A program made the position numbers and the translations under genes. Positions 1 to 64,000 of a stretch of 64,000 nt of DNA are shown in pieces. The notes under the pieces were generated by a model. It had not been told where the DNA came from, did no database searches, and saw only the letters and a program-made list of their open reading frames with translations. The stretch is from Candidatus Bathyarchaeota archaeon (GTDB lineage Archaea > Thermoproteota > Bathyarchaeia > 40CM-2-53-6): assembly GCA_963733055.1 (NCBI GenBank), contig CAVTBR010000001.1, positions 1,344,001-1,408,000 on the forward strand, written 5' to 3'. The first letter of the stretch is position 1. The number at the start of each line of letters is the position of its first letter.

Positions 1-561
1 TGTGATTCGCTGGGGCGGACGACTCTCGGAAACCTAGCTGCCTCTACGGCTTCGAACATCACTTTGGGTTCCGCTTCGGCGGTGAGCCTAAAGTCCGTTT
101 GTCTATCTGACTTATCCAAGTCCGAGTCACAGCTGTTGATGATTTATTCGCTGTACTACGTGAAAATAGTATTCGGGATCTTGGACTTGGTGGCCGTTGT
201 AGGGTTGGTTGCCTTCAACTTCAACCTCGGTCCCCTGTCAAGGTTGACGAGGCGTATTCTCAATCGTTTCGGCGAACAGAAGGCTGTGTTCATGCTCTCA
301 ACAGTCGTCGTCTTGGCATCGATATTTGCGAGTGGCCTGGGTTGGTTCGTGCGCGAGGTTGGGCGAAAGCCTTGGACTGTGTATGGGTTGATTTACCCGG
401 AGGAAGTCATAACATCGGTTACCATCAGCCCGCTTGTTTTCGTGGCCTTCGCTCTTTTCTTTGTGGTGGTGGCTGCGGTAGGGATCTACGGTATCTACAT
501 TGTCTCGACAAGGCGTTTGAAGTTCCTCGAACTCTTGAAGAAGGGAGCAGGGGTGAACTAG
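1..561 (+). CDS. cydA: Cytochrome bd-type oxidase subunit I (CydA), C-terminal part, truncated by window edge
   Basis: Frame is open from base 1; GWFVREVGRKPWTVYG matches the CydA GWxxxExGRxPW motif; hydrophobic helices. Confidence 0.8.
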   Translation, partial: CDSLGRTTLGNLAASTASNITLGSASAVSLKSVCLSDLSKSESQLLMIYSLYYVKIVFGILDLVAVVGLVAFNFNLGPLSRLTRRILNRFGEQKAVFMLSTVVVLASIFASGLGWFVREVGRKPWTVYGLIYPEEVITSVTISPLVFVAFALFFVVVAAVGIYGIYIVSTRRLKFLELLKKGAGVN

Positions 562-562
562 A

Positions 563-1702
563 TTGGCGAGCGCTGAGGTACTCGGTTTCGCTATCCTCGG
601 AGTCGCCATCATAGTTCACATCATACTAGTCAACATCACCCTTGGAACGGGCTGGATCTCCGCCATGGCAAGATTTCTCGCATGGCGCGAGCACAAGCCA
701 GACCTCGAGGTCATGTCAAGGAAAGTCTTCAAGATTCTGATAATTCACGAGCTTTTCAGCGGAGTCTGGGGCACGATCATAACGGTGGTGTTGGCGGGTT
801 TCTTTCCTACGCTCATGGCTACGGCGACGGACATAATCTTCCTGCCCATTCTCATCGCCCTATCATCCATACTGATTCGAATTCCAACAATTGCCCTATT
901 CTGGTATACTTGGGGAAAGATTCGGCCGGGACTGCACACTCTTGTTGGCTTGGTGATGGCTGTGTCAGGGTTTGGAGTACCGTTCGGGTTCAGGTACATT
1001 TTCGCTGAGCTAACCTACCCGTACGCGTTGGCAATGGCCATGCAAGGATTGAAAGATGTTGCACGGATGGCGGTTTTCTTCAACCCACTCTATCCTTGGT
1101 TGTTACTACATACGTGGTTTGGTGCCCTTTCGATAGGCGGTTTCCTTGTCGCATCATTCTTCGCGATTAAGGGTAACGTGAACGTGAGATTCGCTTGGGT
1201 GGGACTCTGGCACGGCGTGATCTTCCTTGTGCTGCAGGGAGTCTTGGGGCCATCCTACCTGATCAACCTAAGCAGTAGAGCTCCTCTCCTCTATTCCAAC
1301 ATCCTTGGTCAGGCTGGATCGACATTTGATCTGGTACCACTATTCGCATTGAAACTATCGTTGATCGCATTCCTGGTCGTAGCATCCGTCAAGGTGTGGA
1401 GCAAGATTAAACGGGGATACGGAGTTGTGCCGAGGTACACACTTCTTCTCGGCCCGGTTGCTATCGTGGTGGCGATGATCGGGGAATTCATGAACGATGG
1501 CGGCAGATATCCCTACTTGGTTCTGCTGGGGAACTCAGGTGTTGAGCCATCTACCTTCATGAACGCCTATGTTCAAATTCCATGGACTACCGTCTTCGCG
1601 GTCGTCGGTGTGTTGCTCGCTTTCGTCGGAATCTTCATGGTCACAGCCTACTACGCTTTGAATAAGCGCTTCCTCGCCGACATGCCCTTCCACGCCCAGT
1701 GA
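563..1702 (+). CDS. CydA-homologous second subunit (archaeal cydAA'-type bd oxidase, CydA')
   Basis: Multi-TM; helix-1 His (IVHIILV), LHTWFGA, GEFMNDGGRYPY is a degenerate GRxPW motif; immediately follows cydA. Confidence 0.7.
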   Translation: MASAEVLGFAILGVAIIVHIILVNITLGTGWISAMARFLAWREHKPDLEVMSRKVFKILIIHELFSGVWGTIITVVLAGFFPTLMATATDIIFLPILIALSSILIRIPTIALFWYTWGKIRPGLHTLVGLVMAVSGFGVPFGFRYIFAELTYPYALAMAMQGLKDVARMAVFFNPLYPWLLLHTWFGALSIGGFLVASFFAIKGNVNVRFAWVGLWHGVIFLVLQGVLGPSYLINLSSRAPLLYSNILGQAGSTFDLVPLFALKLSLIAFLVVASVKVWSKIKRGYGVVPRYTLLLGPVAIVVAMIGEFMNDGGRYPYLVLLGNSGVEPSTFMNAYVQIPWTTVFAVVGVLLAFVGIFMVTAYYALNKRFLADMPFHAQ

Positions 1703-1783
1703 TCTTTCGAAGAACCGTTCATCAGAATCCTGTAGAAACGTAAGTCTACTGAAGGTTTATCCGCGAACGCATCCTGCTAGAAG

Positions 1784-2449
1784 ATGATTGGCATGCGAAG
1801 GAAGACCTTGACCGTTGGCATATTTCTCATCCTAGTTGGGGTTTTGTTGTTCGAGCAAGGCACGCAGCTGTTGACACCACTTGCAGACATCGCGGGGCAA
1901 ACTTCGCGCTATACTCAGGAGACCGTTATCCTGTCTCCCACGCTGTATAGCGTGCCCGCGTCGAATTACACCTTCGTCTCCGAGGATTTGACTGGCGGAA
2001 GTCAGGTAGTCGGCTCGATTCAAGTTGAAGAGAACCTTCAGGTGGCTTTCTATGTGATGAATGAAGGAAACTTTTCACTATACAGCACGAGACAACCGAG
2101 CAAACCGGTCCTTGCCGAGCCTACAGCCATTTTATACAACTTCACCTTCTCGCCGAGCGTCTCAGGCACCTACTACTTCGTTTTCCACAACCAGGACAAT
2201 AGCCCGCGTACGATAATCTTCAGTTTGAGTTCAGTCCAAAGCGTTACGGCGCTCAATCCCTTACTTCAATACGCCGACTTTGAACTAATCTTCCTCGGTG
2301 TGATCCTCTCGTTTCTGGGACTGAGGGGAGGTAAGAAGAAACCAAAACCGAGCCCCGTCACAGAATCGGGTTGGAAATGTAAGTTCTGCGGGACGATGAA
2401 TGGGGAGGAGCGAGCGTTTTGTGTCAAGTGTGATCGATCACGGAGCTAG
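1784..2449 (+). CDS. Membrane protein with extracellular beta-rich domain and C-terminal Zn ribbon
   Basis: N- and C-terminal TM helices; WKCKFC...FCVKC. Confidence 0.6.
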   Translation: MIGMRRKTLTVGIFLILVGVLLFEQGTQLLTPLADIAGQTSRYTQETVILSPTLYSVPASNYTFVSEDLTGGSQVVGSIQVEENLQVAFYVMNEGNFSLYSTRQPSKPVLAEPTAILYNFTFSPSVSGTYYFVFHNQDNSPRTIIFSLSSVQSVTALNPLLQYADFELIFLGVILSFLGLRGGKKKPKPSPVTESGWKCKFCGTMNGEERAFCVKCDRSRS

Positions 2450-3638
2450 GTGACGCTCCACTGCTCTGAACTGTTCGCTCAGCTCTTCTGAATATAGTAT
2501 AGAATGCGACGATAGATGAAACGTACAGGCCTCCACACAAGTAGAACGGGAGGCTCAAGTTTCCGCCACTTAGCATCGAACCGCCAACAACTGTACTTGC
2601 TGCATTGGGTAGGTTCCATAGAACAACGTTGAACGAAGACGCGATTGCGCGTTCGTCTTCAGCAATCATATTCATGAGGAACGTGTCTGAGAGCGGGCTT
2701 GCCATATTCATGAGAACTGCGCGAATTACGTAGAATACCCCAGCAATGAGCGCCGTTGGGCAGAAGGGAATGAGGAGCAGAAAAACGGTTGACATTGATT
2801 GGGTCATCACAATTCCCTTGACCAAACCGATAGTCCTCGCAACGCGGGGAGCGGCTACCGCAGTTAATCCCATTATGATGTTTGACGATGCGATGAGAGG
2901 TCCTGAGAAAACATCGGTCTCGTTGAAGCGCAGGTAGAACCATGTTGGTATGAGCGGGATGATTAGGCCCGCTCCGAGACCTATGAGCATGTTCGCGGCG
3001 GAGAATTTCATGATGACCCCAAGAGATTTTCGGGGCAGTATTCCCTCGCGCGATACGCTAGGCCTAGTGTTTACCGCCCATTTTTGAACCGTGAAGGCGG
3101 TTATCAAAGCGAAAAGACCCAGCGCCACGAAAGAAATTTTGTGCGCCGTGAGCAGGTCGACCCTAAAGAGCGGGAAAAATCCGGGGAGAAAGGTGCCTAT
3201 TCCCGAAGCGATCGTGAATGTCATGAATGATAAGCTGAAGGTTTCCGCGCGAACGCTCACCGTGGTCGTGTCTGCGAGGTAGGCGTTCCTTGTTGAAAGG
3301 TACATCGCGGTACCTGCACCTCCGAATACAGCTGAGATCTCCAGAAGGAGAAAGTTCGAAGTAAGACCCGGAACGACGATCACAATTCCACCGAGAAAAG
3401 ACCCCGCCAGCATTATCTCCTTTCGCCCATAGCGATCTGAGAGGACGGCGAAAGGAATACTGAGAACCACGGCAGTTAGGGCGAGTGTACTGAAGAGAAT
3501 TCCGAGGTTCGTAACCGAGATGCCTTCTAAGGGTAGGAAGACCGCCATGGCGACTTCGTAGAACCCAAGCCCCGCGGCTAACGGTGCAGCACCGATGACT
3601 ACGTTTCTAGTGTCTCTTGGAATGTCTCCGAAACTCAT
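2424..3638 (-). CDS. MFS transporter
   Basis: About 12 TM; motif A LSDRYGRK. Confidence 0.85.
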   Translation of the reverse strand: MSFGDIPRDTRNVVIGAAPLAAGLGFYEVAMAVFLPLEGISVTNLGILFSTLALTAVVLSIPFAVLSDRYGRKEIMLAGSFLGGIVIVVPGLTSNFLLLEISAVFGGAGTAMYLSTRNAYLADTTTVSVRAETFSLSFMTFTIASGIGTFLPGFFPLFRVDLLTAHKISFVALGLFALITAFTVQKWAVNTRPSVSREGILPRKSLGVIMKFSAANMLIGLGAGLIIPLIPTWFYLRFNETDVFSGPLIASSNIIMGLTAVAAPRVARTIGLVKGIVMTQSMSTVFLLLIPFCPTALIAGVFYVIRAVLMNMASPLSDTFLMNMIAEDERAIASSFNVVLWNLPNAASTVVGGSMLSGGNLSLPFYLCGGLYVSSIVAFYTIFRRAERTVQSSGASPSSVIDHT

Positions 3639-3670
3639 TCTGCACCATCACACGAGAGGCTGGATTTCGA

Positions 3671-4111
3671 TTAGCTTCCGTTTTTGCGAACAGCCTCAGC
3701 TACTTCTGCCGGTAGTTCTACTGCTTTCCATTCGGAGTTTACCGCGATACATTTGACGTATCCTTCAGCAGCCACCTTACCGTCGTGTTGCCGGATGGCT
3801 TGAAAGTCATAGGTGATTGTTTTCTCGGCAACATCCTTGACCCGCATTACAACATCAAAGATGTCGTCGAAGTGACAAGCCGCCTTATACTGACAATGGG
3901 CTTCGACTCTTGGGAATGTGATTCCATATTTTGCGCGAATATCGTTGAATGGTAGGGATATTGATCTATAGAATTCTTCTTCGCAGGCTTCGAAGTATCG
4001 GAGGTAATTCGTGAAGTGCATCACGCCGGCTACGTCGGTGTCAACCCAATGGACGCGAAACGTGCTCTTGAATGGCATCCGAACCAACTTTGCCTCAAGG
4101 AACTGCTTCAT
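3671..4111 (-). CDS. Acyl-CoA thioesterase (4HBT/YbgC family)
   Basis: DTDVAGVMHFTNYLRYFE motif; start may be ATG 4078. Confidence 0.85.
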   Translation of the reverse strand: MKQFLEAKLVRMPFKSTFRVHWVDTDVAGVMHFTNYLRYFEACEEEFYRSISLPFNDIRAKYGITFPRVEAHCQYKAACHFDDIFDVVMRVKDVAEKTITYDFQAIRQHDGKVAAEGYVKCIAVNSEWKAVELPAEVAEAVRKNGS

Positions 4112-4175
4112 GAATTTAACCCGCCCGCTTAACTGAGAGGGATACCCTTCAGGAAACGCGGAAAATCTCAGTGAA

Positions 4176-4185
4176 TGCTTATAGG
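4176..4185 (+). promoter_or_regulatory. Putative TATA box of tRNA-Tyr
   Basis: TTATA at 4179-4183, about 30 nt upstream of tRNA start 4212. Confidence 0.5.
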
Positions 4186-4211
4186 ATACGGACCTGAGCC
4201 TTTGATTCGGT

Positions 4212-4416
4212 CCCGCGGTAGCTCAGCCTGGTAGAGCTTCCGAGTCCCTCTTCACAAGGAGTGACGGAGACGCTGTAGGTGTGCGCCCAAGGCGCATCCA
4301 CGTCAGCCTGCTAGGCTAACAACGGATACCGGAGTGTCGCTGGAGAACCTCGCTGCAAGGTTCGGCGAATTCAAAATAGAGTTCAGAACTCTATGAAACT
4401 CCGGCCCGCGGGACCA
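4212..4416 (+). tRNA. tRNA-Tyr(GTA) with four BHB introns (4243-4271, 4279-4327, 4344-4369, 4376-4399), encoded CCA
   Basis: Exons join to a 77-nt cloverleaf: CCCGCGG TA GCTC AGCCTGGTA GAGC T TCCGG CTGTAGA CCGGA GTGTC GCTGG TTCAAAT CCGGC CCGCGGG A CCA; every junction has a 4-bp helix with two 3-nt bulges. Confidence 0.92.
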
Positions 4417-4419
4417 ATA

Positions 4420-5581
4420 TCACACTCGTTTGCGTATGGTTGCTACCCGAGCTAGCTTTGATAACTCGGATAGGTTTTGTTTCAGATCGAAGCTCCAACC
4501 CTGGTCTTGGTCGAAGAGCTCGTAGGAGATCGTTTGACTTGCTCTCTCGATAAAGTCCTGCCTAACAGCCGAATACGATTCCAACGACCCTTCTTGAGCC
4601 ATTTGAGAGAGGAAAGCGAATAGGGAGGGGACCTGTGTCTGGAGAGTGTACGTTCTGACAAGCAACGAGTTCTGGTGAAGAATCTTTGAGATGCCAAGAA
4701 CGAAGAAGAATTCGTTCATGGATGAATAGAATCTATTCATGTCTCGAGAGTTTCTGAATTTGAGCAATATTTCATGGTAGGCTGAGACTGTTTCAGGGTA
4801 CGGCAACACGTCGAAACCGAAGTAATTCACAATCCCAGTAGGAACGAGTTTCTTATCGTAATGGTACTTTACCCCTTGCAATGAAATGCCTAGCAGGGGC
4901 GCGAGTTCAGCGAAGCTCTTGCGACCGTTCTTCTCAAGCTCTTTCACAATCAACATGTCTTTCTTGTCCGAGAATAGGGTAGTTGGCTGGGTCTTCGATC
5001 GTTTGAGACGGTTTCTTCTTGAACGAGGCTAGCCAGCGTCCCCATTGAAACGTCCATTCATTGGTTGCCGGGTTGTAGTAGTCGAAGTTTGGGAAGTTTG
5101 GAATGTATTCGCCTGTGAGCATTATGTTAGACTGCGAGATGAGGCCCAATTCGACAATTCGTTTCATGTAGCTTCTGAACTGCTTCAGAAATTTGAATGG
5201 AATTAGGTGGACTGAAAAGTGTGTGAAGGTCCCTTCGCAACGGTTCACAGACCTCCAGTAATTTGGCACCTTAAGCGCCATAGTCACCCTGTCTTCAGAG
5301 CCAAGGTTAGCGGTGGCTAGGACAACAACACGCATTAAGCCAAGTTTTGAAACCTGGGGAACAAGGGAAACGAGCCGCTTTGATTTCGCTTCAAGTCTAG
5401 CTACTCTGTGGTAGACTGATGTGAAAGGTATGCCCGTTCTCCTAGAAACTTCGAGTAAGTTACGTGGGCCGTATTTCCACATGGCGGATAGTATCTTTAT
5501 GTTGGTTCGGTCGAGCTGCTTGATTATTTCTCTGATTCCTTTGTGCCAGTCTGCTAACCGCACTTTTTCGGTCTTCAGCAT
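4420..5581 (-). pseudogene. Tandem (double) Lrp/AsnC-like wHTH regulator, frameshifted near 4969 (ORFs 4934-5671 and 4420-4956)
   Basis: Two Lrp-type HTHs (LDRTNIKILSAM...SRRTGIPFTSVYHRVARLE; DKKDMLIVKELEKNGRKSFAELAPLLGIS) joined across ATT CTC G GAC AAG; true lesion or assembly indel. Confidence 0.7.
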
Positions 5582-5680
5582 TGTTTGCGTGCCTGGAAAC
5601 AGCCCACGGTGGCTAAGATATAACCTGTTAGTTTTCGTACAAAAAACATGGGAAATTTGTAAGGGGTGCACCGCAGGAGT

Positions 5681-5812
5681 TTAGAATAGTGCTGTTATGA
5701 TGCCGTGTGGGCCGCCGGTCGGATCTCCGGCGCTGACATTGCGCGTCATCAGGACTACGGCAACGAGGGCCAGAACTACAACCGCGGCGAGCAGGAGCCT
5801 AAACTTTGACAT
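5681..5812 (-). CDS. 43-aa putative secreted peptide precursor MSKFRLLLAAVVVLALVAVVLMTRNVSA|GDPTGGPHGIITALF
   Basis: ATG with perfect SD GGAGGTGA (5817-5824), AT-rich TATA-like region upstream, T6 tract downstream; n/h/c signal peptide layout; absent from the ORF track. Confidence 0.75.
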   Translation of the reverse strand: MSKFRLLLAAVVVLALVAVVLMTRNVSAGDPTGGPHGIITALF

Positions 5813-6128
5813 TGACTCACCTCCGCCGCGGTAAGGTTGCGCGGTGTGACTTTATTTATTTACAAAATATGACGCGGAAATCGGCAACTTATATATGCGG
5901 CTTTCAGGTTGGCTCGCTAACCCGGGATATGATTTGTGCGACCACTGCGACGCCTTAGCGAGTATTCTCTCGGACCTTGTAGGGCCTAAAGCGTCGGAAG
6001 TGGTTATGAAAAGAGTAAGGGCAAGAATGCACGGGACCAGCGAACTGAGTCCCCAAAGGGATTCACTAAAGCCAGCTAGTCAGCCACATTGACGGTCTTC
6101 GCATTAATCGAGCGCTAGGATCCGACTC

Positions 6129-6593
6129 TTACGTTATCTTGTACAGGTACAGTCTACGTGTAATTCCGCTCGTGTTAACCTCTAGCTCCCGATCTGCCAC
6201 CCATCCGGGGAGCTTGTAGTCTAATGAGACGACCCGCGCCCCCGCTTTCAGTTTCGTCTTCAATTTTGGCGCGAGCTTGACGTTCGCCGAATCTGAGAGA
6301 TAAATGGCGATTACGTCGGCGGATGACAGGTCGACTTGGAAGAGGTCTCCTTCAATCAAATCAGCCTCCGTCCCTGTAGCTGCTAATCGTTCCCTAGTTC
6401 GACTGATCCGTTCTGGGTCGATCTCAACGCCTACCGCTTTAGCCCCAAACCGCCGCACCGCCTCAATCATTATCCGCCCGTCCCCGGCGCCCAGATCGAA
6501 CAGAGTTTCCCCACGCCGTAAGGATGCTAGTTGAAGCATCTGGCGAACTATGTCCTTGGGGGTAGGAACGTAGGCGACATCGAGGTCAACCAC
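6129..6593 (-). CDS. Class I SAM-dependent methyltransferase (small, protein-lysine-MT-like)
   Basis: YVPTP, FDLGAGDGR, GVEID. Confidence 0.8.
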   Translation of the reverse strand: MVDLDVAYVPTPKDIVRQMLQLASLRRGETLFDLGAGDGRIMIEAVRRFGAKAVGVEIDPERISRTRERLAATGTEADLIEGDLFQVDLSSADVIAIYLSDSANVKLAPKLKTKLKAGARVVSLDYKLPGWVADRELEVNTSGITRRLYLYKIT

Positions 6594-6699
6594 AATCTAC
6601 TACCTCAGTCAATATCGGCAGATTGCCAAGAAACGAACGAGAATCTCCTCATGAGAATCAATCTTGACGAGAGTTGGCGATTTTCTGGTGGTCAGCAAG

Positions 6700-6709
6700 G
6701 CTTTAAACT
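6700..6709 (+). promoter_or_regulatory. Putative TATA box of tRNA-Asp
   Basis: TTTAAA at 6702-6707, about 30 nt upstream of 6736. Confidence 0.55.
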
Positions 6710-6735
6710 GGCTTCGAGGGGTGTGAGTTGCAAAC

Positions 6736-6840
6736 GCCCTGGTCGTTCAGTGGTCTAGGATGACGGCCTGTCACGTCGTCGACGCGGGTTCGAATCCCGC
6801 CCAAAGGAGCAGCCTGAAACTCTCCTGGCGAGGGGCGCCA
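6736..6840 (+). tRNA. tRNA-Asp(GTC) with a 29-nt BHB intron (6804-6832) in the acceptor stem at 68/69, encoded CCA
   Basis: GCCCTGG pairs perfectly with CCA|GGGC after intron removal; anticodon loop CTGTCAC; T-arm GCGGG TTCGAAT CCCGC. Confidence 0.92.
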
Positions 6841-6854
6841 ACCCGCGGTTCAGA

Positions 6855-6995
6855 TCACTCATCGAAACCGACAAGCTTCTTGACATCCTTCTTCTCCATT
6901 TTATCGCCCTTGCAACGCGGGCAGGTTGGCGTATTGGAGGCGGAAAGAAACTCGTAACCGCACCCTGCGCATTTCCAGTAAATAACATCCTGCAA
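6855..6995 (-). CDS. 46-aa Zn-ribbon protein (MQDVIYWKCAGCGYEFLSASNTPTCPRCKGDKMEKK...)
   Basis: TTG start with GGAG SD; CxxC-x12-CxxC; not in the ORF track. Confidence 0.7.
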   Translation of the reverse strand: MQDVIYWKCAGCGYEFLSASNTPTCPRCKGDKMEKKDVKKLVGFDE

Positions 6996-7063
6996 AGCAA
7001 TCTCCGACCTACATTTCGTTACTTAGTCAATAAGTAACGCCCTACTTCTTATTTTGAGAGGAC

Positions 7064-8023
7064 GTGTTAAATTTGATTCCAGGCACTGAAACAGATGTAG
7101 TTGCAGCAATTGAGAAAGTAAGCCCCGCAGTTGTCTCAGTCGCTACGTTGCGGGTTATTCAAGAAAGCATGTTCGACGCCATCCCAGTTTGCGGAATGGG
7201 GTCGGGAATAATTTTCGATTCAAACGGTGGAATCCTCACCAACCACCATATCGTTGAAGATGCGGAAAGGGTCGAGGTTCTTACGCCGGATGGTAAGAAG
7301 TTCCGCGGAGAGGTGTTGGGATCCGATTCGATGTCTGACGTGGCTGTGGTGCGAGTTGATGGAGAAAACTTACCCGCGGTTAAGCTTGGTGACTCTGACA
7401 AGTTGAAGGTGGGGCAGGTCTCAATCGCCATCGGAAACCCCTACGGGTTCATGTTGCCGGGGCCGGCGGCGACGGTTGGAGTGATCAGTGCGTTGAAGCG
7501 GCATATTCACGTTGAGGAGCGCATGTACGAGGACCTGATTCAGACGGACGCTTCCATCAACCCTGGTAACAGTGGTGGCCCGCTCGTAGACAGTTCGGGG
7601 ATGGTGGTTGGAGTTAACACCGCCAACATTCCGTTCGCGCAAGGCATCGGATTCGCCATACCCATCAACGCCGCGAAGAGGATAGCGAAAGAAATCATTG
7701 AGCATGGTCGTGTGATTCGACCGTACGTTGGCATAGCCGGTTTGACCCTGACACGAGAGATTGCGGAATCATACAATCTCCCCTACGAACAGGGAGCTCT
7801 TGTTGTGAGGGTAGGGAGAGGAAGCCCAGCGAAGAGGGCCGGGGTGGCGGCGGGAGATGTGATCCTGGAAGCCGACGGTAAGGCTCTCAAGGGTTGGGAA
7901 GACCTACAACACATACTCCAAGATAAGAAGGTGGACGACACCCTCGAGTTACTCATCGGCCGCGACCGAGAACAGGGAAAAGTACACGTAAGGCTGGAAG
8001 AAGCCAGCAAGGTCATCGCTTAA
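7064..8023 (+). CDS. HtrA/DegP-family serine protease with PDZ domain
   Basis: GSGII, TNHHIV, DVAVV, QTDASINPGNSGGPL; C-terminal PDZ; no signal peptide. Confidence 0.92.
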   Translation: MLNLIPGTETDVVAAIEKVSPAVVSVATLRVIQESMFDAIPVCGMGSGIIFDSNGGILTNHHIVEDAERVEVLTPDGKKFRGEVLGSDSMSDVAVVRVDGENLPAVKLGDSDKLKVGQVSIAIGNPYGFMLPGPAATVGVISALKRHIHVEERMYEDLIQTDASINPGNSGGPLVDSSGMVVGVNTANIPFAQGIGFAIPINAAKRIAKEIIEHGRVIRPYVGIAGLTLTREIAESYNLPYEQGALVVRVGRGSPAKRAGVAAGDVILEADGKALKGWEDLQHILQDKKVDDTLELLIGRDREQGKVHVRLEEASKVIA

Positions 8024-8120
8024 CCGGCCAATCGCACGCACGCGCCCCTAAGAGGGTGGGGGGGATGTGTAGTTTTCTGGGGCCAACATGTTACTTCGGC
8101 AGGAACGGTCCAAGCCTAGG

Positions 8121-8654
8121 CTAATACCAGTGACTTCGACTTCGGGTGTGGCCATTCCGTTTAGGGTTAACATTACGTTTGAAGAAATGTTCGATTGCTA
8201 TCGAAGTACACATGGCCGCGCCGACCCCGAAAAGGACGCCGAACGGTCCGCCGAGAATGAAGCCTAAGAAAACGAAGAGAATTCCAAGAAGGGTGAATCT
8301 TGCAATTCTTGACAACGTGTACTTAGTTTCACCAATTTTGGGTTCCTTTCCGGTGATTAGCGTGTGCGTTACGAAGGCTAGCGATTGGATTGCTAACGCC
8401 AGAATCCAAAACGCCGGATCCCTAGTTTCTGCAGTGACGATTCCTTGAGGAATGAGCCACAGATATTCGATGATTAATGCAATCGCACCACTAAGAAGCA
8501 GCTCACTAAAGAAACCAAGACCAACGAAGGTGGCCAGATTCCCTCCTCCCATACTCACGCTTTGTTCCGAATTGAGCGAGGCTAGGCAATTTGGGCAGAA
8601 GCTATACGCTTCACTTACTTTCATTCGGCACTTCTTACATTGGATTAGCCGCAT
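8121..8654 (-). CDS. Zn-ribbon membrane protein
   Basis: CKKC...CPNC followed by about 4 TM. Confidence 0.55.
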   Translation of the reverse strand: MRLIQCKKCRMKVSEAYSFCPNCLASLNSEQSVSMGGGNLATFVGLGFFSELLLSGAIALIIEYLWLIPQGIVTAETRDPAFWILALAIQSLAFVTHTLITGKEPKIGETKYTLSRIARFTLLGILFVFLGFILGGPFGVLFGVGAAMCTSIAIEHFFKRNVNPKRNGHTRSRSHWY

Positions 8655-8825
8655 CCGGTGACCTTCCCTTCAAGTTTCTTCTGAGACGTTCTGAATTAAG
8701 GCTAGCCGCACGTTCAGATCCTCAACCTCACGACGCCTGAAAACAGTTAGGGAAACTGCAGATATTTTCCAAGCAAAGAGAACTTGCAAAATGCTTTTGA
8801 TAGCGTCCGGGAGTCTCAGGAGCTA

Positions 8826-8985
8826 GGGCCCGTAGCTCAGTCAGGTAGAGCATCGGTGACGCCGTGTGGCGTTGGTGAGGCTTTTACCTCTGGGCGATTC
8901 GAACCCATGGGAAGCCACCCGAAAAGCTCGGCTTAGAAGCCTTCTTGGGGAAGGGTCCCGGGTTCAAATCCCGGCGGGCCCGCCA
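8826..8985 (+). tRNA. tRNA-Lys(TTT) with three BHB introns (8857-8879, 8887-8916, 8923-8952), encoded CCA
   Basis: Exons join to 77 nt: GGGCCCG TA GCTC AGTCAGGTA GAGC A TCGGG CTTTTAA CCCGA GGGTC CCGGG TTCAAAT CCCGG CGGGCCC G CCA. Confidence 0.92.
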
Positions 8986-9132
8986 CGACCGTGTCGCTGA
9001 ACCGGACCCACGGCGTGAAGCTGAAACTAAAGTTAGCCTCTCTACTCCGCTCTGAGCAACAGGCGACAGTAGGTGTCGGACCATTGTTACAAAGTGTAAG
9101 GCTAAGATTCGTTGAAACGAGAAGCGGATAGT

Positions 9133-9297
9133 CTAGAGGTCTTCAGGCCTCAGGGTCTTCCTGCCATTTGCTTTCGCTCTGGCTACTGCTTTTGCCAATT
9201 CATCGGCAAGATGTTTGTCCAATGCTTTGAAGAAATCTCCAGAAGCCCTCATACCTTTCAATCGACTTCGTACTGCTGATTTTACGACTAATGCCAT
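9133..9297 (-). CDS. 54-aa minimal histone-fold protein MALVVKSAVRSRLKGMRASGDFFKALDKHLADELAKAVARAKANGRKTLRPEDL
   Basis: Histone L2 signature RAKANGRKTLRPEDL (RKT..xD); GGAG SD, TTTATA box upstream; not in the ORF track. Confidence 0.85.
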   Translation of the reverse strand: MALVVKSAVRSRLKGMRASGDFFKALDKHLADELAKAVARAKANGRKTLRPEDL

Positions 9298-9436
9298 TTC
9301 ATCTTACTCCTTATCTTATGAAAATGAGGAGAAAGACGCTGTATAAAGGCGATTTGGACAGTTCCACATTACAACTGGCCCTGGCGTAAGAGATTGCTTT
9401 ATTCTAAGTAATTAGTGGTGTAAAGAGGGACAGGGC

Positions 9437-9820
9437 ATGATCTTCAACGAGGAAGCAGTCGAAATAATTGAAGGAAAGAATTTTGCATACCTGGCTACGT
9501 CGATGCCTGATGGCTCTCCGCACGTATCCCCAGTATGGATTGATCGCGATGGAGACACGCTTTTGGTAAACACTGTTCCTGGAAGGATTAAACAGAAGAA
9601 TATTTCAAGAGACCCAAGAGTGGCAATCAGCATGACCCAAGAAAAAAACCCCTACAGACATCTGTTCATAAGAGGAAAAGTCATCGAACAAACGAAGCAA
9701 GGAGCCTTAGACCACATTAATCGCTTGGCCAGAAAATACCTCGGCAAAGACTACCCGTGGAACGATAGAAACAGAATCATACTCAAAATCGAGTCAAAAT
9801 CCGTAACCATCGTTTCATGA
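9437..9820 (+). CDS. PPOX-class F420-dependent oxidoreductase (split-barrel)
   Basis: LATSMPDGSPHVSPVW, KQKNISRDPRV. Confidence 0.85.
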   Translation: MIFNEEAVEIIEGKNFAYLATSMPDGSPHVSPVWIDRDGDTLLVNTVPGRIKQKNISRDPRVAISMTQEKNPYRHLFIRGKVIEQTKQGALDHINRLARKYLGKDYPWNDRNRIILKIESKSVTIVS

Positions 9821-9892
9821 CCAACCCCGCCTCCATCTCTGGCCGTAAATCAAAACGAACCCTTATCCTCACCCCTAAGGAAGGATGCCTAA

Positions 9893-10864
9893 ATGAAAGC
9901 TGTCGTGTACACAAGCTACGGGTCTCCGGATGTTCTTCAGCTCAAGGAGATAGAGAAACCGACATCCAAGGACGATGAAGTACTGGTCAAAGTTCACGCG
10001 GCGTCCGTGAACGCAGCTGACCTGCATTTCCTGAGAGGTAAGCCGTTCTTGATACGGCTAATGGGCTTTGGGCTTCTAAGACCAAAAGGCAAGATACTCG
10101 GATCTGACATTGCGGGGCGAGTTGAAGCGGTTGGCAGAAACGTAAAACAGTTTCAGCCGGGTGATGAGGTGTTCGGGGACTTGTTCGAGTGTGGTAGGGG
10201 AGGCTTCGCCGAGTACGTATGTGCCCGTGAAAATGCGTTGGCATTGAAACCGACGAACATATCGTTCGAGGAAGCGGCGGCTGTACCTATGGCGGCAGTC
10301 ACCGCCCTGCATGGTCTTCGCGATAAAGGGCAGATTCAGCAGGGGCAGAAGGTTTTGATTAATGGCGCTTCTGGCGGTGTTGGTACGTTTGCGGTGCAGA
10401 TCGCCAAATCGTTCGGGGCTGAAGTGACTGGTGTGTGCAGCACGAGGAATTTGGACATGGTGCGTTCGTTCGGCGCGGACCAGGTGATTGATTACAGCAG
10501 GGAAGATTTCACAAAGAATGGGCAGCGTTATGACCTGATTCTTGCTGCTAACGGGTATCATTTGATTTTCGATTACCAGCGTGCGTTAAGTCCCAAGGGA
10601 ACTTATGTCGCGACCGGAGGTTCGATGCCTCAACTGTTCCAAGCAATGCTCCTGGGACCGTGTATTTCAATGACCGGGAGTAAGAAAATGGGCAACCTGA
10701 TTTCGAAACCAAACCAGAAAGATTTGATTTTCATGAAAGGGCTTCTTGAAACCGGCAAAGTAAAACCCGTTATAGAAAGACGTTACAAGTTAAGTGAGGC
10801 TGCTGAAGCTCTCCGGTATCTCGAAGAAGGACACGCCCAAGGAAAAGTCGTCATCACTATGTGA
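9893..10864 (+). CDS. MDR-family NAD(P)-dependent oxidoreductase (quinone-reductase/ADH-like)
   Basis: VKVHAASVN, INGASGGVG, GHAQGKVVI. Confidence 0.88.
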   Translation: MKAVVYTSYGSPDVLQLKEIEKPTSKDDEVLVKVHAASVNAADLHFLRGKPFLIRLMGFGLLRPKGKILGSDIAGRVEAVGRNVKQFQPGDEVFGDLFECGRGGFAEYVCARENALALKPTNISFEEAAAVPMAAVTALHGLRDKGQIQQGQKVLINGASGGVGTFAVQIAKSFGAEVTGVCSTRNLDMVRSFGADQVIDYSREDFTKNGQRYDLILAANGYHLIFDYQRALSPKGTYVATGGSMPQLFQAMLLGPCISMTGSKKMGNLISKPNQKDLIFMKGLLETGKVKPVIERRYKLSEAAEALRYLEEGHAQGKVVITM

Positions 10865-10983
10865 GTCGTTTCCGGGTATGTCCTGCTAGATAATTTATTA
10901 TGAAAAGCGGCACACGTGCGGTACTTCGGCAAAACGTGGCAAGGTATCTGTTCGAATCTCTAGGTTTATCGTAACCGGCTTCC

Positions 10984-11739
10984 ATGCAACCGCGACCAAC
11001 ATTGCTCAAGCCAGCCGTCATTGTCGCAGTTCTCCTCATAGCCAGCCTCGTGGTCGGCTGGACCTTAGTAGAACCCATTTTCGACCATCGTTCGAACCAA
11101 ATAACGGTGGCAGGGAGCCTGTTGCCAGGAGTTGAGGCTGGTTGCGTACTCCTTCAAACCGACGATGGGACACAGTACCTACTAACTGGTTCAACCAACT
11201 ACCCTCTCTTCGGCACGAGAGTTTCTGTGACGGGTTACTTTGAGAACGATGTAGCGAGTTACTGTATGCAGGGTAAAGAAACGATCCACGTTCTCTCGAT
11301 TTCCACACTATCGCCAACCACGATGCCTTCCATCAGTTATGGCACGGGAACGCAGTCAAGCGTAACCGTAATCAGCGTTTCCACGCAACAGTCAACAACG
11401 ATTAGCGGCGTACCAACCACGGTCGCTGGGTACATTTACACCGTCGTGGAAAATCCGCAGTGCTACCCGCAATGTGGCGCCCCTTCATTCCTTCTCACCT
11501 ATCTTTACGTTCCACCCGGAACCGGGTGCACGGGCGGTATGGGGTGTTACCCTGCTCCAGAATACTATAAGCTCCTAAACAGTGACGGCAGGCCATTCGT
11601 GCCAATCGCCCCGAACGGGACCCGCGTCAGCCGACTAACGGGCCTCCTGGTCACGCCGTCATCTTGGACCTGCGGAGCGTTCTACGTTCCCAAAATCTGT
11701 ATGCTCGGCGACATATACGTCCAAAGCCTACAGTACTAG
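10984..11739 (+). CDS. Secreted/membrane-anchored Cys-rich hypothetical protein
   Basis: N-terminal TM, Ser/Thr linker, two Cys-containing beta domains. Confidence 0.55.
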   Translation: MQPRPTLLKPAVIVAVLLIASLVVGWTLVEPIFDHRSNQITVAGSLLPGVEAGCVLLQTDDGTQYLLTGSTNYPLFGTRVSVTGYFENDVASYCMQGKETIHVLSISTLSPTTMPSISYGTGTQSSVTVISVSTQQSTTISGVPTTVAGYIYTVVENPQCYPQCGAPSFLLTYLYVPPGTGCTGGMGCYPAPEYYKLLNSDGRPFVPIAPNGTRVSRLTGLLVTPSSWTCGAFYVPKICMLGDIYVQSLQY

Positions 11740-11874
11740 TGATTCATAGGGACACTCTCGTCTGTAGCTCTCACTCTATTTGCGGGTCTTTCCACTCCGA
11801 GTATGTTCTATAGAATATGGGCGGTAAATGCCGCAGGCTTAAGAGAACTCGCAACCTCATCCTCGCGTTTAACA

Positions 11875-12222
11875 TTGCACTATCTCGTGGTTGACTACAG
11901 CAAATGCGACGGGGACGGAGCATGCATCAACAGTTGCCCCGGTTCAGTCTTTGAGCACTCAAAGAACGGGGGGTGGTGCAAGCCAATGGACGGTTTTGTG
12001 AAGAACACCCCAGCGCTCGAAAGCTTCCATGAACGTGTTATGTCGTCTCCCAAGCCAGTCAACCTCACGATCAGGTACCACGTACCCGAATGCTTCCTTT
12101 GCTGGCAGTGCATCGGCGCCTGCCCAAGGCAAGCTATCGATGTGGAATACGACGACCTCGACGTTCGAGAATACATCCTGCCAGTAACGACCAAGGATCC
12201 ATGTCTGGTGGTGTCACCTTGA
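11875..12222 (+). CDS. Dicluster ferredoxin-like protein
   Basis: CDGDGACINSCP and CFLCWQCIGACP; probable TTG start; stop overlaps next start. Confidence 0.75.
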   Translation: MHYLVVDYSKCDGDGACINSCPGSVFEHSKNGGWCKPMDGFVKNTPALESFHERVMSSPKPVNLTIRYHVPECFLCWQCIGACPRQAIDVEYDDLDVREYILPVTTKDPCLVVSP

Positions 12223-13823
12223 CGGATACTAGGATCTCACAACACCCAGTACTCAAGTTCGACCGCGGAAACAAAGTTACATTCTCCTTTGAAGGCAAAC
12301 CAATAGAAGCGTATGCCAATGAAACTGTGGCCGCTGCACTTTACGCAAAAGGATTGCGAATCTTCAGCCGCAGCATGAAATACCATCGCCCAAGAGGATT
12401 CTTCTGCGCCATCGGACGCTGCTCAGCGTGCATGATGACGATCGACGGCGTCCCGAACGTTCGTACGTGCATGGTCAACGTGAAGGAGGGCATGAAAATC
12501 TCGCGCCAGAACGGTTTCCCAAACGCCGACCACGACCTCCTATCCTTGATGGACAAGATGGGTTTCTACTTCTCATTGGCGTCGGGGTTCTACCACCGAA
12601 AAATGATCCACCCCTCCTTCCTAAGAGAAACCTACCTCAGAATCCTAACGAGGTTCGTTGGACTAGGCCACCTACCATCCAAAGGCTCGGTCGGGAAACC
12701 TGAGAACTCAAAGGTTTCAGTGAACGCGGATGTTGTCGTAATCGGAGGAGGCCCCGCCGGCCTAACGGCCACACTTGAGGCGGCTAAGAGGTGCGGAAAA
12801 GTCGTCCTTATTGACGATAAGAGAATGCTCGGCGGACAACTGGTCAAGCAGACTCATCGGTTCTTCGGAGACGCACGACACTACGCAGGCGTCAGAGGGA
12901 TACGGATAGCCGGGAAGTTGACGGAACGGATCCGCGGAGACCAGAAGATCACAACCTACCTCGGCTGCGACGTATTCGGCATTTACACTGGCCACGTTGT
13001 GGCGGCTGCGCAGGAAAACCGATTACTGAAGATTCACGCCAAGAAGATCATCATAGCTACTGGCGCGTATGAGAGAACACTGCTCTTCGAGAACAACGAT
13101 TTGCCGGGAGTATACGGAGCCGGCGGGGTTCAAACCCTGATGAATACTTACTCCGTCAAACCAGGCGAGAAAGCGCTTGTTGTCGGTGCGGGAAACGTCG
13201 GTCTCATCCTATCCTATCAACTGCTACAAGCGGGAGTAAACGTCGTTGCGATCGTAGAGGCCCTTCCCAAAATCGGCGGGTACCTAGTTCACGCATCCAA
13301 AGTCCGACGTCAAGGAGTTGAGATCCTCACCTCGCACACAGTCGTGAAAGCGATTGGACGGAAAAAAGTTCAGGGAGCAATGATCGCCCGGATTGACAAA
13401 TCATTCAACCCAATTCCTGGAACCGAACGGAAGATCGATTGCGACATCATCTGCATAGCAGTCGGCCTCACGCCCACCTACGAGCTCGCCTCCCACGCAG
13501 GCGCGCAGCTACAACTTGTTCCGGAACTTGGAGGGTTCGTGGCGCGCAGGACGAAGTACATGGAAGTGTCTGATGGAGTCTACGTGGCGGGTGACGTTTC
13601 GGGGATCGAGGAAGCCACCACCGCTATGCTCGAAGGACAGATCGTCGGGGTACACGCATCTCTCACAGCCGGACTCGGACTTCCGGGAGATGAGGAACAG
13701 TTGGAGGCCTGGATCAAGAGGTTGGATGATGATCGGTCGGGCCCATTCGGCGAGAAGATTCGCAAAGGATTAGAGAACATCAAGCTACCAGAGGTTATGA
13801 AAATTGGAGAAGCAGTACCTTAA
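12219..13823 (+). CDS. Dye-linked L-proline dehydrogenase / sarcosine oxidase alpha-like subunit (2Fe-2S + FAD/NAD domains)
   Basis: SRSMKYHRPRGFFCAIGRCSAC, GGGPAG, ATGAYER, GAGNVG; TTG 12219 in frame with the track ORF. Confidence 0.85.
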   Translation: MTDTRISQHPVLKFDRGNKVTFSFEGKPIEAYANETVAAALYAKGLRIFSRSMKYHRPRGFFCAIGRCSACMMTIDGVPNVRTCMVNVKEGMKISRQNGFPNADHDLLSLMDKMGFYFSLASGFYHRKMIHPSFLRETYLRILTRFVGLGHLPSKGSVGKPENSKVSVNADVVVIGGGPAGLTATLEAAKRCGKVVLIDDKRMLGGQLVKQTHRFFGDARHYAGVRGIRIAGKLTERIRGDQKITTYLGCDVFGIYTGHVVAAAQENRLLKIHAKKIIIATGAYERTLLFENNDLPGVYGAGGVQTLMNTYSVKPGEKALVVGAGNVGLILSYQLLQAGVNVVAIVEALPKIGGYLVHASKVRRQGVEILTSHTVVKAIGRKKVQGAMIARIDKSFNPIPGTERKIDCDIICIAVGLTPTYELASHAGAQLQLVPELGGFVARRTKYMEVSDGVYVAGDVSGIEEATTAMLEGQIVGVHASLTAGLGLPGDEEQLEAWIKRLDDDRSGPFGEKIRKGLENIKLPEVMKIGEAVP

Positions 13824-14301
13824 CGACGGCATCGTTGGGCTAGACGATCTAGCCACTTTCAACTTAGTACCTCCCACTGAACGGCTGAGGGAGAAGAGGC
13901 CAGTAGCAATGATCGAGTGCATTCAGGAAATTCCATGCAATTCCTGTGTCATGGCATGCAAGCTTGGCGCTATACAAATGGCGAAGATCAACGACATTCC
14001 ACGAGTCGATTACAACAAATGCACAGGATGCATGGCCTGCGCGATGGTATGCCCCGGCCTCGCCGCATTTCTCCTGAGGGAGGGGGATGGCGTTGGGCAG
14101 GTTACCTTGCCCTACGAATTTCTACCGGTCCCGAAAACCGGAGACCAAGTCACGGCTCTGAACAGAAAAGGGACAGTTCTCGGGCCGAGTAAGGTGGCAC
14201 GAGTACTTCCACCCGAACGCAACGACGGGACGGCGTTGGTCACGATTGAGGTTCCAAATGAATGGGTCCTTGAGGCTAGGGCGATTAGGGCAGGTGTGTA
14301 A
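13804..14301 (+). CDS. 4Fe-4S subunit of proline-dehydrogenase-like complex
   Basis: ECIQEIPCNSC, CTGCMACAMVCPG, LPYEFLP. Confidence 0.8.
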   Translation: MEKQYLNDGIVGLDDLATFNLVPPTERLREKRPVAMIECIQEIPCNSCVMACKLGAIQMAKINDIPRVDYNKCTGCMACAMVCPGLAAFLLREGDGVGQVTLPYEFLPVPKTGDQVTALNRKGTVLGPSKVARVLPPERNDGTALVTIEVPNEWVLEARAIRAGV

Positions 14302-14304
14302 GCG

Positions 14305-14574
14305 ATGGGAAAGAAGTTCGTTTGTTTCTGTGAAGACCTGACGGAGGAAGACGTGCTGGAAGCCATACACCTGGGCTACGATGACATTGAGAGCCTGAAG
14401 AGATACGCCGGATTCTCCACAGGCCCATGCCAAGGCAAAACATGCATGCTCCAAGTCCTTAGACTACTCGCTTCCCAGAAGCACTTGAAACCCTCCGACC
14501 AACACCTGACAACTCAAAGACCATTGCTCGACCCGATTCGGCTCGGTGTCTTAGCGGGGAGTGGTGGAAAGTGA
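14305..14574 (+). CDS. BFD-like (2Fe-2S) small subunit
   Basis: VCFCEDLT...LKRYAG..GPCQGKTC...RP. Confidence 0.82.
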   Translation: MGKKFVCFCEDLTEEDVLEAIHLGYDDIESLKRYAGFSTGPCQGKTCMLQVLRLLASQKHLKPSDQHLTTQRPLLDPIRLGVLAGSGGK

Positions 14575-15665
14575 AGGTCGTAGTCGTTGGCGCGGGAATA
14601 CTGGGCCTGAGTATTGCCTACAACCTCGCCAAACGCGGCGCCGACGCAACCGTCATCGAAAAGCAGTATCCAGGAAGTGGGCTGAGCGTAAGGGCGATTG
14701 GCGCGGTCCACTCACAATGGAAGAACGAGCCCGACATCAGACTTGCCAAGAAAAACCGGGAATTACTGAATCATCTCTCGGCCGAACTCAACTTCAACAT
14801 TCCATTCCGCCGTGACGGACACCTCATGGTTGCAACCGACAAAGAACAGCTTGGGGAACTTGAGTACGGCGCGAAGCTTCAACGCTCACTAGGCGTTGAC
14901 ACACGTGTTCTGACGGCTGAGGAGATTGGAAGTCATTACCCATTTCTGGACGTATCCTCTATCATTGGAGGTACTTTCTCGAAGGGGGACGGCCCCGTGC
15001 ACCCCTTCTCGATTGTGGACGGATTCTGGAACGGCCTTGAAAGGCACAAAGGCAGATTGACCAAGCCCACAACCGTAACTGCACTCCACGCCAAAGATCA
15101 CCGAATCTCTTCGGCTGAAACCAGCAATGGCCCGGTCGAGGCGGATGCCTATGTGGTTGCGGCTGGTACAGGGTCTCGGGAAATACTTCGAACCGTCGGA
15201 CTTGACGTTCCTACGGAACTCATGAAGCAAGAGATGCTTGCAACCGAACCCCTAAGATTCTTCCTAGGCCCCATGATCCAAGAATACCCTGACGGGATCT
15301 GTTTCACGCAAAGCCTTCGCGGAGAAATAGTCTGCGAACTCCCCACGACCTGGGAGGGCGTACGCAAGGACAATTCAACCACCCTCGAATTCCTAGAAAA
15401 GGTCGCGGCCGAACTCATCCGCTTCATGCCCGCCTTGCGGGACGTGAAAGTGCTTAGGCCTTGGGCGGGACTAGTCGAGACAACCCGCGACTCCGAACCT
15501 GTCGTGGGGAGACATGGCTATGATAATCTCTGGGTTGCCTTTGCAGATTCAGGCAAGGCTGTAATGTTCGCGCCTGTGATCGGGGAATTGATGGCTGAAC
15601 AGATCATGTCCGGGCGTACAAATGCTGATCTGGAAACCTATTCGCCAGACAGATTGCTTCACTAG
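14571..15665 (+). CDS. FAD-dependent oxidoreductase, sarcosine oxidase beta / proline dehydrogenase catalytic subunit
   Basis: VVGAGILG, RPWAG, operon context. Confidence 0.85.
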   Translation: MKVVVVGAGILGLSIAYNLAKRGADATVIEKQYPGSGLSVRAIGAVHSQWKNEPDIRLAKKNRELLNHLSAELNFNIPFRRDGHLMVATDKEQLGELEYGAKLQRSLGVDTRVLTAEEIGSHYPFLDVSSIIGGTFSKGDGPVHPFSIVDGFWNGLERHKGRLTKPTTVTALHAKDHRISSAETSNGPVEADAYVVAAGTGSREILRTVGLDVPTELMKQEMLATEPLRFFLGPMIQEYPDGICFTQSLRGEIVCELPTTWEGVRKDNSTTLEFLEKVAAELIRFMPALRDVKVLRPWAGLVETTRDSEPVVGRHGYDNLWVAFADSGKAVMFAPVIGELMAEQIMSGRTNADLETYSPDRLLH

Positions 15666-15735
15666 CTCCGTGTACTCCACCAACAAAACTTAGCTAACGA
15701 CCCTGAAGATGCACTCAACGGGCGAACCGAGGACT

Positions 15736-16263
15736 TTAGGCCCTCAGCCGCGTTTTCAATTTAGGCAACTTCCCTAATTGCTTGGTTCTCCACAGCTGGC
15801 ATACAAAGAGCAAGACATACAGGATCACTGACACTATCATCAGATCAAATACCGGTTTTGAGAGAAATATCGCAGCGCTGATTGAAGTGAGTGCAAAATA
15901 TGGAAAGGGCAGGACATAGTCAAAAACGACTGGTGCCCCAAATCTAAGATTGACATACGCCATGAACAATGAACCGAACACCCCCAAACCTAACCCAGCG
16001 TATACGCCTGAAAGATCTCCTCTGAGTTCAAGAAGAAGGGCGACTATTGTCATGAGGGTTAAGATCACAACCCATTTCCTTTCAGAATTTGGAAACCCCG
16101 TCGTGAGTTTCAACTCTGCCCAGAAAAAGTACCAAGCGATGAGACTGAGTGACGTGAACAAAACCAATAGTGAGAGAGGAGTTGGTAGGAAATATCCGAT
16201 GGCAAGGCCCAACAGGATGCTGACCGCCATGAAGGTCGGAGGCAACATGCAGTTACGAACCAA
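15736..16263 (-). CDS. Hypothetical multi-pass membrane protein
   Basis: About 6 hydrophobic segments. Confidence 0.5.
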   Translation of the reverse strand: MVRNCMLPPTFMAVSILLGLAIGYFLPTPLSLLVLFTSLSLIAWYFFWAELKLTTGFPNSERKWVVILTLMTIVALLLELRGDLSGVYAGLGLGVFGSLFMAYVNLRFGAPVVFDYVLPFPYFALTSISAAIFLSKPVFDLMIVSVILYVLLFVCQLWRTKQLGKLPKLKTRLRA

Positions 16264-16348
16264 TCAGTAACGCCTCGCTGGATAGCAATTATGGTTGTCA
16301 AGAATTCACCTTTAATCCATTCTCACTTAACTTCAAAAATGACCTCTA

Positions 16349-16876
16349 ATGGAGTTCGTTGAAGTTCTAACTCAGAGACGTTCCATCCGCGCCTACAAGT
16401 CTCAGACTGTTGAAGAAAGCAAGCTGAAACGTATCTTTGATGCGGTGAATCTTGCTCCTTCCGCAGGAAACCTGCAAGCATTTCAAGTTAAGGTGGTTCG
16501 AGATCAAGCTAAGATAACCGCTCTGGCCAAGGCGGCCTATGATCAAGGGTTCATAGTGCAGGCGCCCATCTGCTTGGTCTTCTGTGCGGACCCGGAACGC
16601 TCCGCAGAGCGATATGGTGAGAGAGGTTCGGAGCTTTACAGTGTGCAGGATGCGACGATTGCTGGGACATTCGCCATGCTGGCAGCGGTAGACCTCGGCT
16701 TGGCGACTGTCTGGGTTGGGGACTTTGACGAGGAGAGAGTGCAACAGATTTTGGGTCTTAAGTCGCTACGCCCCGTGGCTATGTTCTCGCTAGGGTACGC
16801 GGCTGAGCAGCCGCCGGCCGCGCCGAGAAGAGCTCTTGAGGAAATTTTTTCGGGAGACTTTCCACAAACCGACTAG
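16349..16876 (+). CDS. Nitroreductase family protein
   Basis: RRSIRAY, APSAGNLQ, GLATVWVG. Confidence 0.9.
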   Translation: MEFVEVLTQRRSIRAYKSQTVEESKLKRIFDAVNLAPSAGNLQAFQVKVVRDQAKITALAKAAYDQGFIVQAPICLVFCADPERSAERYGERGSELYSVQDATIAGTFAMLAAVDLGLATVWVGDFDEERVQQILGLKSLRPVAMFSLGYAAEQPPAAPRRALEEIFSGDFPQTD

Positions 16877-16999
16877 CGATCCTGCGACTTGAGGAATGTT
16901 GTGGCTGGGCGGAGAGGGTTCTAACATGTTGGGATAGCTTATTCGCGGCTGCCTCGTTCTGAATATACTCAGGTCGTTGATGTTCGTGGTGTTCTACCA

Positions 17000-17593
17000 A
17001 TGGATGAGATGCGTAATCCCCTGAGTGGCAAGATCAGAGAGAGTGGCATGCCCTCAGAGAAGATTTGGGGCGCCTTCTTCGATGTTGAAGAAATCTTGAA
17101 TCAAATGCAGATGAACTCTCAGGTGGTTGATGCGGCCGACTTCGCCTGTGGCTATGGTACATTCTCGATTCCAACCGCTCAACGAATAGCGGGAATACTC
17201 TACGCGGTAGACATCGACCCTGCGGAGACACATGCGGTTGAGGATAAATCACGTAGTTTGAAGTTGAGTAACGTGCGTACTATAGTCAGAGACCTATTGC
17301 GTGACGGTTCAGGCTTGGAGGACGTGAGTGTGGATTATGTGATGCTATTCAACATACTCCACTTCGAAGAACCTCTTGTTCTACTACGGGAAGCGTTTCG
17401 GGTTCTCAGGCAGAACGGACGAGTCGGCATTATCCACTGGATACGTAATGCTAACACACCTCGGGGTCCTCCGTTAGAAATGCGCCCCACAGCGAAACAA
17501 TGCAAAGACTGGTGCCGTCAGGTAGGCTTCGTGGGTTCAGCCGTGTCTATCGAACTACCCCCATATCACTTCGGGTTCATAATGAGCAAGTGA
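17000..17593 (+). CDS. Class I SAM-dependent methyltransferase
   Basis: ADFACGYG, AVDID, GPP motif. Confidence 0.8.
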   Translation: MDEMRNPLSGKIRESGMPSEKIWGAFFDVEEILNQMQMNSQVVDAADFACGYGTFSIPTAQRIAGILYAVDIDPAETHAVEDKSRSLKLSNVRTIVRDLLRDGSGLEDVSVDYVMLFNILHFEEPLVLLREAFRVLRQNGRVGIIHWIRNANTPRGPPLEMRPTAKQCKDWCRQVGFVGSAVSIELPPYHFGFIMSK

Positions 17594-17640
17594 GGCCTAG
17601 TCTCACGGAATTTTCTGATCTGCAAAAGAGGTTGGTATGG

Positions 17641-18120
17641 TCATCGCCAACGGCCGTAGGCCGGATGGCCTTCTTTAACGGCCACGAAGGTTCCCTTGAA
17701 CCTCGCTGTAATCTTCCCCGCGGCCTCAAGCGTAGTTTCGACAATGGCCTTGTTGTCTGACAATTCAACTACCTTAGACACAAAATGTAAGGTACTAGCA
17801 CTCGGGGTTGGGCTAAGGTGGCTAACACAGTACTCCGCGGTAACCGTTCCCGGCGCAGTTGCAAGACCTTTCCTCTTCATGAGGCTGTAGGCTGCCGCCC
17901 AATTGCTGTGGCAATCGAACAATACGCCGATGATTCCACCATTCACGTATCCTTCGAACGCCTCGTAGTACGCTTCAGGTTTCCAATCCGCAACTATTAC
18001 GCCATCCGCTACGTAGCTGCGAATATGCAGCCCACGGGGGTTCGCGGGACCGCATCCAAAGCACCGTCCATTGGGTGCATAGATCTCCTGAAGACTTCGC
18101 TCACTCCCTGACCTATTCAC
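17641..18120 (-). CDS. PaaI-family (hotdog) thioesterase
   Basis: CFGCGPANPRGL, NGGIIGVLFDCH; probable GTG start 18120. Confidence 0.82.
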   Translation of the reverse strand: MNRSGSERSLQEIYAPNGRCFGCGPANPRGLHIRSYVADGVIVADWKPEAYYEAFEGYVNGGIIGVLFDCHSNWAAAYSLMKRKGLATAPGTVTAEYCVSHLSPTPSASTLHFVSKVVELSDNKAIVETTLEAAGKITARFKGTFVAVKEGHPAYGRWR

Positions 18121-18148
18121 GATCGGAGACTTCCGTAGCTGCAAACGG

Positions 18149-18613
18149 CTAGGTGATCGCTTTCTTGTAAAAGAGAAGGTAACTGATGATAATGAAATCT
18201 GCAACAATGGCAACGTGCATCATGGTGCAGTAAATGCAAATGGCCCTTACAAGAAACAGTTCGACGAAGATCAAGTACGGAACTATTGCAATGCCTATGA
18301 ATCTCCATCCGAACAGGGTTTTCAGTGAGGCCTTGAATACGAGGTCGCTCCCAAAAGCAATCAAGTAGACCAGTATGAGATTTACTATGAAGTACCCGAC
18401 CGCGAGCAGTTCGAGAGGGATGCCGAAAACCTGGCTGTACCTACTGCTCAATACAGCGTAGCAGTTGAGCGCTATCCCGGGGCCTCCCTGGTATGGACAG
18501 AAGGGGAGTTCCTGATTCAATGTGTAGTAGACGATTACTACCATAGAAGAGGCCCAAAGCCCGAATACGGACATGGCCATAAGCAGGACGAGCTTAAGCC
18601 AACTAATTCTCAT
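18149..18613 (-). CDS. Vitamin K epoxide reductase (VKOR) family protein
   Basis: FC...NCYAVLSSRYSQVFGIP, ICIYC. Confidence 0.88.
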   Translation of the reverse strand: MRISWLKLVLLMAMSVFGLWASSMVVIVYYTLNQELPFCPYQGGPGIALNCYAVLSSRYSQVFGIPLELLAVGYFIVNLILVYLIAFGSDLVFKASLKTLFGWRFIGIAIVPYLIFVELFLVRAICIYCTMMHVAIVADFIIISYLLFYKKAIT

Positions 18614-18762
18614 CTCTAGTATGTCTCCTTCCAACTCATTTCTCGTGAAATGCCGTGATGTTTCCTGATCAATTCCCATATACCCGCTGGAGCTGACATT
18701 CCAACCTGTGAATGAACCATTATCCTAATCTTGGATATCCAGCCTCACAGCGTCTTCGTCCG

Positions 18763-19368
18763 GTGAGTTTGGTGTCATCAAAGAGGCCCATGGAAAAGAA
18801 AAGAAATCTGAGTAGATGGGAAAAGGCGGGTATTCCATTCATAATCTTGATTGTTGTTTGGGGTGTCTACTCGGTTACGCAACCATCTACGAGTATTCAG
18901 CCACATACCACGAGTTCGATAGCAGTATCCAGCGGTTCTTACGCACCGGATTTCACGTTGCCTATGGTCGGACCTAGCGGCCCGACGGGTGGATCTGTTT
19001 CATTATCTTCGCTTCGGGGAAGGGTTGTGTTCTTGGAGTTCATGGAACCTTGGTGCCCACACTGCCAATCGATGGCTCCAGTTCTTGAGCAACTGCACCA
19101 GAGGTATGGAGGTAATGTCTCATTCATCAGTGTCGCAGGCCCGTGGAACGGCGCAAACCAGAATGACGTGGCTAGTTTCGAAAGACAGTACGGATCGAGT
19201 TGGTCATATCTATACGATTCAAGCGGTTCGATTATGAATATGTATGGCGTTAGTGGGACGCCGACATTCTTTATTATCAACAGAAACGGATCGATCGCAG
19301 CATCACTCCAGGGAGACCAAAACTATGCTTCGCTTGAGAATCTAATCCTTCAGTCCTTGCGAAGCTAA
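18763..19368 (+). CDS. Membrane-anchored TlpA/ResA-like thiol-disulfide oxidoreductase
   Basis: APDFTL, WCPHC, GTPTFFII; N-terminal TM. Confidence 0.88.
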   Translation: MSLVSSKRPMEKKRNLSRWEKAGIPFIILIVVWGVYSVTQPSTSIQPHTTSSIAVSSGSYAPDFTLPMVGPSGPTGGSVSLSSLRGRVVFLEFMEPWCPHCQSMAPVLEQLHQRYGGNVSFISVAGPWNGANQNDVASFERQYGSSWSYLYDSSGSIMNMYGVSGTPTFFIINRNGSIAASLQGDQNYASLENLILQSLRS

Positions 19369-19376
19369 CTTAGGGG

Positions 19377-19520
19377 TTGACTCGACATCAGGTTCATGAC
19401 ATTCTCCGACTGTTATCCGCGCGACCAATGCATGGATTTGAAATCATGGAAGAAATTTTCGAAAGAACTGGCAGGGTGTGGAGACAAGGACTCGGTGCTA
19501 TCGATCCGACTCTCTCGGTT
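19377..19520 (+). pseudogene. PadR-family regulator fragment
   Basis: ILRLLSARPMHGFEIMEEIFERTGRVW..G.IDPTL then homology is lost. Confidence 0.65.
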
Positions 19521-19644
19521 GCTGTGATCTGTCCCGTGGATCTCTCCGCCTCATCATCGCATACTCAGAGGACTGACTTCCCAACTTGCGAATGGATCAT
19601 TATCCTAATCTTGCATATCCTAGGCGACTAGACGTTTTCGTGCG

Positions 19645-20193
19645 GTGAGTTCGGTGTCATCAAAGAAGTCGGTAGACAGGAGAAGAGGTCTGAGTAAGTG
19701 GGAAAAGGCGGGTATTCCATTCATAATCTTGATTGTGGCTTGGGTGGTCTATTCAGTTGCGCAACCTTCAGTTAGTATTCAGCCACAGACCACGACTTCC
19801 TCCAGTGCAATATCAGGCGGACAGCAACTCGGCTATACGACTATTTCCGTATCGGATGCAAGTGCCATGATACACTCAACTTCCAACTTACTGGTTGTCG
19901 ATGTGAGAACCCCTCAGGAGTATGCGCTAGGACATCTGAAAGGCGCGATCAATATTCCATTGTCTGATCTGCCACTTCAAATTGGTGGACTTGACCGGAA
20001 TAGGCCAATACTTGTATACTGTCAGACGGGACACAGAAGCGCCCAGGCCAGCGTCATTCTGGTGAAAGCAGGCTTCACGCAGGTGTACAATATGGATGGA
20101 GGTATGACTGCATGGGTCGGCTCGGGTTACGCAACTGTAACCTCACGAGACACAACTCTTGTTTGTTCCGCGCAATGGCCTAATAGTTGCTAG
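19645..20193 (+). CDS. Membrane-anchored rhodanese-domain protein
   Basis: VDVRTPQEY..GHLKGAINIP, YCQTGHRS, MDGGMTAW. Confidence 0.88.
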   Translation: MSSVSSKKSVDRRRGLSKWEKAGIPFIILIVAWVVYSVAQPSVSIQPQTTTSSSAISGGQQLGYTTISVSDASAMIHSTSNLLVVDVRTPQEYALGHLKGAINIPLSDLPLQIGGLDRNRPILVYCQTGHRSAQASVILVKAGFTQVYNMDGGMTAWVGSGYATVTSRDTTLVCSAQWPNSC

Positions 20194-20215
20194 TCATTTT
20201 TCGGTTCATCGTTCC

Positions 20216-20791
20216 TCACTGCATTGCCTCGATCAAGTACCAGTAACGTCGAATGCGGCTTCTCGTAAGATAACCTAATCGTTTGAGTTGTGCGTTGACG
20301 AACCTCGGCGATGGAATATCGCTCCGCGCGTGGAGCATCAAAGGTCTTCCTGCTGCAGGTGTCCAGTCAGCGATAATGAGTTTTCCTGTTTGTGATAGGG
20401 TGCGTCTCATTTCAAATAATCCGCGCTTAGGGTTTGAGAGATGATGAAGTGAGAACAATGAAACAACCAGGTCGAAGTGGTTGCTCTTGAAAGGTAACCG
20501 CTCCGCATTAGCTTCTTTGACCAAGACATGCCGCGAATATTGATGCTTTCTCATTATCGTCTTAATATGATGGACTACTGCTGGCGAAGCATCGACCGAC
20601 CAAATGCGAGACTCTTTTCCGAAGCGGCGTGTTAGGAATTTAAGATTCATACCGTACCCTGTCCCAACATCCAGAATCCTCCTTGGCTGAAGTCCCTTCA
20701 CTGAAACTGCTACGCTCTTCAGGACATGCTCATGCACTCGGTCTCTCCGACGTGCGATCCTCGACGAGATCGCCCCAGAGCTTTCTTTCAT
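20216..20791 (-). CDS. Class I SAM-dependent methyltransferase (UbiE-like)
   Basis: LDVGTGYG, AERLPF, SLHHL. Confidence 0.8.
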   Translation of the reverse strand: MKESSGAISSRIARRRDRVHEHVLKSVAVSVKGLQPRRILDVGTGYGMNLKFLTRRFGKESRIWSVDASPAVVHHIKTIMRKHQYSRHVLVKEANAERLPFKSNHFDLVVSLFSLHHLSNPKRGLFEMRRTLSQTGKLIIADWTPAAGRPLMLHARSDIPSPRFVNAQLKRLGYLTRSRIRRYWYLIEAMQ

Positions 20792-21090
20792 ACTCTTGCC
20801 CTTGTGGAGAAAATGTTTCCGCAAATCACGAATAGTGCTCGTCTTTCTCAAACTAACCTTTCCGTCCATTCTTGACTCTACCGGCTAAGAGACATAAGAA
20901 TAGTGAAATACAAAATGGGAAGAGAGAGCGATCCGCGCTCTCAGTTTCTTAGATGTCTTTGATTGCCGCGGTGATCTTGGTCATGATGTCCTTCGAGATT
21001 TCACTCAGATGCCCATAACTTGACCATTCGCCTTCACATTTGAATGAGGATTAAGGAAGGGATATCAGTTCAAGAGAGGTAGAGTGCGGT

Positions 21091-21945
21091 ATGGAAGAAC
21101 GTCGTTTCGGTCGCACTGGCCACATGAGCTCCGTAGCCATCTTCGGAGCGGCGGCTCTTGCGAAAGCAACGCAAGATCAAGCCGACGAGACGATGAAGAA
21201 AGTCATCGCTGCCGGCGTCAACCACATTGATGTGGCTCCCTCGTACGGGGACGCGGAGGAACGCGTACGACCGTGTCTTGCCAAAGAACGAAAACGTTTC
21301 TTCCTAGGATGCAAAACCCTGGAACGTACTTCGTCGAAGGCGGAGGCTGAACTGCATCGTTCCCTAGAGCGTTTGGGCGTGAATTCTTTCGACTTGTACC
21401 AGGTTCATGCCGTAACTACTATGGAGGAGCTTGACCAGGTGACGGGCCCGGGTGGTGCCTTGGAGGCGATTAAGAACGCTCGGGAAGAGAGGTTAACACG
21501 ATACATCGGCATCACCGGCCATGGGGTAAGCGCGCCAAGAATTTTTCTAGAAGCGTTACGCCGATTCGATTTCGATTCCGTGCTCTTCCCAATTAACTTC
21601 ATACAATACGCAAACAAAGAGTATCGGCGCTACGCACAGGAGTTGTTGCGCGAATGTCGGACTCGCGACGTCGGCACGATGATCATCAAATCAATTGCGC
21701 GAGGGCCGTGGGAGTATCAAGCAAGAGCATACGACCCTTGGTACGAGCCATTCTCTGATGCTACAATGATTCAGCAGTGTGTCAATTTCGTACTATCACA
21801 GGACGTAACCGGACTTTGCACAGTCAGCGATATGAAGCTCCTACCCCTAGTCCTGAACGCATGCGAGCACTATGCGCAAATCAGTCCGCTTGAACAAGAG
21901 CGATTGATTGAGACCGCAGCCCAATACAAGCCCCTATTTGCCTAA
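21091..21945 (+). CDS. Aldo/keto reductase
   Basis: RRFGRTG, IDVAPSYG, DLYQVH, IGITGH. Confidence 0.88.
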   Translation: MEERRFGRTGHMSSVAIFGAAALAKATQDQADETMKKVIAAGVNHIDVAPSYGDAEERVRPCLAKERKRFFLGCKTLERTSSKAEAELHRSLERLGVNSFDLYQVHAVTTMEELDQVTGPGGALEAIKNAREERLTRYIGITGHGVSAPRIFLEALRRFDFDSVLFPINFIQYANKEYRRYAQELLRECRTRDVGTMIIKSIARGPWEYQARAYDPWYEPFSDATMIQQCVNFVLSQDVTGLCTVSDMKLLPLVLNACEHYAQISPLEQERLIETAAQYKPLFA

Positions 21946-21954
21946 GAAAAATGG

Positions 21955-22123
21955 GGAGGATGTGAATATCTCAGCACTCCTAACTCCGCTCACTTCTTAA
22001 TTTCAAGAGCCACACTGGGGCAAATCAGTATACGCGATTTAGAGGAAAGTTGAGGCAGAGCAGTCTTAACTTGTTTACCTTGGCAAATGTGGAGAGGATG
22101 TCTGTGTCCACGACAATGTGCAT
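21955..22123 (-). pseudogene. Decayed PIN-domain toxin (DUF3368-like) N-terminus
   Basis: MHIVVDTDILSTFAKVNKLRLL, then a frameshift to ILICPSVALEI and an in-frame stop; directly downstream of the antitoxin. Confidence 0.65.
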
Positions 22124-22127
22124 TATC

Positions 22128-22442
22128 TCATCTTTTCATGAGTGCGTCAGCCCTTTTGACGCCGGTCCTACTCACAGAGATTACTCTCTTATGGCCAAGA
22201 CTTGCTAGTACTTCCTTGAACTCGACTATCCCTACATCCGCAATCTCTGCGGCCTTACCCAAGGTGACTTCGCCGTCTTTGTACAACTCTGCTGCTGCCG
22301 CCAACCTCAGGCTTCGCTTAGAGTAGAGGAAAGTCCTGAGCGCGTCCTTTACAACGTCGGACTTACTTGAGTAGTATCCGGCCTTGACTAACGCATCTAT
22401 TTCCTTCTTGACCAATTCTGGCAGATTGTAACCTGAGGGCAT
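22128..22442 (-). CDS. RHH/UPF0175-family putative antitoxin
   Basis: IDALVKAGYYSSKSDVVKDALR + LYKDGEVTLGKAAEIA. Confidence 0.75.
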   Translation of the reverse strand: MPSGYNLPELVKKEIDALVKAGYYSSKSDVVKDALRTFLYSKRSLRLAAAAELYKDGEVTLGKAAEIADVGIVEFKEVLASLGHKRVISVSRTGVKRADALMKR

Positions 22443-22549
22443 GATTCCGCCAATTAATTGTTGATGACTGTTATCATAAATACTCATCATCTCTCGCAAA
22501 TCTCGGAGAAGGGTGACGGCCTACACGGACTGAAACCAGGGGTTTTGTC

Positions 22550-22906
22550 TTAGTCTAGACCAAAGCTTGTCTTGCGTTTGGGGGCTATGCGAATATAGGT
22601 TGCTTCTCCGAGGTAGCCATTCCGAGTCACAAGATCAGCGGCCCCGAAGATCTTCAACATCCTCGGACGCCAAGGTTCGACGCTAATCAAATCGTCGACT
22701 ACTAGTGAAACTTGCGGGTTCTGAAGAGCATTCTTGTACTTGTGGGTCGCGGTTAGGTGCATTCCGCCGACGTAGAAGTACTTCCCGTCGAAATCGAACC
22801 CAACTGGAGCCACATCGGGGACCCCGTCCTTGGAGGCTGTTCCTATTCGGGCTAGATGTTGCGATTTTAGATATTCAACCTCTTTCTCAGAGAACATTTC
22901 AGTCAT
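22550..22906 (-). CDS. PPOX-class F420-dependent oxidoreductase
   Basis: LARIGTAS.DG.PDVAPVGF, KYKN, VVDDLISVEPW. Confidence 0.82.
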   Translation of the reverse strand: MTEMFSEKEVEYLKSQHLARIGTASKDGVPDVAPVGFDFDGKYFYVGGMHLTATHKYKNALQNPQVSLVVDDLISVEPWRPRMLKIFGAADLVTRNGYLGEATYIRIAPKRKTSFGLD

Positions 22907-22933
22907 CTAGAATCCACCTCTCTTGAACCTAAC

Positions 22934-23305
22934 TTAAGTCTGCACCGCTGGCTTGCTAGCTTCTCGTCGAGCCAGATGGCCTTCGATGATTCTCTTCGCC
23001 CTGGTATAAGCCAGCTGAATGACCTCTCTCGCATTATCCAAGTCTCTTTTCGATCGAATCCTCATTGTTACCCAACCGGCGTCAGGGGCAAACTGATGGC
23101 GCTCCGCATTGCCCGCCTCGAGAACCTTTGCCTGGTCCTCTTTCGAAAGGCGAATGTCTAGGTAGGTGTCGCTGTGAGAATGCATGAATTCCAATCCATC
23201 AACCTGAAACTCGACCCCGCCAAACCTATGCGGAGCCTTCCCTACCCCCGGGAGATTCTCAACCCAATCTCGAAGCGCTTGCAGCTCGGAGCGGAGGTCG
23301 GACAA
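22934..23305 (-). CDS. DUF5519/luciferase-like-domain (YjbR-fold) protein
   Basis: HRFGGVEF..GLEFMH.H, GWVT. Confidence 0.65.
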   Translation of the reverse strand: MSDLRSELQALRDWVENLPGVGKAPHRFGGVEFQVDGLEFMHSHSDTYLDIRLSKEDQAKVLEAGNAERHQFAPDAGWVTMRIRSKRDLDNAREVIQLAYTRAKRIIEGHLARREASKPAVQT

Positions 23306-23509
23306 ATGGGAATCGCCAATCTAGGGTGAAATCCGCAATATATTGACTACCGACAAAATCAGACAGACGGCTTCTCTAAACTAACCTATGAAAAGATCAT
23401 CTCTGAAAGTCGATGGAAGCGAGTTAACAAGTTAAGGCCCCATGAGCCAACAAGTTAACAGAACCATAACATATATGGGAGCTGCGGGTAGGATTTGTTT
23501 TGATAATTC

Positions 23510-23911
23510 ATGTTATCCAAAGCATCTCTCGCGACCTTGGTTCCAATAAAGAACATGGACCGAGCCATCAGGTTCTACACTAAAGCCCTCGGAGGTTCCC
23601 TGAATATGCGAGCACCAGGGGATATGAAGAATTTCTGGGCCTCCGTAGACGTCGGCAAGACGGAGTTCTGGATGATCCACCCTTCCAAGCGTGAGAAAAG
23701 AGACCTCGCTTACTCCACATTTGTCGTCAAGGACATCAAGAAGACCGTAGCCGGACTGAAAAAGAAAGGAGTAAGGTTCCTTCACGGTGAGAAAATGGGC
23801 CCTGACTCAAGGGTGAAGGGACCGATAACTTATGACTCATACGGGGCGGGTGCATTATTCAAAGACTCCGAAGGCAACCTGCTGATGTTATGGGAAAATG
23901 CACGAATGTAG
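23510..23911 (+). CDS. VOC/glyoxalase family protein
   Basis: MDRAIRFY..ALG, FKDSEGNLL. Confidence 0.82.
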   Translation: MLSKASLATLVPIKNMDRAIRFYTKALGGSLNMRAPGDMKNFWASVDVGKTEFWMIHPSKREKRDLAYSTFVVKDIKKTVAGLKKKGVRFLHGEKMGPDSRVKGPITYDSYGAGALFKDSEGNLLMLWENARM

Positions 23912-23953
23912 GATGCCCCTGATAGATAGCAAAAATCTTCCCTGAAAGTCATA

Positions 23954-24418
23954 TTAGCGGGGCCCGGGGTCGAATCCCGGCGTGCTTGCCAAATTCATCT
24001 TTTTCGAGATGGTCTCGAAGTCCTCTCTTGGTACCTCGACAAACCCGAAACGGAAAACAATTCCCCAGCTTTTCTTATTTCTAATGAAGGCCAATTTTGG
24101 AATGAGCGTGAGGATGTCTGCCTCTCCGCAGGAGATGAACTCAACGTCTCTGCGGTATGGGACAAAACCGCCACCCATATCGCCCTGATAGATTTCGCCT
24201 TCCTTGACGCGCGCAATGGCCGTGAATTTCTTCAACTGTTCTTTACCTTGAAAGTGAAGTTTCGGAGAATAGAAAACAATCATATCTCCGGCTTTCATCC
24301 GCTTCAGCGGGGCGGCTTTGCCGTGGTTCGCTTGAACAACGCCCAATTTCTTACCTATTTCCACATGGTCCTTTGAAGCGACAACGACCCAGTATTTTGT
24401 AGGCCGCTCATCTATCAT
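23954..24418 (-). CDS. EVE-domain protein
   Basis: YWVVVASKDHV, HGKAAPLKRMKAGD, FRFGFVE; probable ATG 24418. Confidence 0.82.
   Translation of the reverse strand: MIDERPTKYWVVVASKDHVEIGKKLGVVQANHGKAAPLKRMKAGDMIVFYSPKLHFQGKEQLKKFTAIARVKEGEIYQGDMGGGFVPYRRDVEFISCGEADILTLIPKLAFIRNKKSWGIVFRFGFVEVPREDFETISKKMNLASTPGFDPGPR
23959..23991 (+). repeat. Degenerate tRNA 3'-end copy (27/33 identical to tRNA-Lys 8953-8985)
   Basis: GGGGCCCGGGGTCGAATCCCGGCGTGCTTGCCA vs GGGTCCCGGGTTCAAATCCCGGCGGGCCCGCCA. Confidence 0.6.
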
Positions 24419-24453
24419 GGGTGGACCTTGTTCCATTGTTTCTGGAAGAGTTC

Positions 24454-25251
24454 TCAAGAGTGGACTGCGTCGTTGCGTGAGGTGAACACTTCGAATGTAA
24501 CTGTTCTATCGTAGTTGATTTCTTTTAGGAGTTTGATGACTTTTCGAAAGTCAATATTCCCCCTGCCGAGAGGTAGGTGCTCGTCCCATTTTCCGTGATT
24601 ATCATGTATGTGTACGTGAGCCAACCTGTCGCCAAACGCATCCATGTAATCTCCCACTCCCTTCATACGATTTTCAATGAAAGCGTGAGCGATGTCGAAG
24701 TGAAATTTCAAGGCGGGGACAGCGTTCATTACCTGTGAAAAGCAATCGATGGATTCTAGTACAGACCCATTTGCAGGAGGGACGTTCTCCAGCATTAAAT
24801 CAACTTTCTTCGTTGCCGCGAATTCTGTCAACTCCTTCATAGCGTCGATGAAATTTCGAAGGAAAGCATTTCTCGATTCCTCCGTGGTGCCGACCCTACC
24901 CAGCCTGCCGTAAAAGTGAAAGTTCAGTAGCTCAAGGTTCAGCTGTGATGCGACGAGTATCATGTCCTTCCCCTCCTCTACCCATCCCAGCCTGGCCTTC
25001 TCATGAGATGAGCCAAAGCCCACCCAGTACGCAGTGTGACCCAGCGCGGGCATTTCTTTCGCAGACAGTAATCTCAATATTTCGTCCGTCTGGCGCATCA
25101 AGATGCGTGGGGTCGCGTTGGGCTCTTCGATCCCAATCTCCACGTAATCAAACCCGAGCTTGTGAAACCTAGTGATCTCATCGGGTACAAACTCGATAGG
25201 GTCTGTTAGAAGCCCAAACTTTGGAAACGCATGGTTTTGTGCGCGTGCCAT
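24454..25251 (-). CDS. Sugar phosphate isomerase/epimerase (AP-endonuclease-2 TIM barrel)
   Basis: LEN, FDIAHA, HVHIHDN, HLPLGRG, TFE. Confidence 0.85.
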   Translation of the reverse strand: MARAQNHAFPKFGLLTDPIEFVPDEITRFHKLGFDYVEIGIEEPNATPRILMRQTDEILRLLSAKEMPALGHTAYWVGFGSSHEKARLGWVEEGKDMILVASQLNLELLNFHFYGRLGRVGTTEESRNAFLRNFIDAMKELTEFAATKKVDLMLENVPPANGSVLESIDCFSQVMNAVPALKFHFDIAHAFIENRMKGVGDYMDAFGDRLAHVHIHDNHGKWDEHLPLGRGNIDFRKVIKLLKEINYDRTVTFEVFTSRNDAVHS

Positions 25252-25389
25252 GACTGGTTTGGTGAGAAATGCCCATTTAACAATTCAATTTTCGGCTTTA
25301 AATCCGCGAAATCATTGACTCACGCGATCATTAGTCCCACGAATTGTGGAATCAGGTTCACGGTGTGGAATTCGCACCCCAAAACCTAA

Positions 25390-27600
<2,211 letters not shown>

Positions 27601-27642
27601 CTGTAAACATTCGTCCCAATTTGGCCTCAGCCGACTGACAGT

Positions 27643-28857
27643 CTATGGCATGGGTACTGTAATCGCGCCATCAAGCACTACCAGAACACGGGACTTGTTT
27701 CCCTTAATCCTGGTTGCATCTGCAAACGCTTTTTGCAAATCTTGGTGCGGTGTTAGACCGATCGCCTTCGGAACCGACTCGGGCAGGCTTGTGACGGCGA
27801 AGATGCTTGTTCTTTTGAGCAGGTTTTGCAGCTTCACAACCTTATGATAACCAAATTTACGTGAGTTTTCTTTGCCGGCTCCTCCGTCCTTGGAGGTTAG
27901 GAGTTTGTAGAAGTTGCTATCCCCTATACCCTCAGGACAACTAGAGACCAGGATGATTATTCCACCTTCCTTAACGGAGAGTTCGACGTTTTGGAGTGCT
28001 TTTTGGGATTGGTAGAGGTCGATGTCTAAGGGTGGTTTGTTTACTGAGATTACGATGTCGGCTTTCTCCTGAATCTTCGGTACGTAAATTTGATTTGCAA
28101 ACTCAACGGCCCGTTTGAAGGATTGGACAATGTGTCCCGAGCAAGAGTAGCTTGTTTGCGATTTGACGTTGAGAACGAGTTGTATGGAGAACATGTCTTC
28201 GAATCTTCCAAACCTCTCCAAAGCTTCCATAAAATCGTCATGAACCGGGTTTCCCTCCAACCTCAGAACCTTCGAATCATCCTCGGCAGCCAAACAATGG
28301 TTATTGGTAATGGAATCAATATCTGCGAGTGCGGGTAGGAGGAATTTTCTGCCCCCGGTGTAACCTGCGAAATAGTGCGGCTCCACCGAGGCAACCGGAA
28401 TGATGGCGTCCGCGTCAAAGAGTAGGGAGTTGAAGGATAGTTCGGTTCCTCTGCTGGTCTTTCCTATTGGCGTCAGAGAGGTCGGATCCTTGCTATCATG
28501 AACGACGACTCTGCCTCCATAGGGAGGTGTCTTGCTTCCAAGAATTCCCTCAAGCTCCCTCTGATCTGGGGACCTGTGCGATCCTGTCGCGATAACTGTT
28601 GTAACCTCTTTACCCCGCAAATCAAGCGAGTTCAAAACTTCCGCAGTGGGTGTCGATCGCGTATGGTCGTTTACAACGACGAGAATCTTCTTCTTATCCG
28701 AAATGAACGTCGCGAAATCCTTGGAATCAATAGGATTTGCAATAGAGCGTCGGATCGACTCAGGGTCAGGAGGAGTATCGGCGGGTGAAACTATCTCGAC
28801 CGGCCTGCCCTCTTCGAACTTCAGCCTCATCGAGCCATGTCCGAAGGGTACCTGCAT
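27643..28857 (-). CDS. larA: Nickel-pincer lactate racemase (LarA) family
   Basis: NDHTRSTP, ATGSHR, HD, EPHYFAGYTGGRK, LYQSQK. Confidence 0.85.
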   Translation of the reverse strand: MQVPFGHGSMRLKFEEGRPVEIVSPADTPPDPESIRRSIANPIDSKDFATFISDKKKILVVVNDHTRSTPTAEVLNSLDLRGKEVTTVIATGSHRSPDQRELEGILGSKTPPYGGRVVVHDSKDPTSLTPIGKTSRGTELSFNSLLFDADAIIPVASVEPHYFAGYTGGRKFLLPALADIDSITNNHCLAAEDDSKVLRLEGNPVHDDFMEALERFGRFEDMFSIQLVLNVKSQTSYSCSGHIVQSFKRAVEFANQIYVPKIQEKADIVISVNKPPLDIDLYQSQKALQNVELSVKEGGIIILVSSCPEGIGDSNFYKLLTSKDGGAGKENSRKFGYHKVVKLQNLLKRTSIFAVTSLPESVPKAIGLTPHQDLQKAFADATRIKGNKSRVLVVLDGAITVPMP

Positions 28858-28992
28858 GCTTCTCGCTGCAGGTCAAAACGTTGCCTGACCCAAATAGGTT
28901 ATTTTGCGGAATTACTATACTCCGAAGTCTGATGGAATTTGTGTTCGTAAGATTGCTTTGGGTACTGATTGTCTGTCTCATAATAAGGCCCA

Positions 28993-29856
28993 TTACTCGG
29001 ACCAGAAGTTCGTTCCTGCGAGAGTTGAACGCCTGATTTTTGCAAGCTTTTCCAGTCGTTCGAGTTCTGTGAGAGCATCCTTTGGCGAAAGGTCGAAGAC
29101 GCGTTCGATCTCCAGGAGGGGTGTCGGTCCTTGGGTTTTGATGTATTCGAGCACGTCGGTGGGCTTTGCCTTTCTTAGCTGTCCTGCTGACAAGTAGTCG
29201 ATCGCTCCTTCAACGGCTGATGGTTGGAAGGTTTGATCCAAAGTGACGATCCGACCACGCCGGTCGCTTACAGCAACATTGTAGAATCCAACGTGAACTT
29301 GCGGCGCGTCCTCACCTTGATTTTCCAGAGCTTGCTTGAGCCCGGTTTGGTCCGCCCAGTCGCGTTTGAATCTTGCCTCGTCTAGCCCAGCCTCTGTTAC
29401 TCCTTCAAGGATCGTCGTTTCACTGGTTACGTCTTGGTTTTCGACGATGTTGCGTCTCAGGAGTGAACGGTAAAATCGGTGGCCCTTTTCGTGGCCTTGG
29501 CGTTCTGCCGCCATAACGGCGAGTGAGGCGGGGAGGAGGTTCTTGGGCATTAGGTCAAACCGGTAGTTGAGGTGCATCGGTACGCCCATGATTTCTTGTG
29601 ATTCCTTCGCCCATTTGGCCAGGCCTGCGTCGTCGAGTTCGTAATTCTTCTTGTACTCCTCAATATCCTCGTACACGGTTCCATAAAGGGTAACAATGTT
29701 GATTTGTTCTCCGTACACGAGCTTCAAACGATTGAAGACGGGCTCGTATCCCCACGACCACCAGCAGGTGGGTGCCGTGAAGTGGACAACGGCGATACGT
29801 TGGTCATGTTCATGACTCATTCCAGATCCGCTCAAAGTAAACTGATTTTGATTCAA
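28993..29856 (-). CDS. DsbA/FrnE-like thioredoxin-fold protein with C-terminal wHTH
   Basis: FTAPTCWWSWG (CxxS). Confidence 0.72.
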   Translation of the reverse strand: MNQNQFTLSGSGMSHEHDQRIAVVHFTAPTCWWSWGYEPVFNRLKLVYGEQINIVTLYGTVYEDIEEYKKNYELDDAGLAKWAKESQEIMGVPMHLNYRFDLMPKNLLPASLAVMAAERQGHEKGHRFYRSLLRRNIVENQDVTSETTILEGVTEAGLDEARFKRDWADQTGLKQALENQGEDAPQVHVGFYNVAVSDRRGRIVTLDQTFQPSAVEGAIDYLSAGQLRKAKPTDVLEYIKTQGPTPLLEIERVFDLSPKDALTELERLEKLAKIRRSTLAGTNFWSE

Positions 29857-29900
29857 CCACTATAACGGATTCTGCTAGGGTCCTCCCTCTTCGGTCTCAT

Positions 29901-30959
29901 TCACGGGCGGGCTTCGAAGATTCTGTTGAAGGGTGTCTGAGTTGCTCTCCTAAACCGTTTGAATCCTCCAAGCGAAGCTATCTCTTGCATTTTCGAATCG
30001 CTTCCTTGGGCACCTACTGCAAGCCCGACTTCCTGCGCTAGGGACGAGGGGACGCAGACTAACGACGACGCGTTGTAGAATATGCGGCCAACAGGGTTGA
30101 GATTCTCCTCTACGCGCTCATTTGCATAGGGCTCAACGATCATCCACGTCCCATCCGGCTTAAGCGAGTCATGAACATGCTTTGCCGCGCCTACAGGGTC
30201 GCCCATATCGTGAAGGCAATCGAAGAAGGTGACGAGGTCGAAGTCCTTCCCTGGATATTGCTTAGCAAGCGCTACTTCGAAAGTTGTGTTGCCTGATACG
30301 CCTTCGGTGACTGCCACGTTCTTAGCCCACTCGATCGATTCCAAATGGTAATCGTACCCTATGAACCGCGATTTGGGAAACGCCTTTGCCATTATGGCCG
30401 TAGATGAGCCGTATCCGCATCCGACGTCTGCGACACGAGCCCCAACCTTCAGTTTCTCAACAACGCCGTCAAGGCTTGGGAGCCACGAACTAACCAGGTT
30501 GGCAAGGTAGCCGGGACGGAAGAATTTCTGGGTGCCAAGGAACAGGTCATTATGATGTTCATGCCAACCAAACCCTTTCCCTGTACGGAACACGTCGGCG
30601 AGTTTCCCGCGATCCTTGTAGACTGAGGAGACTATGTAGAAGGCTCCTGGGATGTAGACTGGGCTGTCCTCATTGGCGAGGGTAAATGTCTGCTCGGGAG
30701 TCATCACGTACTTTCCAGTTGCCGAATCATAGTTAACGTAGCCCCCTGCAGCTTGACCGGCTAGCCATTCGCGCACGTAACGCTCAGATGTGCCTGTCTT
30801 CTTCGCAAGTTCCTCGGGTGTCAACGGGCCGTTGGCTGATAGCGCTTTGTAGAGGCCCAGCTGTTCTCCGATTAGTATTGCGGGTCCCTGCATTGACGCG
30901 CCTAATTCCGTCACGAACTTTCCTATAATTTCATTCAACTTATCCTGATTGACACTCAA
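29901..30959 (-). CDS. SAM-dependent methyltransferase with N-terminal wHTH
   Basis: ERYVREWL, ADVGCGYG, FDCLHDMGDP; probable TTG start. Confidence 0.85.
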   Translation of the reverse strand: MSVNQDKLNEIIGKFVTELGASMQGPAILIGEQLGLYKALSANGPLTPEELAKKTGTSERYVREWLAGQAAGGYVNYDSATGKYVMTPEQTFTLANEDSPVYIPGAFYIVSSVYKDRGKLADVFRTGKGFGWHEHHNDLFLGTQKFFRPGYLANLVSSWLPSLDGVVEKLKVGARVADVGCGYGSSTAIMAKAFPKSRFIGYDYHLESIEWAKNVAVTEGVSGNTTFEVALAKQYPGKDFDLVTFFDCLHDMGDPVGAAKHVHDSLKPDGTWMIVEPYANERVEENLNPVGRIFYNASSLVCVPSSLAQEVGLAVGAQGSDSKMQEIASLGGFKRFRRATQTPFNRIFEARP

Positions 30960-31070
30960 AAGCTCCACATAACGTCGAATTGTGCGAAGAAAAATTAAGG
31001 TTTTCTTATCCTTTGGGCGTATTCTCCATGTGTCACACACCTGTCAGACACCCTGTTTTCTAGCGTCCGT

Positions 31071-31121
31071 GTACTCGCTGGTGAGTACGTTTTCCGGAAG
31101 GTACTCGCCCGTGAGTACGTT
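31071..31121. promoter_or_regulatory. Tandem palindromic operator-like sites, 30-bp period
   Basis: GTACTCGCTGGTGAGTACGTT and GTACTCGCCCGTGAGTACGTT. Confidence 0.5.
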
Positions 31122-31208
31122 AGCTGGCGTGCGCTTGCAATCGTGTTTCTCCGACGTAGGGAAACCGCGAGACTCAAGGAGAGCGGTAGGTCGCAAGGTC
31201 TTTCGTGT

Positions 31209-31613
31209 CTACATGCCAAAGAGTAAGTAGTTGAGGGAGAAGGCGCCGGCTCCAAGAGCCGCTAAGGCTAGGGATGCGACTAGGAGGATGACGTCTACTT
31301 CGTAGCCGCCAACGAACTTCTTCTTCATCTTGACCTTTGAAAGCCAAGTTGTGGAGAGCATCCAGAGCGCGAATAGGACGGCGATGATTTGCGTAAATAT
31401 TCCTAGCACTAGGGCTATGCCGCCGAAGAACTCAACCACCCCACCGAACAGTATGAAGCCGGCTGGCAAACCCAGACTCTTCATCCACTCCCCGCCCTGC
31501 TTCCTTTGCGTGGCACTGAATTTCGGATATCCATGAATTATGAATACGGCGCCGATTATCAGCCTCAGGAGTAGCGCTGCGACGCTTACGTGAACCCCGA
31601 ACAAACTCATCAT
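31209..31613 (-). CDS. DoxX family membrane protein
   Basis: LLLRL..G..F..HG..K, EFFGG..L.LG, GYE. Confidence 0.88.
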   Translation of the reverse strand: MMSLFGVHVSVAALLLRLIIGAVFIIHGYPKFSATQRKQGGEWMKSLGLPAGFILFGGVVEFFGGIALVLGIFTQIIAVLFALWMLSTTWLSKVKMKKKFVGGYEVDVILLVASLALAALGAGAFSLNYLLFGM

Positions 31614-31630
31614 TTCTTATCCTCACCGAG

Positions 31631-32035
31631 CTAATTGGGTCCTTCCAGAAAGACGGAATCGCCCTTGATCCCTACCTTGTACGTTTTCAATGGTTCTACT
31701 TGAATCTCGGAAATTATATCCGCGGTATTCTTCATCATCGCGAGCATTTCCTGGGGCAGTTTTTGCATCACTTCCGGTGGCATGGTCATTTGGGGGCCCG
31801 AGAGATTCTTTCCGGTTGTAACATCGAATTTTGCGTGGTGGAGGGGACAGGTGACCTCCTTTCCTTGAAGTGTACCTCTGGCTAGGCTTGCGCTCGAATG
31901 GCCGCATCTATTCGACGTAGCGTAGACCTTTCCGTCAACGTTCGAAAGCAGAATGTCCTGATCATACGCTCTGACTCGTTTCATACTGCCCGGCGGTATT
32001 TCGGAAACCTTAGCCACTTCAACTTCCATATGCAT
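31631..32035 (-). CDS. Rieske-type (2Fe-2S) ferredoxin
   Basis: CGH...CPLH. Confidence 0.88.
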   Translation of the reverse strand: MHMEVEVAKVSEIPPGSMKRVRAYDQDILLSNVDGKVYATSNRCGHSSASLARGTLQGKEVTCPLHHAKFDVTTGKNLSGPQMTMPPEVMQKLPQEMLAMMKNTADIISEIQVEPLKTYKVGIKGDSVFLEGPN

Positions 32036-32121
32036 TACCTCACTTGACTTTAGTAAGCTACTGTAGTAAGGTAAGTATATTAACCTACCACTAACCCTAA
32101 GGTAACTAGGTTACGACAAAA

Positions 32122-32502
32122 ATGCCAGCCCACTTGAAACTGAGAACAATAGATCCGGACGCCGACCATTGCCCCGCCGTCGGTGCAATAAAGGCGATCG
32201 TTACAGAGTCAAGGCTCTTAGTGGTTAGGCATCTGTTTACAGGACCGAAACGTTTCAACGAACTCGTGCGGGTATCTGGAATAAATTCGAAGACATTGGC
32301 TGCGACGTTGAAGTTCCTGGAAGAAAAACAAGTCATACAGCGAGAGGTTCTCAGTACTAGGCCGTTTACAGTTGAGTACTCGCTCACTGCCTCGGGCCAA
32401 GAACTCAAACCAGTACTCGAAGGCTTAGGTAATTGGGGCAGCCGATGGTTGCCCGAGTTCAAGGGCAAGGCCACCGTTCAGCCCTTAATACACAAACCAT
32501 GA
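32122..32502 (+). CDS. HxlR/DUF24-family redox-sensing regulator
   Basis: N-terminal HCP, GPKRFNEL, VEYSLT..G; divergent from Rieske/DoxX; palindrome GTAACTAGGTTAC at 32102-32114. Confidence 0.88.
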   Translation: MPAHLKLRTIDPDADHCPAVGAIKAIVTESRLLVVRHLFTGPKRFNELVRVSGINSKTLAATLKFLEEKQVIQREVLSTRPFTVEYSLTASGQELKPVLEGLGNWGSRWLPEFKGKATVQPLIHKP

Positions 32503-32635
32503 GAGGCAATGGCGGTAGCCATCTAACACTCAAGGAATGGCTAAACATTAAGGCGCGATCATCATTAGGTATAGTGTGTTGGATTATGGTGAAGAAATCG
32601 TTCAAGGGCTCGTATCATAGTTCAGAAGGAAAGTT

Positions 32636-33262
32636 ATGACTAGTGGACCGATTCGTGATCAGGTGAAAGATCCTCTTCTTACACCCAAGAACTCAGCTCT
32701 AATCATCATCGACTACCAGCCCGTCCAAGTGAATTCGATCGAGTCGATGGACCGTAAACTTCTCGTCGAGAACATTGTCCACATCGCGAGGATAGCGAAA
32801 ACGTATGAATTACCGACTGTACTTTCAACTGTGAACGTGAAGACTGGCGTCAACAAACCCACGATACGCGAGTTGCAAGAAGTGTTTCCTGGGATCGAGC
32901 CGCTGGATCGCACGGCGATCAATGCATGGGAAGACGTGGAATTCGTCAAGGCTGTTAAGGCGACGGGCCGCAAGAAGCTCATCATGGCCGCGCTGTGGAC
33001 GGAGGCATGTCTGACTTTTCCATCACTCGACGCGATTCGTGAGGGTTACGAAGTTTACCCAATCGTGGACGCGGTCGGCGGCACCTCGGTGGAAGCGCAT
33101 CGGGCGGGTCTTGAGCGAATCGTTCAAGCAGGCGCGAAGCCCGTTAGCTGGGTGCAATTAATCTGTGAGCTTCAACACAACTGGGGGCGCAAAGAAACCG
33201 TGCCGCCATTCGTGGATATTCTGTTTCGCTCACGAGGCATAGAACCCGGCCACGAGGAATAG
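32636..33262 (+). CDS. Isochorismatase-family (YcaC-like) hydrolase
   Basis: IIDYQP, INAWED, ALWTEAC. Confidence 0.88.
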   Translation: MTSGPIRDQVKDPLLTPKNSALIIIDYQPVQVNSIESMDRKLLVENIVHIARIAKTYELPTVLSTVNVKTGVNKPTIRELQEVFPGIEPLDRTAINAWEDVEFVKAVKATGRKKLIMAALWTEACLTFPSLDAIREGYEVYPIVDAVGGTSVEAHRAGLERIVQAGAKPVSWVQLICELQHNWGRKETVPPFVDILFRSRGIEPGHEE

Positions 33263-33269
33263 AAATCCT

Positions 33270-34226
33270 GTGCCTAAGCAGATACTCGGCATACACCATG
33301 TCACAGCCATCGCTGGGGAACCGCAGAAGAACATCGATTTCTACGCGGGCTTTCTAGGGCTTCGACTGATCAAGCTAACCGTAAACTACGACGACCCAGA
33401 AACCTACCACCTGTACTACGGCGATGAAAACGGCAACCCCGGCACGATTCTCACATTCTTCCCATGGCCCGGCGCTCCAGAGGGGAGAAAGGGAGCAGGA
33501 CAGCTTACAACCACGTCTTTCTCGATACCTCAGGCGAGCGTGGGTTTCTGGAGCGAGCGTCTAAAGCAGCGCGGAATAAGCTTCGAAGGACCAGTTGATC
33601 GTTTCGAGGAACAGGTAATTTCTTTCTCAGATCCCGACGATTTGAAACTCGAACTGGTCGCACAAGAAGGAGCGGAGAGTAGGAGTGGTTGGAAACACGG
33701 ACCGGTACCGCAAGAGCATGCGATTCGGGGCTTCTTCGGCGTCACACTCTCCGAGGGGGGTTACGAGAGAACCGCGTCCCTCCTAACCGAAATAATGGGG
33801 TTCCGCCTCACGAAGGAGAATGGAAACCGCTTCAGGTACGAGGCCGGGAACGGCGGACCGGGCGCGATGGTTGATGTCCTCTGCCAGCCGGACGCGCCAA
33901 CGGGGCTCGTGAGTGTGGGAACCGTGCACCACGTGGCATGGCGTACCCCAAACGACGAACAGCAGAAAGAATGGAGAAGTGAGCTAGTTAAAGCTCGAAT
34001 GAACGTTACGCCCATAATAGATCGCAAATACTTCCACTCAATCTATTTCCGGGAGCCGGGAGGTGTTCTGTTCGAGATAGCAACAGACCCACCCGGCTTC
34101 ACTGTCGACGAAAGATTGGAAGAGCTAGGAACTAAACTCGTACTGCCACCCTGGCTAGAGCCACTCAGAGCACACCTCAATCAAGTACTTCCCAAGGTCA
34201 AATTGCCAAGCACACCCCAAGCCTGA
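33270..34226 (+). CDS. Ring-cleaving dioxygenase (MhqO/MhqA-like)
   Basis: GIHHVTA, TVNYDDP.TYHLYYGD, VHHVAW, DRKYFHSIYFREPGG.LFEIAT. Confidence 0.9.
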   Translation: MPKQILGIHHVTAIAGEPQKNIDFYAGFLGLRLIKLTVNYDDPETYHLYYGDENGNPGTILTFFPWPGAPEGRKGAGQLTTTSFSIPQASVGFWSERLKQRGISFEGPVDRFEEQVISFSDPDDLKLELVAQEGAESRSGWKHGPVPQEHAIRGFFGVTLSEGGYERTASLLTEIMGFRLTKENGNRFRYEAGNGGPGAMVDVLCQPDAPTGLVSVGTVHHVAWRTPNDEQQKEWRSELVKARMNVTPIIDRKYFHSIYFREPGGVLFEIATDPPGFTVDERLEELGTKLVLPPWLEPLRAHLNQVLPKVKLPSTPQA

Positions 34227-34249
34227 GGTCGCTGTGAAGGTCAGGAGAA

Positions 34250-34885
34250 ATGAAACAGTCAGCACCTGATCTGAACTTCGTTCATCGCTTCGAACCCGGC
34301 AACCGTAGGGACCTCACGCTGCTTCTCCTCCACGGCACAGGGGGCAACGAAGACGATCTCGTCCCATTGGGCAAGACCCTCGCCCCCGGAGCTACGGTGC
34401 TCAGCCCGCGAGGGAAGGTGCTGGAAAACGGCATGCCCAGGTTCTTTCGGCGATTGAGCGAGGGCATATTCGACATTGAAGATCTGAAGTTCCGCTCCAA
34501 GGAACTCGCAGATTTTGTGAAGAACGCCTCGGCCAAGTACGGGTTCGACATGAATTCAGTCGTATTGGTTGGATATTCGAACGGCGCGAATATCGCCGCG
34601 AGCATGCTGCTACTGGGATCCATTCTTCCCGCCGGGGCGGTATTGTTCCGCGCCATGGTACCACTCATACCCGACCAGTTGCCCAACTTGCACAAAATTG
34701 TCGTCTTCATCTCTGCGGGAACATCCGACCCGATTGTCCCGAGAGAGGAGGTTCAGAGGCTTGCTAAACTGCTTGGGGACGCCCGAGCAGAGGTGACGCT
34801 CAACTGGGAGAACACTACGCATGCATTGACCGGGGAAGAAATGAAGAAGGCTGCGAGCTGGTTGCTCCAGAACTTCAGAAGTTGA
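34250..34885 (+). CDS. Alpha/beta hydrolase (MhqD-like carboxylesterase)
   Basis: LLHGTGG, RFFRR, GYSNGAN. Confidence 0.88.
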   Translation: MKQSAPDLNFVHRFEPGNRRDLTLLLLHGTGGNEDDLVPLGKTLAPGATVLSPRGKVLENGMPRFFRRLSEGIFDIEDLKFRSKELADFVKNASAKYGFDMNSVVLVGYSNGANIAASMLLLGSILPAGAVLFRAMVPLIPDQLPNLHKIVVFISAGTSDPIVPREEVQRLAKLLGDARAEVTLNWENTTHALTGEEMKKAASWLLQNFRS

Positions 34886-34892
34886 TACATGA

Positions 34893-36020
34893 ATGCAAGC
34901 CAATCCTCTCTGGCCAGTCGGCATTCGGTTTCCAGTCCTCGACGAGGACCTCAAAGTCGACATCGCAATCGTTGGAGCTGGAATTGCAGGTATTTCATGC
35001 GGCTTTCACTTGCAGAACGCGGGTTACCGGGTCGCCGTCATTGAGAAAGAAGAAGTTGGGTCGGCTGCTACGGGCGCAAGCTCTGGGATCCTGTACTACG
35101 GTTCGGGTGGCAATTTCGTAGAGGCTGTGCAACGGTATGGGAAGGATGACGCGACCACGCTTTGGAAGGAAACGGAGAAGACAATCAACAATCTCGTCGC
35201 ATTAATAGAAAAACATCGAATACCATGTGGGTTCCGACACACCGGCGCGATCATGGTTGCAAAAAACAAGCAGGAGGAAACCCGAATTGAGAAGGAGCAC
35301 ACAGCGCTTCGAGACATCGGGATACAGACCCAACAATACTCCAGCGATGAGATTCAGAAATCATTTACGGGGACAAAATTCACTTCGGGGCTCTCATTTG
35401 ATATCTGTTGCGTGATTCACCCCGCGCAGTTCGTTGCAGAATTGGCGAGGAAGTTCAACGTACCAGTCTACGAAAAATCGCCAATGCTGAAATTCACCGA
35501 AGAGCCGGATGGCGTAACGCTCGAGTCATCTAAGGCTCGAATACGATGCGACCGCCTAGTGCTTGCGACGGATCTTGAACCATTCTATGGTTTGGAGAAG
35601 CACTTCGAGCAGGAAACCACCGTCGTTCTAGCCAGCCCTGAGATGGCGGCTACCAAGCAGATTTGGCCTCAAGACAAAGTGATCTGGACCATGGAAGACA
35701 AATACGACATACTGTACCCGTTGGGACAGCGTCTAGCTTTGGAACTGTATCGCGCACGAAATATCAAACAGAAACTAGCACAATACTATAGCGGAATAAA
35801 ATTCGAAGTTCAGTACCGCTGGGGAGAGTCTTGGTCGAAGACTACAGACTTACTCCCCATCGCGGGTCCATTGACCGATCGCGTTTACGCGGCCGTTGCC
35901 ATGGGCGACGAAGGAATCGTTATGGGATTCACGATTGGCGCGAGAATGCCGATGGCATTCGAGAGTCGCGATGACCCCATTTTGAGGATGACGGCTCCAA
36001 ACCGCTTCCCTCATTCATGA
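34893..36020 (+). CDS. FAD-dependent oxidoreductase (DAO/PuuB-like)
   Basis: IVGAGIAG, GSAATGASSG. Confidence 0.8.
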   Translation: MQANPLWPVGIRFPVLDEDLKVDIAIVGAGIAGISCGFHLQNAGYRVAVIEKEEVGSAATGASSGILYYGSGGNFVEAVQRYGKDDATTLWKETEKTINNLVALIEKHRIPCGFRHTGAIMVAKNKQEETRIEKEHTALRDIGIQTQQYSSDEIQKSFTGTKFTSGLSFDICCVIHPAQFVAELARKFNVPVYEKSPMLKFTEEPDGVTLESSKARIRCDRLVLATDLEPFYGLEKHFEQETTVVLASPEMAATKQIWPQDKVIWTMEDKYDILYPLGQRLALELYRARNIKQKLAQYYSGIKFEVQYRWGESWSKTTDLLPIAGPLTDRVYAAVAMGDEGIVMGFTIGARMPMAFESRDDPILRMTAPNRFPHS

Positions 36021-36147
36021 GTATTCGTTCAGTCTGATTCGGTTTGTGTGCGGGTCTAGTGGCTCGCACACACACTCTTAGACCGTACGACGCTTCAAAT
36101 CCGAATCCACAACATATTGAAATATATGGCACCGAAAAAAGTTCGGG

Positions 36148-36453
36148 ATGAAAACCTACGAGGTTCGGATCAATTCTCGCTCTGACCTTTCGCACGCCGA
36201 AGATGTAGTGGAAGAGTGTTGCCGAAAAGCAGGATTGAAAATAACGATAAAGAGGACCTTGCGTTCTTACCCCCACAGCATCCACTGGCACTTCAGGAAA
36301 CTAGGGGAATTGCGCGGCACACTGGAATTTACTCTTTGGAAAGAAAAACGCAAGGCCTGGTTCTCTGTGCATGACAATAGGAAAGCGGTATGGGTCGATG
36401 GTCTCATCGATTCGCTGAGAAAATCGATTGAATCGAAGATCACGGCGTCATAA
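36148..36453 (+). CDS. Hypothetical protein
   Basis: 101-aa ORF, HWH and GTLE motifs. Confidence 0.55.
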   Translation: MKTYEVRINSRSDLSHAEDVVEECCRKAGLKITIKRTLRSYPHSIHWHFRKLGELRGTLEFTLWKEKRKAWFSVHDNRKAVWVDGLIDSLRKSIESKITAS

Positions 36454-36499
36454 TTTGAACCCTCGTGGCGGTCGTTCATAAAGTGCGTGTTGGGTTAGT

Positions 36500-36543
36500 T
36501 GGTGCGCCCGCCGGGATTCGGACTCGAGTCGTTGGCTTGGAGG
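36500..36543 (-). pseudogene. Degenerate 3' half of a tRNA-Gly
   Basis: Minus strand CCTCCAA GCCAA CGAC TCGAG TCCGAAT CCCGG CGGGCGC A CCA; damaged T-arm; no 5' half adjacent. Confidence 0.65.
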
Positions 36544-36667
36544 TCATTGGGTGCGGGCTACAATTCAATACAATCTGAGAAATGGGAATCAGTCTAGTGA
36601 ATGAGTAGGCTGGTTTATTGTGTACGTTCCAGGTCCGGTGGAGCCGCTGCAGGAGTGATCGGTTGCA

Positions 36668-37078
36668 TTGCCGGCAAAGTTCAGTAACACTGGGATAAAT
36701 GTCTCCGACTTTGAGAAGTCGATCGCTTTCTACCGAAAAGTGTTAGGCATGAAGCTAATCTTCAAAGAAAGCATTAAGGAAACCGGAGGACGCGTCGCAT
36801 GGCTAAAGTCAAAAGGCTCCAGCCAAATCCTCGTACTGAATTGGTATCCAAGAAAATACAAGCATGGAGCTAGAACCGGACTTGACTTTCTCGCCTTCAA
36901 AGTTCACGACGCAATCCGCGAATATGAAAGACTGTCGAGAGATCACCGAGGAGCCCTAGCCCCCTTCCGGGAAGGAAACATGATGCTTGCCTACGTTAAG
37001 GACCCGAACGGAAACTGGATAGAACTAGGGTCGAAGCTCAGAAAGAACAGGCGTCGAAAGCACCGCCCCTCTTCATAG
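36668..37078 (+). CDS. VOC/lactoylglutathione-lyase-like protein
   Basis: VSDFEKSIAFY..VLGM, KDPNGNWIEL. Confidence 0.82.
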   Translation: MPAKFSNTGINVSDFEKSIAFYRKVLGMKLIFKESIKETGGRVAWLKSKGSSQILVLNWYPRKYKHGARTGLDFLAFKVHDAIREYERLSRDHRGALAPFREGNMMLAYVKDPNGNWIELGSKLRKNRRRKHRPSS

Positions 37079-37305
37079 CGAGGTTTGAATGACGGTACGC
37101 ATCACAGCCGAACAACACGCCCCCGATACGATCCGTGTTAAACGCGGATTTTTTTTGGAGGGATTGGTGCGCACACACATACTTTTCAAACGACGAACGT
37201 CGGTGATTCAAATCCTGTCGCCCGCTAGACCGTGCGCGTACACACACATAGAGGAACCGAAAACCACAACTTGACCCAGTTCGTATCCTAATCCGTGCCT
37301 ATGCT

Positions 37306-38043
37306 ATGCCTCGACTTCCATTAATCGAAGACTTAACTACGGAACCTATTCCTGCTGGTTCGAATATTCTTGTTGAATTTGACCCTGCCTCCCAATGGTA
37401 CAACGCGTCCCTAACAATAGCCGCCGGTTGGATAAGGAGTGGAGGCGTATCTAGTTACAACACCTATGACCACGCTCCTGAAAGAGTAAGATTACAGCTC
37501 AATAACCTTGGACTCGATGTCGAGGCATTAGAAAGCGACGAGAAACTGAGAATCATAGACTGGTACATGATACAGCTAGGTCAGAAGTCGAGAGAGAAAT
37601 ACGCTACGCCAGTGACATCGCTGAAACTTGCGGAGCTGAGCATACTACAATCGAGAGGGTTGATGGGAAGTAAAGGCACACTTTTCCCTGGAACAGCGTG
37701 GCGCCTAGGCCCTGATGTACTTAGAATCATTGACGATGACCTGGTTATTGCAAGGTTCAACGACGAGAAGAACTTCGTTGACTTCTGGCGCTCACGGGAA
37801 ATTCCGAGTGCGCCATCAACAAATTCGACGACCATTTTCGGCGCAGTTAAAGGAGTCTTTTCTGACTTCCTTTACAGATCTTTGGAAGCTTCAGTTGACG
37901 CCATTCTAGATTTCAAACTCGAAGAAGAAGGCAGTACTACCAGAGACCTTATGCGAATCAGGAGCATGCGAAACGTACACTTCGACCGGGAATGGCATGA
38001 ACTTAAGATAGGCGAGAACTTCGAAGTCACCCTAGAGAAGTAA
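37306..38043 (+). CDS. RAD55/KaiC-like RecA-fold protein with degenerate P-loop
   Basis: IPAGSNILVEFDPASQW, LRIIDWY, DAILDF, RIRSMR. Confidence 0.7.
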   Translation: MPRLPLIEDLTTEPIPAGSNILVEFDPASQWYNASLTIAAGWIRSGGVSSYNTYDHAPERVRLQLNNLGLDVEALESDEKLRIIDWYMIQLGQKSREKYATPVTSLKLAELSILQSRGLMGSKGTLFPGTAWRLGPDVLRIIDDDLVIARFNDEKNFVDFWRSREIPSAPSTNSTTIFGAVKGVFSDFLYRSLEASVDAILDFKLEEEGSTTRDLMRIRSMRNVHFDREWHELKIGENFEVTLEK

Positions 38044-38151
38044 TCCTGAAAAGTCGTCGTTCGTCGTGTCAACTGTGTGTGCGCACCATTGATCCCACAC
38101 ACACAAAAGGAAATAACGAACGGTTCGATGCTCACGATTGTGGATTGAACT

Positions 38152-38709
38152 CTACTTTGCTTTCGCTACTGTCCAGAAGTCCACCCACTCGGTAATTGGG
38201 GGATCGATGTCGATTTGCCAGAGTAATGCGTTGAGTTCCCCTCTATGCTGGAGTTCTTCCCCCACCAGCTGCCAAAGCATGTCTCGCATCGTTATCTTAA
38301 TCGTCCATCTCTTGCCCTTGGGGTCGACTTCGTGCCAGACAACGGCTTTTGCAAGGTCTTTTGTTGAGAGTTTCTGCAGGAATCTATTGACAAAGGAGTC
38401 GATCTTGTGCTCCTCTTGTTCTATCTCGTCGAGTCTGAGACCTGTGCCTCCAATCCTCTTCCTTTCACGGACTTTGTCTGTGTAGACGTAGAGAAACCAC
38501 CATCGATAGGCATCTAGTACGTGGGTGAAGATATCGAGGATTGAAGGGAATGATGCGCCCCGATCTTTTGTGAGCTCCGCCTCTGGCAGCTTAGAGATGA
38601 CTTGGAAGTATCTCTTTCGTACAGTGGAGTTGTAATGATACCATTCGCGTATGAGATTGAGTTCGTTTCTGTTGGATCTTCGCATCTTGCCCTCTGCCAT
38701 TAGTTTCAT
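38152..38709 (-). CDS. DinB-family protein
   Basis: SFPSILDIFTHV, EELQHRGEL. Confidence 0.82.
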   Translation of the reverse strand: MKLMAEGKMRRSNRNELNLIREWYHYNSTVRKRYFQVISKLPEAELTKDRGASFPSILDIFTHVLDAYRWWFLYVYTDKVRERKRIGGTGLRLDEIEQEEHKIDSFVNRFLQKLSTKDLAKAVVWHEVDPKGKRWTIKITMRDMLWQLVGEELQHRGELNALLWQIDIDPPITEWVDFWTVAKAK

Positions 38710-38752
38710 CTCCCCTTCTCTGCTAGTCGCTTTGGTGTGTGTGGGCGATCAC

Positions 38753-40183
38753 TCAATCATCGTGCTTCATTGCGTGTTGTAGTTGGTGGCGGTATTGGGC
38801 TGGTGTCATGAACGCTTCGCAAGCGCGCTGAACGACCTCGCTGAGCGCAGGGTGTATGTGCATTGCGTCTAGAAGTGGGCGTGCGCTTTGCTCGGGGGTA
38901 TACATGAGGTTTATGATCTCTTGGATCAGAACTGAAGATTGTGGTCCAATTATGTGGGCGCCGATTATTCTGAGGCTATCCTTTTCAACTAACACCTTCG
39001 CGAAGTAATTCTTCACAGCCATCGCTTCCCCCTTAGCCGTATCCTCGTAACGCTCGAAACCGATCAGAATATTCTCCTCGCCGAATTTCTCAATTGCCTC
39101 CTTTTCTCTGAGTCCCACGCTAGCAATCTCGGGGTCTGAAAAGACAGCGTGCGGGACAGCGTGATAGTCGACAGGAACTTTCTGTTTGAGCACAGCGTTG
39201 TAGTAAACCACGGTGACCTCGTAGTTGGCCTTGTGCTTGAACAGATACTTTCCATTCGCATCGCCGAATCCCCACACATTTGGCGACGAAGTCTCAAGAA
39301 ACTCGTTGACCACAACCCAACCGTGGGTGTCGGTTTTGATTCCCGCACGTTCAGGATGAAGAATGTCGGTTGTGGGTCCTCGTCCTGCGGCGACCATGAT
39401 CTCATCCACCAAAAGACTTGTACTCTTCCCAGTCTGCCGATTTATGGAAACAATCTTCTTCTTACCCTCGGCACGCGTCGCTTCCAGGACCTCGTAACCC
39501 GTCAAGATCGTAGCCCGCTGACCAAGTTCCTGCGTCGCTAAGGCAGCTATCTCGGGTTCCTCTTGAGGGAGAAATTGCGTGTTCCTACCGATTATCGTGA
39601 CCTTCGAGCCCATCGCCGAGAAAAAGTGTCCGTACTCTGCGGCTATGTACCCCCCACCAACAATCGCCAAACTCTCCGGCAGCTTCGTCAGGTAAAGTAT
39701 CGAGTCGCTTGTGTGGTAACCCACCTCCTTCAATCCTTTGATTGGTGGGATGGTTGCCTTCGAACCTATCGAGAGAAGAATCATATTCGATTTAATCGTC
39801 TCATTTTCGACTTTCAGCGTGTAGGGTGCAGTGAATTCAGCTGGGGCGTGGAAGTAGTCGAGGTTCGGTGAACTTGAGAGACCCTCTCTAATCGAATCGA
39901 TGTCATGGTCGATTATCGTCCGCATCCGTTTCATGACCTTCTCAAAACTGACTTTCTTGAGGTCAACCTCGATTCCGAAAACCCCCGCATTTTGGATCGT
40001 CCGAACAACTTCTGCTGGGTACAGCAAGATTTTCGAGGGAATGCAACCCCGTGTTAAGCATATGCCGCCCGGTTCGTCCTTGTCGATAATGGCCGCCTTG
40101 ATGTTCGGGTTCCTTTGCATCATGTCATTTACAACGTAGATTCCTGACCCCGTCCCAATCGCGATGACGTCGTATTCCTTCAA
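38753..40183 (-). CDS. Pyridine nucleotide-disulfide oxidoreductase (dihydrolipoamide dehydrogenase/mycothione reductase-like)
   Basis: GGICLTRGCIPSK, GGGYIAAE, HIHPALSE. Confidence 0.88.
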   Translation of the reverse strand: MKEYDVIAIGTGSGIYVVNDMMQRNPNIKAAIIDKDEPGGICLTRGCIPSKILLYPAEVVRTIQNAGVFGIEVDLKKVSFEKVMKRMRTIIDHDIDSIREGLSSSPNLDYFHAPAEFTAPYTLKVENETIKSNMILLSIGSKATIPPIKGLKEVGYHTSDSILYLTKLPESLAIVGGGYIAAEYGHFFSAMGSKVTIIGRNTQFLPQEEPEIAALATQELGQRATILTGYEVLEATRAEGKKKIVSINRQTGKSTSLLVDEIMVAAGRGPTTDILHPERAGIKTDTHGWVVVNEFLETSSPNVWGFGDANGKYLFKHKANYEVTVVYYNAVLKQKVPVDYHAVPHAVFSDPEIASVGLREKEAIEKFGEENILIGFERYEDTAKGEAMAVKNYFAKVLVEKDSLRIIGAHIIGPQSSVLIQEIINLMYTPEQSARPLLDAMHIHPALSEVVQRACEAFMTPAQYRHQLQHAMKHDD

Positions 40184-40305
40184 CTGCTTATCATCATGGG
40201 AAGCGCTTGGCCGACTGATAATCGCTTTGGACTATGAGTATCAGGCTTGAAACGTGCTTCGATGCTAAACGCTTAATCAAAACCCCATCTCTTCCTTGAA
40301 ATGTC

Positions 40306-41076
40306 ATGTCAACCGAAACACGTGTTACGCGTAATTTCTTCGATGCTTCACGCATATGGGCGACTGAAAGCGGGGGGAAGATTGAGGACTTTTCCGGAGT
40401 GAGGTGCATCAGAAGCCCCATCCCACACGCCGACTTCAACTGTGCCATGGTATGGGATAAGGCCGGGCTGCGACCCGAAACTCTGGAGAGGGTAAGGACC
40501 TTCTTTGAAGGACAAAGGTCTGAATGGGAGATCGTTGCGCCCCCATCTGTTGGGGAAGAATTCTACGAGGTACCTCGGCGCATCTCCGTCACGCGGTTTT
40601 TGAGGGAGCCTGAGATGATTTTGCATAAGGAATCAGCCACTCTCCGACCTCCGCCTTCGGACTTGGAAATTCACCGAGTTCATGATCTGAGCGAACGCCT
40701 TTCTTGGGAGCGGACTGCAGCTCTCGGCTTCCAGATGCCTGACCCAAAATTCTTCGATCAGTTAGCAACCCCTCAGAGCCTTGCAATAGAAGGGTTGACG
40801 TACTACTTGGGAATCTGTGCTAGTAAACCGGTAGCAACCGCAATTCTGTATGAATCCGAGAATGTTGCGGGAATTTACGGTGTGAGCACCATCCCAGAAT
40901 TCAGGGGTAGAGGTTTCGGTGCAGCTATGACTGCGTTTGCGGTGATGGATGGATTTCAAAGGGAGTGTGATCTCTCGTCTTTGCAGGCGGGACCCATGGG
41001 ATTTCCGGTGTATCTGAAAATGGGGTTTCGTCACATTCTAGATTACCTGGTCTGGGTCGTTTCCCCTCGAGCGTAA
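40306..41076 (+). CDS. GNAT N-acetyltransferase
   Basis: VSTIPEFRGRGFG, YLKMGF. Confidence 0.85.
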   Translation: MSTETRVTRNFFDASRIWATESGGKIEDFSGVRCIRSPIPHADFNCAMVWDKAGLRPETLERVRTFFEGQRSEWEIVAPPSVGEEFYEVPRRISVTRFLREPEMILHKESATLRPPPSDLEIHRVHDLSERLSWERTAALGFQMPDPKFFDQLATPQSLAIEGLTYYLGICASKPVATAILYESENVAGIYGVSTIPEFRGRGFGAAMTAFAVMDGFQRECDLSSLQAGPMGFPVYLKMGFRHILDYLVWVVSPRA

Positions 41077-41152
41077 TACCACTTCGGCCCGATGTTCGGC
41101 CAAACCCACAAGAGATATTTCGTATAATCCTGACTATCGATTGTGGTGACGC

Positions 41153-41788
41153 GTGATGAGCGAGGGCGATCTTTCTACTGCCGGGTTAGGGAAGGGTAGG
41201 ATCGAGGCTCTTAGTGACGGTATCTTCGCTACCGTCATGACCGTCCTAGTGCTCAGCCTCAGCGTCCCAGTGGTTTCAGGGGCCCCACGGCCGTCGGAAC
41301 TCATGAGCGACTTAGTATCATTGTTGCCCAATATTGCTGGGTATATTGTTAGTTTCGTGGTGATCGGCGTATACTGGGTGGGACACCACGCCCTCTTCCA
41401 TTTCGTGAAGCGGACCAACCGTTTCCTACTTTGGTTGAATATGATGTTCCTGCTCTGCGTGGGGTTCATCCCATTCTCAACCGCTTTGATTGGAAGGTAT
41501 CCGTTCCTGCAAATTCCTGTAATGATCTATGGCGGGAATCTGATCGCCGCGGGTCTCGCACTCTACACTACATCTTGGTATTGTATGAAGAACCGTCGGA
41601 TGGTCGACAAGGACCTACCGGAGCACGTTGTGAAGTTAGGAGGCAGGCGGATCCTAGTAGGGCCCATTGTCTACGCGGTAGCGGTGCTTCTCTCATTCGT
41701 GGATACGAGAATTAGTCTCGCCCTTTACGCCATCACGCCGATCTACTATATCCTACCTGGAAAAATCGATGTACACTTGTCTCGCTAA
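41153..41788 (+). CDS. TMEM175-family potassium channel
   Basis: RIEALSDGIFA..MT.LVL, YWVGHH, PFST. Confidence 0.9.
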   Translation: MMSEGDLSTAGLGKGRIEALSDGIFATVMTVLVLSLSVPVVSGAPRPSELMSDLVSLLPNIAGYIVSFVVIGVYWVGHHALFHFVKRTNRFLLWLNMMFLLCVGFIPFSTALIGRYPFLQIPVMIYGGNLIAAGLALYTTSWYCMKNRRMVDKDLPEHVVKLGGRRILVGPIVYAVAVLLSFVDTRISLALYAITPIYYILPGKIDVHLSR

Positions 41789-41975
41789 CCCCTGCCCCTT
41801 ACTGGTTCTTCCTCTCCCTAACTCGACGACTTACGCTCTGAGGAATCGGCCTGCACGCGCAGTTCTTTTGATGGGCTAGGTGCCAATTGATTCGTTGTTC
41901 CATGCTTGGTTTCTTGGGCATCCGATGTTTTTGATGCCAAGTCCGGTTGATTGTCGTATTCCTTCCCCCGAAGAG

Positions 41976-43310
41976 CTACTCGGAGCTTTCGACCTCGTCA
42001 CCAATCGCTGAGGTCATCGAAGCGGCAAGAGCTAACCACAATGCTGCCGCAATGAAAGTCGCATAGTATCCAACGTAGAAGGATAGTAGACCGGAGATGA
42101 ACGATCCGACCATCGTTGCCTGCCCTACGACCGCGCTGTAAACACCCAACGCCGATCCTTGGTTTGTCTTGCCTAAAGTGTTGAAGACCATCACGTTCGA
42201 GGCCGCGTAGTAGTACGCGTAGGCTATGCCGGCGCCAAGCGGGTACAGAATTAATGCGGCGCTCAGGTATGGTAATCCGACCAAGTACAAGACAGCGATA
42301 GCGAAACCTGCGTAACTGATTGCTCTAAGCAAAAGACCCTGAACAGCTGTGCGCCTAATCCCCGTTACCCGGATCCGTTTACCTAGGTAACTGAACGCGA
42401 GAGTTTGCACAAATATGCCAACTAACGAAACCGAGAACACCTCGCTCTTGGATACTCTCGCCGCAAAGAGTGACGGAACGAGTGAGGTGTTGAAGAGTCC
42501 GCTGGCAAAGTAGAATGCGCCGATTGAGAGGTAGATGAGGGCGGGTTCCCTCGTCAACCCGAACTTTACACCGCGAAATATCCGGCGGAAGTCCATCAGT
42601 TTCGGGATTTTCAAAAACAGCATCGGTATTGCTAGGATCAGTTGATAGAAGCTCTGACTAACCATCACAATCATTGAACGTTCGAATACGGTGACAGGTT
42701 CCTTGATCATCTGTACCGAGAGCCCGGCCGAAACCAACGACAGCGCGCCGAGGGCTATGACGAGCAAGTGGAAGGGGAGAAAGTCAGCCCAGCCTACGCT
42801 TAGTAGCAGGCCCATGGTGACGCCTACGCTTGTAATCATTGAGAAACGCGCGAACGCTGATGCCCAACTAGCTTTGGGTTGGGTTTCCATTATGAGCAGG
42901 TTAAGTGGTGTGGCAAATGCTGATGAGAGAAATGAGAAAGCGGAATACACAACTATGATTCCGTAAACCGATCGGACGAAGATAAATGAAAACAGGATTC
43001 CAGCTATGAGAACATAACTCCAAACCACCAGGGCCTTTCTCGTATGGATTCGGTCTGTTACGAAACCCCAGAAGATCGCGGCTGGTATGCTGGCGGCGGC
43101 GAAGAGAGTCGAAGCCACACCAATATCCAGCACTGAACCGTGCAATTCAAGAATGTAGAGTTGGGCGAAAGTGCTTACCGGGCCTATGGCCATGTTAATC
43201 GGCAGGATCGAGTAGATCCAATTTCCGGAACGCGCTCTACTTGCGGACTCCAACTGCCATCCCTGTTCCGATTCACAACTCGACGGCCAAGCTGGGACGA
43301 GACACTGCAA
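41976..43310 (-). CDS. MFS transporter
   Basis: About 12 TM; WGFVTDRIHTRK; start probably further in. Confidence 0.82.
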   Translation of the reverse strand: MQCLVPAWPSSCESEQGWQLESASRARSGNWIYSILPINMAIGPVSTFAQLYILELHGSVLDIGVASTLFAAASIPAAIFWGFVTDRIHTRKALVVWSYVLIAGILFSFIFVRSVYGIIVVYSAFSFLSSAFATPLNLLIMETQPKASWASAFARFSMITSVGVTMGLLLSVGWADFLPFHLLVIALGALSLVSAGLSVQMIKEPVTVFERSMIVMVSQSFYQLILAIPMLFLKIPKLMDFRRIFRGVKFGLTREPALIYLSIGAFYFASGLFNTSLVPSLFAARVSKSEVFSVSLVGIFVQTLAFSYLGKRIRVTGIRRTAVQGLLLRAISYAGFAIAVLYLVGLPYLSAALILYPLGAGIAYAYYYAASNVMVFNTLGKTNQGSALGVYSAVVGQATMVGSFISGLLSFYVGYYATFIAAALWLALAASMTSAIGDEVESSE

Positions 43311-43429
43311 CTAATGAATATGAACCTTCGATTTAGTCAAAGAAATAGAAAGTACACGTTGCCTCGTTGCCGAATTTACCTGCTTCGGCGCGGGTGTGAA
43401 GCTAGGTTCCAACCGTAGCCGAGTCTTTC

Positions 43430-43909
43430 CTACGATATGTAGTAGGCGAGATAAATAGTCAAAGCGATTGGGATCGTTGCAAAATACCACGTGGGCACCA
43501 TAACTCCGAATAGGTTCACTAACCCGAGAAATGAATCCTCGCCACCCGTAATCCAAAGGCCTGCCAACGGATCGGTGCTCATCGGAGCGAAAAGTCTCAA
43601 CGTGTAATACACCGCGTCATAAATCGTGACCGCACAGAGAAAATTCGCCAAGGATATTGCAAGTCTTCTGTTCAGTCGCGACAGGTCCTCTCGGTGCAGA
43701 AGGAGATTATCGAGAATCGGTAGAAATGTTACTAATGCTATCGCGGGGAACAGTGGAAATAGGACGTATGGTGGCATGCCAAGTACTGTGCTGTGTCCGA
43801 TCTCCCTGTACGGAACTCCGTCAAGTGTTACATAGTAATATTCGAAGTACGCGAGCAGGAAGGCGAGAGCCGAAGAGAGCACGAGGCTTACAGGCATTTC
43901 TTTCCGCAT
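43430..43909 (-). CDS. Hypothetical membrane protein, last gene of polysaccharide operon
   Basis: ATG overlaps upstream TGA; about 4 TM. Confidence 0.6.
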   Translation of the reverse strand: MRKEMPVSLVLSSALAFLLAYFEYYYVTLDGVPYREIGHSTVLGMPPYVLFPLFPAIALVTFLPILDNLLLHREDLSRLNRRLAISLANFLCAVTIYDAVYYTLRLFAPMSTDPLAGLWITGGEDSFLGLVNLFGVMVPTWYFATIPIALTIYLAYYIS

Positions 43910-45750
43910 CAATCGTGTCCTCCAAAGATCTTCCTTGCAAACGGGTACGATGTGCATGTTGCGACGGCGGTAATGGAGAGGCCCCAGATAAACGACAACT
44001 GCCCAAGCCCAATGTTCGGTTGCCCGAATCCAACAACTATAGTGTTCACATCTTGCAGGAGAGGAGGCAGCATGATGTAGTTCCCCTTGAATACTGGCCA
44101 CTGTTTACCGTTTACCTGCACCCAACTGATCGGACTCTCCCCTGCAACTCTGATGGTTAGTTCGTTCTCGGTGAACCGGCCTAGGTTGATGGTAATCTGA
44201 GAACCGATGGAAACATTATAATGTGCATAGCTGATCGCCCGCGCCGATTCGAATCGCCCAATCGCATCGATCGTCGGTGTCCATGGTTGGGTGTGTTGCA
44301 GAATGTAATGGAGTGTATCTGAGCCGATAGTATATTCCAAGTCATCATAAAGGTGGTCGTACTGGAGAAGTATCCCGTTAATGCTGAGTAGCTGATTCAC
44401 GTTTGCCTTTATCCAATTCTCGTATTCCATCGTGACGCCTAGCGGTATGTAGCTGAGGGTTTCAGGAATTAGCACGAGCGCGGGTTGAGTGCTGTTCGGG
44501 GGATACCAAATGTCGAAGAAGGGGCTGTTCGGGTCCGCGAACAGGTACTTGAAACCCAGCGTGGTAATCGCCGTCATCGTATCGCTATCGGAGGCATAGT
44601 GGGGGGCTTCAAAGGTAAGCAGCTTCGTATTGAGTGTCTTCTCGATCTCATTCTTGCCTAATGAAATTCGCTGAAACTGCTCGCTATAGCTCATCCAGGT
44701 CCCGTTCACCAGAAACTCGGTTTCGACTCCTGTCTGAGCAGATCCAAATTGGTGAGTGTATCCGTGCTCCGCAATCGTTCCACCACCTACGATTACAGCG
44801 TGAAGCCAATCACGCAAAGGCGACGCGGAATCGGCGTTTAGGGGAATCTCGATTTGTTTGGGTGGGTTCACGTATACCGGAATGAGCGCCACCGCAAGAG
44901 GAACGTTGTTTGCTCTGAACTCTTGGAGGAAATTGTTTGCTCTTGTAAGCCAGGCATAATCGGTGTGTAAGGGGTCGACGTCCTCTATTCTCTCGATGAA
45001 TACGGAATCCAAGTTACGTGGATATGGCCGCAGCATGACGCTAGGGGCTCCAGAAAGAAGGTTAGTTATCACTGAGACCAGAATCGCCGGCCGCGACCAC
45101 GGCAAATTCGCATCGGCCTTCCACCAATCAGAGACATCATATGCGAAGAAATACGAACTGGCTCCTGAACCTCTTTGGAAGTGTGTCTCCGAAGGGAAGA
45201 GATTCTGAGATGAGTTGCCACGGAAGTAGCCTTCTGCCGAGGCGCCCACTAATTCAACCTGTGACACGTTTTCCTGAAAGACTCCGGTGTTTGTTGTCAA
45301 TTGAGAAGAAGTAGATACTACTCCCATATTCTGAGCAGAGTCTTCAGATACGAAGTGTACCCCGAACAGTAGCTCCAAAGTTCGTTCACTCATCGCATCA
45401 ACATCTGGTCCAATGTACACAAGACCGCCGTTGTACGACGTCAACGCCGCGATGGCCCCCTGCCCTTGTTCTGTAAGTTGACGAAAGCCGGAGTCGTAGA
45501 TTATGATTAACGTGTACTTTGTGAAATCTGAGCTCTGGTTTCCTTTGAGAATGTCATACGGGTATCCAAGTTGGCGCAGTAAATCGCTTAAGTGAACAAC
45601 GTTTGTTCCTAGTCCTTCATTCTCGACCACTCCGACTCTGAACGAATGGGACGGTGTTTGGGCCTGTGCGTACGCGAAAAATGAAGAGGCGGGCGCAAGA
45701 GCGAAGAGCACCAACAGTAGCGCTAAGAAGGTTGTTGCTCTCGCCTTCAA
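43909..45750 (-). CDS. Secreted/anchored polysaccharide deacetylase-like protein (DUF2334/NodB fold)
   Basis: Signal peptide; RIEDVDP, EHGYTHQ, EF, FEAPHY; C-terminal TM. Confidence 0.8.
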   Translation of the reverse strand: MKARATTFLALLLVLFALAPASSFFAYAQAQTPSHSFRVGVVENEGLGTNVVHLSDLLRQLGYPYDILKGNQSSDFTKYTLIIIYDSGFRQLTEQGQGAIAALTSYNGGLVYIGPDVDAMSERTLELLFGVHFVSEDSAQNMGVVSTSSQLTTNTGVFQENVSQVELVGASAEGYFRGNSSQNLFPSETHFQRGSGASSYFFAYDVSDWWKADANLPWSRPAILVSVITNLLSGAPSVMLRPYPRNLDSVFIERIEDVDPLHTDYAWLTRANNFLQEFRANNVPLAVALIPVYVNPPKQIEIPLNADSASPLRDWLHAVIVGGGTIAEHGYTHQFGSAQTGVETEFLVNGTWMSYSEQFQRISLGKNEIEKTLNTKLLTFEAPHYASDSDTMTAITTLGFKYLFADPNSPFFDIWYPPNSTQPALVLIPETLSYIPLGVTMEYENWIKANVNQLLSINGILLQYDHLYDDLEYTIGSDTLHYILQHTQPWTPTIDAIGRFESARAISYAHYNVSIGSQITINLGRFTENELTIRVAGESPISWVQVNGKQWPVFKGNYIMLPPLLQDVNTIVVGFGQPNIGLGQLSFIWGLSITAVATCTSYPFARKIFGGHD

Positions 45751-45757
45751 GGAGTTT

Positions 45758-47200
45758 TCAGCTCTCTGATATGATCGCGGGGATCTCCGAGGGTTTCTCC
45801 TTTTCGGCGACTCTCGCCGTCTGAACCCATTTCGGCTTGTCTCTCATCAAAACGTGGGTTACAGCTCTCAGGCAGCACGGTATCCAGTGGTACGTGTACG
45901 CCGACGTTACGATTAGTAGTGGAACAAATCCTCTCTTCGACAGCCAGGGAGATCGTCTGGTATCACCCGCCTTCTTGTCCTCCCTGATGCTCATCATGAG
46001 GCCATACGTCATTAGAGGAAAGAAACTGACGCCGTTTGCGATCATGAAGTACATTGGAAACGGATTGTATGTGGTTATCAAAGCCGCGACCCCGAGCAGT
46101 GAGATCACCCAAGTTACTAGCATGACGGGTGGAATGATTATGAATGATATGTAGTAGGCGATGTCCACTTTCTTGATCAGTTTTACTTTCGATGACACAA
46201 TGGATCCGGTCAGCACATATTCCTGAAGCGCTTGGTAAGTTCCCCATGCCCATCGTGTCCGCTGCTTGTACAGGGCACCCCAACTATCAACCCCTTGTTG
46301 CTCCACGTGGGTTGTGGAAAGGAATTCGTTCTCCCAACCTTTGAGTAGAAGCCTCGTGCCTATGTCTAGGTCTTCCGTAAGCGCTCCTCTCTTCCACCAT
46401 TCCCCATTCTCTAGGATAATGGACTCCAGAGCAGTGCTTCGAATAAACTGACCATTTCCGCCAAGCGCTACTGCGCCTTTGAATATATTTCTGACAAACT
46501 GTGTGACCCGGGCAAAGGTTGAGAACTCCACTTCTTGAAGTAGACCTAAGAAATTGTCGTACCTATTGCCGATCCTGACAAGTGTCTGAACGGCCCCGAC
46601 TTCCGCTTTGGTGAACTGAAATGAGGTCTTCTTCAGCATATCTTCTTTGGGTCGTCCGTCTGCGTCGAAAACTCCTATTACCCAATCGTTTCCGGTGTGT
46701 TGACCTCTCTGAAGGAGATACTTGTATGCCGTGTTTAGGGCTTGGCTCTTTCCGTGGCCAGACTCTTCGGGAGGGATCGTTAGAATACCGAGGTTAGGGA
46801 ACTCATTTTGTAAGTTGACCGCAATGTGCCTGGTATGGTCTGTGCTTCCGTCGTCGACCAGTAGTACTTCGAAAAGTTCCTTTGGATAGTCGAGTGTTAG
46901 AATCTTCCTGAGTGTTCTCTCTATGACTGATTCCTCATTTCTGGCTGGAACCATTATGCTGAAGTAGTGACTGGTCGATTCCTTTTCCACTTTCAACCTT
47001 CTTCGGTCATGAACGGCCACTACGGATATCAGGGTCAGGTTGTATAGGGTGCAGAATACGAAGAAGAATATTGTCAGTAAGGTAGTGTCTATACCCGGAT
47101 TAGCCGACGTGGCCGCATGCGTGATGAGTATTGGACCCAGCAAGGTGAGAAAGAATAGGAGTAGGGCGAGGCCTAAACCGACCGCGACGAATCCCGCCAA
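45758..47200 (-). CDS. Processive GT2 membrane glycosyltransferase (synthase-like)
   Basis: PARNEE, DDGSTD, DAD, TED, QRTRW, flanking TMs. Confidence 0.9.
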   Translation of the reverse strand: MAGFVAVGLGLALLLFFLTLLGPILITHAATSANPGIDTTLLTIFFFVFCTLYNLTLISVVAVHDRRRLKVEKESTSHYFSIMVPARNEESVIERTLRKILTLDYPKELFEVLLVDDGSTDHTRHIAVNLQNEFPNLGILTIPPEESGHGKSQALNTAYKYLLQRGQHTGNDWVIGVFDADGRPKEDMLKKTSFQFTKAEVGAVQTLVRIGNRYDNFLGLLQEVEFSTFARVTQFVRNIFKGAVALGGNGQFIRSTALESIILENGEWWKRGALTEDLDIGTRLLLKGWENEFLSTTHVEQQGVDSWGALYKQRTRWAWGTYQALQEYVLTGSIVSSKVKLIKKVDIAYYISFIIIPPVMLVTWVISLLGVAALITTYNPFPMYFMIANGVSFFPLMTYGLMMSIREDKKAGDTRRSPWLSKRGFVPLLIVTSAYTYHWIPCCLRAVTHVLMRDKPKWVQTARVAEKEKPSEIPAIISES

Positions 47201-47211
47201 GTTCTATAACC

Positions 47212-48363
47212 TCAAGAGATTCCCAGGATGGGAATTGGGCTAAGTTGTCCTGCGGATTCTAAGATGTCAGCCACATAGCTCGTGATTCTGCTGCCCGCCA
47301 ACCCGTCTCCAAAGGGAGACATTGACGGTAGCCTTTCCGGGTTGTCCAACCCCTCATTTACGCAGCGTAGGATGTTGTCTCTTCGAGTGCCAGCCAATTC
47401 TGCAAAGCCCGAATCCACGGCTTCTGGTCTCTCCGTTGAGGTCCGCATAACTACGACGCGCTTGCGAATTTCCGGGGCTGTCGCTTCCTCTTGCAATCCG
47501 CCCGAGTCCGTCAGCACAAGCGAACAATTTTTCATTAGAACCAATAGGTCATAGTACCCTACGGGCGGCAGCAGTTGGATGTTTTGACTCTCCAACAGCT
47601 TGTCCAGCAAGCCGGCTCGTTTGAGGCGTTCGACTGTCCGTGGGTGGACGGGGAATACTATTGGAAGGGGCGAGTCGAGGAAGGCACCGACGAATTCTTT
47701 CAGGACGTTCGGGTCGTCGACATTCTCTGCCCTGTGCGCCGTTGCTAATATGAACTCACTGAAGCGTAACTGCTCTAGAATAAGCGAGTTGGCTTCTGCT
47801 ATTGGGAGGTTACGCATTATGGCATCGATGACTGTATTTCCAGTGAGCCGCTTGATTCCCGGAGCCTTTTCGGCGACTACGTTTCTCAAGGCAGTTTCGG
47901 TTGGGGCGAAAAGATAGTTTGAGGAATGGTCAACCATCCTCCTATTGTGCTCCTCGGGCATTCTCCAATCGTAACTCCTCAAGCCCGATTCTACGTGGCC
48001 GACTGGGATTCCCTCTTTGAGAGCTGCAATGGTGGCTGCCAGAGTCGTGTTAGTGTCGCCTTGGACAAGAACGAGCGACGGCGTGAGCTGTCTCAGGGCT
48101 GCGGCTACTCCCATTATGATTTGCCCGGTCAAGTCGGCCGGATTGTTCGCTCTATCATTGAGTTCGTATTCGGGCTTTGGATAACCTAGATCCTTGATGA
48201 ATGATCCTGAGAGTTCTTGATCGTAGTGCTGCCCGGTGTTTATGAAACTGAAAGGAGTGCGGCGCCGTTCGAGGGACTGGACGATGGGTGCCATCTTGAC
48301 CAGTTCGGGCCGTGTTCCTGCTATGATTGTGGCTGAGTTCAAAACTGGACCTCGGCCGGTCAT
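47212..48363 (-). CDS. wecB: UDP-N-acetylglucosamine 2-epimerase (non-hydrolysing)
   Basis: GTRPE, TGQH, GDTNT, HVESGLRS, PEEHNR, TDSGGLQEE. Confidence 0.93.
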   Translation of the reverse strand: MTGRGPVLNSATIIAGTRPELVKMAPIVQSLERRRTPFSFINTGQHYDQELSGSFIKDLGYPKPEYELNDRANNPADLTGQIIMGVAAALRQLTPSLVLVQGDTNTTLAATIAALKEGIPVGHVESGLRSYDWRMPEEHNRRMVDHSSNYLFAPTETALRNVVAEKAPGIKRLTGNTVIDAIMRNLPIAEANSLILEQLRFSEFILATAHRAENVDDPNVLKEFVGAFLDSPLPIVFPVHPRTVERLKRAGLLDKLLESQNIQLLPPVGYYDLLVLMKNCSLVLTDSGGLQEEATAPEIRKRVVVMRTSTERPEAVDSGFAELAGTRRDNILRCVNEGLDNPERLPSMSPFGDGLAGSRITSYVADILESAGQLSPIPILGIS

Positions 48364-48849
48364 CTCGCTGGCACGGTATATCAGTGTATTGTTACAGGTA
48401 CAGTGGCGTTCCATCGTTCACATTATGGTAGACGATTCGCATGATGAAAGGAGTATGTTCCTCCATCCTTTCTACTGTAAAGAGACATCTACCTTCTCCA
48501 CAAAATATCATGAGTTATTCAAGCCGGCAACGAACTGTAGCGGCTAGTTATCTCTCGAATCGATATGGAACACATATCCCCTCCACATACTCGCAACCAT
48601 ACTCTTTTTGTGGCAACTATGGGACGGACTCATTCGAGGTCCGACAATTTCGCAACAAAACTAGGCCGCTCGAGAGTTGAAGAAGTTGCTTGCCAATCTT
48701 GTGGATCACGATTACGGTCGAGGCTTCGAAGCGAACTCAGTGAAGACAAGCTAGCATTCTTGGGTCTAGCAAACGTAAAATATCAATTCAGCCTTTTTGC
48801 GAGAGGGTTCTACTTCCCTCCCCAGTGCGCATGGGAGGAAAAATCAAAA

Positions 48850-50013
48850 CTGCTACGGTCTGTTGAAGCAACATCGCCTCGATCAACATCGAGTCCCAAG
48901 AACCTCAATCCAGCCTCGCTCATGTTGGAAGACGGGACCGTTTTCAGCGGCTATTCTTTCGGCGCACTAAAATCCGCCACAGGGGAAGCCGTCTTCTCAA
49001 CCTCAATGGTCGGCTACCCCGAAGCCCTAACCGACCCTTCATACCGTGGACAGATACTCTGCCTCACCTACCCACTTGTAGGCAACTACGGCGTCCCAAG
49101 TTTTGAAACCGTTGCCGACAATTTACCCGTCTTCTTTGAATCCAACGGAATCCAAACTCGCGGACTCATCGTGCATGAAGCCTGCGAACATCCAAGCCAC
49201 TATCAAAGCGTCCGCACACTTGACCAATGGCTTCGGGACGAGAGGATTCCGGGGATATTCGGCATTGACACTAGAAGACTGGCCAGGGTTCTTCGTGAGA
49301 GGGGCGTGATGCGTGCTGCTATCGCGCCCGGGGACAAAGTCAACGCTGTTGATTTGACGGAGATACCGGACCCAAATGAAACCGATCTCGTCAAGGAAGT
49401 GTCCGTTCGCGAGCCTGTAGTGTATCATCCGGAAAGCAAGGAGACGATTGTGCTCTTGGATTGCGGCACAAAACTGAGCATAATCAGGAATTTACTCAAG
49501 CGCGACGTATCAGTTGAACGCGTCCCTTACGATACTCCCGCCGACTCAATCATCGAGCATGATCCGATCGGCGTCGTTGTGAGCAATGGACCGGGTGACC
49601 CTAAGATATGCAAGCAAACAATTCAAACCCTGCGCGATCTCACGGAATCGGAGATCCCCACGCTTGGTATCTGCCTCGGTAACCAGCTAATCGCGCTGGC
49701 GTCTGGAGCCGACACTTACAAGATGAAATACGGGCATCGGTCACAAAATCAACCCGTACTGGATCTTGACACCGGCCGATGCTATATCACCACCCAGAAT
49801 CACGGGTTTGCAGTCGACCGCGCGGCTTTGGAGAAGGCCGGCCTCGAAGTCTGGTTTGTGAACGCAAACGATCGATCAGTTGAGGGATTGAGGGATCCAA
49901 AGCGACCATGTTGGGCTGTACAATGGCATCCTGAAGCATGTCCCGGACCGACGGATACGGAGTTCATCTTCGATTTCTTCCTAAAGGAGGCACGCAAACA
50001 TGCCACGGCATGA
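48850..50013 (+). CDS. carA: Carbamoyl-phosphate synthase small subunit
   Basis: LEDG, TDPSY.GQ, SNGPGDP, GICLG, QNHGF, QWHPE; start uncertain (CTG 48850 after GGGAGG). Confidence 0.95.
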   Translation: MLRSVEATSPRSTSSPKNLNPASLMLEDGTVFSGYSFGALKSATGEAVFSTSMVGYPEALTDPSYRGQILCLTYPLVGNYGVPSFETVADNLPVFFESNGIQTRGLIVHEACEHPSHYQSVRTLDQWLRDERIPGIFGIDTRRLARVLRERGVMRAAIAPGDKVNAVDLTEIPDPNETDLVKEVSVREPVVYHPESKETIVLLDCGTKLSIIRNLLKRDVSVERVPYDTPADSIIEHDPIGVVVSNGPGDPKICKQTIQTLRDLTESEIPTLGICLGNQLIALASGADTYKMKYGHRSQNQPVLDLDTGRCYITTQNHGFAVDRAALEKAGLEVWFVNANDRSVEGLRDPKRPCWAVQWHPEACPGPTDTEFIFDFFLKEARKHATA

Positions 50014-53000
50014 TTGGATTCGGAAGACACTCGTTCTCGGGAGCGGTGCGATCAAGATTGGCGAAGCGGCCGAGTTCGACTACAGTGGCTCCCAATGTTT
50101 GAAAGCACTTCGCGAAGAAGAAATTGAAACAGTCCTCGTCAATCCTAACATTGCCACAATTCAAACGGACCCAAAGCCCGGAACCAGAGTCTACCTTCTA
50201 CCCGTCACGCCGGAATATGTGGAGAGGGTGATTCAGAAGGAGAAGCCTGACAGCATACTGCTAAGCTTCGGCGGGCAGACGGCGCTAAACTGCGGAGTCG
50301 AACTCGCCAAGCGGGGCATCCTAGAAAAGTACGGAGTGCGAGTCCTGGGCACACCGATTCAAACGATTCGCGATACGGAGGACCGGGAACTCTTCAAACA
50401 AGCTATGCTTCGATCCTCGACACCCATCCCAAGAAGCGCCACCGCCGACTCTGTCGCCAAATGCCTAGCTGAGGCCAGCAAGATTGGCTATCCGGTGATA
50501 CTCAGAGTCGCTTATGCTCTGGGCGGGAAGGGTTCGGCGGTTGTATGGAATGAAGAAGAGATGAAGAAAGCTGCCGAGCCAGCGCTCGCACAGAGCATCA
50601 TCAAACAGGTGCTAGTGGAGGAATTCCTCTACCACTGGAAGGAGATTGAGTATGAGGTTGTGAGGGACAGCGCGGACAATTGCATTACCGTCTGCAATAT
50701 GGAAAACTTTGATCCGATGGGCATTCACACGGGAGATTCCATCGTGGTCGCACCTTCTCAGACACTCACGAACCGCGAATATCACCTGCTTCGTTCAGCT
50801 TCAATCAAAGCTATTCGAAGCCTAGGGGTGGTAGGGGAATGTAACATCCAGTGGGCCCTTGACCCCGACAGCGATGCCATCAGGGCTATCGAGGTCAACG
50901 CTCGAATGTCCCGAAGTTCAGCCCTTGCAAGCAAAGCCACAGGCTACCCCCTCGCCTACATCGCAACCAAACTCGCGATAGGATACACGCTGCCTGAATT
51001 ATGGAATAAGATCACAAACGTTACCACAGCTTGCTTCGAACCCGCGCTCGACTACGTTGTCGTCAAGATACCGAGATGGGATCTCGCCAAGTTCCGAAGG
51101 GTTGACCCACACCTCGGCCCACAAATGAAGTCCGTAGGAGAGGTGATGGGTATTGGAAGGTGCTTCGAGGAAGCAATCCAAAAGGCCGTTAGAATGCTCG
51201 ACGTCGGAAAACTCGGAATAGCATGCTACAACGAAAATGCTGACTATTCGAAGGATGAGATACGTGAGCGCCTCAGTCGACCAGCCGATGAACGACTCTT
51301 AGTTATCGTAAACGCACTCAAGAACGGTTTCAGTATCGAAGAGATCCGTGAACTCACCGGAATTGACCCATGGTTCCTGAACAAAATTCTCAACATAATG
51401 GAAACCGAAGACGAGTTGAGGGCTAGTTCACTCGAGAACGAGCATGGGGCTCAACTTGTTAGGCGTGCGAAGGTGCTCGGCTTCTCTGACGTGCAAGTTG
51501 CAAACTGTTTGAATTCAGACGAGTTTACCGTGCGGGAATATCGCATCAAGAACAGCATAAACCCAGTCGTCAAACAAATCGACACGCTTGCCGCAGAATG
51601 GCCAGCCAGGACAAACTACCTCTACCTCACATACGGAGGGGAGGATGACGAGATTGAATTTCAGCTAAGAAAGAAAGCCATCGTTCTAGGCGCCGGCGTC
51701 TTCAGAATCGGTTCAAGTGTCGAATTTGACTGGAGTGCCGTCACAGCAATACAGGCGCTTAAAGAGAATGGCATCGAAGAAACAATAATGATCAACTGCA
51801 ACCCCGAAACCGTCTCCACCGACTACGACAGCTGCGACAAACTGTATTTCGAGGAAATAACCCTCGAACACGTCCTAGACATATACGAGAAAGAGATGCC
51901 TGAAGGGGTCTTAGTCAGCGTTGGTGGTCAAATCGCCAACAACCTCGCACCCAAGCTAGCAAAACACGGCGTGCGAATCTTAGGGTCAGGCAGCCGGACG
52001 ATAGATCGAGCCGAAGACCGTGCAAAGTTCAGCAGCCTCCTGGATCGGCTCGGAATCCCTCAACCCAGTTGGAAAAAGGCTACCACGGTACTGGCTTGCA
52101 AGAGATTCGCAAAGGAATTTGGATACCCCGTCATAGTCAGGCCCAGCTACGTTCTCTCCGGCTCCGCCATGAGAATCGCCGACGATGAGAAACAGCTCGA
52201 GGCCTACCTGCAGCTCGCTGCTAGCGTATCACCGGAACATCCCGTCGTCATCTCAAAGTTCGTTTCAGATGCGCGAGAGGTTGAGGTTGATGGAGTCTGT
52301 GATGGAACGAACGTTCTGCTCAGCCCCGTCATGGAGCATATCGAAAACGCGGGGATCCACAGCGGGGACGCGACAATTAGCATACCCGCGAAAACGCTAC
52401 TGCCTAACATCGTAGACAAGGTCTATGATTACAGCCAGAAAATTGCCGAAGGCCTAGGAATCCGCGGCCCATTCAACATTCAGTATCTCGCGAAAGGCGA
52501 CACGGTCTATGTGATCGAATGTAATGCGAGGGCATCAAGATCAATGCCCTACGTCAGTAAATCAACCGGAACGAACCTAATCCGAGAAGCCGTCCCGCTA
52601 ATGCTCGGCAAGAAGAAACTCGCCAACTCTACTGGAATCGCTAAGGCAGGGTTCCAATACTATAGCGTAAAAGTGCCACAGTTCAGCTTCGTACGGTTGA
52701 CCGGAGCGGATCCGGTTACGGGTGTGGAGATGATGAGCACGGGAGAGGTGGCATGTATCGGCAGGAACTTTCCGGACGCGTTAACAAAGGCACTAGAGTC
52801 AAGCGAAATCTCACTTCCAAAGAGCGGCGGCGTGTTGATAACGGTGGGAGGGGCGGAGTTGAAAAACCGCATCCTTCCTCTCTCCATTGCGCTCGCATCA
52901 TTAGGCTTCGAGCTTTACGCGACCGAGCACACCGCCATGACATTGCACGAGGCTGGGCTTAGGAAAGTCACTTCTTTACACAAAGTTGGTGAACCCAAGG

Positions 53001-53296
53001 AGAAACCAAACATCTTAGATTACTTGCTTGAGGGTAAGATCAAACTTGTCATCAACATACCGAGCAACAGTGAAGGTGTGCTTAACGAAGGCATCCGAGA
53101 GGACGAATATGCGATTCGGCGTTTGGCCGTAGAACATAACATTCCCGTCGTAACAACGTTCGAGCTTGCGACCGCTATAGTTGAGGCATTGCAGTATTCG
53201 AAGTTCCAAGAACCTGAAGTCTTAGCCTTGACCGACTATGTTAACGAGAGCGTGACCAAAGATCGCGCGAAGACCGCAGTTCTTGGAATGACTTGA
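50000..53296 (+). CDS. carB: Carbamoyl-phosphate synthase large subunit
   Basis: GSGAIKIG.AAEFDYSG, duplicated ATP-grasp, MGS domain. Confidence 0.97.
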   Translation: MPRHDWIRKTLVLGSGAIKIGEAAEFDYSGSQCLKALREEEIETVLVNPNIATIQTDPKPGTRVYLLPVTPEYVERVIQKEKPDSILLSFGGQTALNCGVELAKRGILEKYGVRVLGTPIQTIRDTEDRELFKQAMLRSSTPIPRSATADSVAKCLAEASKIGYPVILRVAYALGGKGSAVVWNEEEMKKAAEPALAQSIIKQVLVEEFLYHWKEIEYEVVRDSADNCITVCNMENFDPMGIHTGDSIVVAPSQTLTNREYHLLRSASIKAIRSLGVVGECNIQWALDPDSDAIRAIEVNARMSRSSALASKATGYPLAYIATKLAIGYTLPELWNKITNVTTACFEPALDYVVVKIPRWDLAKFRRVDPHLGPQMKSVGEVMGIGRCFEEAIQKAVRMLDVGKLGIACYNENADYSKDEIRERLSRPADERLLVIVNALKNGFSIEEIRELTGIDPWFLNKILNIMETEDELRASSLENEHGAQLVRRAKVLGFSDVQVANCLNSDEFTVREYRIKNSINPVVKQIDTLAAEWPARTNYLYLTYGGEDDEIEFQLRKKAIVLGAGVFRIGSSVEFDWSAVTAIQALKENGIEETIMINCNPETVSTDYDSCDKLYFEEITLEHVLDIYEKEMPEGVLVSVGGQIANNLAPKLAKHGVRILGSGSRTIDRAEDRAKFSSLLDRLGIPQPSWKKATTVLACKRFAKEFGYPVIVRPSYVLSGSAMRIADDEKQLEAYLQLAASVSPEHPVVISKFVSDAREVEVDGVCDGTNVLLSPVMEHIENAGIHSGDATISIPAKTLLPNIVDKVYDYSQKIAEGLGIRGPFNIQYLAKGDTVYVIECNARASRSMPYVSKSTGTNLIREAVPLMLGKKKLANSTGIAKAGFQYYSVKVPQFSFVRLTGADPVTGVEMMSTGEVACIGRNFPDALTKALESSEISLPKSGGVLITVGGAELKNRILPLSIALASLGFELYATEHTAMTLHEAGLRKVTSLHKVGEPKEKPNILDYLLEGKIKLVINIPSNSEGVLNEGIREDEYAIRRLAVEHNIPVVTTFELATAIVEALQYSKFQEPEVLALTDYVNESVTKDRAKTAVLGMT

Positions 53297-53306
53297 GTGA
53301 GCTTCG

Positions 53307-54464
53307 TCAGCTAGTTTCATTTTTCTTCCATTCCTCCGCTAATCGCACACGTTTGGAGGATGGAGGATGAGTATAGAAGAATAGTTCAACGAGTCGGCTC
53401 GGTGAGTCAACGGAGAGGCTCATGTCAGCGAGTCGCCTCTCTGATGATGCTTGGGCTTCAGAGTCATTAGCTGCCTTGAGTGCGAACTCATCCGCTTTGC
53501 GCTCCACGATTCGAGACAACCAGTTAGTCAGAGGTTGAAGTACGAAGCCAACTCCTATCAAGGCTGCGAAGACTATCGGAACGCCCGCCGGGTCCAGGAT
53601 ACTGGGTAAGCCGTGGGTGGCTACCGCGGATTTGAGTACATAGTCGGCAACGTAGAACGGTGGAATAACGGCGAGGCCTGAGACTAGCGCCTCTTTCCAA
53701 ATATCTTTGTTCACGTAATGCCCAAGCTCGTGCGCCACAACTGTGGTGATTTCTCGGTGTGTGAAATTATTCAGGAGGGTATCGAAGAGTACTATGGATC
53801 TGCTTTTTCCAACGCCTGAGAAGAACGCGTTTGCTCTTATCGACCTCCGACTCTCATCTGCTACGAGCACACGGTCGACGTTATGAGCTCCAAATTTCTT
53901 GCTCATTTGGAGTAAGCTCTCTTTCAAGTCCATGTCAGAGAGGGGACTGACTTTGTAGAAGATTGGTAGGATAACAAACGGAAGGATGATGGAGAGTAGG
54001 ATGGAGAAGATGGCAAAGATTGCGGCTGCAGCAATCCACCATAGCTGTAGGTTTCCGATTAGGTAGTAGAGAACCGACCCCGCCAATATTCCGAAAACCA
54101 GTTCGACTCCGAGCCCCTTCAACTCATCAACAACCCAACCTTGTAGATTCTGAGTTGACAACTTGAACCTGTGATCTATGATGTATCCCGAGTAGAAGGA
54201 AAGCGGCATTGCTATGAGCTGAAGCATGATGAAAAAGAAGAGAAGATACAACCATAGAGAGATCCAGTAAGAGCCGGTCACAGAATTCAGCCACCCGCTC
54301 AGTAGATACGAGCCACCGGTCAAGAATAGGATAGCACAGAACGCGAGCGAAAATAGAGCGCCGTTTACTAAGTCTAGTATCAGTTTTACACTTTCATAAT
54401 TCTTTGCAATGGACCGCTTCGTTGCGTCGTATTGGTAATTCTCTTGAGGTTCTGTCCTTTGCAA
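53307..54464 (-). CDS. M48 (Ste24-like) zinc metalloprotease
   Basis: NAFFSG, HELGH, ERKADEFA, THP. Confidence 0.9.
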   Translation of the reverse strand: MQRTEPQENYQYDATKRSIAKNYESVKLILDLVNGALFSLAFCAILFLTGGSYLLSGWLNSVTGSYWISLWLYLLFFFIMLQLIAMPLSFYSGYIIDHRFKLSTQNLQGWVVDELKGLGVELVFGILAGSVLYYLIGNLQLWWIAAAAIFAIFSILLSIILPFVILPIFYKVSPLSDMDLKESLLQMSKKFGAHNVDRVLVADESRRSIRANAFFSGVGKSRSIVLFDTLLNNFTHREITTVVAHELGHYVNKDIWKEALVSGLAVIPPFYVADYVLKSAVATHGLPSILDPAGVPIVFAALIGVGFVLQPLTNWLSRIVERKADEFALKAANDSEAQASSERRLADMSLSVDSPSRLVELFFYTHPPSSKRVRLAEEWKKNETS

Positions 54465-54757
54465 CTGGGTCCACCTTGTGATTTGATGAGAAGCCAGGAG
54501 GGAGCCTATCGTACATAAATGCAGGCCTCTAAGCCCGAGAAAATCAGGAGCGTGCCGTTGTTAGGTTTATCCTGTCTGGGCGTGACCGCCAGGAGGAGGC
54601 TTCTCTACTTTCTTCTTTGGCTTACGGACCATCTTAGGGTTGCCCATTCTAATCTATCAGTACATTGTGACAGAGCACATAAAAAACGAATTGGCCTTCA
54701 TGAGCTGGATGGGGGTGGGCTTGGGGCAGGCTCTGGCACCTGAGGATGAGTGTGGAA

Positions 54758-55225
54758 CTATGGAGTGGTTGGCGTGGGGGTGAATGTGTATTCTTGTGCG
54801 GGTTGATTTCCGCTCGAAATCGTGTAAGTTATCTTCAGCTTGACATCGTCCTTCATCATTGCGTGCACAGGACAGTACTTCTCCTGCGACAACCGTATGG
54901 CTCGTTCCACAGCATCCTTTCTTAACTCAGGGCCGGAAAGAGAGTATCTCATGTCGATACTCTCGTAATACCTCGGATCTTCGTCGCGCCGAACACCGCT
55001 GACGGCCATATCGAATTTGTCCACCTTCTGACGTTGCCTATCCAAGATCCACTGTACGTCCATCGCGGTGCAGCCCGCTAGCGCAACCAGGAAGAGTTCC
55101 ATCGGCTTGAATGCTTGTCCCATCTCATCAGAAGAGTCTAGTTGAATTGTCCGGCCGTCCACTTTCACGTTGAACTTCAATGCTTCAGAATGATGGAGTT
55201 CCGCTGAGACTTGATCGCTTGTCAC
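54758..55225 (-). CDS. OsmC/YhfA family protein
   Basis: PMELFLVALAGC, EKYC. Confidence 0.88.
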   Translation of the reverse strand: MTSDQVSAELHHSEALKFNVKVDGRTIQLDSSDEMGQAFKPMELFLVALAGCTAMDVQWILDRQRQKVDKFDMAVSGVRRDEDPRYYESIDMRYSLSGPELRKDAVERAIRLSQEKYCPVHAMMKDDVKLKITYTISSGNQPAQEYTFTPTPTTP

Positions 55226-55309
55226 GGCTTATCTACGTTGCATGTTTCCACGACGTAGGCTTTTATTCCTCGCTATCGTTGATTCGGCGCTACCAGAGAG
55301 AGTTGTTTC

Positions 55310-55810
55310 TTGAAAGGCGATGATCTGGAAAGGTTTAGCGTTTACCGCTTCTACATAGACTACCCGCCAGTCTGTCGATTCGAATTCAACCCGAAGACCC
55401 GCCGCGAAAAAGGGGACATAGTCATACACTTCCCGGATAAGCAGAAGGTATTTCTCTCTTGGGGAGACCTCGCGGTCGTGAAGAAGAAATTCCAAACCGC
55501 CAACGAGTTTGCCGCCCATAGCATCAAATCAATGGCGAAGAGCCGCAACGTATCAAAGACGGATAAGATGGAGGAGAAAACGCTACGCGTCAGTGGGCAC
55601 GAGGCGTTCTATAACAAGGTGCGATTTCACGAAACCCCCATGGGGATCTTTGCCAGGGGCAAAGGAGTCGCTCGCGTGACCTGCTCCGTCCACCTCTTCT
55701 GCGAACAATCCTCACATTACTTCGTTATCTACGCGCTCCTCACACCTAGCGCCCCCGAAGATTTCCCCGAACTATTCCTAACCATGGTGGACTCGTTCCA
55801 CTGCCACTAA
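55310..55810 (+). CDS. Hypothetical protein
   Basis: 166-aa ORF with plausible codon usage; no recognised motif. Confidence 0.55.
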   Translation: MKGDDLERFSVYRFYIDYPPVCRFEFNPKTRREKGDIVIHFPDKQKVFLSWGDLAVVKKKFQTANEFAAHSIKSMAKSRNVSKTDKMEEKTLRVSGHEAFYNKVRFHETPMGIFARGKGVARVTCSVHLFCEQSSHYFVIYALLTPSAPEDFPELFLTMVDSFHCH

Positions 55811-56075
55811 GCCTTCAGCGAATTAGTACGCGATCAAACTCGGGCCGGATGATTTGGTAGAGGCAGTTTGGTAAGCTAGAACAGTGGTTGGGTTAGCATC
55901 AAATGAACTTATTAGGCCCAGCAGACGTAACTTACATGTAGGGCGCCTTCCGGCTGAATAGGCGTCGATCGCGTTCGGGTCGTATTTAGCGGAGCCTTTA
56001 GCTCGCTCTGAAACTTTATTAGCGTGGCTCCGAATGTTTGCTGGGAAAGTTTCTGAAGCTCCGGGTCCGGGCGGA

Positions 56076-56363
56076 ATGAACCTTTTCTCCGTGGAGAAAT
56101 CCTCGTTTGAAGAAGAAAGAAGAAAAAGAGAGATCATACAATATTTTGCGCACCAATTCGTCCCCAAACATGAACTGCTTTCAAAGAAGGATGCGGAGGA
56201 ATTGATGCACGAGTTCCATATTCGTCCTCATCAACTCCCATACATCAAGACCAACGACCCCGCGGCGGAGACGCTTGGTGCAAAGATGGGAGACATTCTC
56301 CGAATAACGCGCAAGAGCGCTACAGCCGGGGAAGTTATCGTTTACCGTTACGTTGTCGATTAA
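56076..56363 (+). CDS. rpoH: RNA polymerase subunit H (Rpo5)
   Basis: HQFVPKHELL, LPYI..DP, RKSATAG..YRYVV; start 56076 or 56091. Confidence 0.95.
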   Translation: MNLFSVEKSSFEEERRKREIIQYFAHQFVPKHELLSKKDAEELMHEFHIRPHQLPYIKTNDPAAETLGAKMGDILRITRKSATAGEVIVYRYVVD

Positions 56364-56372
56364 GGTGGAATT

Positions 56373-59300
56373 TTGTCACAACAAGCAACCGCAACCGTGA
56401 GCCCTGCGATCTGGGAGCTGATCAAGCACTTCCTAGACGAGAAGGGGCTGGTCAGACAGCATGTCGACTCCTACAACGAGTTTATTGAAAGTGGCTTGCA
56501 AGCCATAGTCGACGAAACCGGCGAGATACCGATTGAGATTGAAGACTACCCGCTGAAAATCAAGCTCGGCAAAATAGAAATCGGAACACCCCGCGTAACC
56601 GAAGTAGACGGATCCGAACGCCAAATCTTTCCAACAGAAGCTAGGATACGGAACCTAACCTACGCCGCCCCACTCCACGTGGAAATGACCCCTATAATCG
56701 GGGAGAGGGAAGGGCAAACAGAGATCGTTTACATCGGCGACTTTCCAGTCATGCTTCGCTCCAAGATCTGCCCCCTGTCACGCATGACCGCCGAGGAACT
56801 CATCAGCATAGGAGAGGACCCGATCGATCCAGGTGGATATTTCATAGTCAACGGCGCCGAGCGAGTCGTGGTCGCGCTCGAAGACCTCGCCGCCAACAGG
56901 ATTCTGGTCGACAAAGAACAGACCGGCGTTCATCCAACCTACAAGGCGAAAATCTTCTCAACGACCGTAGGCTTCAGGGCACGCACAGAAGTGACGCTGA
57001 AGACTGATGGAGCCATTTACATAACAATGCCAGGCGTACCCTCAGACGTCCCCCTAGTCGTCATGATGAAGGCGCTCGGGTACGAAGAGGACGCGAAGAT
57101 CGCTGAAATGATTTCCAGCGACGAGCTACTACAAAACCAACTCGCCAACACATTCGAGAAGTCAGTCGGCGTAGTAACCCAAAGGGACGCGTTACTGTAC
57201 ATTGGTAACAGACTGGCACCAGGCCAGGTTGAAGAGTACAGGCTCAAGAAGGCTGAGGCATCGGTAGATAGAAACTTCTTACCCCACATAGGCCGCAACC
57301 CCGAAGAGAGGAAAGAGAAAGCCGCTTGCCTCGCCGAGGTTGGCGTTAGAGTTATTGAGCTTAAGCTCGGTATGCGTGAACCCGACGACAAGGACCATTA
57401 CGCTAACAAGAGGCTGAAGCTCGCAGGGTCTCTCCTCGCCGAACTCTTTCGAATTTCATTCAGAAACCTAATTCGCGACCTCAAGTACCAACTCAAGCGA
57501 ATAACGATCCGCAGACACGCTGAACTCTCAATCAGTAACGCAATTCGGCCGGGAATTATTACCGAACGCATTCAGCATGCCATCGCAACCGGCAATTGGG
57601 TCCGCGGACGTGTCGGAGTAACTCAACTTCTTGACAGGACTAACTATTCTTCAACGCTCAGCCATTTACGCAGGCTTCAATCGCCACTTAGCAGGAGCCA
57701 GCCGAACCTCGAAGCCCGCGACCTTCACCCAACCCACTGGGGACGGCTATGCCCAAGCGAAACCCCTGAAGGGTCGAACTGCGGCTTAGTCAAGAACCTA
57801 GCTTTGAGCGCGGTCATCTCCGTTGGAGTTGATTCGCGGGAATTCGTTTCCAAGCTGCGGCGGATGGGTGTGGTTGGTGTTGATGAAGCTGATGGCAAAC
57901 TCCGTGCGGCGGGAGCGAAAGTCTTCGTTGACGGGTTGATTGCTGGTTATGTTCGTGAAGCGGACAAGATGGCGCAAGAACTCATTCGATTGCGGCGCAC
58001 CGGCGAGATCAGCTCCGAGGTTAACATAGCGTTCACCTTGCCCCAAGTTGAGAATGGAAGATCTGAGCTGTACGTTAACTGCGACCAGGGCCGTGTGCGG
58101 CGTCCCGCAATAGTTATTGAAAACTCGAAACCAAAACTCACCCGTGAACAGGTTGAAGCGATTCAACGGGGTGAGATGCGGTGGAGTGACCTAATCGAAC
58201 GAGGCGTTGTCGAATACTTGGACGCGGAGGAGGAAGAGAACGCGCTTATCGCGCCGTCCCCAAGCCGCATCAATGAAAAGACAACGCACGTTGAAATTGC
58301 CCCATATACAATCCTCGGAATCGCCGCCTCCCTAATCCCCTACCCAGAACACAACCAATCCCCACGCAATGCCTACGAATCCGCCATGGCCAAGCAGGCA
58401 CTAGGCGTGTACGCGGTCAACTACGCGAACCGAACCGACTCGCGAGCCCACATCCTACACTATCCACAAGTCCCCGTAGTTCGAACCAAACCCATGGACA
58501 TCATAAAATATGATACCAGGCCCGCCGGCCAAAACTGCGTCCTCGCGGTCCTGTGCTACCAAGGATACAACATGGAAGACGCGATCATAATTAACAAATC
58601 ATCCGTCGACCACGGCCTCTTCAGATCCAGCTTCTACCGAGTCTACGAAGGCGAATGCAGACAATATCTCGGAGGTCTTCGCGACAAGTTCGAAGTACCC
58701 GAGGCAGGAATACGCGGCTACCGCGGCGACCGATATTACCGGCTTCTTGAAGAGGATGGAGTCATCTCGGTCGAGTCGGAAGTTACTGGTAACAGCGTTC
58801 TGATTGGGCGGACCAGCCCACCAAGATTTCTCGAAGAATATCGTGAATTCGAAGTTAAAGGCCCCACGAAACGGGATTCATCCGTAGGAATGCGTCCCTC
58901 AGAGGAAGGAATCATTGACGCCGTCTTTCTCAGCGAATCGATCGAAGGCAACCGCCTCGTCAAAGTCAGGGTCCGAGACACGCGAATACCCGAGCTCGGG
59001 GACAAGTTCGCTTCCAGGCACGGACAGAAAGGCGTCATCGGCACTTTGATTCCGCAAGAGAACATGCCGTTCACAGAACAGGGAATCGTCCCCGACGTCA
59101 TCATCAACCCTCACGCAATCCCATCACGCATGACCATCGGCCAATTCGTTGAAGCGGTTGCGGGCAAGGTAGCAAGTTTGCGCGGCGAACCGGTAGACGG
59201 AACCGCATTCAGTAACGAAGGGCCGGGAGTTTTGCGCGAGTCATTACTTGAGCTCGGCTTCCAGCACAGCGGACGGGAAGTAATGTACAACGGGGTAGAC

Positions 59301-59735
59301 GGAAGAAAACTGGTAGCTGACATTTTCATCGGCGTCGTCTACTACCAGAAACTCCACCACATGGTAGCAGACAAAATGCACGCACGGGCCCGCGGCCAAG
59401 TTCAGATGCTAACCCGCCAACCAACCGAAGGGCGCGCAAGGGGCGGGGGTCTGAGGTTCGGCGAAATGGAGCGCGACTGCCTCATCGGCCACGGCGCATC
59501 GGCGCTATTGAGAGATAGGCTGCTCGAGGAGTCGGACAAGTACATGGTAATGGTCTGCGAAACCTGCGGCCTACTCGCGTACCACGACGTGAAACAGAAC
59601 AAGTACATCTGCCGAATCGATGGGGACAAAGCTGTAGTCTCGCCAGTTCAACTCTCATACGCATTCAAACTTCTATTACAAGAACTGATGGCGCTGGGAA
59701 TCGCGCCGCGACTAGAAGTTTCGGAGCGCGCATAA
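56373..59735 (+). CDS. rpoB: RNA polymerase subunit B (Rpo2), unsplit
   Basis: GDKFASRHGQKG, GGLRFGEMERD, Zn ribbon. Confidence 0.98.
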   Translation: MSQQATATVSPAIWELIKHFLDEKGLVRQHVDSYNEFIESGLQAIVDETGEIPIEIEDYPLKIKLGKIEIGTPRVTEVDGSERQIFPTEARIRNLTYAAPLHVEMTPIIGEREGQTEIVYIGDFPVMLRSKICPLSRMTAEELISIGEDPIDPGGYFIVNGAERVVVALEDLAANRILVDKEQTGVHPTYKAKIFSTTVGFRARTEVTLKTDGAIYITMPGVPSDVPLVVMMKALGYEEDAKIAEMISSDELLQNQLANTFEKSVGVVTQRDALLYIGNRLAPGQVEEYRLKKAEASVDRNFLPHIGRNPEERKEKAACLAEVGVRVIELKLGMREPDDKDHYANKRLKLAGSLLAELFRISFRNLIRDLKYQLKRITIRRHAELSISNAIRPGIITERIQHAIATGNWVRGRVGVTQLLDRTNYSSTLSHLRRLQSPLSRSQPNLEARDLHPTHWGRLCPSETPEGSNCGLVKNLALSAVISVGVDSREFVSKLRRMGVVGVDEADGKLRAAGAKVFVDGLIAGYVREADKMAQELIRLRRTGEISSEVNIAFTLPQVENGRSELYVNCDQGRVRRPAIVIENSKPKLTREQVEAIQRGEMRWSDLIERGVVEYLDAEEEENALIAPSPSRINEKTTHVEIAPYTILGIAASLIPYPEHNQSPRNAYESAMAKQALGVYAVNYANRTDSRAHILHYPQVPVVRTKPMDIIKYDTRPAGQNCVLAVLCYQGYNMEDAIIINKSSVDHGLFRSSFYRVYEGECRQYLGGLRDKFEVPEAGIRGYRGDRYYRLLEEDGVISVESEVTGNSVLIGRTSPPRFLEEYREFEVKGPTKRDSSVGMRPSEEGIIDAVFLSESIEGNRLVKVRVRDTRIPELGDKFASRHGQKGVIGTLIPQENMPFTEQGIVPDVIINPHAIPSRMTIGQFVEAVAGKVASLRGEPVDGTAFSNEGPGVLRESLLELGFQHSGREVMYNGVDGRKLVADIFIGVVYYQKLHHMVADKMHARARGQVQMLTRQPTEGRARGGGLRFGEMERDCLIGHGASALLRDRLLEESDKYMVMVCETCGLLAYHDVKQNKYICRIDGDKAVVSPVQLSYAFKLLLQELMALGIAPRLEVSERA

Positions 59736-59736
59736 A

Positions 59737-62700
59737 ATGGCAATAGCGGAAGAAGCGACTAAAGTAATCGGCAGCATACACTTCACCCTCATCTCCCCAA
59801 GCGACATCAGGAAACTATCAGCGGTAGAAATTCAGACGGCAGACACCTACGATGAAGACGGCGTCCCAATCGTATCCGGGTTGATGGATGGGCGACTGGG
59901 AACTCTGGAACCTCGCCAGAAATGCAAGACCTGCGGCAACACCGCATCCGCCTGCCCAGGACACTTTGGCCACATCGAACTCGCCGAACCCGTAGTTCAC
60001 GTAGCCTTCGCAAAGCTACTTCACAAACTTCTACAAGTAACATGCCGAAATTGCGGCCGCGTCCTCCTCTCCCGGAAAAGATCAAAGCGTACAACGAACG
60101 AATGCAGCGAGAGCAGAGGCAACTGGACGAGATCCCTCACACATTCTACGAAGCCGTCATTAAAGATGCGAAGAAGAGCCAGGAATGTCCACACTGCGGC
60201 GCAAGACAAAACCCGATCGAACACGCCAAACCCACTACATTCCACGAAATGGTAGAAGGCGGCGCAGCGAGGCTCAACCCAAGCCAGATCAGAGAACGCC
60301 TTGAACGCATCCCCGACGACGACCTAAGACTAGTCGGAATGGAACCAACCGCAGCACGCCCCGAGTGGATGATCCTTCAAGTTCTCCCAGTCCCAGCCGT
60401 AACCGTCCGGCCGTCAATCACACTCGAATCCGGCATCAGATCCGAAGACGACCTCACCCACAAACTCGTTGACATAATCCGAATCAACCAAAAGTTGAAA
60501 GAAGCATTAGAGTCCGGCGTACCGGTCAACATAATTCAGGAACTCCACGAACTCCTGCAATACCACGTAACCACCTACTTCGATAACGAAGTCTCAGGCC
60601 TACCCCCAGCCCGCCACAGATCAGGCCGCACCCTGAAAACCCTGAGCCAGCGGCTCAAGGGCAAGGAGGGCAGGTTCAGGGGCAACCTCTCAGGAAAACG
60701 CGTCGACTTCTCAGCGAGGACCGTCATCTCCCCCGACCCCAACATCGACATAAACGAAGTCGGCGTCCCACTCGACGTGGCTCAACGCCTCACAATCCCT
60801 GAACGAGTAACCCCCTGGAACATAGAAGAACTCAAGCAGTTGATCAGAAACGGCCCTGACCAATACCCGGGCGCTCTGTACATCGTTAGGCCCGACGGGC
60901 GAAGAGTGCGACTAGAATTCGTAACCGAACGAGAAGGCCTAGCCGACGGGATTCAGGCGGGCTTCATTGTTGAGCGGCACATCAGGGACGGAGACATCGT
61001 CCTCTTCAACCGCCAACCATCCCTCCACCGAATGTCCATAATGGCCCACACCGTGAAAGTACTCCCATACAAGACCTTCAGACTCAACCCATGCGTCTGC
61101 CCACCATACAACGCAGACTTCGACGGAGACGAAATGAACCTCCACGTACCACAGGGCGAAGAAGCCAGAACCGAAGCAAAACTGCTCATGCAAGTGCAAG
61201 ACCAGATCCTGTCCCCACGCTACGGCGGACCAATCATCGGTGCGAAAACCGACCTTCTCACCGCAGCCTACCTCCTAACCAGAAAGTCAACGTTTCTCGA
61301 CAAAGATGAAGTTGGAAAACTGTGTGTCGCCGCAGGCTTCCGCGGCGAGCTACCGCCTCCGGAAATCAAACGCCCAACTGAGCTGTGGAGTGGAAAGCAA
61401 ATCTTCAGTCTCTTCCTTCCCGAAGGTTTCAGCTTCGTGGCCAAATCAAGCATGGTCACTCAGGAAGATGGCGCTTCGGTTGTCGTTAGGGATGGGGAGC
61501 TGGTTGAAGGGGTCATTGACAAGAATACGATCGGTGCAGAACGCTCCGAAACGCTCTTTCACCGCATCGTCAAGGACAGCGGCTCCGAGCCAGGCCGCAT
61601 CTTTCTGAACGGGCTCATCAAACTACTGGACCGTTTCATAACCCTCAGAGGGTTCACGTACGGAATCGACGAGCTTGACCTCTCAGAGAGCGTCCGGGAC
61701 AAGATAGCCAAGTCCATCAAACGAGCCGAAGAACGTGTTCAAGAGCTCATAGCTCACTACAAGAAAGGAACCCTCGACCGACTACCGGGACGGTCAATGG
61801 AAGAGTCACTAGAACTTCGCATCATGGACGAACTCTCCAAAGCACGCGACCAAGCCGGGGAACTGGCTGAGCAATACCTGAAAACAGAAACCGACAACGC
61901 AGGTGTTATCATGACCAAGACCGGTGCTCGCGGGTCGATGCTGAACATCGCCCAGATGGTTGCAAGTGTGGGACAGCAATCTATTCGCGGCCAACGAATT
62001 AGGCGAGGGTACCGGGATCGTGCCTTATCCTTCTTCGAGAGGGGAGACGTAGGCGCGGAAGCACGCGGTTTCGTTTACAATGCATACCAAGACGGCCTCA
62101 CCCCAGTCGAATTCTTCTTCCACTCCATGGGAGGACGGGAAGGCCTCGTAGACACAGCCGTCCGAACACAACAGAGCGGCTACATGCAAAGACGCCTAAT
62201 CAACGCCCTCGAACATATCCGCGTAGAATACGACGGCACCGTACGCGACTCGAGGGGAGACATTATACAATTCCGCTACGGCGAAGACGGAGTCGACACA
62301 GCAAAAAGCGACCACGGCAAAGCCGTCAACACGGAACGCCTGGTCGAGCGCGTCGAACTCACGGCCGAGAAAGGAGCTAAAGCTAGCAAGCCTTACGTCG
62401 AGAAGAAAGTTTCCGACGTAAGAAAAGACCTCACTCCAAGCCTCACGGCCCAACTCAAGTCTAGTTTGCTGGAACGTAAGCTAACCAAGAAGGGCGTCGA
62501 TGCGGCTGTTAAGGAGGCGGTTAAGAACTACCGCAAATCCATGATTGAACCAGGTGAAGCCGCCGGCATCGTCTCAGCCCAATCCATCGGCGAACCAGGC
62601 ACACAGATGACACTAAGAACATTCCACTTCGCAGGCGTCAGGGAACAAAACGTCACTCTCGGACTCCCACGCCTAATCGAGATCGTGGACGCAAGAAAAA

Positions 62701-63548
62701 TCCCATCCACACCCATGATGGTCGTCTTCCTAGACAAGAAACACCGAACTAGCCGCGAAAAGGCTCAGGAGGTCGCGACCAACATCACTCACACGACTTT
62801 GGGTGATATCGCTTCAAGCCTCGAATCCGACATCACCAAGATGCGAATAGTGGTTACGTTAAACAATGAAGCGATGAGAGAGCGAGAGGTAAATCTCAAG
62901 GACATCAAGGAAGCAGTGACACCGGGTGGTTGCAAGGTCGAAGTCGAAAGGAACACGGTGCACATAACGCCCCAGGAAATGGAGATCGCACAATTCAACC
63001 GCCTAGTTCTCCGCCTCCCACTCATGCACGTGAAAGGCATCCCACAAGTGAAACGAGCACTCGTCATGGAAGAGAAAACCGCAGACAAAAGCGAGTGGGT
63101 AATCAGAACCGAAGGTTCCAACCTAGAACTAACGCTTGAAACAGAAGGCGTAGACCCCGCCCGAACCACAACAAACAACATGCATGAAGTAGCCGAAGTA
63201 CTCGGAATCGAAGCGGCAAGAAACGTCATCATGAAAGAAGCCACGGCGGTACTCAAGGAACAGGGGTTGGACGTAGACGTACGCCACGTAATGCTCGTAG
63301 CCGACGCCATGACAGCCTCGGGAGAAGTTTTGCAGGTAGGAAGACATGGGGTCAGCGGCGAGAAAGCAAGCACCCTAGCCAAAGCAGCATTCGAGATCAC
63401 CATCCCAACCATAGTTGACGCAGCAATCAAGGGAACACGCGACACACTCCGAGGCGTTGCGGAAAATGTTATAGTAGGACAACAAGTGCCCATGGGAACA
63501 GGCCTCATCGAAGTCTACATGGCAATGCCAGAGAAGGGCAAGAAGTAA
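59737..63548 (+). CDS. rpoA: RNA polymerase subunit A, fused A'+A'' (Rpo1), with a single frameshift near 60071
   Basis: CPGHFGH in 59737 frame; NADFDGD and AQSIGEPGTQMT in 59922 frame; frames join at CTC TCC CGG (a C is missing). Confidence 0.93.
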
Positions 63549-63862
63549 TGCAATCCTCAAAGATAGACGTGAACAAACAACTCCAGATAGTCGTAAGATC
63601 CGGCAAAGTCGCGTTAGGCATCAAGGAAGCCCTAGACGCGGCACGATTCGCAAAAGCCAAACTCCTGATCCTAGCCTCCAACTGCCCTTCTCGAAACAGG
63701 ATGGAGATCGTTAACTACGCGAAACAGTCGGGGGTTCCAATCTTCGAATACCCAGGAACAAGCGTAGACCTGGGTGGCGCGTGCCTGAAACGCTTCGTCG
63801 TAGCCGCGCTAACCATAAAGGAACCTGGAGACTCTGAGATACTCAAACTAGCCGAGCGCTAA
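63548..63862 (+). CDS. rpl30e: 50S ribosomal protein L30e
   Basis: SGKVALG, KLLILASNCP, GTSVDLG..C, GDSEIL; canonical position. Confidence 0.95.
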   Translation: MQSSKIDVNKQLQIVVRSGKVALGIKEALDAARFAKAKLLILASNCPSRNRMEIVNYAKQSGVPIFEYPGTSVDLGGACLKRFVVAALTIKEPGDSEILKLAER

Positions 63863-63865
63863 CCC

Positions 63866-64000
63866 ATGGCCACGTCAGGAATAAAGCTCACCGGCGAAAC
63901 AATGCGGCTGATCGCACTCTTCGAAAACATAACCGGCGCGACAGCCAACGACTGCATAGTTGACACCGAAGGCGACAGGATAATTTTCATGGCGAAGCAA
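63866..64000 (+). CDS. nusA: Archaeal NusA, truncated by window edge
   Basis: MATSGIKLTGETMRLIALFENITGATANDCIVD; canonical position after rpl30e. Confidence 0.9.
   Translation, partial: MATSGIKLTGETMRLIALFENITGATANDCIVDTEGDRIIFMAKQ

Follow-up and report, generated by a model that had tools for sequence, protein, structure and literature searches.

A tRNA-Lys(UUU) gene in four pieces, with three short introns in the anticodon arm, in a member of the Bathyarchaeia from the peat and soil group

What kind of gene lies at positions 8826 to 8985 of the window, as we call the whole 64,000-nucleotide stretch of Bathyarchaeota DNA analysed here? The ends of a tRNA with a 7-bp acceptor stem are recognizable at 8826 and 8985 on the plus strand, and about 90 surplus bases are found between its 5' and 3' parts. 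An earlier note on this DNA, made from the letters, had proposed a tRNA-Lys gene with anticodon TTT and with three introns clustered around the anticodon arm. Indeed, window positions 8826-8985 (+) are a real archaeal tRNA-Lys(UUU) gene in four pieces with three short introns that are spliced by proteins, and the map of three introns and four exons given in the note was borne out base for base. It is very probable that the gene is functional and that it specifies a precursor of about 160 nt with three bulge-helix-bulge (BHB) introns at tRNA positions 30/31, 37/38 and 43/44; its transcription and its cleavage in vivo are what we infer here. The genome to which the window belongs comprises 2.88 Mb in 3 contigs.

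The Rfam tRNA model recognized 8826-8982 with 44.1 bits (cut-off, 29), and in the resulting alignment a block of 62 nt in the anticodon arm stayed unaligned and 31 nt were placed as an insertion in the variable region. ARAGORN in default mode missed the gene, its sole call in the window being an uninterrupted tRNA-Asp at 6736-6808, and in intron mode the gene was labelled tRNA-Phe(aaa). Exon 1 (8826-8856 (+), 31 nt) covers tRNA positions 1 to 30, that is, the 5' strand of the acceptor stem, the D arm, A26 and positions 27 to 30 of the anticodon stem, and is followed by intron 1 (8857-8879 (+), 23 nt) at position 30/31. Exon 2 (8880-8886 (+)) is a micro-exon of only 7 nt, GCTTTTA, which covers positions 31 to 37 and carries the anticodon TTT at 8883-8885; intron 2 (8887-8916 (+), 30 nt) then interrupts the tRNA at the canonical position 37/38. 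Exon 3 (8917-8922 (+)) is a second micro-exon, the 6-nt ACCCGA, with A38 and the 3' strand of the anticodon stem (positions 38 to 43), and it is separated by intron 3 (8923-8952 (+), 30 nt; position 43/44) from exon 4 (8953-8985 (+), 33 nt; positions 44 to 76), which contains the variable loop GGGTC, the T arm, the 3' strand of the acceptor stem, the discriminator G8982 and an encoded CCA at 8983-8985. Both micro-exons read as had been claimed, and the A26-G44 pair suggested for the spliced product agrees with the sequence, in which A occupies position 26 and G position 44.

Marck and Grosjean reportedly described the BHB motif in 2003 as a helix of 4 bp with a bulge of 3 nt on either side, each bulge being cleaved after its second base. 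We assigned all splice sites by this rule, and it placed intron 2 at the canonical position 37/38, which served as an internal check. Motif 1 has the central helix CATC (8851-8854):GGTG (8874-8877), the bulges GG/T and AG/G (the slash marks the cut) and an inner 6-bp hairpin (8858-8863:8868-8873). Motif 2 has the central helix CTTT (8881-8884):GAAG (8911-8914), the bulges TA/C and CC/A and an interrupted inner helix (8888-8894:8904-8910). The central helices of introns 1 and 2 are 4/4 paired, and that of intron 3, ACCC (8917-8920):GGGG (8947-8950), has three standard pairs plus an A.G at its outer end; its bulges are GA/A and AA/G, and two inner helices follow, AAG:CTT (8924-8926:8944-8946) and GGCT:AGCC (8930-8933:8938-8941). 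All three central helices, including the one A.G, were found where they had been predicted, and so were the inner helices of intron 3. We grade the motif of intron 3 as relaxed, because its central helix contains an A.G or A.C pair in 15 of the 21 genes compared below.

If the three inserts are introns, their joint removal should give a regular tRNA. Eight splice forms were tested, and only the form from which all three had been removed gave a full-length, intron-free ARAGORN call, a tRNA-Lys(ttt) of 77 nt, which confirms the identity and the anticodon that had been proposed. We also wrote a blind solver without use of the proposed coordinates; it lists BHB-bounded segments and tries sets of up to five of them whose removal leaves a cloverleaf. 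On the 157-nt gene, its top solution consisted of exactly the same three introns, with a score of 20.0, and this score was reached by 1 of 300 dinucleotide shuffles of the gene interior. Some product accepted by ARAGORN was obtained in 134 of the 300 shuffles. Thus, acceptance alone is weak evidence, and we relied instead on the comparison with relatives, which gives the strongest support.

Orthologs were searched for in 22 genomes of the same genus. A full ortholog was parsed in 20 of them and one more was cut by a contig end, whereas one genome, 80% complete, yielded no full ortholog, only a match to the T arm; together with the gene of the window, the comparison set comprised 21 genes. All 21 contain three introns at identical places, and after splicing every one was called tRNA-Lys(ttt) by ARAGORN. 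The exons differ at 6 of 1480 compared positions: the micro-exon GCTTTTA is invariant in 21/21 genes, exon 1 varies at one D-loop position in 3 genomes and by T27C in 1 genome and is otherwise invariant, and CCA is encoded in 20/21 genes. The introns are only 56 to 97% identical to those of the window gene, with 17 to 21 distinct sequences per intron. In other words, the exons are conserved, while the introns vary with changes that preserve their helices. The central helix of intron 1 is 4/4 paired in 20 of the 21 genes, and its inner helix is 100% paired with four of the five pairs changed on both sides. In intron 2, the central helix is 4/4 paired in 21/21 genes and the inner helix is 92.9% paired, with three pairs varying on one side and one on both. 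Intron 3 keeps CCC:GGG in every gene, the fourth pair being A.G in 13, A-T in 6 and A.C in 2, and the AAG:CTT helix is 100% paired in the genus alignment. Taken over the MAFFT alignment, the BHB structure was 94.9% paired, compared to at most 53.2% when the partners were slid, and both-side changes were found at 8 BHB pairs, a count that none of 500 shuffles reached. Moreover, the 21 cloverleaf pairs are 100% paired in the 21 sequences, including the pairs that bridge introns. One relative (L020) has T27C together with A43G, by which U27-A43 becomes C27-G43; this compensatory pair spans all three introns, and its two bases are 69 bases apart in the gene. The proposal that the three inserts are BHB introns and that the product is a tRNA-Lys is upheld by the cloverleaf, the blind search and the ortholog comparison.

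When the genome was searched by BLAST with the two terminal exons, a second full copy of the gene was not found. In one relative (L022), a partial second copy is present at 1482-1615, about 1 kb downstream of the full gene; it runs from the end of exon 1 through introns 1 to 3 to the CCA and is without the 5' strand of the acceptor stem and the D arm. Similar second matches occur in two other relatives. The partial copy may be a remnant, or an integrated element may have left it behind as a duplication.

Only three contig sets from peat metatranscriptomes shared 5 to 7% of sampled words with the sequence. On 8700-9100, they contained unspliced copies from relatives, in pieces corresponding to 8834-8985, 8843-8985 and 8874-8985 and with 5 to 11 differences; one of these unspliced copies bears a D-loop insert in front. 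A single joint from 8845 to 8953, with 46 other letters between, was rejected: it comes from another tRNA, one with the same acceptor and T arms. Neither the copies nor the joint bear on splicing or expression.

The third junction had been marked in the earlier note as possibly off by one base, and we settle it at 8922/8923 and 8952/8953, with the variable loop GGGTC. In this register, both cuts follow the second base of a 3-nt bulge in 21/21 genus genes. With the junction moved leftwards by one base, the product stays the same in this genome but becomes a different one in four relatives that have G or T as the last base of the intron, and therefore 43/44 is the only register that fits all genes. 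A shift by one base to the right (8923/8924 and 8953/8954), as raised in the note, would leave the gene model intact and produce A44 and the variable loop AGGTC. Position 8923 is indeed an A, and the cloverleaf would still form. However, this register requires CCCG:GGGA as the central helix, with one pair lost and the central helix broken, it moves both cuts away from the boundary between second and third bulge base that holds for introns 1 and 2 and in 21/21 orthologs, and it conflicts with the ortholog lacking intron 3, which has G and not A at position 44. We consider the right shift very improbable.

A further reading is that only the introns at 30/31 and 37/38 are spliced and that 8923-8952 stays in the tRNA as a long, class-II-like variable arm, which the note had itself named as a possibility that would speak against its model. 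The insert forms a stem-loop that is kept while its sequence varies, as would be expected of a variable arm; the imperfect central helix in 15/21 genes and the Rfam alignment, in which the insert appears in the variable region, point in the same direction. A variable arm would, however, not need a 3' end complementary to the anticodon-stem strand, as given by CCC:GGG in 21/21 genes, nor 3-nt bulges on both sides, and the form retaining the insert received no intron-free ARAGORN call. In addition, tRNA-Lys is a class I tRNA. The ortholog from the same order that is without intron 3 (L029) reads ACCCGG and then directly GGGTC; therefore, the variable loop is GGGTC, and retention of the insert as an arm is unlikely, in our estimate extremely so. 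A pseudogene, decaying or silent, that keeps its inserts and leaves AAA codons to be read by another gene is in our estimate extremely unlikely as well. In its favour, spliced RNA did not turn up, the locus is missed or mislabelled by default tRNA finders, and many tRNA candidates of the genome are without a plausible parse. Against it, the exons are near-invariant in 21 genomes while the introns drift, one exon change is compensatory across the introns, the promoter-like box and the CCA are conserved, BLAST with the terminal exons revealed no other full copy in the genome, and the splicing enzymes are encoded.

The preferred reading, a functional gene with three BHB introns, calls for a promoter and for a splicing apparatus. 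A candidate promoter element is present at 8786-8802 (+), where a purine-rich, BRE-like stretch (8786-8793) is followed by the TATA-like box CTTTTGATA (8794-8802), which ends 24 nt upstream of the mature 5' end. As read by eye, a T-rich box lies at equal distance upstream in 21/21 genus orthologs, with differing flanks. A promoter role of the element is suggested by these sequences.

The genome encodes two EndA paralogs, both of which scored above the Pfam cut-offs for PF01974 and PF02778. The closest matches to the alpha paralog (185 aa), at 3.6e-39 to 5.2e-28, were catalytic alpha subunits from A. pernix, S. tokodaii and P. aerophilum; its best solved relative is the A. pernix alpha subunit (3.6e-39). 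It has the Tyr/His/Lys catalytic motifs, in residue-for-residue alignment with A. pernix alpha, and one of its loops aligns to the crenarchaeal specificity loop and has Lys at both conserved positive positions, K44 and R46 in the A. pernix enzyme. This loop, in which K44 is the conserved Lys of the A. pernix enzyme, confers cleavage at non-canonical intron positions according to a passage in PMC3241643. The second paralog (188 aa) is without the catalytic His at the aligned site, and by its predicted subunits the endonuclease is of the two-subunit (alpha-beta)2 type. The ligase RtcB is present as well, as a 507-aa open frame with 576.8 bits for PF01139. All relatives of the endonuclease are labelled as Bathyarchaeia/Bathyarchaeota or are mislabelled bins from soil and peat. 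The gene for the structural (beta) subunit is located at C1:1338756-1339202 (-), about 5 kb before the start of the window and about 14 kb from the tRNA-Lys gene; the catalytic subunit is encoded on a different contig from the tRNA-Lys gene, at about 228.6 kb of C3.

How might such a precursor be processed? Transcription would start just upstream of 8826, and the three BHB motifs, each a 4-bp helix flanked by two 3-nt bulges, would form in the RNA. The (alpha-beta)2 endonuclease would then cut six bonds, each after the second bulge base, and RtcB would make three joints, the product being a tRNA of 77 nt, encoded CCA included. The motifs compete for bases: CTTT (8881-8884) is part of the outer helix of motif 1, where it pairs with GAGA (8847-8850), and of the central helix of motif 2, and CCC (8918-8920) is used both in the central helix of motif 3 and in the anticodon stem by which motif 2 is closed. 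Between motifs 1 and 3, on the other hand, there is no overlap. Because CTTT and CCC are shared and motifs 1 and 3 are free of mutual overlap, we propose that introns 1 and 3 would leave first and the canonical intron 2 last; with such an ordered removal, the 7-nt and 6-nt micro-exons would never be free.

Ensemble energies agree weakly with this order. As calculated from constrained ensemble energies, formation of motifs 1, 2 and 3 in the unspliced RNA would cost 7.6, 20.8 and 3.9 kcal/mol, respectively. Once intron 1 is removed, the modelled cost is 11.9 kcal/mol for motif 2 and 3.9 kcal/mol for motif 3, and removal of introns 1 and 3 leaves motif 2 at 13.8 kcal/mol, which is no better than removal of intron 1 alone. 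In 4/21 genes, the outer helix that motif 3 forms with the end of intron 2 is not maintained, and this counts against the order, which is inferred only from the overlapping helices and the energy estimates. Without constraints, the precursor has a minimum-energy fold (-79.8 kcal/mol; z, -3.49) from which the three BHB motifs are absent and in which intron 2 is paired with the T arm, and in the free RNA all three motifs have a low modelled probability. Since the fold does not reproduce the set of BHB motifs, it is not taken as support. The loop of intron 2, GATTCGAACCC (8895-8906), is complementary with one mismatch to the T arm of its own gene (8960-8972), and this drives the computed fold away from the cloverleaf. 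The same loop looks like a T arm in antisense, and by BLAST it has matches at many tRNA loci. The complementarity is probably incidental, because it is not kept in most of the relatives.

In 12 of the 21 genus genes (L005-L007, L009, L010, L015-L017, L019-L022), the tRNA-Lys(UUU) contains a fourth BHB intron of 24 to 27 nt in the D loop, after position 17. It was also found at the same site in three outgroups of the same order that belong to other families (L023, L024 and L029). This intron has TCAG:CTGA as its central helix and GATCC:GGATC as its inner helix, the latter with one compensatory change. There are near-identical genes that differ only by the D-loop intron (L004 versus L006; L012-L014 versus L019), and this patchy occurrence suggests that precise loss was recent. 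With the site shared by the outgroups, precise loss, including in the lineage of the genome studied here, is the simpler reading.

A second gene with four introns was encountered in the genome itself. A 180-nt stretch at C3:546747-546926 (-) (loci L077/L089) parses as a tRNA-Pro(GGG) with four BHB introns of 30, 21, 21 and 32 nt between exons of 15, 8, 10, 15 and 28 nt. The spliced product agrees at 60/76 positions with the uninterrupted tRNA-Pro(UGG), which is thereby the most similar tRNA, compared to 45 to 58 for 18 other parsed tRNAs. Fifteen genus genomes were searched for the layout, and it recurs in 10 of them with a length of 177 to 181 nt; the ortholog parses are 11 sequences read by eye. 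A tRNA-Pro(GGG) with four introns in this genome is likely.

Nearly all tRNA genes of the genome are interrupted, as 28 of the 30 end-anchored tRNA candidates are 90 to 180 nt long. The Rfam tRNA model found 13 tRNAs in the whole genome and recognized 1 of 12 other long candidates; therefore, it is unusable for counting the introns of long candidates. ARAGORN in intron mode mislabels many tRNAs of the genome. The solver gave plausible full parses for 14/30 candidates, tentatively with no intron in 2 genes, one in 4, two in 3, three in 4 and four in 1. The other 16 candidates gave no plausible parse, 12 because ARAGORN accepted no solution and 4 because the accepted product had an implausible length, and given these 16, the genome may contain a divergent second tRNA-Lys(UUU) gene. 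The intron census is tentative because the solver was permissive in the shuffle control.

With four introns in the tRNA-Lys of 12 relatives and in the tRNA-Pro(GGG) here, one may speculate that the genus goes beyond a ceiling of three introns per gene and that the mutually exclusive motifs, by forcing an obligatory order in which 37/38 comes last and the micro-exons stay unreleased, constitute a built-in pathway for tRNA folding and quality control instead of a series of independent excisions. We put this forward as a possible but rather doubtful interpretation.

The surroundings of the tRNA-Lys gene are ordinary. An uninterrupted tRNA-Asp(GTC), which is among the few intron-free tRNA genes of the genome, lies 2 kb upstream at 6736-6808 (+). 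A gene for an HtrA-like protease is at 7064-8023, a 177-aa frame is found on the minus strand near the tRNA-Lys gene, and genes for a PNPOx-like protein and a zinc dehydrogenase are located downstream. A 66-aa frame on the minus strand over the tRNA-Lys gene itself had no family match.

How does the gene compare with known systems? Passages in PMC4033280 and PMC8450103 give three introns as the maximum in archaeal tRNA genes, found chiefly in Thermoproteales, and 30/31 is listed in a part of PMC4090602 as a non-canonical intron site that is also the split site of tRNA-Lys(CUU). The multiple-intron tRNA genes of Thermoproteales (Pyrobaculum, Thermofilum and Caldivirga; Sugahara et al. 2007/2008, as cited in those passages of PMC4033280 and PMC8450103) are cut by an endonuclease of the (alpha-beta)2 type that has the crenarchaeal specificity loop, the type encoded in this genome. 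A further likeness to the tRNA-Lys gene is described in a passage of PMC8450103, where introns are so close that one may need to be removed before the next motif can form. However, the host here belongs to Bathyarchaeia of the peat and soil group and is not a hyperthermophilic crenarchaeon, its three introns lie within 14 mature nucleotides of the anticodon arm and leave exons of 7 and 6 nt, and the set of three introns is genus-wide, with parts of it kept in other families of the order. Also, unlike in the intron transposition of Thermoproteales, no similar copies of the introns are present elsewhere in the genome, where BLAST found chance matches of 10 to 13 nt only, plus one 17-nt match to intron 3.

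Soil Asgard archaea have introns in 92 to 95% of their tRNA genes, as stated in a part of PMC11291895, but these intron-rich sets (Atabeyarchaeia and Freyarchaeia) belong to a different phylum from the host of the tRNA-Lys gene. The nuclear tRNA-Ile(UAU) of the red alga Cyanidioschyzon merolae likewise has three BHB introns, including one at 37/38, and a passage in PMC3728597 describes RT-PCR by which the two outer introns were seen to leave before that at 37/38, the order that we propose here. According to the same passage, however, the tRNA is eukaryotic, and its introns interrupt the D stem and the T loop instead of being clustered on the anticodon arm. The split tRNA-Lys(CUU) of Nanoarchaeum equitans and Staphylothermus belongs to the same amino-acid family and has the same break at 30/31, but is made from separate genes joined in trans, as given in a part of PMC4090602, whereas the gene here is single and contiguous. 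In our literature search, no report of tRNA introns in Bathyarchaeia/Bathyarchaeota was found, and no report of an archaeal tRNA with four introns either, the search having covered sources other than the per-gene intron counts of Asgard archaea that belong to PMC11291895. The three-intron tRNA-Lys is a known but rare layout, in a lineage where it is undescribed, with an unusually tight clustering of the introns.

Because default tools miss or mislabel genes of this kind, the tRNA counts and the estimates of completeness or codon capacity for these genomes will be wrong. The 7-nt and 6-nt exons between overlapping motifs make the gene a compact natural substrate for probing the order in which endonuclease and ligase act, and with the four-intron genes of the relatives, the number of introns known from a single archaeal tRNA gene would exceed its present maximum. 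Extreme fragmentation of tRNA genes is not confined to hyperthermophilic Thermoproteales but is also a stable, genus-wide trait in Bathyarchaeia of peat and soil.
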